Positions 1 through 64,000 of a stretch of 64,000 nucleotides of DNA are shown here, piece after piece. The notes under the pieces are model-generated. The model ran no database searches, had not been told where the DNA came from, and saw only the letters and a program-made list of their open reading frames with translations. Position numbers and translations under genes: made by a program. The stretch comes from Octopus vulgaris (lineage: Eukaryota): positions 1,488,001 to 1,552,000 of the forward strand of contig OX597828.1 of the NCBI GenBank assembly GCA_951406725.2, written 5' to 3'. Numbering within the stretch: position 1 is the first letter of the stretch; every line of letters begins with the position of its first letter.

Positions 1-299
1 GTGCACAGGGATCGATGTAATAGAATTACTTCCCTTACACGAAATTGTGCCAAAATTTGAAACCAATATTAATGATAGCCATACTGTTACTTCTAATACC
101 ATCCATTTCCATGAAGGTGAAATAAGCCTTCACTCCTTAACCCTTAACACACGCATCAATATCAAACACCTTAGCAAAATTTCACCAGATACGCACTGAC
201 TGCTTCTATGAATTTTACATTGTGATATCTCAAAGAAGCAATCATTACGCATACCAAAGAAATAATCGTAGAACCCATCCTCTTATACATGAACAACTC

Positions 300-900
300 A
301 CAAAAATTTTCAAAGTAATAAATCCTGGCTTCGCAGTCAGTGAAGCGATTGTATGAATCAGTGTTGCTTACTCTACACACAACCATCACATATTGCATCC
401 AAAAGAACCCCATTTGATTGAGAAGCATATATTCACTCGCCAACAGGCTTCAAATGCTAGAATTACAGACTCATTGTTTCCTTCTTCCTCTTCTACCGTT
501 CATCTGAATTCCTTCCATTCAGATACGACTTACTTATTTCTCCTCTTTGGACCCCTATTGTGTCTCAACTATTTGTTCCTAAACAAACCCTTTCCCAAAT
601 CTTTCTTCCCACATCTCTAACTCTTAGGAATTCCTTTTCTGTTAACGTTTTACTTGCTAGCATTCACCTACAGGTGTCCAAATTCTGCATCAATTATTCA
701 TCAATCTTACCTGTTTGCGAGGAACTACAATGGTCATGGGTATACTCATTCTACGGGATATTACATCTATATAATTTTTTTGCTATAGCTCTGTTTCGAA
801 ATGTTTATTTTAAATATACAATGGTCCCGTTAGTCTTTCAGTTGATGGTATTGAGTCTTGAAACTGTAAAAAAATTCATATAACAATTTGCGAGCAACAC
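300..900 (-). pseudogene. Very degraded non-LTR (RTE-like) RT C-terminal remnant
   Basis: Minus-strand translation fragments LEMWEERF and MEGIQMNGRRGRRKQ resemble RTE-clade EMW..RR and EG.I.G.RGRGR motifs; many stops. Confidence 0.3.
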
Positions 901-2138
901 TCTCGGTAGTAACTGGTATACCACGATGCAATCACTGCTTTACTTTATTTTTTCAGGTGAGAGTGGCAAGACAGTGTCTGTGTAGGTTGGTGTAAAAGAA
1001 ATATCAACGGGCGACTTTCAAGAAAGAGCACTGGTGCATGGTTTCTATGTTTTTTTTTTACTGATGTTTAAATCCTTCGCCTACATACATAGACGGAAGA
1101 TGTACAAAGTCAATATAATCCAACACGCGCGCACACACACACACATACATACATACATACATGCATAATAATACATGCATACATACATACATCTGTGTAC
1201 AACGGATTTCTGAATAGTTTTCGCAAGTTAATCTGAAAATGTATTAGTCAAGACAAGGGTATGGTAGAAGACATTTTCCCAAAGTGCCGAAGTGTGGGGC
1301 TGAACCCGAAGCAACTTGGTTGTCGAGTGAACTTAACTGCACAGACATGCTGCGCTCATTATAGAAATTTTGTTTTCGTGCAGATATTTTTGCTATTACT
1401 ACCACCACACATTGAGAAAACCCGTTGTGGCTGCAACTAATTACTGTCTGTCTATCTGTCAGTCAGTCAGTGTGTCTGTCTTTGGCTGCCTCTCTGTCTT
1501 CCTCTCTCTCTCTCTCTCTCTCTCTCTTTATCTCTCATAGTTTCTCGTTCTTTACATCGCTGTCTAATTTCTCCTGCTGTCTTGTTCTACACACGCAAAC
1601 ACACACTCACTCATACATATATACATGCTCTCTCACGCGCACATTAGCATGCAAATGAAGTTTACGGTCTATTTAGTAAAAACTATTTACCAAAGTCATC
1701 AGTCAGATTCTTGTTTCAGCTGCCATCTGTCGTTTATCCTATATAAAAAAAAAAGCTCCAATGCCACCAAGAACAACTTTAAGGCTGCGCTCTTCTCTTA
1801 ATGTTTATACATTTCTAATACTTATTTGACCTTCAGGACATATTTACAGTTTATTAATAAGTACAGTATTCCAATTAATAACTATGTATATCTAAATAAA
1901 ATTCTTCTGGCTTAATTGTAAGTCTTCGTCTCTCCTCCTCTTTCAGAAACACACATACTCTCATAAGTTAATACATAAATGTCTCAAAAACAACCTTCCA
2001 TTTTCAGATTAACTAACAGCTGATGCAAGTTAAAAAAAAAAAGGTCGCTGGCGTGTTCTTTTGTTTGAACAATGCGAATCCATTTTGTAGACGGTACAAT
2101 GAAAATACATTAGCATTTTTATTTTCGAAAATTCAACA

Positions 2139-2301
2139 TAGGCTCAGGTGTGGTTGTGTGATAAGAAGCTTGCTTCCCAACCATATGGTTCCTGGTTCAG
2201 TTTCACTGCGTGGCACCTTGAGCATGTGCCTTCTACTATAGCCTCGGGCCGACCAAAGACTTATGAATGTATTTGATCGACGGAAACTGAAAGAAGCCCA
2301 T

Positions 2302-2355
<54 letters not shown>

Positions 2356-2525
2356 TGTTTGCGCGTGTGTATGTTTCTGTCTATGTTCATCCCCCCACCA
2401 CCGTTTAACAACCGGTGCTGGGGTGTTTACGTCTCCGTAACTTAGCGGTTCGGCAAAAGAGACGATAGAGTAAGTACCAGGCTTATAAAAAGTGAATATT
2501 GGGGTCGATACATTCGACTAAAAAA
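2139..2525 (+). mobile_element. tRNA-derived SINE, family A, interrupted by (TG)n
   Basis: Head TGGTTGTGTGATAAG...GGTTCAGTTTCACTGCGTGGCACC (A/B box-like). Homologous copies at about 1195-1357(-), 11453-11610(-), 41735-42105(-), 45853-46300, 50875-51037(+) and 62085-62462(-). Confidence 0.8.
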
Positions 2526-2627
2526 TTTAAAAAATTCTTCATGGTAGACTGAAACAAGTAACATACATACATATATACATACATACATACATACATACAT
2601 ACATACATACATACATACATACATACA

Positions 2628-2661
<34 letters not shown>

Positions 2662-2732
2662 ATTAATAGGGAATATAGAAATTCCAAGCCAACAGGGAAA
2701 AAATTCAATTTAGCACACTAAATCAAAAATTC

Positions 2733-2778
<46 letters not shown>

Positions 2779-2779
2779 C

Positions 2780-3165
2780 GTTAATTAAAATCTTAGGGTA
2801 GCAAGAATATTCATCGAAAAATTCTTAGTTACCAGTGGTCTAGCGAGAAAGAAAAAATTAGTCAATAGACTATATATTATTCAGAGAAGAATACAGTGTA
2901 TGTTCAAACACAAAAGAGATACCCGAAGAATAGGATATCTGACTCGCTAGAAAGAGCAGTTAAAACTCCAAGCCACCAATTGTTGTAATTCCGAAAGTGA
3001 TTGGAAAATAAAAACTTTACCTTAATGCTAGACCCTGCAAGGTTTCTGCAGACTTAAATACATACTGAAATAAAATAATTTCAGTATATATCTGGCGCTA
3101 TATCTACCCTATTCGTCGGGTATCTCTTTTGTGTTTGAACGTACACTGTATTCTTCTTTGAATTA
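2780..3165. mobile_element. Non-coding PLE-derived fold-back element in (TA)n; divergent relative of 42659-43598
   Basis: Inverted arms about 2878-2938 / 3100-3165, with (TA)n on both flanks. Minus strand has an HHR 3' half GAAACCUUGCAGGGUC (3046-3031) and shares conserved motifs with the 43 kb element. Confidence 0.7.
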
Positions 3166-3320
3166 TATATATATATATATTACGGAGATGTACTTCCATA
3201 GCGAGTGACTTGATCTGAGATCGTGTGCTGGAACGAAAACAATTGCAGCGTGGAAGGTGCTTATAAGCCATTTAAGAAACATACAAAAACCGTTAGATTC
3301 ACTTCAACATTTAAATTTAA

Positions 3321-3371
3321 TTTGTCAAAATATTTTCTTCGCTTTGAGACCGCGACCTGTTCACTGACAAA
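3321..3371 (-). ncRNA. HHR-shaped fold with non-canonical core
   Basis: UUUGUCA-GUGAACAG-GUCGC..GCGAA-GAAA-AUAU-UU-UGACAAA: 7-bp stem I and palindromic stem III, but the core deviates from CUGANGA. Confidence 0.4.
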
Positions 3372-3400
3372 GCTTCGTGCTGCATCTTCATGCTTCGTGT

Positions 3401-3435
<35 letters not shown>

Positions 3436-3501
3436 ATAAAACGGTAAGATAACAAAAGAAAGAAAGAGACCTCAATATTATGTAAATAGAGGAAATTTAT
3501 C

Positions 3502-3733
3502 TATACAATATGTTACATTACTCGGTAGTCAAGATAAAACTCTGAGTTTCAGATGCCGAAGTGGAAATCCACAACACCATCTCTTCGGTTATCTGGCTAT
3601 TTTAAAAAAATAGAATCACAACACCATCTTTCGGTTATCTGGCTATTTTTAACCAGAAGAAGATGGTGTTGTGGATTTCCACTTCGGCATCTGAAACTCA
3701 GAGTTTTATCTTGACTACCGAGTAATGTAACAT

Positions 3734-3741
<8 letters not shown>
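3502..3741. mobile_element. Fold-back mini-element (81-bp inverted arms) with HHR-like motif, in (TA)n
   Basis: Arms 3502-3582 / 3661-3741. Minus strand 3593-3533 reads GAUAA-CCGAAGA-GAUG..CAUC-U-GAAA-CUCAGAG-UU-UUAUC. Confidence 0.7.
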
Positions 3742-3802
<61 letters not shown>

Positions 3803-3816
3803 ATTGTTTGTTTTGA

Positions 3817-5081
3817 GATGCCAAGAAAGTAATTTCGTTTTTTCGCAAATAGAGTTACGATTTTTTTAACGACTTTGTTAATGTTATAATTTTTTTCCTT
3901 TTGACATTTGATAGCCGTTACTATTAACTTACGTTAGAAGGAAATTGTGCTTAATTTTGTTTGCTGCTGTTAGTTCAGTGTCAATTTTAACATGGAGTGT
4001 AAAAATGATAATTTTCGCCATACTTTGCTTTTTTATTTCCGTAAAGGCAAGAAAGCTGTCGAGGCTCACAAAGAGATGTGTGAAGTTTATGGTGTTGATT
4101 GCTTAACAGAACACACATGTCAGAAATGGTTTAAAAAATTCCCTTCTGGAGATTCTTCACTCAAAGATGACCAACGTTCTGGTCGCCCTACTGAAGTTGA
4201 TGATGACCGAATCAAAGCCATAATTGAATTTAATTGCCATATAACTGTGTGAGAGATTGCAGAGAGGTTAAATGTATCACATTCAACAACTGAAAATCAC
4301 TTAAAATGTCTTGGATCCATTAAGAAGCTCGATATTTGGGTTCCACATAAATTGAAAGAGATTCACTTAACGAATCAATATTTGCGATATGCATCTCAAA
4401 CGCAATGAAATCGACCTTCTTTTTGAAACGAATCATCACTGGTGATGAAAAATGGATTGTCTGCAATAACATCAATGGAAAACGATCATGGTCCAAGTGT
4501 AATGAACCAGTACAAACGACATCGAAAGTTGAATTGCATGAAAAAAGACCATGCTGTCAATTTGATCGGATTACAAAGATGTTGTGTATTTTGAGCTGCT
4601 TCAAAGGAACCAAACGATCATTTCAGTTGTTTACTGTTAACAGCTAATGAAACTGGAGGAAGCAATCAAAGAAACACGGCTAGAATTGGCAAATCGTAAA
4701 GGAATCGTGTTCCACCATGACAACGCCAGGCCAAATACGTCTTTGTTAACCCGTGAAAAATTATTGGAGCTTGGTTGGGAAGTGATGTCACATCCACCAT
4801 ATAGCCATGACCTTGCACCATCAGATTACCATTCATTTGGAAGTTTGCAGAATTCTTTGAATAGTAAAACTTTCGATAATGATGACCTGAAATCGCACTT
4901 GCTCCAGTTTTTGGCTGATAAGGACCAGAAGTTCTATGAGCGCGGAATCATGAAGTTGCCAGAAAGATGGCAAAAGGTAATCGAACAAAATGGAAAATAG
5001 ACAATTGATTAAAGTTCATTCTTTGTTATAACCAAAAATGACTTTTATTTCGCACTGAAAAACCGAAATTACTTTCTTGCC

Positions 5082-5084
<3 letters not shown>
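3817..5084 (+). mobile_element. Tc1/mariner (mariner-type) DNA transposon, full length, inactivated
   Basis: TIRs (G)CCAAGAAAGTAATTTCGTTTTTTC at about 3820-3844 and GAAAAACCGAAATTACTTTCTTGCC at about 5057-5081 enclose a transposase. Confidence 0.95.
3992..5000 (+). pseudogene. Mariner transposase, frameshifted and with stops
   Basis: ORFs 3992-4252, 4405-4647 and 4647-5000 carry HTH (WFKKF..GD.SLKDDQRSGRP), ITGDEKW, FHHDNARP and HPPYSHDLAPSDYH motifs. Confidence 0.95.
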
Positions 5085-5128
<44 letters not shown>

Positions 5129-5974
5129 TAATATTATTATTCTTGTTGATATTGAAATTTCAGAAACCGAATTGTTTGGTTAAAAACCAATCCCTTTATA
5201 GAAAGAATAGGTTGATAATAATAAAAGAATAATTTATCAGCCTATAAATCCGGATGGCAGCGTAATCGATTACACTTCGTAGAAGAAACCAGTGCCGTCT
5301 TAAATCATGGGCACACTGGGAAGTTGCCTTGGGGCCCCACGGGTTTAAGGGACCGGCCCAATGCTAAGACGGCCCAGGAAACAACGAGGAAGTTTCAATG
5401 TGGTCATTCGTCCTGCTAGAAATACCATCCAAATTATTCTTATTTTAACACCCACCGACCTGTAAAGGGAAACACAGGATGTAGTCCTAGAAGACATACA
5501 ATGCCTAACAGAAGAACGGTTTGATTAATCCTTTTGTTGATTAACCCTTTTCTTGATTAAGGCAAGTTCTCTAGAGGGGAGATGAGAGTAATTTAGTGAG
5601 TAGAGAATATTTTAGTGGGAATTTAACTTCGCCATTCATAGCTTACCTACCCCTATACCCTGTCATATTCATTTCGTAAACAAAACCTGTTGCACTAACA
5701 ATTGCAATTAGGACAGCAAATTTATAAAGTGGGTAACAAAGTGATAGGTTTCGAACATATAATCTTGAATAAAATGTTCACATCTTATGTAAAGTTAGCT
5801 TTCGCAAGAAAACGAAATGTTGCTTTTTCGTTTAATGTTAAATTTGCCTTTAAAGAATGTTTCAATGGGAATGCTTCATCAATATCCCTTGAGTCGAAAT
5901 GTGTAAGTATAATCAGCGCCAGGAATATTTATCAAATAGCATTCCTTTTTACAAATAAATACAATTGTATATTA

Positions 5975-8390
5975 TTGTGGAAGAGTGAAAGGAAACGTCA
6001 AGAGCAGAAGTGAGCGGGGAAACGGGCATCGGAAGTGACCTGTTGTGAAAAGCGAATTCAGAGAGTGGGCAGATTCTAGCCAGAGATTAAGTAGCGTAAG
6101 CGTTTATGTTCATGCTACAAGTTTTTCTGATCTCTGTGGAGAGTAGTTTTCTCTCTGTTTGAAGTTCGTTATAAGGCAAGAGCGGTTTATTTGCGCCGTT
6201 CCATCTACAAGCTATTTCGGCACGTTGTCCATCTGTTGTGGGGATTTTCTTTTCTTCTACCTTTCTACCGTTGACATTCAACATGACAACGAGGATAAGG
6301 ATTGGTAACGATGTTTTGCGACCGTTTTTCGATGAAGGCCTAGATAAAAAAAGTGAGGCTTGTTTCAAAGCTGCAGGACATACAAGACGTGGCCAGACTT
6401 ACGCTGTATTTGTTGAAATGAATGAAGTGACTCAGCTAAAAGTCGAAAAAGAACGTGGAGGATGCATATGAAAAAATGAGCCTTTAGAGTATACAGCAAG
6501 CAAGACAGGGGAGCATGTTGACGACTAAGTGTGCGAAATAAGCTAGCTAGCTAGTTTTACCGGTGGAGCGATGGAGAGAATTGTGGACCTGGCTTTCGTG
6601 ACTGGATTTCCCGACCATATATCAATGAGGTTGCAGCAATTGCCAGACGATGTCGTTGAGCGATTTGGTAGATAAGACGTGAATATTGACGTAAAACGAC
6701 AAACGTGATATCGAGGCAGCGTTGACGTCAGAGACTAGTAGGATGAAGACGCAGGCGGAAAATAGCGGGAACTAGAGTATGACGGGTTAGGAGAGATGGA
6801 CGTTTAAGGGGCTGTGTTTTATGTGTGGGGTCCACACATGGTCAGAGATTGCAAGGAACCAAAATCTGAAGTGATATGTTACCCTCGTGAACAACCCTGG
6901 CATATAGCGAACTTTGCGAAGAGGGAAGCAAACAGAGGGAAGATACTGCGGTAGTAGCTGCCCGACAATCGCTTAGAGCGGGAGGCCTTGTCTATACGGA
7001 TTGCACAATAATCCTGCTGGCAGTGAAAATGGTTGAGAACTGGAGTGGAAAAACCAGTCTGAGTGCAGAGAAGATAAGGAGTTTAGGTGCAGAGGCGTCG
7101 GCGTAGTGGAACTGGAGGTACAAGGAACGGCGTTGAATATGAAAGTGATTGTTGTCAATGAGGTATTGGTGTCGACGTAGTAATAGGAATGGACGTGATT
7201 CAACGGTTGATTGGCATGGCGGTTGGAAAGACGGGAATGGAATTTGGTCACTGGTGTACCGCGTGCTGTAAGTGTGGAGCAGAGAAAGAAGGCCGTAAGA
7301 TCGACAAAATCGAGTTCAGAGAGAGAGAGAGAGATAAGAGATACTATAGACAAGATCGAAGATGAAAACTTCTAGGCTGAGTTCGAAGCAAACTGGAAAG
7401 TGGGTTACTTCTGGAAGATACCCCTCCCTCCACCCATTTTGAGCAACAGGATGAATTGCTACTGGCACACCCTGAAAAGAGAAGCTAGGAATGAGTAAGA
7501 GGGAGATGGACAGATGGATGGCAGGGGTATTTTAATATTGGGGAAATAGGGAGTGAAGTGTGGTGTGCTATCAATGATGGCTATAGTCCAGCCGACAAAA
7601 AATAAGATTCGATCAGTGCTAGATTTTCGTGAGTTGAACGAGCATATGTCGTGCAATATGGGGAGTAAAGCAGCGGACATCTGTGGGGACACTTTGCGGG
7701 AGTGGAGGCAGATAACAGGGGCGACTACAACCGTCGGTCTAAAGACAGCATAGCTGCACTCCACGTGCCTAAGGAATCGTGGAGGTATCAATTGGTGAGG
7801 TACAAGGGCGGAAAATCCTGTCTGACTTTTACTGGGGTTTGACTTGAGTTCAGGGAAAATGATGGCGAAGGTTCTCAAGGCGATGTTGAGGAAGGTGGCG
7901 AAAGTGGAGCAGGCCAGTAGTTCCTACATTGATGATATCTTGGTAGATGAAAGTGAGGAATTGGCAGAGGAAATTGTGGGTCATCTGAGGAGGTTCGGAT
8001 TGATTGTAAAACCACCGGAAGCTATGGAAGGAAGCACTGTGCTGAAGCTCAAGCTTGAAAGAGTAAAGGAGAACTGGCGTGTATTTCGAAGAGGAAATGA
8101 GATTTTAGAGCTGAGCGAGGACATGAATAGGCAAAAACTGTTCTCAGTTTGTGGGAAACTGGAAGGGTTCTATCTTGTTGGAAGATGACTCTAAACGGCA
8201 TGTAGCTAAATCAAGAGGTAAGCTGGAGGCGGTGAACTGAAGAGAGAAAGTGGGAGAGAATACAGTTGCTATGATGCAAGACGTCTTGGAGAGAGTGAGA
8301 GCGGAGGATCTAGTGAATGGCAACTGGTATGTGTCCGAAACAAAAGAAGGATTGTATGGTGTGACGCGAGAAACATAACGACATGAGTCA
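5975..8390 (+). mobile_element. Ty3/gypsy-like LTR retrotransposon remnant (gag, Zn knuckle, RT, RNase H start)
   Basis: Frameshifted CFMCG-PHMVRDC knuckle at about 6814, IRSVLDFRELN (7553-7753), SYIDDILV (7844-8188) and IVWCDA at about 8351; many lesions. Boundaries are approximate. Confidence 0.85.
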
Positions 8391-8581
8391 TTCTACCCAT
8401 CCCTACGTCTGCACTACAAATATTAAAACAGGTCTAGCCTCACCACACAGTCTTCCCCCTGATTTATTATTACCATTCCTTTCTCTCTTTCCATCATCTT
8501 CTGTTCTTCCCTATCAAATACACACAGAACTGCTCACGTGAAAATTGATAAACATTCGTTGCTTCCAATTTTAATACCAAA

Positions 8582-8714
8582 TCGTCTGATGAAATGAACG
8601 CACGAACTGTGATCCATCCAATGTCCATGGATACTACGGATTGTATTGTAACCATCCCAGGAATACGACTGTGATCGTAAGAAGCATGTGATTTGTGGAC
8701 CGGTGTGTAGCGAT
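8582..8714 (+). ncRNA. Degenerate HHR in a pLTR-like segment
   Basis: AUCGU-CUGAUGA ... GUA-GCGAU gives stem I and the first core half; the GAAA half is not recognisable. Confidence 0.35.
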
Positions 8715-9249
8715 GCATTAAAATATTTATAAATTTCATTCATGGATTATTATTATTATTATTATTACTACTATATTTACCCTACATTATATCGGCACAA
8801 CTCGATACAACCCTATAAAACTGCTATTGGAAGTTGGTACCATTAGGCTGTAACCGACGTAATAAAATAGGTTTTCCATATGGAAAAAAATTTCCATAGT
8901 TTTCAAATACGAGGGACATTTTCCCTTTTTCTGTCTGTCTGTCTACTAGTAGGAGTAGCAGTCCTAAAAGAATATTTGATATGAATTCTTAGTTTTGATT
9001 GTTTAAGTAGCAGTGATAGCCGAGGAAGGAGGCAGCGAAGAAGAAAAAGGAAGAGAAGGAGGAGGAGAAGAAGAAGAAGAAGAGGAAGTAGGAAAAGAAG
9101 AGAGAGAATAATAAAAATACGGGAGTGGTATGACAGTAGTAGGATGTTGGTGGAATCCCCTTAAATCGTCAAGTGACCTAAAAGTGATTTGTTGTGGTTG
9201 TAATAGGAGTGATTGGAATTGTTCTGAATAAATTTATGGATAGTGACTA

Positions 9250-10340
9250 TTCTGAATATATCGTTTTTAATTGCGTGGGTATTATTCTAAGGCCCTTGTA
9301 ATAGTGTCATTCATGGTGGACGCATTCAAAAGGGGTTTATATTTTGTGATAAAATATGACTTTTTGCTAATGCACTGACTACAGGTCCCTGAATTTATAA
9401 AGGGGAAAAATTCTGAAGCTGGGTTGTTCGTTAGTGGCGCAAACGTCGATGTGTTCCCTGAATGCTATTTATCTGTATTGTTGAATTTTGATCTGGGTTC
9501 TATGTAGAGCCATCCTTTGATGTAGACTGTCTTTGGTTAATACATATATTAGGTTTTCCGAAGCACATGTGAAATGGTTTTTCACTGTAAAACGTTGACC
9601 CTGTTTGAAAGAGAACTCCGATCCCTTCAATTAGGTTGGCGCATATACCACAGTTAGGTCTTCCACAATTTTTACTGACGGCTTCAGTGTTGTTTTCGAG
9701 TGTACTTAGGTTTGTGTTAGGAGACTTTTCATGGATCTGGGTTGTCTCTTGCTCTTTATGATGGTGTGCATTTGGAGGATTAAATTCAGTCTGTGTCTCT
9801 TTTTAGTTGGGGAATGTTCTGGAGGACGGTGTCGAAGGCATCATTGTTAAGGGGTGTGTGTGTGTGGAGATGTATAGTAGAGCTTTTGGTTGTAAATCCT
9901 TCTTTAGTTTGGGACGTCTGAGTGCGTAGATGTTGAGTTGTAGGGCACGTTGGAAGCCTACATCAATTAGTGATGGTGGGTAGTTCCTGGTAATGAGTGT
10001 ATCCTTTAGTTCCTGTAGTCGTGTGACTGGTGCTTGCATTAGAAACTATAGTACATATCCTTTTTGCTAAGTTGAAGGGGATATTCATTCTGGTGTGGCA
10101 TGAATGGAACGGTAGATATTGCTTGGAGTCCGTGAGCTTATAGCATATATCTGTTTCTATTTTGTTGTTGGATTTCTTAATGAGGATGTCGAGGAATGGA
10201 AGTTGTTGATGGTTATATTCCATCGCAAATTGAATGTTTACTTCAAGTTCATTTATAAGTGCTAGAAATTCGTTAAATCTCTCTTTACCTTCATGCCAAA
10301 GAATCAAACAGTCATTCAGATACCTCTTCCAGTTATTTTC
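9250..10340 (-). mobile_element. Penelope-like element (Neptune-type) 3' fragment: RT C-terminus and GIY-YIG region
   Basis: WKRYLNDCLILW, LPFLDILI, YLPFHSCH, NIPFNLAKRICTIVS and RNYPPSLI, then linker CGRPNCGIC and FTCASENLIY on the minus strand. Confidence 0.9.
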
Positions 10341-10620
10341 TATATATATATTCACATACACACACACACACATATATATCTATGTGTGTGTGTGTGCGTG
10401 CGCGCGCGCTTGTGTGTATGCATATGTATATATATGTATATTATTTGCTTCAGTCATCGGACTGCAGCCAAGCTGGGCCATCGGCTCGAAAGGTTTTAGC
10501 GGGGCAAATCGACACTGATATTTATTTTTAAATTGTGGGACTTATTCTAACGTTCTCATATACCGAACCAGTGTGGGAGACAAACACAAACACAAAGGCA
10601 CACACACATAGACACACCCT

Positions 10621-10655
<35 letters not shown>

Positions 10656-10664
10656 TTTGGGTGT

Positions 10665-11049
10665 GGAGGCGCAATGGCCCAGTGGTTAGGGCAGCGGACT
10701 CGCGGCCGTGAGATTGCAGTTTCGATTCCCAGACCGGGCGTTGTGAGTGTTTATTGAGCGAAAACACCTAAAGCTCCACCAGGCTCTGGCAGGGGGTGGT
10801 GGCGAAAACTGCTTCACTCTTTCACCACATCTTTCTCTCACTCTTTCTTCCTATTTCTGATGTACCTGTATTTTAAAGGGCCAGCCTTGTCACACTATGT
10901 GTCACGCTGAATCTCCCCGAGAACTACATTAAGGGTACACGTGTCTGTGGAGTGCTCAGCCACTTGTACGTTAATTTTACAAGCAGGCTGTTCCGTTGAT
11001 CAGATCAACTTGAACCCTCGTCGTCGTAACCGACGGAGTGCCACGACGA
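10665..11049 (+). mobile_element. tRNA-derived SINE, family C
   Basis: tRNA-like head GGAGGCGCAATGGCCCAGTGGTTAGGGC...GTTTCGATTCCC; related minus-strand copy at about 50430-50730. Confidence 0.8.
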
Positions 11050-11086
11050 TATATATATATATACATACATACATACATACATACAT

Positions 11087-11155
<69 letters not shown>

Positions 11156-11299
11156 AAATATGGGGGCTTAGTTCACAGGTGGTCTAAACGGCTAGGTGCG
11201 CTGGATAAGTACTGTAACGGATTACAAGGGCTCCAAGGTCATAGCCGAGACGGGAGTTATGGAACCATTACAGATTTCCGATATAGCGGATGTATAAAT

Positions 11300-11437
11300 C
11301 TTAAAGAGGACAACAAACGTCGCGGCAAGACAAACATCTCAGGTCATATACGTTATTATGGGAAAATGTTTCCAGTAATAATAACGTACATGACTTGAGA
11401 TGTTTGTCTTGCCTTAACCTTTGTTGTCCTCTTTAAC
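11300..11437. repeat. Inverted-repeat mini-element abutting (TA)n
   Basis: TTAAAGAGGACAACAAA..GGCAAGACAAACATCTCA..ACGTTATTA mirrored by TAATAACGT..TGAGATGTTTGTCTTGCC..TTTGTTGTCCTCTTTAA. Confidence 0.75.
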
Positions 11438-11663
11438 ATATATATATATATACGGCGGGCTTCTTTCATTTTGCGTCAACCACATCCATTCACAAGGTTT
11501 TGGTCGGCCAGGACTATAGAAGAAACTTGTCCAAGATCGATGCAATGTAACTGAACCCGGAAGCATGTGATTGGAAAGTAAACTTCTTACCACGCAGCCA
11601 TGCCTGTGCCTGCCTCTCTGCCTACCTACTTACCTACCTACCTACTATATAGATACAAACACA

Positions 11664-11721
<58 letters not shown>

Positions 11722-11827
11722 TATGTAAGTTTTACAATTTATTAATGATAAGAATATATATATATATATATATATATATTACTCATGTTTTGAGCTCTAG
11801 TTTTTCCTGTACGCTTCATATGTATGC

Positions 11828-11872
<45 letters not shown>

Positions 11873-11940
11873 TATCTTGGTGCAAACAGGAAAAACAGAA
11901 CTCAAAATATGAGTATATGTATATATCTTTCAAATATTTA

Positions 11941-12056
11941 GCTGAAGTAACAGTGACAGAGAATTTCCTGCGTTGGCACTTATCAAACTGATAAATGCCA
12001 ATTAATAAGTGCCAACGCACGAAACTCTCGGACTTTGAGTCACTCTGTTACTTCTG

Positions 12057-12060
<4 letters not shown>
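11941..12060. ncRNA. Fold-back with HHR variant (UUGAUAA core)
   Basis: Minus 11990-11951: CAGU-UUGAUAA-GUGC CAAC GCAG-GAAA..GUC-ACUG. The plus arm 12003-12044 keeps GUGC CAAC GCAC-GAAA-CUC..GAG-UC. Confidence 0.6.
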
Positions 12061-12104
<44 letters not shown>

Positions 12105-12789
12105 ATATATATATGTATATATATTTGTATGTATGTATATTAATGTATAAATACATGGACATGTATAATTATACTATTATTTATACATACACGCATACCT
12201 AATGTGAATCAATGAATATGCATGAACAAACATGTCAGTGTTATTAATTCGTGTGTTGTGTGTAGTCGACTAGAGTTGAGGCTACTCGGGTGAATACATT
12301 TCTGTCATCCAAACAACTGATAAGATTACAAATGATTACATTTGTCGCAAGTTTCTCTGTTCATCGCCGTTTTCTTTCCGAGAAAGTGTTCAGTAAACAA
12401 GAAATAGTTAAGAGAGGGTGTGGTGAAATGTGTGGGCGGCGGGCCTGCCGAGAGAGGAACCAGACTTCTGAAGCGTTGCTTTGTGATGTTAATATATCTG
12501 TCTAGGAATTAATAAGAAAGAGAGAAGGGAAAAAAAATTATCTTTATAAACTTGGAAGAAAACATACCTTAATTGAGGGAAAATGTTGAGCGGAAAGCGA
12601 TGAAAAGTATATATAAAGGAATTAGAATATCTTTGCGCATATAGACAGTAAGTAAACAATATATTATGTATATAATATGAAATTCTCAGTTTTCGAATAT
12701 TTAAAAATTTTTCTTAATACTATATATTTATACTATATTTTCAGCCTCAAGTCTGAAACGTATAAAATAAAATGATATATTATAAAACA

Positions 12790-13606
<817 letters not shown>

Positions 13607-13628
13607 TATACATACATACATACATACA

Positions 13629-13722
<94 letters not shown>

Positions 13723-13840
13723 ATAGTAAAAAGTGAACAAACTACAGAAGGCTTGTTTTAAAAGGTTAAAAAATATATATTTGAGTCATTATGTCTGAAG
13801 AATGTTATAAATTTTTTTCATACAATGACATAGTTTTTGA

Positions 13841-13878
13841 AGAAATGACCGGTTTCGCGTTCAGCTTTTCAAATTTCT
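13841..13878 (-). ncRNA. Minimal HHR variant (UUGAAAA core)
   Basis: AGAAAU-UUGAAAA-GC UGAAC GC-GAAA-CCGG-UC-AUUUCU, with a 6-bp stem I. Confidence 0.6.
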
Positions 13879-14214
13879 TACATCGTTATGTTTACGTTGA
13901 GAAGTGTGAAGAAAGAGTTCCAGATAAGGGGAGGTAATAAGTTCACAGATCAAGAGGTAAGTGATAGGTCGTAACGGGCTATGCTTATGTTATTATCAAA
14001 ACAGTATTCCATTGGTTTAACAACTTACGGGGGTAGGGGAGAGATTATTTACAATATCAAGCTAAATCCAATTGGTTGGCACATTTGAATTTCATTGTCT
14101 TAGTTACGGTTGGTTGGTTAAAATACACATACGTACATACATACATATAAGCGCACATACACACGTACACATAGATTTATATTTGCATTTTATATCTTCA
14201 TAACTGTACTTTAT

Positions 14215-14341
14215 AATCTCTGACGAGGCCTTGAGATATATATATAAGTAACTCATTTTTAACTGCATATTACCTCAATACATTTGACTAATATAGGCAC
14301 AATGAGATACCTTTATCTACAGGCTGAAACAGCTGTAAGTT
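14215..14341 (+). ncRNA. Minimal HHR with long stem II loop
   Basis: CUGACGA-GGCCU...AGGCU-GAAA-C AGCU G-UA; stem I is only partly paired. Confidence 0.55.
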
Positions 14342-14693
14342 CCATTTTATATGTATCATTTTTATGGTATTATCTTACTTATTGATGTATATTGTTTTAT
14401 TCTGTTGTATTCTGTTGGGTTTGGATGTTCCTATTTAATTAGTTAATAAATTATATGAATTGGTATTATCTGTAAGTTGATGATTGAAAGGAATCTATTC
14501 CTCCATTTTCTTATTTTGTATTATGAATTTGAGGTAAAACATATTACCTTCGCCCATCTAATACAATAAATGAACTAACTGCATTGCAATTGTAAGCATT
14601 TATGTATTAGCCTTTTGGGTACTTCACTGGCAGTATATTGGGTAACTGATATCCCATAGTGGGTTACACTCATAACCTCTATCTCACTTTGTA

Positions 14694-14785
<92 letters not shown>

Positions 14786-15120
14786 AATGATTTATTATAA
14801 ACACCACGACGCATATATAACCTGTCTGTTATAGCAAGCCAGCTTTGTACATAGCAAGCCAGCTTTGTACATGGTTTGTTCTTTACATTATAGACCACAA
14901 ACAGCGAGAATCATAACTACTCATGCGCAGATGTGGCTGTGTGGTAAAAAATTTTCTTCCCAACCACATGGTTCCAGGTTCAGTCATATATGCATGTATG
15001 TATGTATGTATGTATGTATGTATGTATGTATGTATGTATGTATGTATGTATGTATGTATGTATGTATGTATGCATGCATGCATGCATGTATGTATGTATG
15101 CATGCATGTATGTATGCATG

Positions 15121-15151
<31 letters not shown>

Positions 15152-15171
15152 TTATCGGGTGATAAATAAAT

Positions 15172-17350
15172 ACAACTCGTTGAAATGACTGTTCCGCAAC
15201 TTAACTTTCCGTTTTGTAGAGAGAAAAGCAGCCAGAGGGAGGAAATATCTTCATTTATATAGAAGATTAAAAAAATAAAGTCACAGATGACAAAGAGAGA
15301 AACGAACACGCAATCCAGCGAGAAAAGTATTAAAAATAACTGATATCAGATATGGATGTATAAACCCCCTTGGGCAAGCTGCATGGTGCGAGTACACTGG
15401 CTCATACATGCATCCGCAAAAATATGAGCATACGCACACGTGCACTCATGATCACAAAGAAAGTTAGTTATCTACTTGGTATTTATAAGAATGGGGAGGT
15501 TAAAACTAAACTTAAATCATCCATACCTTAAAGTAAGTTAAATTTTGTTAACGGTTGCTGAAAATTCATTTCTACTGCATTGTGCTAAGTACATTTATAT
15601 GCGTATAGGCATCTCGAGAGTCGTTCAGAAATTATATTATCTTCTCATTCTTCTACAGAATAGACAGGCATTCCTCGGAGCAGAGACGGAATCTCCTGGA
15701 AATTATATTGTATGGTTTTGCATACCTTACTATGGACCAATTAATGTTGTACTTTGTTTTATTCTCTTTCAGTCGCCATACAAAATCTGCCAAAGATGTT
15801 GAATGTCTCTTATTGATTGTCTTAAAGCTGGCAACATGGTCACGATCAAGATTCTTAAATGAATCAGCTGTCTATCCAATGTAAACATAGGGCCTTCCTC
15901 TTGTGTGCACGGTACATTTATATACAAGTTTTGTACCCATGCAGACATTCATCAAAGGACATTTTGATTTTACGTTGCATGAGCATTTATCGTATTTATT
16001 TGTATATAAGGCAGTCCCGACTCCATTTACCGGCATTGTTACAGTGCTAGCTGTATCACAAGTATTTCTACTACTACAAATTGGTCGTAGTTGGTGTTTA
16101 TCAATGCGGTTTACACCTCATTGCTTGTTATTTAAATGCAAGCGTTCGCTAGATCCAGTAGGTGGGTTATTGAACCTTTACTGCATTTTGCTATTGTTTA
16201 TTGCAATGCATAAACTGCTCTAAATTAGCAGAGTTGTCGTAGGATGCCTTCACGGTATGCCGATTAAAGATAGCATGATACCGATTAGATTTAGGAAAAC
16301 ACTTGTCCAAAGCAGCAAAAAATTTTCCAGCGATCTTGGTCGAAACATGCAAACCGAAAATCGGGTTGAACCGGAGGACATCCTGATTTCTATATCTGTT
16401 GTTAGGCTTATTTAATCGAGTGTGTTGTACAGGATTGGAACAAGCAATTGAATTATTATGTTGCTTGTGTCTATGAGTTTCGTTGGTAGTTCATTGATAT
16501 GACCAATTCTTTCTGGCCTGTATTCTTTATCTGAGTGAGTTCTCAAACCGTAACGTGGTGCTGGTATACACTGTGCATCACAGTTGGAGGAATTACCAGT
16601 GTTGTGTATGCTTGATTCTTGTACCTATTGAATTTTTCACGGAATACAGCGCTAGCTAGAGCAATATTATAATAAATTGCATGAGAATAGAAAATTTTAT
16701 TATTAGCGGATAATCTAGAGATTCTTCTGGAAATATTCTTAACTAGTCACCATATAATCGGGGGTGGATGGTTGGATGCTACGTTAATGTACTTAATATG
16801 CAGTGAGAATGAATTTCGAGTAATCGTTAACTTTAATTTAAGGTATGGATGAGTTAAGTTTAGTTTTAACCTCCCCATTCTTATAAATACCAAGTAGATA
16901 ACTAACTTTCTTTGTGATCATGAGTGCACGTGTGCGTATGCTCATATTTTTGCGGATGCATGTATGAGCCAGTGTACTCGCACCATGCAGCTTGCCCAAG
17001 GGGGTTTATACATCCATATCTGATATCAGTTATTTTTAATACTTTTCTCGCTGGATTGCGTGTTCGTTTCTCTCTTTGTCATCTGTGACTTTATTTTTTT
17101 AATCTTCTATATAAATGAAGATATTTCCTCCCCCTGGCTGCTTTTCTCTCTACAAAACGGAAAGTTAAGTTGCGGAACAGTCATTTCAACGAGTTGTGTT
17201 AACGAGATATATCTGCACCACCGGATGCTCCTGAAGCAGTTGTTGAGTGTCCCACCCAAGAGGAATCGATGATAGATGTGTCAAAACAATTGTCGTGGTT
17301 AATAATAAATTTTCGTATATTCCATCTTCCGTCTTTTATTTGCCACATAT
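15172..17350 (-). mobile_element. Naiad-type Penelope-like element, 5'-truncated, with inverted pseudo-LTRs
   Basis: Arms of about 360 bp, near-identical and inverted (15172-15532 / 16837-17197). Between them the minus strand reads YINVASNHPPPII..ISRRISRLS, FNPIF..FPKSNRYHAIFNRHTVKASY, CSCNVKSKCPL..C, LVYKCTV and YVYIG. Confidence 0.9.
17217..17309 (+). ncRNA. Decayed HHR plus AATAAA in the extension of the inverted pLTR
   Basis: ACCAC-CGGAUGC...AAAAC-AAUU-GUC-GUGGU (5-bp stem I, palindromic AAUU loop), followed by AATAAA at 17304-17309. Confidence 0.55.
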
Positions 17351-17426
17351 CTAACAATCACTGTGAAAGTGACCGTGCTTTACCAGTAAGCTACCAGGTA
17401 TAAACCATTCATTTTATTATCCATTA

Positions 17427-17496
<70 letters not shown>

Positions 17497-17538
17497 AATT
17501 AAATTAGAGATAATACCATTATTAGGCACATCTAATAT

Positions 17539-17606
<68 letters not shown>

Positions 17607-17769
17607 GTGCAGAATCTTTTGACCGGCAGATTTAGAAAATAATTTTTTGTAACTAAACACTTTCAAACTTCATATACTGGTAGAATGTGTCATATAAAAC
17701 ATCTTTTACTCTTAACATTTTTGAGAAAAATTGATATTTACGAAGTCTCACTTTTCACACTTCTTCCTA

Positions 17770-17960
17770 TTATCCATGCTATGTCAGCTCCCAGGTTCCT
17801 CACTGATCACAGTGCTCAGTCCTTCCTTTCCAGAATGTCGGCCTTCTGGAATTCCCTCCTAGCTTATATTTTTCTCGTCGGTGTTGTTTTGTAAAAGTTC
17901 AAGAGAAACATTAATGGCATCAATTCCAACTGCCTAGAAAGGCCTGCAAGTATCGCAGGC
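17770..17960 (+). pseudogene. CR1/Crack-like LINE 3' end fragment
   Basis: TDHSAQSFLSRMSAFWNSL..IF...KFKRNIN resembles the terminal SF..R...WNSLP...FK motif. Confidence 0.5.
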
Positions 17961-18312
17961 GCTGTTCCTTTCTGTAAAATCTGTAAGTAATAAAGTACTA
18001 AGACAGTGTGTGCATGCTCATGTATTTAAAACGTATCCACCGCATCAGTACTTTAGTTAATTAATACACATTACCAACATACTTACGGAGTTGCACAACT
18101 TCAAAATTTCTACTCACCTGTCTTTCTCTCTGCTTCATCGGTTCTATATTGTATGATATAGTGATAGGAGTGAGAAGCTTGTGTCCAGGAGACGCTTCTA
18201 TTTTCCATGGCCCTTTCAGTTTAGCCATCAGCATATTTCATTAAATCGTTGCTCTAAATATGAATTTTATATTGAGCGCTTTTCTAAAATTTTTGAAAAA
18301 AACTATTTTCAT

Positions 18313-18823
18313 TACCGTAAATCCTCGAGTATAGTCCGCCCTTGAGTATAATACGCAGAGGATTTTTAGGGGGATGTACCTCTGAAAACCTAAACCTTGT
18401 GTATAATACGCACCCTTTCTCTAACTTGAGTCGTGCGTAATTAAGCCAGCAGCACCTAGTCGAACAAACACTTCCGCGCATGCGTAATACAATAATGATG
18501 ATTATGGGAATGTAAATATGTTTGCAAATTGTTTTTGTTATATGTTATTCTGTGTTCTGAATACTTTTACTTTAATAAATGTTGCTTACTGCAAGCTATG
18601 GATGATTCTTTTATGACTTCATTGCTTTCAGGCGTAGCTTAAGGTATTTTCGCGCCCGACATCACAAAATGCGTCTGAATAAACATTTGCCGGACAGCAA
18701 ATAGAGACTCGGACATTGCTTAGAAAATAATTTTCATTTTTAACCTCGTATATAGTACACACTAGAGATTTTGGCCTTTAAATGTTGGGAAAAAATGCGG
18801 ATTATACTCGAGGATTTATGGTA
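18313..18823. mobile_element. MITE (pogo/Tigger-like, TA target)
   Basis: TA-CCGTAAATCCTCGAGTATAGTCCGC ... GCGGATTATACTCGAGGATTTATGG-TA; TIRs of about 25 bp and no ORF. Confidence 0.85.
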
Positions 18824-18825
18824 TA

Positions 18826-20527
18826 CTAGCAGTATCGCCCGGCGTTGCTCGGGTTTGTAAGGGAAATAACTATATAAGCATTTTTAGAGAGTTATAGCAA
18901 AAAATAGCAAAAAATGCATTAAAAATGGAAAAAAAAATAAAGTAAATTTTTTTTAAATCGTTGACACATCGTAGATATTTTTAGAGAGTTACTTCCCTTA
19001 TATAATAGCGAAAAAAATGCATTAAAATGGAAAAATATGATGGTAAATTTTTTTCAAATCGTAGACTCATCGTAGACGCGCGCTAATACCCAGAAGGGCT
19101 CGATATGAATCACGACTATAAGATACCCGCTTTTGGTTAAACTGCACCGCAAAATGTGGGAGTAGTTACGAATCTAAATCGTAGGAGACAGACACACAAC
19201 TTCACTCTTATATAAAGATGCTTTTTTTTTTCAGTCATAGAGTTAGATTTATGAAGGTCTTCAGTAGAAAATCCTTCGAATTCTGACTCGCTGCTTGATA
19301 TAATGAAATTCGTATCCATTTTTTGTCAGAATTACAAATTTTGAAAACACAATAGGAACAAATTTCGGAAAAAAATCTCCCATAATTCACGGAATTAAAA
19401 TTACACTTCGATTTTTGTATAAAACTGTAGTTGAAGTGTTTACGAAGTATAATACGTGTTTTTACGAATGTACTAAAGAGATTTGCTCTGATATTCTCAT
19501 TTAAATATGAATAGGTAAATTCGGGCGGCTTGGTAACTATATATAAGTGTCGTCTGTTTATACATAAACACTGTTTCATACTGCAATTATATATACATAT
19601 ATCTATATATAATATTATATAATAAAATATATACAGAATATGTGTATATATTTATGTATGTATAAATATATACTGAAAGAAGCTCGGCTCGCCAATTAAT
19701 ACTACCAAAATTTAACGACAGAAAGTAAATAAAAACCAATTTACCTTTTCTGTATTGTTATAGCAATTCGACCGTCGGTGTGTTTTTGCAAATGTATTGG
19801 AATGAGAAGTGAGTTGTGTTTGGCGCCTTTTTTACTAATAACAAACACACACGTGTTTGTATGTAGTTGTTTGAAACGTTTGTGTTTGTCACTGTCATAT
19901 ATGTATGTGTATGCGTGTGTGTGAGGAATGACACACACACACTCACGCACGCACACATGTACATCAATGATTTCGGAGTGAAATGTTAAAATATTGAGTT
20001 TTCTCGAATTTTGTCTTAATTGGGGGTGAAATTGAAAGAAATTTTGTATGGCACGACCGAATGGAAGTACTTTGAAAAATCATAGGTAAAGTCTAATTGA
20101 AGAAATTGTGCGAGGAGTAAATCGTTATGTATTTATTTGTTTCTGTTTGCTGTGTTTTTTTTTTAGTAGTGGTTTAAGGTACACTTCTCTCGTTTTATAG
20201 AAATAGTTTCACTTTAATCGTTGCACACTTGCAAAGAGACAGGAGGAGAAATTAGGGTGATAGCATCAGTGAAGCAGATCGCTCCGTTTGTGTGTGTGTG
20301 TGTGTGCTGTAGCCCACACTAAGAAAAGCACTTGACTAACACCACAATGTGAGTTTTCTCTAAATTTTGCTTAATTGGGGTTGAAATTTTAAAAACTGGA
20401 CCTGGCACGACCCGATTTATTCTACTCTTAAAAATGCTAGGTAAATTGTAATTGAAGAAATCCTATATTGTAGATTTCTATAAGAGACAAAGGGAGGCAG
20501 ATAAAATCTGCCTTTTATAATAAGAGA
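18826..20527 (-). mobile_element. Non-autonomous Helitron sequence, probably two adjoining pieces
   Basis: Minus-strand 3' CTAG|T at 18826 with subterminal hairpin GCCCGG..TCGGGT. Candidate A|TC 5' ends at 19218 and 20527. Confidence 0.65.
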
Positions 20528-22002
20528 TATACGAGACTTACATTTATTACTTGTATGTATGCGAGCGCAGAAAAAAAAAAGCGAGAGCACTCAGTTACTG
20601 CATCAATGTAGTAAAGTTTATTCTTAGGGTTAGTCTTCATTCTTTCTGGAGTCATACCAGTACACACACACACACGCATACACACTCGCATTCACATACG
20701 CTGACATTTCCTTTTAATCAATCTTCATTCTCTTGACCAATTCATTGTTCATTGAAATATTTCTTAATACTTTCCGTAGTGGTGGCATTTTCATATATTT
20801 TAACTCTTCTGTCTTATGCATCTATCATCGGTAGAAATAAACAGTTCTATGTGGTTGATGGATCAGCTAAAAATAGCAGCTGAAACTACATTGACGAAAA
20901 CCCTACCGTCTTTGAAAAACAAGGATACGTTGCATAATATGTACCTGTTTCACTGTACCTAGGAAAAAGATGGGACGTCTCACATCTGGATTGCCTTTCA
21001 TCGCTGATCTTCTAGATAAAACTACCTTGGGCTAAATAATAAGAATAATAACAAAATTTATGTAGTTTTTAGTGTATTAACTACTTGCTTCATATTGTAA
21101 TTCATGAAGGAAAAGCTTATATCTTAGCATATCATTTTTTGTAAAATATTGCAAAGTTTGCAGTTTTTATTCACCCCCAATGTCCTTTTTAGCTTTTTCA
21201 GTCTCTGCATTCGGGATATTTCTATTTCTACTTCGTTATACTTAGACGGTTCTGTGACTTTTCATTGGCCAGGATTGAAACACCTAAAAGCGATTATTTT
21301 GTTTGATCGCTATACATTTATCTCTTACTCTCTCTCTCTCCTCCCTCCTCTGTATACGCAGAGATGTCTGAGACTATAGTAGATGTGTTATTATTCAGAA
21401 ACTGATGCCATATGTTTTGGTTACCATATGTTCTGTGTAAATTATGTAGTTATAGCAGTTTTCAATCTACATTGCTACCGATTCTTCTGTAGCTTGATGT
21501 ACTAATATTTTACTAAGGCAAGGCACCCCTACCCAACCAAATTGTGTTATGATTAAATTTGAGGAATACTATTTCATGTATGTCTTCTGTTAGAATACTC
21601 AAGTCCATATGCTTCAGGTGCATAAAGAATTGTTCATACGTTTCGTGTGTGTATTGTATCGTTCACAAATATTTGTGTTATAATTGTCAAATTAGAATTT
21701 CTGAGAAAATATGTCGTCATTTTTTTAATGCATGGTCACTATGTTTCAAATTTTTGCTTTTGTCGTTTTTTGATCACTCACTACTTTTTTGATAGTTTTT
21801 TTCCAATCACTGTCATATTTTAAAGTATTGTAAGGTGTGAAAAATTCTCCGCATTGATTGAATTTATGAGAATACCCCATTTTTTAAATCCATTTTATCA
21901 ATGTAATATATCAACATATCCCATAACACTCAGCTCCAGTTTCATTTACTGTAGTTTGTACTAAAATCAGTTGCTTAGTTTTGTGTGTGACAGTTTAGAG
22001 AT

Positions 22003-22404
22003 ATTCTTTTCTACTCTAGGCACAAGACCCGAAATTTTTGGGGAGGGGGCCAGTCGATTAGATCAACCCCAGTGCGCAATTGGTACCTAATTTATCGCCC
22101 CTGAAAGGATGAAAGGCAGAGTCGACCTCGGTGGAATTTGAACTTAGAACCTAAAGACAGATGAAATACCTATTTCTTTATTGCCCACAAGGGCCTAAAC
22201 ACAGAGAGGACAAACAAAGACAGACAAACAGATTAAGTCGATTATATCGACCCCAGTGCGTAACTGGTACTTATTTAATCGACCCCGAAAGGATGAAAGG
22301 CAAAGTCGACCTCGGCGGAATTTGAACTCAGAACGTAACAACAGACGAAATACGGCTACGCATTTCGCCCGGCGTGCTAACGTTTCTGCCAGCTCACCGC
22401 CTTG
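22003..22404 (-). mobile_element. SINE family B, tandem/dimeric copy
   Basis: Two repeats of CCCCAGTGCG..GAAAGGATGAAAGGCA..GTCGACCTCGG..GAATTTGAAC. Other copies at 27908-28296, 47677-47917 and 48650-48830. Confidence 0.85.
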
Positions 22405-23069
22405 GAAATATTTAAAATATTAAAATACTTCTCTTCCTTTAATTGTATAAGCATTTTTATCAACCTTGTGTCTTTTTCTGCCCTTTTTTAAAATCTAAGC
22501 ATGCACTGTGTATATTTTCTTATTAATTGTAATTTTATTAAGCTACATGTATAACTAACAACCTCTTTTATACCGGGTAATGCTACTGATAATTTCTTTC
22601 ATATACTTTAGCGTTAATTTCTAGTCTATTCATGGAATACGGAGGGAATATCTATTTTTGTTAAACAGTAGTTTCAGTTTCTGAAGCTAATATATAATTT
22701 ATAAGATGGTCTAAAACATCACCGAGATAGATTATAGAATTGCAACAGATTATTATTTGTCCCTAATTAGGAAGAAATTGATCGTCTTCTCATTATGGTG
22801 TAAATGGCAGCATATTTAAGAAGCAATTGAATGATGTATTTTGATTCTGGACAATGGGTTTATGTTTTGAACAGAAACATTGTTGGTCACACACACATAC
22901 ACACACAATATATGTTTATATATTTATTTATTCATTCATTTATTTATCCATTTATATATTCTTAGCTGAAGTGGTGGCAGCATGGACTTTGTCTTCTTAC
23001 TCTATTAGAGTATTTAAGTAAAATTATATTAATGTGTCAGACTGATTAAAAAATTCTATTTATTTATTT

Positions 23070-23157
23070 ATGCAGCTGAGGATAGCCCTGTATTTAAATT
23101 GATGTGGTGATTGCATTGTTCAATTAAATGGATCCGCTCGAAACGGTCGTACTGCAT
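23070..23157 (+). ncRNA. Type I hammerhead ribozyme (near-intact)
   Basis: AUGCAG-CUGAGGA-UAGC...GCUC-GAAA-C GGUC G-UA-CUGCAU; perfect 6-bp stem I, first stem II pair mutated. Confidence 0.7.
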
Positions 23158-23796
23158 CACCTTTGGATATCCTGTTGCTTATTTTGATATCTATTTATAT
23201 ATTTACTTATTTTTATGCACCTATCTCTATTTCTCATAAGTATCACAGGTAAGTGCATATATGTCTATTGTGTGTGTATTACCTTGTGTGTTTTTTACGA
23301 TTTTCTTCCCCTTCCCTTTCTCATCCCTTCTGTCTTTAGTCATGTGGTGAGGTGGAAGGTGTTACTGTTCCATTCGTGTTTTTACTGAGGCTCGGTCTGT
23401 CAACTGTTATGTGTGTAGCTTCTTTGATCTAAGTGTTATGACAGTTCTAAGTGTCGATAATATAGAAATCTCTATGCTATTAATCAAGCGTCCATGTTCT
23501 TCCTGAGCATGTTGATAGAGCACTGACGAGCTCAAAGAAGGGAAAAAGCTCACTACAGGAGTTTGTTTATAATGATAAAATATATGTGCTGTACATTAGC
23601 TCATTCTCCCTCTATCAAGTTGACGTCACCTAAACAGATGCACGGTGTACAACTGGTCAGGTGTCGAAGTGGTCGCAGAGCAACGTGCAATGAAATGTTT
23701 TGTTCAAGATCACAACGCACCACCCGGTCTCGGAATTGAAACTACGATCTCGCGATCGTGAGTGTAACATCCTTATCATTAGCCTGTGCATCTTCC

Positions 23797-23921
<125 letters not shown>

Positions 23922-23956
23922 TGATGATAATAATAATAATAATGATGATGATGATG

Positions 23957-23993
<37 letters not shown>

Positions 23994-24031
23994 TAATAAT
24001 AATAATAATAATAGTAATAATAATAATAATG

Positions 24032-25530
<1,499 letters not shown>

Positions 25531-25540
25531 GTAATAATAA

Positions 25541-27486
25541 TGCTGAAGCTGACTGGATAGAACGTGAGAAAGTGAGACTGGATGAAGTTGAAGAGCAGAA
25601 TCGGGAGGCAATAGAAGTAGAAGAGCTAAGATGCGTTCTTAGAAAGTCTCACAAATGGAAAACCCTAAGACTGGAGCGGATTCCTAACTTCTGGCCAAAT
25701 TTGACAGAAGTACACCAACATTTTGCTGCATCCCTAACTGATGTTATCCAGAACTCAAAGCAATACCTGCCTGACTGACCGAAGGAACAACATATGTTCT
25801 ACCAAAACTGAAGACACGGAAAATTCAAAGAACTACCAACCAATAACATGTCTCAACACCACCTCACATCGATACTAACTGAAAGAATATACACTTTCCT
25901 TAAACTGAACTCTATCCTTCCACAAGCACAAAAAGGTTGTAAAAGTAATTCTTATGGACGCAAAGATCAAGCAAACAGCTTCCATTAAATTAGATACCGA
26001 TACTACCATCAAGGAGCTTGACCCACGAGAAAGTTATAAATACCCAGGGATAAACGAAAGAGGTAGTATACAATATGCTACTATGAAGGAAAAAATAAGA
26101 AAAGAGTATTACAGGAGAGTAAGATTCATACTAAAAACTGAACTCAACTCCCAAAATCGTATCGAAGCCATTAACACACTAGCACTTCCAGTAAGCCAAT
26201 ACAGTTTTAACATCAGTAACTGTAATCTTACAGATTCCAACGCCTGGACAGGAAGATAAGAAACATCTAAGAACATGCACCACCTAAAAGCAGACGTTGA
26301 TCGTCTGTACCTACATAGAAGTAATAGGAGAAGAGGAATGACGCAGATAGATCTGTGCTATTAGACCTCCACAATAGCAATGAACAAGTACTTATCTACT
26401 ACAGGGGACTGGATGATGCTACTTGTGTGCAAACTCGAAAGCAGCAAAGAATCACATTCTATTGCCAAGGAAGCTTGCAAATTCGCAAGGGAACTCGGCA
26501 TTAACCCCAAATTAGAAGAAGATCCTGAAACCACTGCCACCAAACAAGCAAAACGGGTCAAACAGTCTGCAAAAAAGAATCGGCAGAAACCAGAAACCTC
26601 TGCATAGACAATATATACTTCGAAGCCGATATGATTATGTAGACCAAGCAACAACCCATCAGTGGCTGAGAAGCTTAGGACTGAAAGCAGAGACTGAAGG
26701 TTTCTTATTGGCGGCACAAGATCAAAACTTGATTACCAAAAACTACCAGGCTAACGTACTTCAAAACGGTTCTGATCCTAAATGCTGATTCTGCAATGTA
26801 TTTGACGAAACAATAGACCATCTCGTCTTGGGATATCCTGTGCCGATACCAAACGAATACAAAAATCGCCACTATAGGGTAGGACAGTATTTACATTGGG
26901 AAATATGAAAATACTACAAAAGCAACACTCCTGCTTACTGGTATGAACACCATCCTGATCCAGTCATTGAAGCTAAAAATGTCACTCTCCTCTGGGATTT
27001 TCCAGTCAGCAGCAGCACAACGGTCCAGGCTAATCGACCAGATATAGTCATTAAGGACGGGGAAGAAAATACTTGTAGATAACAGATGTAAGTGTTCCCA
27101 CTGATAAATATATATCTGTAAAGGAATTTGTAAATATAAGGACCTACAAATAGAAATACAAAAGATGTGGCATCTTAAAGCGGGAACTGTTCCTGTTATT
27201 ATGCGTGCTCTTGGTATGATGAGAAAGGCATGTTGGAAACATCTAGATAATATACTAAGAGAGCCATGTCTCAGAGAAATCCAAAAGATTGTGCTGCCCA
27301 CATACTAAGAAAAACCCTCTCAATTTAAATGTCTGTGTTATATTACATGACGATATTTCGCTACTGCCTCTGCACTTCCCCTCTCCAATCATGCTGTAAC
27401 CTCACTTATCCTTCACTCGCCCTAGGACGCTGGGTGTGTCTCGGCGAGTGATTGTAACAAACATGCAGATTAAAAGTAAATAACAC
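25541..27486 (+). mobile_element. Second R4/Dong-type element, internally deleted and decayed
   Basis: LRKSHKWK..IPNFW, ESYKY.GI and LKTELNSQNRIEAINTLA, plus REL remnants; flanked by (TAA)n. Confidence 0.88.
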
Positions 27487-27538
27487 TAATAATAATAGTA
27501 ATAATAATAATAATAATGATAATAATAATAATAATAAT

Positions 27539-27596
<58 letters not shown>

Positions 27597-27772
27597 CTTA
27601 TAATTTTCTTATGCTTTCTTAAACATTTTCTAGAACAATACTATGTGCAAAACTAAATATATGGCACTCTAGGCATAACATCAACTCGAACTTCTAACTT
27701 GTTGTCTCTTGAAGTATCTGTGTGAGTCAACTTGTAAAATACAAAGCAAAAGTCAAACTTATAATAATAATG

Positions 27773-27875
<103 letters not shown>

Positions 27876-28294
27876 TAATAATAATAATAATGATAATGAT
27901 AATAATAATCCTTTCTACCATAGGCGCAAGGCCTGGAATTTGAGGGGAGGAGGATAGTCGATCACATCGACCCCAGTACTTGACTGGTTTCGTTACCGAA
28001 AGTATAAAAGGCAAAGTCAACCTCGGCGGAATTTGAACACGAACGTAGCAACGGACGAAATACCTATTTCTTTACTACCCACAAGGGGCTAAACACAGAG
28101 GAGACAAACAAGGACAGACAGACGGATTAAGTCGATTATATCGACCCCAGTGCGTAACTGGTATTAATTTATCGACCCCGAAAGGATGAAAGGCAAAGTT
28201 GACCTCGGCGGAATTTGAACTCAGAACGTAACGGCAGACGAAATACCGCAAAGCATTTTGCCCGGCGTGCTAACGTTTCTGCCAGCTTGCCGCC

Positions 28295-28372
<78 letters not shown>

Positions 28373-28582
28373 TAAGAATAATCGCTGCCATGGTCAGCTC
28401 CATGAGGCCACCGCCATCAAGATAGCTATTGAAACACGATCTGTATCCATTATAACCTTCGAAAAAGGGAGCGATTATTCTTATATCTATAAGAATGCCA
28501 TATTAATATGGCGATAACAATTAATTTCCAGTAAACGCTGCCATAATCTCTTTTATAGAGACTTAGTAATTTTAATATTTCT

Positions 28583-28685
<103 letters not shown>

Positions 28686-28690
28686 TAATA

Positions 28691-28741
<51 letters not shown>

Positions 28742-29261
28742 TATTCGCTATTTTGCACATAGAGTATTTTCAATTTTGTTAAAATGCCAATTTTTTATTA
28801 CACAAGCTTCACACGAACACATAACACATTCTCATATATTTTGCTGAAATTTCTTCTCCATTGATACTTCTAATTTCCTATTTTGTAGAATACTATATGG
28901 GCCTATGATTTGAAATTTGAACTGAATTACGGATGTAAGACTATTTCTTCGAATAAAATAGATTACTGCACGGATTCATAAAAATACATTAAAAAAATGA
29001 CCCAGCCATAACTTATGCACATCTTCTGGAGGGTGACATAAATGAACGTTATATGTTATACTTCTAGAACAGAATTTGATGTTTTGTGCCCGAAATATCA
29101 ATCTCTGTTTCAACTTACAGAACAAAAACATACATTTATTATGTCTGTAATACGAAACCTTTACTTCTTATGTTATTAGAAAGTAAATTTGTTTTTGTCA
29201 GGTGCAACTCTACAGCATTCTTTCAATATAATTGAAACACAGACACGCACGCACACGCGCG

Positions 29262-29357
<96 letters not shown>

Positions 29358-29825
29358 AATAACAAAATCAAAGTGAGATGTATTCTCAGACATGAGAATA
29401 CCTAAACATTAAATTCTAGCTGCAAACAAAATAATAATAATTCCACGCATGTAAATGTTCTAGTAGCAATAGCTTATAAAAACATCAACAGTCTGACCAA
29501 TTTTTGTGAAACTATTTTTATAGTTAACAAATCTGATCAACAAGAGATTCATGTTCCCTTGAACTCTCAGAAACAGCAGTCAATTCTCACCCTACCGTTT
29601 TAAATGTGAAAAAGACAAATTAGATTATGTAGTCATGCACAACCACAAATAGAGAAGGTTTATATTGCTCTCCGTTTTGCATTAAATCTCTCACCTTATG
29701 CTTTAAACTACTACACTTTTCAACCTTCTTTAAATTTCTAACCTTCCTTTGCCTTCCACGCTTTAAACTAAAGAATATATATAATATAATATAATATAAT
29801 ATAATATAATATAATATATATATAT

Positions 29826-30620
<795 letters not shown>

Positions 30621-30623
<3 letters not shown>

Positions 30624-30940
30624 TATATGAAAGAATGGAGTTGAACGACTAGTTAACAAATATCCTTTATTCTCGACATATGTTTCGAAGGCTGCATATT
30701 CCTAATTCCGAAGGAATAAGGAGTACATTATGCAGATTTCTCATCAGGAAAATCAAGGAACTTATGTCGACATCAAAATGCACAAAAAACTTTTAGCTGA
30801 CCGCTTGATTTTCCTGATGAGAAATCTGCATAATGTACTCCTTATTCCTTCGGAATTAGGAATATGCAGCCTTCGAAACATATGTCGAGAATAAAGGATA
30901 TTTGTTAACTAGTCGTTCAACTCCATTCTTTCATATACTT
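30621..30940. mobile_element. Perfect fold-back mini-element (137-bp arms, 46-nt spacer) in (TA)n
   Basis: 30621-30757 is the reverse complement of 30804-30940. Confidence 0.9.
30809..30895 (+). ncRNA. Canonical minimal type I HHR followed by AATAAA (mirror copy on minus strand)
   Basis: UUUUC-CUGAUGA-GAA..CUGCAUA...UAUGCAG..UUC-GAAA-C AUAU G-UC-GAGAA; predicted cut after 30886. Confidence 0.88.
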
Positions 30941-31128
30941 ATATATATATATATATATATTATACATATACGTATGCATATCTAGTCAATACAAGAGCTT
31001 TTACAAATTCAAACGAGCATACGGCTGGGCATAGAGCTACTCGATTGAAGTAACGCCAACAACAATATTAACAATCTCTCAGTCTGTGTCCTATAAACAC
31101 TTTCAATTTCATATATTCATGTATGTAG

Positions 31129-32105
31129 TGTTACGACCTGGTGGCCATAACCCGAATCTACACGACCAACACATTATGAAGGTTTTAAAAATATTATTAA
31201 TAATTAAGTGTCAGCATACACAAACAACCTACATACAAACAAATATATAGGAACAAATATATTAATGCTACACTAGACGACAGTTTATAAATTTGGATTC
31301 AGAAATTTCGTTTCATAAACTTGATTTCATAAATTTGGATTCAGAAATTTCGTTTCATTGGATTCACAAATGTGGTTTTCGAAATTTGCATTCTGAAATT
31401 TGGTTTTCGAAATTTGGACCTAAACATAAATAGATCTAATGTCAAAGCAACCATTTAAACTAAAAGTTCATGACACAAAACGGCTGCCAAACTACATCAA
31501 TAATTATAGTTAAAAAAACAAATAGCCAGACAAAAAAGTCTAGTTTGCTTTAAATTCACACAAAACTGCTTCATACAAGCATGCAGAGTAACCATAAAAT
31601 TTACAGTTTAGCTGTCTAATACAAAAAATTGGCTACATGGAAAATTAAATTCATACACCCTCTAGCTATTTATACAAATTTTTCAACATTTATCTTAACA
31701 GAAAATAGCTAGCAAAATTACTACACAACCTGCCACAAATTCAGGGTTTAAAATTCACATAAATATTACAATGACATAACTCATGAGATTTTTGTGTTCA
31801 CCCAGATGTGACACAAAAATTATTTAAATCTGACAAGCAAAAGTTCTGGCGAATTCCTGGAGCATAAAATAAATCCAAAAATGCCTAAGACAAAGCACAA
31901 AGTGCATAAACTAAACAGGCAATCATAGCTTTCAGAATCCAATTGAACAATCTTATCTCACTGAAAATAACTTAGTTAACTGAGTGTACAATTATCTCTG
32001 CTTATAAAGGTTTGCTAAGGTGTAGCCAATTTGTTAGAATTTCACAGTTTGGCTATTTACACCTAACTTCCCCATTATGACAATGGACTTCATCCTGACC
32101 GTACA
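31129..32105. mobile_element. Possible solo LTR
   Basis: TGTTACG...CGTACA termini, about 1 kb, non-coding, with internal short tandem repeats near 31290-31420; no matching TSD. Confidence 0.3.
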
Positions 32106-32242
32106 GTGCAGCATACAAAACCGTGTGTTTACCTGTTAAAATTTATAATGCAGTGTAGGTAACATTGCCCAATAATAATGATATTTTAATTTATATTCAT
32201 ATAGTCACACACGCACATACCATAACAGATACCACACATGCA

Positions 32243-32371
<129 letters not shown>

Positions 32372-33699
32372 ACACACAAAATTGAATATATAATATTGAT
32401 TCCCTTATCCGAATATTGATTCAAAATCTGATTGCTTTTCAATGATGACATGACTCACCACAAATGGAAAATTCCACAATGTGCTGAGATGTACAACTGT
32501 TGTGTGCCGTTATGGCACATGATCTGACCTATCCTGCGTGGATATTTCCCAGCTCAGGTGAGTTGGCCACAATAGTTGTCTTTTCTTCAAGTTTGTAAGC
32601 ATTGATCATCGTGTTTTGTCTCGTTTTCTATTTATGCATAGTAAGCAAAAAGAAAGTGATTTTTACGTGAAATTTGAATTTCATCTCCATATATGAGTAA
32701 CACGACCAGTATCCGCAATCTGTACATTACTTTAAAAATAAAGGTTGACTCTTCTCACTTTTCCTTTTATTTACCTGCTATCATGTTCAATGCTTTGTTT
32801 TTATATCTCACACTAGCATAAGGTGACCCGCTCTACGCGCGGGTAAGAGTGTTGTTGTTACTTTCTGTTGCTTCCTTTCTGTTTTTATCACCCCATTCTC
32901 CCTCTTTGTTTCTCTCTCCTTTCTCTCTCACTTTCCCACTCTCTTACTCTTCCTTTCTCTCTTACTCTCCCTCGCTATCCCTTACTCTCTATCTTTCTGT
33001 ATCTATCTCTCTCCCATCTATAAACTACAAAAGATCTTGAGTAAGTTGAAAAAGTAAAATATTTTGAAAGATCAATCATAAATATCAGGCAGTGATAACG
33101 GAAAGGTCTGCTTCAAGACAGACAGCAAAACACTAACATTTAAAAGGGACAGACGAACTTGCGAGCTGAATAAAAAAAAATATTGGAAACCAAAGTTTGA
33201 AGGGATAGAATGTGAGGATAGTAGAGTCACCATGGCTGGCATTTCTTAACGACGGACAGCAACGTAGTGGCAGTTTAACGGCTGGCGTAAAATTTTGAAC
33301 TTGATGTAAAAGAAAATTCCTAAACACCAAGTTTTGAAGTGATTCTTTCTCACGAGAGTAGACTCACCATGGCAAGCATTCAAAACTTCTACATCATGGA
33401 CGGCAACACATTGACGATTTAAAGGCTGGCGCAAAATTTTTAGCTTGATGTAACAGAGAATTCCTAAGCACCCGCTCCTGTAAATTATAATCCCCTTCCA
33501 GCCCCATTTAGACGCCTTTACACATTTTGGTTAATATAACCCGATTTCATTCGGGTCTACTTGGGCCACATTTTATAAGATGAGGAATTTTGTCCTAGAG
33601 GTCACGCCTTTCATTTGAGGAAAAAAATAGTTGACATGCAAATTCGCCAGCACTTTTAACATAGGTATGTTGGATCTGCGGCTTTTGCATTTTCATTGC

Positions 33700-34995
33700 T
33701 TCAATCATTCCTTCTTTACTCTCCAAACCAGGCTATTCACCTCTTCCCTTACACAACCTTTACAACCTTCTTTCCTCTTTCCATACAATATTTACACATC
33801 ACCCTTGGGCTGTAGTTCCTTGTCATTGATTTACGTGTTCTCCGGTCTATCTCTTGTTATTCATTCTTCTTCTAAGATACTATTCAGCCCACGTGTTAAC
33901 TGCTCTAATCTTATAGTGGCCATTTAGTTCGATTGGAGCACAAGTCGAGTTCTTGTGTTCATTCATTTTATCTCTTTCAATGATACACAGGTGCTTATAT
34001 CCTTCCTCTCCGACTTCCTTTATAGTTTCGCCACTTTCCAGCTTGATCCTTCGTTCCTCTGCTCTTACGTCTACACCCATTTTGTTTCACTGGTAGTAGG
34101 TCGTTCTCATTTAGGTTGTTATAGATGTTGTTTGATATGGTGGCCGTCATGAGTTTCCACATCAGTGGCAAACAAGATATTGGTCGGAAATTTCCAACCG
34201 CAATTCCCTTTACTTGGGTCCTTCTGGCATAGTACCGTTCTTCCATTTGTCATCCATGCCGGTACTGTCCAGCTGTCTCGCAATTCTCCCGTGCAGAGTT
34301 GTCAAGTTTTTAAGCCAAAAGCCCCGAACCCATCTGGGCCAGGCGTTTTCCAGTTAGGAATTCTCCTGCACTGTTCTCTAATCATCTCCTCGGTTATTCT
34401 CAAAACCTCTTGCTGATATCTCCCTACCCTCCTCTTTGAGTATCTTTAACTATTCTGCTTCAGTTTCGTGTTGTCTCGCCTCAGATCATAATGTTTGCCC
34501 AGAATCTTTTGCTTTCTTCAGCATCCGGCACGGCCTTTTCACCTTTTTCTTTCCCAACTAGTTCCTGACAGTCTCGTTCTGATTTTCTTCGAAAAGTTTG
34601 TTAAATCTATATTGCTCAATTCTCTGTTCACATCTGTTTAGTTTCTGTGCTTTAGCTTTCAACTTCTGTTTTAATTCCTCAATGACAACATTGATTTCCT
34701 TTCTATATATATTTCCTCTCTAGCTCAGCATATTTCTCTTGCTGAGCTTCATTTTTTTCCGTTCCAGAATATCAATGCTTTCTGGTCTCGTTAACACACT
34801 ACGTAATTCTCCTTTTCCACCGTGGTTCCTTCAGGTTATGTTGACATTTACCTTTGGCTAACCTAACTTCCGTGCTATAAAGATCGAGATTGCATTTATC
34901 ATGTTGGTGTCTGTGATATTGTCAGTCCTGATATCACCAGTGATATCATTTATCTTTCTGACCCATTCATTGAGTTTCTTTGTCTACTTTTTTAT
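33700..34995 (-). mobile_element. R4/Dong-type RT fragment, heavily deleted
   Basis: [42 protein letters not shown] and RAVNTWA. Confidence 0.8.
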
Positions 34996-35003
34996 TCTAT
35001 TAC

Positions 35004-35077
<74 letters not shown>

Positions 35078-35078
35078 G

Positions 35079-35388
35079 TCTATGTTTGACTTTTGCTTTA
35101 TGTTTGTACAAGTTGGCTCCAAGTCTCACCCAGAGACCTCAAGAGACAACAGGTTGGAAGTTCACGTTGTTGTTATGCTTAGTGTGCCATATATTTGTTT
35201 TTTTTTGGTGTTGTACTAGTGAATGTCTAATAAATAAATAAATAAAAAAAAGTTTGTTTTAAACCTTGGGATTACATAGAGAGTATTTTGCGTAGGATAT
35301 GAGCAGTTCCCATGAGCACTATCTTTTGAATTTCTGCCATTTTTGGGTTTCCTGGTATCTGAGTTAGGTAGCAATCAGCCCCTTTCGC
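35079..35388 (-). mobile_element. Dong-type extreme 3' end between (TTA)n tracts
   Basis: IPGNPKMAEIQKIVLMGTAHILRKILSM* plus the 3' UTR shared with 36250-36560, 48151-48570(+) and about 27590-27760(+). Confidence 0.85.
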
Positions 35389-35419
35389 TTATTATTATTA
35401 TTATTATTATTACGTTTTT

Positions 35420-36137
35420 TTTTTCTTCTTTCAAATTTGCTTCCATTTCTTGCCGAGTGTCTTCCCGACTCCTAGGGCAAAGAAACTCATAGTATACATT
35501 GGTAGGCCATTAAACAAAACTCAATAGTTCGTTAATTTTTTATTTTTTATTTTTAAGTTAAATTAAAATACATGAGCAGCAACAGTTCTCACATCGACAA
35601 TGCTCTTCTCAATACGTGTGATGTACCAGTTAAGACAATCTTTTGCACTTCTTGCAGGGATGGTAAGCCAGGGATCATTCTCATATAATTTTCGGTTCCC
35701 TTCTTGATCATTCCTAGTGCTCCTACGATCACTGGTATTGTAACCGCCTTGAAATGCCACATTTTCTCAATTTCAATGAGTAGGTCTTTATATTTTCTGA
35801 GCTTGTCAAATTCTTTCGCTGAGATATTATGATCACAGGGGATGCTCATGTCGATCAATAAGCAAACTTTATTGTTTTGGTCTTTCACAACAATATCTGG
35901 TTTATTGGCCTTGATGGTTCGGTCTCTATGTACTGGAAAGTCTCACAGAATGGTTACATTTTCTCCTTCAGTTACAGCCTCAGGGTGGTGATTATACCAC
36001 TTGTCGGCAGTTTTGATATTGTAATGCCGACTTATTAGCCAGTGTAGATATTGGCCAACTCTGTCATGTCTTAATTTATACTCCACTGGTGCTAAGACTT
36101 TACATCCAGAGATTAGGTGGTCCACTGTTTCAATCTT
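35420..36137 (-). mobile_element. Dong-type REL 3' fragment
   Basis: DHLISGC..RHDRVG, LLIDMSIP and KLRKYKDLLIEIEKMW; (TTA)n on both flanks. Confidence 0.9.
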
Positions 36138-36144
36138 ATTATTA

Positions 36145-36236
<92 letters not shown>

Positions 36237-36249
36237 ATTATTATTATTA

Positions 36250-39200
36250 CATATTTGACTTTTGCTTTGTATTTGTACAAGCTGGTTCTAAGTCTCACCC
36301 AGAGACATCAAGAGATAACAAGTTAGGAGTTCATGTTGGCGTTATGCTTAGGGTGTCATATATTTGGTTTTGCACATAGTGTTGTTCTAGAGAATGTCTA
36401 AGAAAACAAGATTATGAGTTTGTTCTAGAATTTGAAATTATATAGAAATTTTTTTACGTAGGATATGGGCAGTTACCATGAGCACTATCTTTTGAATTTT
36501 TGCCATTTTGGGGTTTCCTGGTATCTGAGCTAGATAGCAATCAGCGCCTTTTGCTATCATTCCCAGGGTACATATGACAACATGTATTGTTTTAGTCTTG
36601 AAGTGCCACATTTTGCTGATTTCTATTTCAAGATCTTTATATTTGCTCAGTTTTTGGTAGGTCTTGACAGATATGTTTATATCGATTGGGACAGTCATAT
36701 CAATGAGGAGGCATGTTTTTTGTCTGAAGTCTTTTAATATAATGTCTGGTCTATTCGTATCTATCTTTCTGTCAGTTTGAATGGTGAAGCTCCTAAGGAG
36801 TGAGATGTGATGATTTTCAAGCACTGGAGGTAGTTTGTGTTCCCACCAGTTTTTATCATGGGGCAGGACCAGGTTTTTGCAAATTACCCAGTGAATATAT
36901 TGTGCTGCTCTATCATGCCTGTTGAGATACTCTGTAGGCGAAAGAAGACTGCACATGGAGACAACATAATCAATGGTTTCATTTTGTTGTTGACATACAC
37001 GACATGTTGGGCTACTGCCGTTCTTTAATATGTTGGCCTGGTAGTTTCTTGTAGATAGGCATTAATCTTGGGCTGCTATGATAAACCCTTCTGTTTCTGA
37101 TTCTAAGCCAGAGGTCATTAGCCATTGATGGGTGAGAGCTTTGTCAGCATCGGCATTATTCGCTCTCTTTGGGTATTTGCCAATGAGAGGTTTTTCTTGC
37201 CCTTTATCATTCAGAATATCTAAGGCCGCAGTTTTAGCACGGGTTTTCATGCGCTTAGCTTTTTCTGTGCTTGTTTCTAGTACGACTAATTCTGGAATTT
37301 GTTGTATTCAGAATTCCTTTGCCTGTTTTGTTACTGAGTATGATGCTTTCTTGTTTTCATGTTTTGAGACAAGTTTTAACATTTAGCCCTCGGTGCTTTT
37401 CAGGTAGGTGTCTAGGCCAATTGTGGCAATATTCATTGTTAATTCCAGTTGTAAAAATCAACGGTTACTCTCTTTTCTTGGCAGGTAAAGTCGTTCTATA
37501 TCTGCCTTAGGGTAATGCATTCTATGCATTGTGAACAATTTTCGTATTTTTCTGTCAAGATTACATGTTTCAGTAATTGACCAGTTAATGATATTGAAAC
37601 TGTAAGTCACGACTGATATGGCTAAAGTATTGATCGCTTCGATCCTGTTTCTCGCATTCATCTCTGTCTTGAGTATTGCCCTTACCCTGCGATAACATAC
37701 TCTTCTGACCCTTTCCTTCATCACTGAATGTTTGATTCTATCCCCTTCAAATACCCCTAGGTATTTGTAGCTCTCCACTGGTTCTAATTCTTTTATGACA
37801 TGCTGCTGGTCAAGGTTAACGTTAGATGTTTCTGCCGTTTTTCCTTTGATAGAGGTAGCTTTTTCACATTTATCGAGGCCAAATTGCATCCTGATTTCAT
37901 AACTGAATTGTTTAACAATCGCTAGTAAGCCCTGGAGTTGTTGGTCATTTTTTGTAAAGAGCTTTAAATCATCCGTGTAAATGAGATGTTTTATACTTTT
38001 ATCAAACATTTTATTGTGCATCATCGAGCAATTTCGAGAGAGGTATTAAGGCTACACAAAATAGGTGTGGTGATAGAGAGTCACCCGGGAAGATGCCACA
38101 TGAAATTCTTACATCTCCAGCATTAATAAATTCATTGTCACTGTTCGAAGTCAGTGTAGTTGTCCATGATCTCATGCTTACAGACAAAAAGTTTCGCAGA
38201 GTAGGTGCTAGTTTATACATTTCCAGACATTTCTTAATCCAGCAAGGTGGTAGCCTGTCAAAAGCTTTTTATAGTCTATCCAGGCTATCGACAAGTTTTT
38301 GTGTTGTTTGTGACAATCTTCTAAGATAATTGTATTGATGAGTAGATGTTCTTTACAACCATAGGACTCACGTTTTCGTTGGCGTTTCTCATACCGGCGG
38401 ATCCTTTGTGCTTTGGCAAGGATATCTTGCTTTAGCTTTTCTTTTATCTCAGGTAAAGCTTTTTCTGTGATGTTGTATTTGCATACTATTTTTGTTTTCT
38501 TCTTGTTGCTTAGTAGTGTTGATTGTCTACTAATTTCGTTAAGAATCGACAGATCTTTTCTCTTTTTTTCTATTTTATTTTTTGGATATTATTTGTCCAC
38601 AGGGTTTGTTTGGGTGGTGGTACTCCTGTTTGGATGGGCTTGAAGGAGCATCCAGCTTCTTTTGTGGCTGCAGTGGCTGCTGCATATATTATGTCATTTA
38701 GCTCAGTGATATTGCCATTTGTTTCTATAGCTATTAGTTCCGTGACGGCCAGGTTTATGCTATTTATTATTGATGTTGTTTTATTGTCCATTTTGATTTT
38801 GGGAAGGTATAATCGGTGGTCCATTCTGAGATCTGTGGTTTTCAGTTCTTTGATTATTCTCATTTTTATAGTATCATAATCATTAAGTTCCCCTTCACTG
38901 TGTCCCGGTTTTAGATTTGTTTTGCCCTCTTTCTCATTCATATGTTTATCTGTGGTGTTCTGGATTGGTGCTTTTTGTTCATTATTATACATTCCTACGG
39001 TCTGGGTTCGTTTACTTCGTTTTTGTTGGAAATGTTACGTCTATCTTCATGTTTTACTATCTCAGTGTTTATATTATTTGGCATTGTTGTGTGGCTTCTA
39101 TCTACATTTTCCTGATGTATTTTCCCATTTAAATGTTCTATTTCTATTTCTGATATTTTCTTTTTTTGCTTTGAGAATATATATTCGTATGTTAGCTAGT

Positions 39201-39300
39201 TTATTAGGGTTCATTGCTGTATCCAAGTTTTTATTTAGATTATTTTTCTTCCATATTTTATATGTATATGTTGATATCCAGTTAAAATACATAATTTCAT
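36250..39300 (-). mobile_element. Longest R4/Dong-type copy (N-terminus, RT, REL), decayed
   Basis: GIFPGDSLSPHLF, HLIYTDDLKLF, FGLDKC, YKYLGV, ETEGFIIAAQD, RHD and RPDI. Confidence 0.92.
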
Positions 39301-39639
39301 TTGAAAATAGAAATAAATTTCAATAAGTATTATTTACTTGGATATAGTTCAACCCTTTATCAGTTATTTTTGGCTCCATGCGATGTCTTTATTTCCGATG
39401 TTTTTGGATAAATTTCGCTCTCATATGTAAAATGGTGTATTCCCTCCTCCTCCTCTTCCTCCTTCCCTCCTCCCCTCCACCTCCCCTCCCTCTCACTCCT
39501 CATCCCCTCCTCTCCCTTGAAACTTGCTAAAAAGCATATTTTGCTTTAAAGTAATATCTCCTTGTATACACAATTGTCAGTAATCATACTGTTTCCATTT
39601 CTCTCAGCCAATATTTTTACATTAGCCTTCTTTCAAACT

Positions 39640-40500
39640 GTAGATAATGCAACACACAGCTGACCATGTGAGAAGAATTGTGTTGGAAGATATATTCCAA
39701 TTTTTCAAAAGTCTGTCCCTATGCCTTGTTGCATGTCAAGGCAAGAGCTGGCTTGACAGGAAATTGTTTGCGCGTAAATGTGAATGGAAATTCCATTTCT
39801 TGAGATACATGTAGTATTCTTGGGATTAGCAGAGTTGGTCCTGCATAAGGACCAGAAGCAACCCCAACCTCAATAACATGATCATGTAAACTGACAATGA
39901 TGTAGTATGTGCCATTGCAATGTCCATTAGTAACATCTAAATGTCTCAGAAGCATTATGCATCATTTTCCCTTCGGTTTGAAAATGTATGATGGAAATTC
40001 TGATGGCGTAAGTTTGTTTATAAATTCGATTGGGTACAGAGTGTCATTATCAACTGTATCTGAACTTCTGTATACTTTTAGCTCACCAGAGATCCTGGTC
40101 AACAGAAAATCATTCACAAATTGTGCTGCTTCATTTGTTGGAGCAACAACGGTTCTATTTGCAAGCCACACAGTGTTTGTGAAGTTGTTTTTGATGTCAG
40201 CATATACAAAATCCCATAGACCTGAAAGAATACCACTTTCAAGGCAAAGGTCATTGGGTAGTTTGATTTTGAATTCACGCAGGCTTTATTCAACAGAAAT
40301 GTTACAATTTCTTGCACCAAGAAGGTAATTGGCAAACTCTCTTTCATCAGAATGATCTTCTGTAAGAGAAGTCTTAGATTGGTTGTCAACTCCTCTACTT
40401 CCACATGATCACAAAGAAAAGATCTCTTTAGTGATGCATCAGTAATTTCTGATCTGACATTATTTTGAAGTAGAATTCTCTCCTCCCGAGATACCATAAC
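39640..40500 (-). pseudogene. Helitron PIF1-type helicase C-terminal region
   Basis: LTTNLRL, VVAPTN, YPIEFINKL, LLRHLDVTNGHCNGT, FTRKQFPVKPA.ALTCNKA, then GQT and FSHGQL.VAL. Confidence 0.92.
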
Positions 40501-41389
40501 CAGTCAGTCATGTGTAGCGGAAACAGAATCATGTCTACGTCTCCGTGCATATTCAGGCATCTGATTCAGTCGCTTTGCCCTGGTTTCATCCGATTCAGTT
40601 ACCCATCTTTCTCTCTGCCGTTGTGCCTTTGCTGCTAAATTTTCTTTTTCAGTCGCATATATATAAATGAAAGCTCGTTAAAAACTATCCTGTTTAGTGT
40701 GCTAGCAGCGATCACATAGTTATTATCGTAAAGCTTATAGCGTTCCAAGTAGCCATATCAACACTTCATTTAAAAAAAATGATACAGATATATTAAAGAA
40801 TTTTCATTTTATCAAAAATATTCATTTAACAAACTCTGGAAACTGATAATATTCTTGAAAGTGTGCCTCATATCAAAGTTAAACAGCTATTTTGTGTAAT
40901 AGCATGCATTCATTCAACACAAAATCACTTAAAAACTATACCGGTATATTATAAATTTTTCACTTTATCAAAAATATTCATTTAACAAACTCCTGAAATT
41001 GACAATATTCTTGAAATTGTGTCTCGTATCAAAGTTATATAGCTATTATTAAATTATCATTAATGAAAATAGAGGCGAATGAGAATGAGAGACTTTGCAA
41101 ATATAACGTAAAATGTTGCCCGCAACGAATTAATAGTGTTTATTATTAAACATTAAAATCTACTCCGCAGTGAATGCAATGAATATTCAAATTCATGAAG
41201 AAATGGACGCAGTGAATGCAATGAATATTTAAATTTGTGAGAATTTGGAGTTTAAAAATTCAATAAACTTCGGAAATCGAAAATATTTCCAGACGGTCAA
41301 GTTTTTATCATTGGTTTCTTTTAGTACTTTTAGTAATTGTTACATACCTGCTTATTGATATAAGTTGCTTTCTCCATTATAGTATAGAT

Positions 41390-41625
41390 TACCGGTTTCA
41401 ATGTGTAAGCTTATCTTAACAAATATTAAAAATTCAAGGATTAGGGAAATATGAAAAAAATTAGGAAATAAGAAAATGTGTTTAAAACATATTCTTAACT
41501 ACGCTCAGAGAAGAAACTGTTTTAATTTTAAATTTTTACTTATTTCCTAATCTTTATTCTTATTTCCTAATCCTTGTCTTTGGATTTTTAACATTTTATA
41601 AGATAAACATACATATCGAAAACGA
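41390..41625. repeat. Old diverged fold-back with GAAACCGGUA remnant
   Basis: Arms about 41390-41475 / 41538-41625; the minus strand ends in GAAACCGGUA. Confidence 0.5.
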
Positions 41626-42176
41626 TAAAAATACTTACCCTGTCTGATTAAAATTTTAAAAAGTAAAGAAAAATCTTTAAACATACTTCTGTGCGGTTTC
41701 CACTTTTACTTTCAACTCTTTACTCTTTTACTGTTTTACTTGTTTCAGTCATTTGACTGCGGCCATGCTGGAGCACCGCCTTTAGTTGACCAAATCCACC
41801 CCAAGACTTATTCTTTATAAGCCTAGTACTTATTCTATCGGTCTCTTTTGCCGAACCGCTAAGTTACGGGGACGTAAACACACCAGCACCGGTTGTCAAG
41901 CGATGTTGGGAGAACAAACACAGACAGACAGACATACAGACACACACACACACATATATATACATATATACGACGGGCTTCTTTCAGTTTCCGTCTCACA
42001 GGCTATAGTAGAAGACACTTTCCCAAGGTGCCACGCAGTGGGACTGAACCCGGAACCATGCTGTTCGTTAGCAAACTACTTACCACATAGCCACTCCTAC
42101 GCCCATTCTTGAAATTATATATATTATATATATAAATTAAAAGGGTGGCTTATAAGCAATTACAACCTAAAGGCAA

Positions 42177-42586
42177 AATTGAGGTTACAAAAGTGACGGA
42201 GGGTGCTAGCCAGCACCGCTTATGCTAAAGATAAGAGTTAAATCAACTCTAAAGCCACTAAAGCACTAAATTAATGACTGATACAGGGAGGTAAGTCCCT
42301 AGCGTACATAGCCGTATTGCAATTTCGAATTTTGGTGTAGAACACCTTAATTGTCATCAGCGGCCCTTAACGCCTAGGTTTAAACACAATTTCTCTTGTC
42401 AGTCGTATAAGAAACACCGTTTCAAGGTGTTCTGCTGCAAAATGCGAAATTGGAATACGGTTATGTACGCTAGGGACCTACTTACCTTTGTCAGTCGTTA
42501 ATTTAGTGCTTTAGTGTTAATTTAACTCTTATCTTTAGCAGAAGCGGTGCTGGGCAACACCCTCTGTCACTTTTGTGATCTCTATT
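42177..42586. mobile_element. Diverged fold-back mini-element in (TA)n carrying an HHR
   Basis: Arms about 42177-42349 / 42424-42586. Minus 42364-42311: GCCG-CUGAUGA-CAAUU..AAUUC-GAAA-UUGCAA-UA-CGGC. Confidence 0.8.
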
Positions 42587-42594
42587 AATTGTAT

Positions 42595-42658
<64 letters not shown>

Positions 42659-42664
<6 letters not shown>

Positions 42665-43598
42665 TCAATATAGGGTGGCAAAAAATTTCGTAGAATTTAT
42701 TTGCCACCAGCGGCCTAGTGGGAAAAAATTAAATAGTCATAGACCATTTATAAGTTCAACATCACAATCAAGGAATGGCCATAATAGGCCATTCACCCAC
42801 TAGAAATAACAGCCAAAGCTTCAACCGCAAAATAACATTAATTCCGCAAACCAGGAGAAAATTAAAAAAACATTTACCCTGTAATTTCTTATACGATGCA
42901 CCGTTTCATCTATTGTTTAATGGTAAACTAACCTGATTAAATTAAATCAAGCCAATCTTCCACCATGAAACGGTGCATCGTATAAGAAATTACAGGGTAA
43001 ATGTTTTTTTAATTTTCTCCTGGTTTGCGGAATTAATGTTATTTTGCGGTTGAAGCTTTTGGCTGTTATTTCTAGTGGGTGAATGGCCTATTATGGCCAT
43101 TCCTTGATTGTGATGTTGAACTTATAAATGGTCTATGACTATTTAATTTTTTCCCACTAGGCCGCTGGTGGCAAATAAATTCTACGAAATTTTTTGCCAC
43201 CCTATATTGATTAATTATGAATTTTCTGGTTAATTCCGTAATGGAATCGGCGGCTTATATTTGCTGCCGATAAATTTGGCGCGAGTGCGATGATTTGAAA
43301 ATTTTAGGTCAGATATTGCCGAGGCAGGGATAGAGGTGCCTCGTGATAATATCTGCTCGGATCTGGCTGTTTCTTACTGACGAATCTATCGGCCTATGGA
43401 AGATTGGCTTGATTTAATTTAATCAGGTTAGTTTACCATTAAACAATAGATGAAACGGTGCATCGTATAAGAAATTACAGGGTAAATGTTTTTTTAATTT
43501 TCTCCTGGTTTGCGGAATTAATGTTATTTTGCGGTTGAAGCTTTGGCTGTTATTTCTAGTGGGTGAATGGCCTATTATGGCCATTCCTTGATTGTGAT
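42659..43598 (+). mobile_element. Young non-coding retrozyme/mini-PLE: 5' inverted arm plus 1.3 tandem copies of a 485-nt monomer, in (TA)n
   Basis: Inverted arm 42659-42962; direct repeat period 485 nt (ATGAAACGG at 42965 and 43450). Copies differ by about one T, and there is no long ORF. Confidence 0.9.
43370..43474 (+). ncRNA. Intact type I hammerhead ribozyme
   Basis: UUUCUUA-CUGACGA-AUCUAU...AUAGAU-GAAA-CGGUGCAUCG-UA-UAAGAAA; 7-bp stem I, 6-bp stem II and near-palindromic stem III; predicted cut after 43467. Confidence 0.92.
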
Positions 43599-43814
43599 AT
43601 ATATATATATATATATATATATCTTGCCCACTGAGTGGGCAAACAAAAATATGAGACACAACCTAGTGCTTTTTTATGTTGATAAGCCTGGTACTTATTC
43701 TATTAGTTTGTTCTTGTGAAACCAGTAAGTTATGGGGATGTAAATAAATGAACAGCAGTTGTGAAGCAGTGATGAGGGCGAAACATAGAGACAAAGAAAC
43801 ACACATACATTTAC

Positions 43815-44135
43815 ATATCATCATCATCATCGTTTAACGTCCATGCTAGCATGGGTTGGACGGTTCGAACGGGGCATGGGAAGCCAGGAGGCTGCACCAA
43901 GCACCAGTCTGATCTGGCAGTGTTTCTACAGCTGGATGCCCTTCCTAACGCCAATCACTCAGTGAGTGTGGTGGGTGCTTTTTACGTGCCACTGGCACAG
44001 GGGCCATAGGGGACTGGCAAACTGCCACGATCGGTTGGTGCTTTTACGTGTCACCGACACGGACGCCAGTCAGGCGGCGCTGGCAACTCCCACGTTCGGA
44101 CGGTGCTTTTAACGTGTCACTGGCACGGGTATCTT
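43815..44135 (-). mobile_element. SINE/LINE 3' end with (GAT)n tail
   Basis: (CAT)n then CGTTTAACGTCC..GCTGGATGCCCTTCCTAACGCC, with internal about 60-bp repeats GGTGCTTTT(A)ACGTG. Confidence 0.6.
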
Positions 44136-44428
44136 TACAATATATATATATAGGAATTGGACAAAATAAAAGAAACACCTTAAAATTTCAAACAAATTAA
44201 TTTTAATGTGGGGTAGGACTGCCTTTAACAGTAATTACAGCTTGAATTCTATGATATTGCTGTGGGCTCGCCCTAGGCAAAAAGTTAAAACGTTTTTTTT
44301 GCTGATGACACTCCTCGGACCCTAAGTAAGGTATGTGTAAAATTTGAATGAAATTGGTTGTGCAGTTCTCAAGTTTTAGGGAAACACACAGACAGACAGG
44401 CACACATTCTCAGTTATATATATGTATA

Positions 44429-45587
44429 CTAGCATTAAAGACCCGTCGTTGCCGGGTCATAGTGTTAGTGCATGTATATATGTGTATATATATTTGTACA
44501 TATTACATGTACGTCTATATATATACATCTACACATAAAATACAAAATACAAAGTTATATCTTGATATCGCTAGTGATGATAACAATACTCAAAATATAT
44601 AACAGACTGGAATTGTTAGCCCGTCTCTTGTAATTTGGATCAATTGTATCTTGTCCTCCCTCTTGTATAGAAGTGTGGCTACAATCCAGCCTACCTCTAC
44701 TTCTGGGGGGGGATTAAAATTTTTTCCTGGGACCTCCTACGTCCCAGATATAAAGGTAAAAATAAAATATTTCCATTTTGCAAGTTTGAGTCGAGTACTC
44801 CCTTGCACGCTCCGTTGACTTGAACCTTGCTTCTATTGTGGCGAATTTACCGCCTCTGATTAGATACCTTTCATAGTCGCACCAAGACACTTTTCGAAGG
44901 TGCTTTCCTCCATGTGTTAAAATATTTTTTCTCTACATTGTATACTTTATAGACAATAGTCTTTTCTTTAATTTAAATTTTTATTATCCATCTGGACTAT
45001 TCCATTTCTGCACACTAATTTTATTTTTAATTTATTCCCATTCATGTGAAGCCACTTATTCAAGTTGAAATCATTGATGCAATTTTATACCAATTGCTAT
45101 TTCTACTTTTGTCATGTTACTTTAGTTTGATTTTAATTATTACTTACTACATATAATTCAATTGTTATTATTATTTTTATTGTTAAAGTGAAAGTATCTG
45201 ACATAAAATAGAGAAATGTTTTTGTTTCACTTTTAACACGTAATACTGAAATAGTGGAGAAGATATGATATTGCTATGGGCTCGCTCTAGGCAAGAAGTT
45301 GAACATTTTTTTGCCCATGAAACTACATGGACCCTAAGTAAGGCATGTGTAAAATTTGAATGGAATTGGTTGTGTAGTTTTCAAGTTTTAGGGAATCGTA
45401 GTGGAAAATATATGATATTGCTGTAGGCTCGCCCTAGGCAAAAAGTTAAAACGTTTTTTTTGCCGATGACACTCCCCGGACCCTAAGTAAGGCATGTGTA
45501 AAATTTGAATGAAATTGGTTGTGTAGTTCTCAAGTTTTAGGGAAACACACAGACAGACACACATTCTCAGTTTTATATATATAAAGA
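44429..45587 (-). mobile_element. Non-autonomous Helitron with internal tandem repeat
   Basis: CTAG|T at 44429, hairpin GACCCG..CGGGTC and A|TC at 45587. An about 145-bp unit repeats at 45250-45545 and again at 44250-44425. Confidence 0.75.
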
Positions 45588-46297
45588 TATATATAACATA
45601 AATTCATATAAGATATATATCACAAATATACTTATATAAAGTCTCTATATATTTATATGAATAAGTGTATACTATATATCTAGTGTGCATATATAATCTG
45701 TATAATATTACACAGTTGATATGTATGCATTTATACAGATGTACGTGTGTATGTGTATCTGTATGAACGTCTGTGTGTGAGAGAGAGTTAGAAAGAGAAA
45801 TAGCGATAAATAAAGAGAGAGAGAGTGAGTGTGTGTGAGTGTGAAAGAAAGAGTGTCTTCTCCTATAGCCTCGGGCCGTCCAAAGCCTTGTGAGTGGATT
45901 CGGTAGACGGAAACTGAAATAAAAAGGTCGTATTATTTGTTTCAGTCATTTCACTGCGGCCAAGCAGGAGCACTACCTTTAGTCGAGCAAGTCGGACCCA
46001 GGACTTATTCTTTGTAAGCCTAGTACTTATTCTATCGGTCCCTTTTGTCCAACCGCTATGTAACGGGGACGTAAATACACCAACATCGGTTGTCAAGCGA
46101 TGGTGGGGGACAAACACAGACAGACAGGTAGACACACATATATACTATATTTCAGTTTCCGTCAACCAAATGCATTCACAAGCCTTTGGTCGGCGCAAGG
46201 CTAAAGTAGAAGCCACTTACTCAAGATACCACGCAGTGGGACTGAACTCGGAACCATGTGGTTGGTAAGCAAGCTATTTACCACAGCCACACCCGCG

Positions 46298-46346
<49 letters not shown>

Positions 46347-46482
46347 AAACAGTGTGTACGTTGCGCTACATGAATGTATCAAGGGTTGCACAGAAAGAAC
46401 GCAAGGAGGACAAACATTTAGACGAACCGCTATGTTACGGGAACGCAAACACACCAATACTGGGACACACAGACACAAAGGT

Positions 46483-46531
<49 letters not shown>

Positions 46532-47143
46532 CATATATATTCAACGAGCCTACTCCCATACAACCTATAATATGTAAAATATAGAGTAATGCTTCGATAT
46601 ACGAGTTAAGTTGTTCTCCGAGACAGCGCGTAAAGCAGAGCAATAATGTCCCATAGTAGCAATTGTAAATCGTAATTCGTTTCCAGAAAAGCATTTTACG
46701 TATAAAATTTATAATTCTCGTAAATAAATGGCAATAAAACAACAGTAGAATACAAAGAATATTTTATGGAAAGTAAAAAGAATGTCAAAATCATTAATAA
46801 TAGTCAACAATATATTTATCATAATCGTTTTCTGAATCACTACCACTCGCACTAAACTCGCGCGCACCATCACGAAAATAAACAACGAAAATAAAAATGG
46901 AAAACGGGACAAGTTAACTCAGAGAAAGGATCCTTCATCAGTTGTCGGTTGTCTATCTATTACTCATATCGAGCATTCAACGACAATATGAGTCTTCAAA
47001 GACAATTGGTCGCATAAATTCTAAAATAAAATTTAGGATTTATGGGGGGTTAAAGTTGAAAACGAAAAATGACTGTGGAGACATACAAGGAAACCGAACG
47101 AAAACAAACCTGGAGGGTCGTTAGACCAGAATGACGGCTTTCA

Positions 47144-47219
<76 letters not shown>

Positions 47220-47351
47220 ATACTGGAAGCAATATTATCGATAATGGCTGAAATTGTGCTCGGCCTTCGGGCCAAAAACTGGTGAGAAGTTGGTGACCTT
47301 CCGTGTTTTCTGTTCGCCCGTGTATTTTAACTAATCCTGAAGATACAGACA

Positions 47352-47463
<112 letters not shown>

Positions 47464-47999
47464 CAGGTGAGCGGAGAAACGAAGGGTAGAGGCACTCAAT
47501 ACATTTAGTAGCAGTTACATATATTACTATTTAACAAGGTTTGGTTCGGCCTCATGCAACAAAATTCCATAAGTTTATGTAAGATACCGACGAAACTTTA
47601 AGTCACATGAGGCCGAATGAAACGGTTTTAAATAATGATGGTAATAATAATAATGATAATAATAGTGATAATAATGGTTTCAAATTTTGTCACAAGGGCA
47701 GCGGTTTTGGGGGAGAGGGAGTCGATTATATCGATACCAGTTGTTTAACTGGTATCGATTATATCGCTACCAGTTGTTCAACTGGTACTTATTTTATCGA
47801 CCCCGAAAGGTTGAAAGGTAAAGTTGACCTCGGCGGAAGTTGAACTCAAATCGTAGCGACGGGCGAAATACCGCTAAGCATTTCGGTCAGCACGCTAACG
47901 ATTTAGCTAGCTCGCCATAATAATAATAATAATAATGATAATAATGATAATAATGATAATAATGATAATAATAATGATAATACTAATAATAATAATAAT

Positions 48000-48034
<35 letters not shown>

Positions 48035-48056
48035 CAACAACAACAACAACAACAAC

Positions 48057-48150
<94 letters not shown>

Positions 48151-48152
<2 letters not shown>

Positions 48153-48570
48153 ACTGAGCGAAATAAAGAAAACTGAGCAAATATAAAGATCTTGAAATAG
48201 AAATCAGCAAAATGGAACCTGAAGACTAAAACAATACCTGTTGTCATAGGTGCTCTGGGAATGATAGCAAAAGGGGTTGATTCCTACCTAACTCAGATAC
48301 CAGGAAACCCCAAAATGGCAGAAATTCAAAAGATAGTGCTCATGGGATCTGCTCATATCCTACGCAAAATGCTTTCTATGTAATCTCAAGTTTTAAAACA
48401 AACATAATTTTAGTATGGTTCTTTAGGCATTCATTAGTACAACACTAAGTACAAAACCAAATATATGGGACCCTAGGCATAACACCAACATGAACTTCTA
48501 ACTTGTCTCTTGAGGTCTCTGGGTGAGACTTGGAGTCAACTTGTACAAATGCAAAGCAAAAGTCAAACAA
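48151..48570 (+). mobile_element. Dong-type 3' end in (TAA)n/(TGA)n
   Basis: KLSKYKDLEIEISK..IPGNPKMAEIQKIVLMG plus 3' UTR, followed by (TAA)n. Confidence 0.88.
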
Positions 48571-48621
<51 letters not shown>

Positions 48622-49577
48622 AATACTACTAATAATAATGATAATAATAATCCTTTCTACTATAGATACAAGCCCTGATACCTGTGGGAGGGGACTAGTC
48701 GATTACTTCGACCCCAGTGTTTCATTTAATCTATCGATCCGAAAGGATGAAAGGCAAAGTCGACCTCCGCGAAATTTGAACTCACAATGTGAATGCCGCT
48801 AAGCATTTTGCCCGGCGTGCTAACGATTCTAATAACAATATATATACATATATACATAAAAGAATATAAGGATAAACATCACGTTCATGATTTTCGCTGG
48901 AGTTTTTGGTAATTTTAGAAGGTATCGGCAGTTCAAGCATGCTGGAGAAATGTCGTTTTCGCCCGAAAAATAATTACATATATATATATATATATACACA
49001 CACACATACACACACACATACACACACACCGTTGGTTTGTGCATATACGCACACATGCACACACACACGCTGTTGGTTTGATTACGTCCCTGTTACTTAA
49101 CTGTTCGACAAGACACCGATAAAATAGATATATCAAATACATGCAACAGACTATTTTTTCGGCTAAAACTCTGGAGCATTATTGCAGTCTCTTAGCTTCC
49201 ACTGTAGTGGTTACTGGGCCGCTGTAATTAGCAGCTTTACTAATTATGATTGTATAGTGGAAAATTACGATAAAACTAATAATAATGTTCCTACGTATAT
49301 TTCAGTATTGCAGTTATTTGGAACTCGGCATTGGATACAGAGATTTAGTATTGGTTTCAAATTTTGGCATGAGGCAAGCAATTTCAGGAGAGGGGGTAAA
49401 TCGATTGCATCGACTCCAGTGCTGAACATAAAGACGAACAAAATGCCACAAAGCATTTTGCTGTGTGTGCTACAGAGAGAGTTTCAAATAATGGGGAAAA
49501 CATACGTGGGAAATATTTATATCTGTATATAAATTTAATTTACGACAATATATATATATATTTTTTGGAATTCTCCC

Positions 49578-49629
<52 letters not shown>

Positions 49630-49723
49630 TGTGAATTCTCCCCCCCTATATATATATATATATGGATATATATATATGTATGTATGTATATACATATATA
49701 TATATATGTATATATATACACAC

Positions 49724-49809
<86 letters not shown>

Positions 49810-49843
49810 GTATATATATACATATATATATATATGTATATAT

Positions 49844-49883
<40 letters not shown>

Positions 49884-49887
<4 letters not shown>

Positions 49888-50010
49888 GAAATTTATAGAA
49901 AAACAAAAGACGAAGACAGGTGTATGAACCAGCAAGTGTATTAGTTTAACGTACGGGAAAATGAGAAAGTCTTTTACGTTTCGAGACTACACTCTTCAAC
50001 AGGAGGGAAT
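49884..50010 (-). ncRNA. pLTR-like end with minimal HHR variant
   Basis: UUGAAGA-GUGUAGUCUC-GAAA-CG-UA; weak stem I. A truncated relative lies at 56190-56293. Confidence 0.45.
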
Positions 50011-50204
50011 AAAAAAATCTTGTAGATTTAGCGGTCAAGCATGGTGACTGGTTGGAAGAAACGGTTTGACAGGAGAGGTCGAATGAAGGGGTTAAATACA
50101 TATATATGTTTCTGTATATAACGAGATCAACGACGCTTCGTCGCTAGATAAGGTATTTAGTATTTTGTGAGTGGGGTGAATTTTCATCACTAGCTGGTGA
50201 TTAG

Positions 50205-50248
50205 CACACGTTGAGGAGGGTAACCACCCAGAAACTCGAGTCCGTGTG
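50205..50248 (+). ncRNA. HHR variant (UUGAGGA core, extra A before GAAA)
   Basis: CACACG-UUGAGGA-GGGU AACC ACCC-A-GAAA-CUCGAG-UC-CGUGUG; perfect stems I and II, palindromic stem III. Confidence 0.8.
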
Positions 50249-50722
50249 TATCACTTAATGCTAGGGATGAGAGCAATGACCTCTCCTCGCAAATACTAAT
50301 CGGACAGAATCTGTGTCGTTAGCCAGCTGGAAGAGATGTCTTCCTGAGGCTATAAACGTCAGTAGCACTGTCCCGTATAGGACGCCACACTTGGTTGCCA
50401 ATTATATGTTACGATGTATATATATATATCACCGTGATCACCGTGACCGACCAGGCTATCAGATGCTTCTACACATCGCTGGTCACCATGCATTTCGCAT
50501 TGTTTTAGCCTTCTAATGACGCCACCCTGCTGGCTAAGCGAGCAGGCAAATAGAAGAAAGAGTGAGAGAAAGTTGTGGCGAAAGAGTACAGCAGGGATCG
50601 CCACCAACCCCTGCCGGAGCCGCGTGGAGCTTTAGATGTTTTCGCTCAATAAACACTCACAGCACCCGGTCTGGGAATCGAATATATATATATATTCGAT
50701 TCCCAAACCGGGCGTTGTGAGT

Positions 50723-50864
<142 letters not shown>

Positions 50865-51033
50865 GTGTGTGTGCAGACGTGGGTGTGTGGTAAAAAGCTT
50901 CCTTCCCAACCACATGGTTCCGGGTTCAGTCAGTCCCACTGCATGGCACATTGGGAAAGTGTCTTCTACTCTAGTCTCGGGCCGACCAAAGCCTTGTGAG
51001 TGGATTTGGTAGGCGGAAACTGTAAGAAGCTAG

Positions 51034-51091
<58 letters not shown>

Positions 51092-51214
51092 TTAAGCACA
51101 AAGAGGCGAGGCTTAACAGGTCGCCTTACATACAAGAAGGAACAGTCAAAATGTCCAAACCGCAGTTAAGAGCAATTTCGAAGGGAATGAAAAATAACAT
51201 TTACCATGTTTTAC

Positions 51215-51287
51215 AACCGGACCTTAGGTGTTTCGAACTTTAATTAGCAAATAAAATAATTTGCAAGGGGAAGTTCTTATCAGCGTT
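51215..51287 (-). ncRNA. HHR variant (CUGAUAA core)
   Basis: AACG-CUGAUAA-GAACUU...AAGUUC-GAAA-C..G-UC-CGGUU. Confidence 0.55.
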
Positions 51288-51437
51288 ATACGCCAAAACA
51301 TTAACATATAAATTAGAGAGAAAAAAACATGTGTCTCATCCTTCTATATTATAATTTTTCAAATCCTCCGCAGTTTCAATTGGCAGCAAATATAAATTCC
51401 GATTAAACTTCAGAAATTGCTAAAAACATGTCTTAAA

Positions 51438-51603
51438 ATTAATATAGGGTAGGAAAAATTATAGAATTTTTTTCTTTCAGTGACCTAGCATGTATACAAA
51501 ATAAATAGACATATTTTACATATAAATATATTTCTATTGACTTTGTATACATGCTAGACCACTGGTAGAAAAATTTCTATAATTCATCCTACCCTATATT
51601 AAT
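51438..51603. mobile_element. Short fold-back, third member of the 2780/42659 family
   Basis: Arms 51438-51510 / 51532-51603; plus strand reads UCUAUUGACU..GCUAGACCACUGGUAG...CUACCCUAU. Confidence 0.7.
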
Positions 51604-51652
51604 ATTAATATATATACACATATATATGTGTGTATATATATATATATATGTT

Positions 51653-51703
<51 letters not shown>

Positions 51704-52207
51704 GCACACATATACATATATATCTAAGTATGTATTTATGTGTTTATGTCATCGAAATTAGAATAAGTTCTAGGGTCAATTTGTTCGACTAAAATCATTT
51801 AAGGCGTGCTCCAGCATCAAATGACTGAAACAAGTAAAAGAATCGGGCCGACCAAAATCTTGTCAGAGGATTTGGTAGACGGAAACCGAAAAAAGTCCCT
51901 GTCGTATATATTAAATATATATATAGATGTGTGTGTGTGTATGTATGTGTGTGTGTGTGCGTGTGTGCGCTGTGTGCGTGCGTTCATGTGTGTGTGCTTG
52001 TATCTGTGTTTACGTCCACGTAAGGTATCGGTTCCCCAAAACAGATAAATAGATAAATTCGAATCTTAAAATTAAAAGTACTGCCGACGATTTATTCGGC
52101 GCTATATAGTGACTCAAGAGGTGAGAATTTCGTAAAACATATTTTACTGTTTGTGTTAGCAAACCTAAAAATACGCTCTTATATATATATTAGATGCATA
52201 TATATAT

Positions 52208-52295
<88 letters not shown>

Positions 52296-53357
52296 TTATA
52301 TATTAATTTATATTATATTATATTATATTATATTATATTATATTATATTATATTATATATATATATATTCTTATAAACGTTTCAGCCCTAAAGCCGTGTC
52401 CATGGTAGGGTACCGCTACACACACACACACACACACACACCCACACACAAACACATGCACGTATGTGTATTAATACATACGTATATACATATACATATT
52501 TAATTTATAGAGTCAGAAGTTGAGATCCAGATATATGTGTGTGTGTGTGTGTGTTTGTATGTATAAATGTCTATCTGTCTGCCCGTCTGTCTGTATCATT
52601 ATAGAAAATGTGCATACACTTTCTTACTACTCGTATTTGAGACAACTTTAAAAGTTTACCGCTAAGTCTAGAAAAACTATATTTGTATCGTATACAGCAC
52701 ATAAAAGATATTTCAGTGAATGTTACCTCGTTGTAGAAGGTATTCGGAATTGATATCTTAAAGTCGACATCAGAAAAATGCCGCAAATTTCCATTTTCTT
52801 GCGTTCTTTCCTATATAATGTTTTAATATCTTATGGAAAAGAAGCTGAACGTATGACATGTATTGAAATTGTTGCATATTAAGATGTTTGAGCTTGTTTC
52901 AGTTACTTGTAATCATTTCCACTTCACATACTTCATCAAGAATAGAAACATTTGTTGGTACAGAACCACATTTGTTTGTCAGAAATTGAGTGACTTAATT
53001 ATGTAGCTGATGGTACAATTTTACTTTATACAAAGATTTTCGTAAAGTAGAAACGGTCAAGTATCGAAATAACTACCTTACAGCATAAGTAATCTTCCTT
53101 TATGTTCTGAGTTAAAATTTTGTTGAGACCTACTACTGGAATCAATGAAATCGACTATTATTAGTAACAGCATTATTAGTGTTAACTTGAAAATATCTCT
53201 TGTGATGTACCACCATGTGACACCTAACATCAGTCATATCTTACGATGAATTTGATCAGTAAACTTGGAAGTAAATGAAAACTTCACAATTTGCTTTTAG
53301 TTTTTTATATGATTTAGCTCGCTTGTTTACTTTTTATCAATAATAATAATAATAATC

Positions 53358-53574
53358 ATTTCTACTAAAGGCTCACGGCCTGAAATTGGGGGAGGGGACT
53401 AGTCGATTACATTGATCCCAGTGTTTTACCGGTACCTAATTTATCGACCCCGAAAGGATGAAAGGCAAAGTCAACCTCGACGGAATTTGAACTCAGAACG
53501 TAACGACGGACGAAATACTGCTAAGTATTTCGTCCAGCGTGCTAACCAATCTACCAGCCCGCCGCCTTAACAAC

Positions 53575-53628
<54 letters not shown>

Positions 53629-54029
53629 CCTTTCTACTATAGGCACAAGGCCTGAAATTTGGTGGGAGGAGACTAGTCAATTACATCGACCCCAGTGTTT
53701 CACTGGTACTTAATTTATCGACTCCGAAAGGATGAAAGGCAAAGTCGACTTCAGCGGAATTTGAATTCAGAACGTAGCGGCAGACGAAATACCTATTTCT
53801 TTATTACCTACAAGGGGCTAAACTTAGAGGGGACAAACAAGGACAGATATAGGTATTAAGTCGATTACATCGACCCCAGTGCGTAACTGCTACTTAATTT
53901 ATCGACCCCGAAAGGATGAAAGGCAAAGTCGACCTCGGCGGAATTTGAACTCAGGACGTATCGGCAGACGAAATACCGCAAAGCATTTTGCCCGGCGTGC
54001 TAACAATTTTGCCAGCTCGCTGCCTTATC

Positions 54030-54064
<35 letters not shown>

Positions 54065-54275
54065 TTTCTACTGTAGGCACAGGGCTTGAAATTTATTGGG
54101 AGGGGGCAAGTCGATTACATCGACCCTAGTACTCACCTAGTACTTAATTTATCGACCCCGAAAAGATGGAAGGTAAAGTCGACCTTGGCGGAATTTGAAC
54201 TCAGAACGTAGCGGAGACGGAATAACGCTAAGCATTTCACCCGGCGTGCTAACGAATCTGCCAGCTCGCCGTCTT
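53358..54275 (-). mobile_element. Head-to-tail array of family B SINEs separated by (TAA)n
   Basis: Repeated GAAAGGATGAAAGGCAAAGTCGAC..GAATTTGAACTCAG cores; blocks begin at about 53358, 53629 and 54065. Confidence 0.85.
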
Positions 54276-54278
54276 ATC

Positions 54279-54343
<65 letters not shown>

Positions 54344-54387
54344 TAATAATAATAATGATAATGATGATAATAATAATAATGATGATG

Positions 54388-54445
<58 letters not shown>

Positions 54446-55479
54446 TAATAATAATAATAAAGCGTAAATGTTCCCATTATAGAGCCTTGCGATATTATCT
54501 CTGATGAGTTAGATGTGAAGAAAAAGGATAAACTGTTGGTCAAGCAAGTTTACTGGCTGATTCCACGTTTGAGCCACTTCAGTTCGTTTATACAGGTAAT
54601 GCCATTGGAAAGGCTTTGAACGTCATCAAACTTCGAATCCATTCATTTGATGTCCCATGCTTATGAAATATTTTGTAAAAAAAAAATATTATTGCTTTAC
54701 AGTAATTTATTTTTAAAAATAGGTGAAGCATAATGTCTGAGTTTTTCCGCATCAGGGACTGAACCTTAAGGAACAGGTTCCAACTTCGTTATTGAAACTA
54801 ATTTGGGACTATGACTCTGCCCAACTGTGCGGCTGACATTGGTAAATGCATTGATTTACAACATAATATACATAAAAGTTTTAAGGATTTTGGAAAAAAA
54901 AAAGATAAAAAAATTTGAAATCGGAAATACTCATTTCAATATTTATTCTCATGCTTATTATAGACTTGAAATAAAACGTTAGTGTGTTATAGTTTTAACA
55001 GAAACCATATAATCATCAACCACTGAAATTTATTATTATCGCCATTGTCATCAACCTTATCATCATTATGAACCACATCATAATCATTATTAGTTTCATT
55101 ATCATAAAACAATCAGCAGTAAATAATCTGGTTTCAATATGCTTTCTTTAAAAAGCGATTTGATTCAAATAGTTTAGTTACAGTAAATAGTTTTCAAATG
55201 TAGACGTACAACTGCCCCTTTTGAATATTCGTAAGTACATGGGGTTAAAGAAGAATTTCACATTATGAATACTATCATAAGGGTGCATATAGTGTGTCTT
55301 CAACATTTAAGCCTGTTGAAGCTAATCTCTCCATGCAAAATTGTAAATATGAATTTACAAATACATGCATCTGCATATACGATTATATTCAACTGAACAT
55401 AATAAGAATATAGCTGGTTATCTTTACAAATTCTCAGAGGTATGTAAGGTGAAGTCCCGCTTGACAGTTACGCTCAGCT

Positions 55480-62080
<6,601 letters not shown>

Positions 62081-62274
62081 TACTTATTTCAGTCATTTGA
62101 CTGCGGCCAATGTGGGGCACCGCCTTGAAGAATTTCAATCGAACAGATCGGCACCAATACATTTTATATCTTTAAACCTGGTACTTGTTCTATCGGATTC
62201 GTTTGCCGGACCTCTAACTTAAACACACTAACAGCTGTTGTCAAGCGGTAGCAGGTGATAAACACAGATACAAA

Positions 62275-62348
<74 letters not shown>

Positions 62349-62491
62349 CACTCACACATTGATACATACATATACACACGACGGGCTTCTTTCAGTTTCC
62401 GTCAACCAAATTTACTCACGGTCGGAGGCCATAGTTGAAGGTACTCACCACACAGCCACGCCTATATTTTTGTTCGAACATATTTTACACA

Positions 62492-62558
<67 letters not shown>

Positions 62559-63178
62559 GCACACACACACACACACTATCCGATTACAAAAGTAGCAAAG
62601 AACATTCTGTAGAATTGCAGTTCAAAACCTTCTGGTATTGTGGCAAAAACAATTCTGTTTCCTCAGATGTTAAAAAAATTCCTCAAAAAGATGACAAAAA
62701 AAAAAACAAAAACAAACAAACCAAAAACTATTTTAAAGTTTAAAATTTTGAAGCAAAATTCAAAAAAAAAAAAAAATTTGGCTTTTGCTGTTTTATTAAT
62801 CATTTTTGTGTCGCACAAAATTTTGAGTATGTTTTACAAGATGCTCAGATTTGGATTTTTGAAAGGCTTAAGTGCCTGAAAATCCGCGGTGCACCTAGAT
62901 ATCTTTGTAGCTCACCTTTTCAGAACTATTATTCTAGAATATATAAAAATACTTAGGCATTCCATATTAAGAATCTGAATTTTTCCCCCCTTCTGAATAC
63001 AGTCGTTTTAATCGTTCATATTTTTTACTAATGGTACTTATTTTATCAGTTTGAATATCTTTATGGTATGTATTTTTAGGATCCTGGCTAAATGAGCAAT
63101 AAAGTTGATTTCAATGATTAGAATGCAAATATGAACTACATACGATGACGATGACAATGACATTAATAACCTCAAAAT

Positions 63179-63221
<43 letters not shown>

Positions 63222-63590
63222 TAATTATAATCAAAAGAAGAAGAAGAGCAACAATAAAAGATTCTATCATGAATCTGTCGAACGATTTTTACAGGCACAC
63301 ATAAGTATGCACACACATATATGTACAAGGATGTACATACAAACACGTTTGTGCATTTGTGGACAAGTAATCCGTTAAATAAATATGTATATTTAAATCT
63401 ACTTTCGATATATACCCAGTGCATTGCATGTAAAACACAATAATACACGTATTTTTATACAAACACATTCACTCATACGCGCATACATCCACACCTATAT
63501 TTAATAGTCAATCAACTCAAAATTGCACAATCATATTTATAAACACATATTATATATATATATATCCATATATACAAACACACAAATAAC

Positions 63591-63629
<39 letters not shown>

Positions 63630-63867
63630 TACACATATAAACACACTAATACACGCACACACTCTCACACACGCAAACACACACACACACATCTGCATAC
63701 ACAGTGTTATAACCTAGCATAATGTCTACATGATAATTACATTTTAGGTATTATAAGACAGTTTTAGATACCTGCATTTATTACTAACAGTCCACTCACA
63801 CTTCTTGGCTATATGTTCAATTAAGTTTTTGTATCGACATTATATGAAAGTTTTCTCTTTCTTCCAG

Positions 63868-63965
63868 TTCGGCGACGTCCTCGACCATCGATTGACGTAG
63901 TGTCTTTTATCAACTTGATGTCAGCGCCAGTACTCTTTAATATACTAGCCAATGCTGATATATAA
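63868..63965 (+). CDS. Possible terminal coding exon of a host gene
   Basis: Strong acceptor TTTTCTCTTTCTTCCAG, then a non-repetitive open frame RRRPRPSIDVVSFINLMSAPVLFNILANADI*; no recognisable homology. Confidence 0.25.
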
Positions 63966-64000
63966 TGAATTGCTAATCGGAGAGTAGCTATCTTTGATAG

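Follow-up and report, generated by a model that had tools for sequence, protein, structure and literature searches.

Animal non-LTR retrozymes are derived from the terminal repeats of Penelope-like elements (PLEs), according to the available text of a 2026 preprint that describes the way in which they move as open (bioRxiv 10.64898/2026.07.22.740005). The origin of the tandem and inverted insertions of PLEs is likewise stated to be open in the available sections of another study (PMC8557442). The window analyzed here, the whole 64,000-nucleotide stretch of Octopus vulgaris DNA, contains an element that shares with animal non-LTR retrozymes, as portrayed in the accessible portion of PMC7229834, non-coding tandem units, a type I hammerhead, low GC content and a highly paired monomer, together with dispersal as monomers to multimers and the presence of PLEs in the same genome. 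Its 485-nt unit lies above the 150-450 bp given in that portion of PMC7229834 and within the 51-972 bp given in the available text of bioRxiv 10.64898/2026.07.22.740005. Unlike the retrozymes described in these texts, the octopus element has a stem II extended by a long hairpin. In Xenopus, 21 families share a pLTR with a PLE (same preprint text), whereas no such match was found for the octopus element, and paired-end head-to-head insertions and 5′ ends at the cut site do not appear in the available parts of the retrozyme descriptions compared (PMC7229834; bioRxiv 10.64898/2026.07.22.740005).

As far as the accessible sections of PMC8557442 and PMC3846280 describe the endonuclease-bearing PLEs (Neptune/Nematis type, Naiad), the element resembles them in (TA)n targeting, partial tandems and an inverted 5′-truncated copy, and a tail at one end only is already known for PLEs. 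Unlike these PLEs, it has no ORF, and its tail measures 104 nt versus 30-40 nt in theirs. No paper dealing with this family, with strict pairing of the ends or with 5′ ends located at the cut of a retrozyme turned up in a literature search covering few subscription papers.

By the features testable here, the element fits the animal non-LTR retrozymes, to which it would belong, and it is confirmed that the copy in the window is very young and that the repeat, 485 nt long and non-coding, includes a hammerhead predicted to cut itself. The preferred reading, with a probability of about 0.8, is that of a young non-LTR retrozyme moved in trans by a PLE that cuts both (TA)n strands and primes two cDNAs 104 nt apart.

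Structure of the window copy

Sequence comparison within the window places the element at 42657-43598, between (TA)n runs. Unit positions (u) are counted from u1 = 42965, the plus strand comprising u1-485 and then u1-150. The features are as follows:

42592-42659: (TA)n target run, left flank
42657-42962, minus strand: second arm, u433-485 plus u1-254, 306 nt; stops at the long 3′ site (A end, ..GCCACCCTATATTGATTAATTAT)
42963-42964: head-to-head junction with 2 extra bases (CC)
42965-43449, plus strand: one full 485-nt unit, with zero substitutions relative to loci L005 and L051
42965-42989, plus strand: 3′ half of the hammerhead, GUA at 42980-82; catalytic core absent upstream
43115-43218, plus strand: 104-nt "tail" between the family 3′ ends u150 and u254, containing a hairpin (43167-43201)
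43247-43270, plus strand: GC-rich hairpin
43310-43355, plus strand: long hairpin, with variants mostly in loops or unpaired columns
43370-43474, plus strand: full type I hammerhead, stem II being extended and helix III palindromic, with its cut predicted to follow 43467
43450-43598, plus strand: partial second unit, u1-150; stops at the short 3′ site (B end, ..CCTTGATTGTGAT)
43597-43622: (TA)n target run, right flank

The sequence-only reading had described an inverted arm and 1.3 near-identical direct copies, devoid of ORFs and flanked by (TA)n, and both the coordinates and the identity bear this out. The direct part (42965-43598) spans 634 nt, or 1.31 units of 485 nt, and the copies within the window differ from one another only by one additional T, located in a T-run of the first unit. 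The additional GC-rich hairpins of that reading were found at 43247-43270 and 43310-43355. Stop-to-stop frames overlapping the element are all of 79 aa or less and an RT-GIY-YIG ORF is absent; the window element is not an autonomous PLE. The monomer folded from cut to cut has a z-score of -6.5, and 0 of 100 shuffles fold equally well. The target-site duplication is unreadable because the insertion lies inside (TA)n. An assembly artefact is ruled out by matching anatomy at more than 100 loci.

Predicted hammerhead ribozyme

The fully paired hammerhead proposed at 43370-43474 is confirmed as a predicted ribozyme of type I, on which Rfam is silent. It comprises stem I (43370-76/43468-74, 7 bp), CUGACGA (43377-83), stem II (43384-89/43446-51, 6 bp) with its long hairpin extension, GAAA (43452-55), helix III formed by the palindrome CGGUGCAUCG (43456-65), and the GUA with a predicted cut after 43467. 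In the Rfam scan of the window the hammerhead remained below the gathering score, giving no match, and the active fold lies 3.7 kcal/mol above the MFE (43360-43490). The palindrome is able to pair with a second copy in a 10-bp helix of -14.1 kcal/mol. A double (dimeric) form has been described for animal hammerheads in the available part of PMC4209133, and for Xenopus retrozyme dimers the accessible preprint text reports eight of nine without cleavage in vitro (bioRxiv 10.64898/2026.07.22.740005).

The sites at 42982 and 43467 had been considered equivalent; the GUA is indeed identical at both, but the one at 42982 lacks a core. Since it is accompanied by the 3′ half only, the locus carries one complete core. 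The second arm (42657-42962) likewise contains only the 3′ half of the hammerhead. Two consecutive complete ribozymes, the arrangement called "active" in the 2026 preprint, are absent from the window copy and present at many other loci of the family.

Judged from its variation among copies, the ribozyme looks to be under selection. Core position 7 is C, G, T or A, while the remaining bases of the 5′ core vary as singletons only (144 aligned pieces), and the cut triplet across the family is GUA or GUC. The palindromes TGCA and TATA form loop III, except at a single locus that carries the non-palindromic TACA; in one subfamily, stem II starts at its base with A-C. Covariation within the family is weak (one pair; 55 of 500 shuffles reach the score). 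A sister family, described below, shows double changes at six pairs, in stems I, II and III, and the cross-family covariation score is reached by 0 of 500 shuffles, in an alignment of 21 rows with few independent events. A search with RF00163 over the genome returned six other hammerheads, none adjoining a PLE ORF.

Distribution of the family in the genome

The genome searched comprises 2.8 Gb, and every reversed-pattern control gave 0. An exact 23-mer of the unit has 870 copies, and the family contains at least 2,265 ribozyme cores, 2,706 ribozyme 3′ halves, 622 exact junctions of the long end with (TA)n and 856 exact short-end junctions. Genome-wide, the monomer is thus multi-copy (2,265 cores) and not single-copy. 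Divergence amounts to 0.63% within loci, 0.70% between opposite arms and 3.5% between loci, and no substitution separates the window copy from L005 and L051. The proposal of a young, multi-copy, non-autonomous hammerhead element residing in (TA)n, with PLE-type anatomy, is supported by these counts, the junctions and the low divergence. Arrays reach about nine units in one arm.

The sister family (L239, L257-L271), with a unit of about 468 nt, has the same architecture and the same two ends, and a first look gave 2,061 candidates. In contigs from runs that are guessed, not recorded, to be RNA, the unit is covered and unique flank bins are uncovered, which is a lead only. No contigs spanning an empty insertion site were found.

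Paired 3′ ends of the insertions

Insertions terminate at u244-260 (the long end) or at u140-168 (the short end), the two family ends lying 104 nt apart. Among the insertions with both orientations in four non-overlapping samples, two of them anchored on one end so that each could reveal one kind of violation only, 111 of 122 have one long and one short end. The individual samples gave 33/39 (after exclusion of nine duplicates and of L004/L012, L024 and L030, which are incomplete or complex), 16/16, 28/32 and 34/35 (3 of these 34 long arms measuring only 14-18 nt and being judged by eye). Independent choice of ends would predict about half mixed. Two long or two short ends were found in none of the 122; the remaining 11 have fold-back pieces or odd ends instead.

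As there is one arm per end site and never the same end twice, the inverted arm is likely a second cDNA. In the window copy the arm had been described as an inverted 5′ arm. It carries a true family 3′ end, and a second cDNA, likely primed from the opposite strand, accounts for it better than an inversion of the 5′ part would. We infer that the tail (43115-43218) is the zone of two reverse-transcription starts. The junctions between arms show overlaps of 1-12 nt or short slipped insertions. Overall, the shapes of the insertions suggest that a Penelope-type RT likely copies the repeat from both DNA strands at once.

5′ ends at the predicted cut

The 5′ offsets, hand-curated from BLAST ends, pile up immediately after the predicted cut. 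In the first set (62 consecutive long-end loci), 30 stops fall within 3,488 nt of the 30-nt post-cut zone versus 83 within 47,628 nt elsewhere, a 4.9-fold excess per base (p 8e-11; 30 of 113 ends). The replicate, made of short-end loci outside the first set with the rearranged L300 and L307 excluded, gave 26 per 3,311 nt versus 73 per 44,096 nt (ratio 4.7, p 3e-9; 26 of 99 ends), and single-arm copies end in the zone in 7 of 26 cases (p 0.0015). The edge at the cut is sharp, with 20 ends in the 10 nt after it versus 1 in the 10 nt before (212 ends). Both arms stop post-cut together 12 and 10 times in the two sets (Fisher 4e-6 and 1e-5). The pile-up also occurs beyond one or more whole units (L213, L055, L231, L286, L288).

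The accumulation of 5′ ends provides indirect support for in vivo cutting at the GUA, and ribozyme-cut RNA likely served as template. The cut site is crossed in 99/129 and 97/123 passes (about 78%), which indicates that cleavage is partial or reversed; with about 22% stopping, the templates would be a mix of cut and continuous RNAs. At the junctions of L242, L222, L290 and L303, where arms end at the cut, short AATTTTT-like additions recur and represent either template-end slippage or templated repair. A notion of uniform 5′ ends was dropped, since the sample concerned had been chosen for spanning the ribozyme.

Penelope-like elements as candidate partners

A GIY-YIG search yielded 6,136 candidates, 150 of which were scored. 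Two young, two-ORF families were characterized: PLE-1, with a 4.7-kb unit and a 781-aa frame comprising RT and GIY-YIG, and PLE-2, with a 4.3-kb unit, a 775-aa frame and proteins that are about 100% identical in 76 of 76 copies scored. The CX4CxxC motif, known from Neptune/Nematis PLEs (motif class from the available part of PMC8557442), is present in both families. Their target is (TA)n, and roughly 30-45 nt separate their two ends. Long and short ends are paired in 3/3 and 8/8 insertions of the PLE families (11/11 together). At L124 (C6:133.34 Mb) and L159 (C4:62.14 Mb), these two very young families have an ORF1 of 479 and 454 aa, respectively, upstream of RT-GIY-YIG; the ORF1 scanned, from one of them, gave no credible Pfam match, and no hammerhead was found in either. 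The RT-GIY-YIG frame overlaps ORF1 in both PLE families, and the PLE-2 frame has its first Met 139 codons from its beginning.

When the unit was compared by BLAST with 50 GIY-YIG loci, 31 PLE-2 loci (among the matches listed) and 20 further loci, the only hits were independent retrozyme fragments. No homology of the unit to PLE-1, PLE-2 or older fragments was found, in a sample to which the Naiad, Hydra and Poseidon clades do not belong; the accessible PMC8557442 supplement lists (TA)n-targeting Naiad and Hydra families for octopuses, and a motif search of one of its spreadsheets gave no match. A descriptor search found no hammerhead in PLE-1 or PLE-2, and 0 of 80 end-anchored loci continue into a PLE ORF. 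The only likeness between PLE and retrozyme is faint, namely CACCC and an AT-rich long end in PLE-2.

Given no common terminal repeat and no hammerhead in PLE-1 and PLE-2, these families are only candidates for the partner. Of the suggestion that a PLE RT/GIY-YIG acts in trans, the presence of intact young PLEs holds, but none was found sharing a terminal repeat; similarly, in the strict sense of a deletion derivative that shares its pLTR with an autonomous PLE, the element is no more than a putative "mini-Penelope". Since the genome contains PLE ORFs that are intact and nearly identical, trans-mobilization can be tested directly.

Alternative explanations

Inverted arms could also arise by self-priming, the long-site cDNA folding back on a palindrome and copying itself, with the second end cut or resolved at the short site. 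Away from the cut, 20 of 59 two-armed copies have symmetric junctions (both 5′ ends at most 12 nt apart in unit position), often at AAATTT or ATTTAA palindromes; this third fits palindrome annealing or fold-back, and from such palindromes self-priming was inferred for rotifer PLEs in the accessible text of PMC3846280, while that of PMC8557442 ascribes the tail to endonuclease resolution. The junctions of the other 39 copies are, however, asymmetric, and the window copy, being asymmetric too, cannot be a simple fold-back: its 306-nt arm (u433 through u254) is not a collinear copy of the 634-nt arm, nor vice versa. Short-end arms are often far longer than their partners (533 versus 26 nt in L248; 1,040 versus 119 nt in L183), and arm lengths are alike, with medians of 499 and 521, all of which makes self-priming unlikely. 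The accumulation of 5′ ends might be attributed not to cleavage but to an RT that stalls at stem I, or to arms easily joined by microhomology within an AT-rich patch, given that the zone is AT-rich and self-complementary (TTAC..GTAA, AAATT..AATTT) and that the ends are scattered over 0-29 nt and not confined to one base. This is quite improbable in view of the sharp edge at the cut, of the several arms that end a few bases from it with slipped extra bases (L242, L290, L303), and of stronger GC hairpins and other AT-rich bins, which show 0.4-3.8 stops per 1,000 nt versus 7.9-8.6. The window also contains LINE-like frames of 195-289 aa (24408-25270, plus strand, and 36400-38045, minus strand), which resemble LINE RT fragments. 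These frames, and the fact that LINEs are left open as partners in the available part of Cervera and de la Pena (PMC7229834), could speak for SINE-like mobilization by a LINE of the RTE/CR1 type, and the palindromic overall shape for a DNA-level satellite or MITE-like palindrome. Both are very hard to credit, as poly(A) and an element-derived repeat tail are absent, the element combines two fixed internal 3′ ends and a one-sided tail with variable inner junctions, and two PLE families of the genome show the same anatomy.

Another question concerns the form of the template. Because the RT starts internally, a cut monomer would yield only a coreless copy of 131 or 235 nt, so that copies able to spread require a multimer left uncut or a circle. 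A circle step in replication is plausible and somewhat favored. Linear templates only (uncut or partly cut multimers), with arrays formed by DNA-level duplication or template jumping and no circle, would alter just this step of the best explanation and come close to an even chance without reaching it. They agree with the 5′-end pile-up at the cut, including that after whole units at the five loci named above. Variant patterns of period 2 or 3 are restricted to one arm, so some array length is likely due to DNA-level duplication, and the hammerhead-less PLE-2 also forms tandems (L154/155, L157/158); on these two grounds long arrays were rejected as proof of a circle. Linear templates alone accord less well with the 18 locus-private variants that are fixed throughout the covering units, including 9 found in both arms, versus 2 variants shared in register between arms, a ratio that favors a monomer bottleneck, or with the abundance of retrozyme circles in coral, mussel and axolotl reported in the accessible portion of PMC7229834.

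Proposed mechanism

For a retrozyme moved in trans by a PLE, tandem transcripts would be partly cut by the ribozyme, probably as a double hammerhead formed via the palindromic helix III. A PLE dimer would bind the tail region, each subunit starting at its own site, and the two antisense cDNAs would extend until stopping or reaching the cut 5′ end of the RNA, to be joined head to head via microhomology or short templated fill. Copies with the full ribozyme would presuppose a template that is either an uncut multimer or a ligated circle. In L1 twin priming, two primed cDNAs also give an inverted head-to-head insertion; in contrast to it, here the second start is fixed, the arms overlap in the template and poly(A) is absent. 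The purified Anolis Poseidon PAc, according to the available part of PMC11167929, cuts and extends both strands of an AT-rich target, is predicted to be a dimer, and in vitro produces a tail delimited by two internal RT start sites. With PAc, however, the start sites are equal on both strands, whereas the octopus element always has one of each, and that part of PMC11167929 shows no reads ending at the ribozyme cut, where the 5′ ends of the octopus element pile up.

The more than 100 informative insertions suggest that two RT start sites are used as a pair and that RNA cut by the ribozyme does serve as template, and the family records the PLE mechanism unusually clearly. A more far-reaching reading, offered tentatively and with distinctly less than even odds, is that of a self-sufficient ribozyme lineage with no PLE-derived terminal repeat, which would parasitize hammerhead-less Neptune-type PLEs via tail mimicry; one RT dimer would copy one RNA twice, once per target strand, from two fixed sites, and the in vivo cut would be preserved as the 5′-end pile-up. 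If true, it would explain both the inverted insertions of PLEs and the spread of retrozymes.

Neighboring and related repeats

The young copy is inserted in the (TA)n flank of an older retrozyme of a second family (42127-42590, about 80% identity), which is arranged head to head with a long and a short end. On the minus strand, with the core near 42360, the older element carries a canonical hammerhead of its own. Its long end has GCCACCC, as in the young family, and near 42400-42425 it shows a decayed likeness to the 3′ half of the young ribozyme. At 9385-10346, on the minus strand, the window also holds the decayed remnant of a PLE, whose identity to the PLE-1 protein is about 48%.

Judging by such motifs, the genome contains many putative ribozyme families. 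Further hammerhead motifs, several of them with long stem II inserts, occur in repeats flanking L129, L089, L133, L065, L083 and L251-L256. An inverted-repeat element at L199:7000-7500 is 72% like u19-110 and has a similar long end.

Follow-up and report, generated by a model that had tools for sequence, protein, structure and literature searches.

What is a second structured RNA doing downstream of the hammerhead ribozyme of a short repeat? The question is raised by positions 43061-43205 (+) of the window, the 64 000 nt stretch of DNA analysed here, which belongs to an animal genome of 2.8 Gb that is rich in microsatellites. A first-pass annotation, made from the sequence alone, had reported at this position the motif GGCUGUUAUUU-CUAGUGGG...GGUCUAUGACU...CCCACUAG-GCCGCU-GGUGGCA...UGCCACC-CUA, and had proposed several roles for it, from recognition by a reverse transcriptase (RT) to a conformational switch. 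The motif is present as described, as are a second copy at 2794-2961 (-), with the CUAGCGAG/CUCGCUAG version of the long stem, and a partial copy at 51533-51597 (+), which is the 3′ half. These three are indeed divergent, being members of three subfamilies of one repeat, but the window holds further copies: an inverted full copy at 42660-42837 (-), a 5′ half at 43522-43598 (+) and, on the minus strand at ~51088-51172, the 5′ half belonging to the third insertion. The insertions and the unit from which they are built are as follows.

42657..43598, both strands: family-A insertion (L001) in (TA)n, with head-to-head inverted arms
42657..42962, minus strand: inverted arm, running from u415-485 into u1-236 of the unit and holding the second full motif copy
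42983..43467, plus strand: monomer of 485 nt (u1-u485), bounded by successive predicted hammerhead cleavage sites (GUA)
43370..43474, plus strand: complete type I hammerhead, recognized by sequence, with predicted activity
42967..42989, plus strand: 3′ half of the preceding hammerhead, truncated by the inversion junction
2780..3175, minus strand: subfamily-B insertion in (TA)n
51088..51610, both strands: subfamily-C insertion in (TA)n

The predicted cleavage sites that bound the unit follow GUA at 42982 and A43467, and elsewhere in the genome the tandem period of this unit is 484-485. The complete hammerhead consists of stem I (43370-76/43468-74), CUGACGA (43377-83), GAAA (43452-55), a long stem II and a near-palindromic stem III. 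The motif had been placed downstream of the hammerhead, which is correct for the 3′ half at 42967-42989, but the complete ribozyme lies one unit on. In the family-A insertion the left arm (-) terminates at a position that we call site 2 and the right arm (+) at site 1. The main arm of the subfamily-B insertion stops at site 2 (~2780) and its short inverted arm (3105-3171) at site 1, whilst the subfamily-C insertion has a minus arm with the hammerhead and the domain's 5′ half, ending near site 1, and a plus arm with the 3′ half, ending at site 2. An inverted 5′-truncated copy lies beside a direct copy in 3/3 window insertions. A DNA transposon or MITE was ruled out as the source of the inverted ends, because the arms run to different lengths, the insertions contain tandem units and hammerheads, and the junctions vary between copies.

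The repeat is abundant. When the three window copies were used as DNA queries, 1,419, 1,844 and 406 first-look candidates came up, the best 40 of each being scored, and genome-wide patterns had 2,953, 9,939 and 5,975 matches compared with 1, 8 and 13 for reversed controls. Family A copies show 99-100% identity to the window and are arranged as tandem arrays; array periods are 484-485, 488-493, 473, 505 and 456. Hammerhead-bearing tandem monomers of 456-505 nt occur in six subfamilies, and the type I hammerhead CUGANGA...GAAA...UH is present with its stems in A, A2, B, F, G2 and K. No conserved ORF was found, the longest AUG ORF having 18-66 codons in six circularised monomers, and the GC content of the domain is 0.33-0.36; an LTR-type layout is absent. 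The 485-nt element is a non-LTR retrozyme, that is, a non-coding, non-autonomous Penelope-like element (PLE) with thousands of copies in many subfamilies; its self-cleavage and circle formation at the RNA level are predicted from the hammerhead. Fourteen runs guessed to be RNA contain 0.30-0.77 of the element's words, and the three that were mapped span 27-29 of 30 bins, figures that speak neither for nor against expression. A metagenome pattern scan gave four matches, none of which scored with our model R1. A highly diverged tandem subfamily with a period of 456, at L154:3272-3876 (-), has partly lost the CUAG-RCCRC core and retains the hammerhead together with P4-like and P5-like elements. 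A further PLE-type insertion at L296:984-1650, inverted and bearing a hammerhead, has a ~50-nt tail and lies within a 1.6-kb duplication; its GC-rich hairpins differ from the retrozyme domain.

The annotated extent, 43061-43205, stands as the core of the structure, but the domain is larger and takes in both an outer helix and an enclosing stem. Its parts are as follows.

43025..43241, plus strand: whole conserved domain in the predicted monomer fold, bounded by a 13-bp stem, 43025-43037/43229-43241
43046..43165, plus strand: outer helix P0, GYRG at 43046-49 with CYRC at 43162-65, overlooked in the first-pass annotation
43071..43161, plus strand: long-range helix P1, 43071-79/43153-61 (9 bp), with predicted stacking on P0
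43081..43102, plus strand: hairpin P2, variable in sequence, from folding and pair counts
43130..43140, plus strand: hairpin P4, GGUC-UAU-GACU, from pair counts and held-out copies
43167..43201, plus strand: terminal hairpin P5, followed by CCU, from folding, RNAalifold and pair counts

Both full copies beat all 200 dinucleotide shuffles in folding (z -5.6 and -4.7), and the enclosing stem appears, in two registers, in the minimum free energy structure of 6/6 subfamily copies that are intact on both sides. P0 is paired in 149 of 156 cells, with two compensatory positions that have G·U intermediates. The invariant bases of the core are U-CUAG/CUAG-R, CC and CU. At the position of P4, other subfamilies carry AAUC-UUCG-GAUU or CUGA-N4-UCAG instead, and a hairpin forms there in about 21 of 23 held-out copies despite the swapped sequence; a small P0-P1 hairpin seen in single folds showed no covariation in 39 sequences. 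When the 485-nt monomer is compared with subfamilies B and F, the domain is its best-kept part, conservation being 0.65 in the domain and 0.41 in the hammerhead region for B, and 0.50 and 0.40 for F; against subfamily G2 the domain (0.72) is no better kept than the spacer (0.73). The structure had been annotated as unnamed, and Rfam 15 gave 0 matches over the window at gathering thresholds, the best E-value at 42900-43650 being 2.2, a test that is insensitive to variants because it also missed the hammerhead with its long stem II. The domain is not described in the literature that we searched, which lay mostly outside subscription papers, Repbase and supplements.

The evidence for conservation of the fold comes from pairs that change together. 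The 111 unique copies that are intact across the motif fell into 23 clusters, and 19 representatives were aligned at a mean column identity of 58%; the other four had deletions, duplications or a non-native 5′ part. From the 19 sequences alone, RNAalifold recovered P1 (9 bp), P0 and the base of the terminal hairpin. In a 32-pair model 89.1% of cells pair, compared with 80.4% in shuffled alignments (0/500 as good) and 35-46% in slid controls, and 17 of the pairs show double changes. A tree-aware G-test, run with an R-scape-like script and not R-scape itself, placed 3 of 31 pairs at E<0.05 in the proposed set of these 19 sequences, and none in the all-pairs test. A held-out set of 23 new copies, picked by a pattern fixing CUAG only, kept 89 of 92 free outer P1 pairs, whereas 10,000 shuffles averaged 71.3 and never exceeded 85; with Watson-Crick pairs alone the count is 80, compared with 53 after shuffling. 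The significance given by the shuffles is overstated, because the held-out copies are related. In a 39-sequence set (20 of the 23 new copies, 17 of the 19 old and 2 added), pair 43078-43154 ranks first in the all-pairs test with E=0.02; 1 of 39 proposed pairs has E<0.05, and P0 and the other P1 pairs lie at 0.16-0.35. Together, the held-out pairs and this top-ranking pair bear out the annotated covariation of the long-range stem. Cells with G·U number 114 and those with A·C 17, and therefore the fold belongs to the RNA of the hammerhead strand. In the MAFFT alignment the two main clades are out of register at P2, P4 and P5; support for these hairpins and for the enclosing stem comes from per-sequence folding and pair counts, not from tree-aware significance. 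The conserved, covarying RNA structure is real.

What this structure might do is suggested by the places at which insertions end.

43111..43119, plus strand: end site 1, mode u132 = 43114, with 38 of 81 3′ ends; used at 43598
43211..43222, plus strand: end site 2, mode u236 = 43218, with 38 of 81 3′ ends; used at 42657, in the inverted arm

No fewer than 76 of 81 distinct family-A-like 3′ ends fall at u129-137 (38) or u229-240 (38), the other five lying elsewhere. The two zones together make up 21 of 485 nt, are spaced 104 nt apart and lie inside the domain, site 2 in a predicted single strand of 25 nt. The 22 5′ ends are scattered (the four at u1 are BLAST artefacts). Among 49 complete insertions, 29 carry two 3′ ends: 24 pair site 1 with site 2, and the remaining 25 comprise 10 with a 5′ end and site 1, 10 with a 5′ end and site 2, and 5 with another position. 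None pairs site 1 with site 1 or site 2 with site 2, although part of the sample was anchored on the motif and so biased against the former, not against the latter. A subset of 13 insertions collected with a hammerhead-only pattern contained 8 site 1/site 2 pairs and no like pairs, with 21 of 22 3′ ends at the sites. In all 24 site 1/site 2 insertions the 104-nt tail is confined to one end.

Seven other subfamilies share both end zones, one just 5′ of P4 and the other 3′ of the ACCC region by 10-45 nt, and one TA-flanked end lies between P4 and P5. Site 1 lies ~9-17 nt from P4 across subfamilies, whereas its distance from the hammerhead varies from ~132 to 165 nt (output read by eye). Exact ends are uncertain by a few nucleotides, and by up to ~10 in the other subfamilies, because both sites are AU-rich. 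The (TA)n flanks are the target, as for Neptune and Naiad elements. Microhomology alone was ruled out as the determinant of the end sites, since better or longer (TA)-like tracts at u144, u277-278, u334 and u370 are unused as ends. Loose (TA)n ends at 43114 were seen too in X15, a DNA-type run that possibly comes from the source sample itself. Of 23 simple inverted insertions (one complex insertion excluded), 12 have arms of which neither contains the other, and therefore both of these arms were templated separately; fold-back, or self-priming, is impossible as the sole source of the inverted arm in these 12 and possible in the other 11. The literature searched, again mostly without subscription papers, Repbase and supplements, describes neither a tail of ~100 nt nor one-of-each pairing for retrozymes.

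Two further patterns concern the ends and junctions. Inversion junctions fall at u11-34 (42993-43016) in 12 of 46 cases, just 3′ of the hammerhead cleavage site and over a conserved GGUAAAUGUUUUU tract; this cluster may reflect RT stopping near the cut 5′ end or at the ribozyme, or a sampling bias. The sequence ACCC(U) lies 4-20 nt ahead of site 2 in retrozyme units (43199-43203 in the window) and likewise ahead of the distal end in two further PLE-type families (56410-56420; ends of L149, L151 and L154), so on sequence grounds it is possibly a recognition motif common to these families. We take the subfamily B form, ACCCUAA, to resemble the complement of TTAGGG.

The suggestion that the structure is recognized by an RT gains support from these data, because the 3′ ends of insertions sit at two fixed places within the domain in every subfamily examined, and we infer that sites 1 and 2 are RT start positions. 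The domain at 43025-43241 encloses both end sites, and we consider it probable that it is a docking and initiation element for a PLE reverse transcriptase supplied in trans. Under this model, a tandem array would be transcribed, and the multimeric RNA, or RNA cut by the hammerhead and circularised, would fold the domain. As the enclosing stem requires RNA 3′ of site 2, a start at site 2 would be internal. A PLE protein, probably as a dimer and most plausibly from a young Neptune-type family in the same genome, would bind the P0/P1-P4-P5 core, and the bound domain would place one AU-rich single strand at each active site. The GIY-YIG domains would then nick both strands of (TA)n, and sites 1 and 2 would each be primed by one of the two 3′-OH groups. 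The two cDNAs would extend for unequal lengths round the unit before being joined by microhomology, giving head-to-head arms with a 104-nt tail on a single end. A narrower version of the model, in which the domain is a telomerase-RNA-like scaffold that presents two single-stranded template windows 104 nt apart to a PLE RT dimer, a single ribonucleoprotein priming the two strands of the (TA)n break simultaneously, is in our view possible but distinctly tentative.

The main rival explanation sees the fold as general scaffolding for the retrozyme circle, serving stability, ligation or escape from surveillance, with the ends set otherwise, for example by an endonuclease acting on a DNA intermediate. 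The available text of PMC7229834 predicts a high degree of self-pairing in retrozyme circles, that of PMC8557442 attributes the tail to EN-mediated resolution, the whole monomer studied here folds strongly, and conservation sometimes extends past the domain, as in G2. However, the end sites hold their position relative to P4 and P5 across subfamilies that are only 51-58% identical, the excess of G·U over A·C cells indicates RNA of the hammerhead strand, and the genomic ends of the PAc element are reported to be its in vitro RT starts (PMC11167929, available text). We regard a general scaffold as unlikely, if still worth weighing.

We think it improbable that the domain acts as a novel ribozyme, or as a processing signal, that cuts the RNA at sites 1 and 2, with LINE-like priming from the new 3′ ends. 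A compact multi-helix core with invariant bases, the lack of an Rfam match and two sharp ends are what such an activity might look like, but arms that end at site 2 pass through site 1 intact, and the site sequences vary between subfamilies and are spread over 9-12 nt. Independently cut RNAs should also yield like pairs, of which there are 0 in 24, and Neptune elements without the fold show the two-end pattern as well. Protection of the 5′ end of the hammerhead-cut RNA against exonucleases, which the position of the domain ~43 nt past the predicted cleavage site and its junction with stacked helices would suit, seems very improbable: it leaves the 3′ insertion ends inside the domain unexplained, no pseudoknot pair is among the top covariation scores, and retrozyme monomers are reported to circularise (PMC7229834, available text).

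An IRES-like element serving the uncapped hammerhead product is hardly credible, and is not supported, since no ORF downstream is conserved. An AUG does follow site 2 in 7/7 subfamily copies, 12-31 nt past ACCCU, and self-cleavage can, according to the available text of PMC13725137, promote cap-independent translation. However, the ORFs that begin at those AUGs are unrelated and have 3-28 codons (the one at 43217, annotated as 7 codons long, has 18), the circularised monomers hold nothing longer than the short frames given above, and the AUG could be left over from the start of a parental ORF, given that the ORF1 of a Neptune element has its AUG within the 3′ strand of an enclosing stem. The least credible reading is a switch between P1 and a GGUCUA/UAGRCC pairing, which is possible, as annotated, in the 43061 copy (6 bp) and in several related subfamilies (5 bp), but which has 0 compensatory changes, is equalled by 500/500 shuffles, keeps its first two pairs in 17/38 and 20/39 sequences (that is, they are broken in about half of the 39), has a pairing probability of 0.00 in the monomer, is replaced by unrelated sequence at the hairpin in other subfamilies, and competes for UAGRCC, all of which P1 and P0 already occupy.

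Docking of a PLE protein in trans raises the matter of its partner. A PF01541 search gave 6,136 GIY-YIG candidates, the best 150 of which were scored and 40 loci fetched. Many of the candidates fall within intact frames of 781 aa with RT, CxxC and GIY-YIG, which are 96.5-99.5% identical among eight copies, and the CxxC linker, as described in the available text of PMC8557442, would class this family as Neptune-type. This family is the younger of two autonomous RT and GIY-YIG families (e.g. L144, L149), both of which have minimal hammerheads and (TA)n ends at two sites, spaced about 40 and 33 nt. In L144 a predicted 13-bp stem encloses both end sites (z -3.6, from fold prediction alone), and its pLTR (C6:133343000 +, ~710-820) has the ORF1 AUG within the 3′ strand of this predicted stem; if sequestered there, it could couple translation with template use.

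The CUAG core is absent from the two local Neptune families, and comparison of their pLTRs with retrozyme units gave only short reverse-strand matches. No autonomous carrier of the fold was found with model R1 in 44 sources, mostly GIY-YIG/PLE loci, where the matches inspected were separate retrozyme insertions; because of this, we infer the Neptune partnership from the common target and end pattern. There was no RT and GIY-YIG ORF within a retrozyme unit, tblastn matches near motif loci being separate insertions. Among individual candidates for an autonomous carrier, L201, L249, L262 and L296 were ruled out as neighbouring separate insertions, and L108/L271 as a 5′-truncated Neptune with its own 3′ end, abutting site 2. 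The L108/L271 junction has no intervening (TA)n, as would follow from nested insertion or template switching.

The window contains other repeats and element-like fragments. A decayed Neptune-like RT-GIY-YIG ORF fragment at 9385-10346 (-) has 47-49% identity to the L144 protein. At 56450-56885, in (TA)n, is a perfect inverted stub of another PLE-type family; it has a minimal hammerhead-like core, and one of its arms bears a tail of ~35 nt. Near-perfect inverted repeat pairs adjoin microsatellites at 15169-15536/16833-17200 (368 nt) and 58863-59044/61187-61368 (182 nt), and 7826-8188, 24408-25277 and 36438-38588 resemble, by eye, fragments of LTR pol and non-LTR RT/endonuclease ORFs.

If the narrower, scaffold version of the model is correct, twin priming on a structured RNA would explain the tail, the inverted arms and the recruitment of PLE enzymes by retrozymes that lack sequence homology to them. 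The domain bears on how Penelope-like RTs recognize RNA, how animal retrozymes are mobilised and how inverted PLE insertions acquire a one-sided tail. Dozens of subfamilies supply natural compensatory variants of the ~215-nt domain, its two start sites are predicted, and the same genome offers a young candidate enzyme; this puts a mutate-and-rescue assay of priming within reach, as well as a structure of the complex. An RNA signal that is portable and directs internal priming on two strands would also touch on the link between PLEs and telomerase.

Retrozymes, the tail and internal initiation are already known, and the element described here is best placed by comparison with each. As in the animal non-LTR retrozymes described in the available text of Cervera and de la Pena (PMC7229834) and of a 2026 preprint (bioRxiv 10.64898/2026.07.22.740005), non-coding, low-GC tandem units each carry a type I hammerhead and reach thousands of copies; autonomous PLEs co-occur, and PLE-dependent mobilisation has been proposed. 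Units are given as 170-400 nt in the 2020 paper and as 51-972 nt in the preprint, and those found here (456-505 nt) are unlike the first-described non-LTR retrozymes (150-450 nt) but fall within the preprint range. A second covarying domain and fixed insertion ends are absent from the descriptions in the available text of both.

The closest parallel in vitro is the Poseidon element PAc. According to the available text of PMC11167929, a study of a single element, with its signal mapped to about 150 nt, the PAc protein is a predicted dimer that starts internally at two sites matching genomic ends, requires RNA 3′ of the starts and extends both target strands. The retrozyme likewise has two end sites downstream of a hammerhead, an AT-rich target and a predicted need for 3′ RNA, but a multi-helix covarying domain instead of a single AC-rich stem-loop. 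A tail on a single end of inverted insertions is a PLE feature in the available text of PMC8557442 and PMC3846280, at 30-40 nt compared with 104 nt here, where it lies in a non-coding element and not in an ORF. For inverted junctions PMC3846280, as far as its available text goes, favours self-priming, whereas one-of-each pairing and independently templated arms were counted here.

The local Neptune PLEs (L144, L149) share with the retrozyme the (TA)n target, an upstream hammerhead and two end sites, and in L144 both sites lie within a predicted enclosing stem with the AUG near or in its 3′ strand; unlike the retrozyme, these elements encode RT and GIY-YIG, have tails of 33-40 nt and lack the CUAG/P0-P1 core. 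In a wider frame, the domain may be likened to the scaffold of telomerase RNA and the 3′ stem-loops of LINEs and SINEs, structured RNAs that hold a short single-stranded template for an RT. PLE RTs are placed as sister to TERT in the available text of PMC8557442. The domain has no sequence or Rfam similarity to these RNAs, and differs from them in that the whole unit is copied, from two start sites rather than one.
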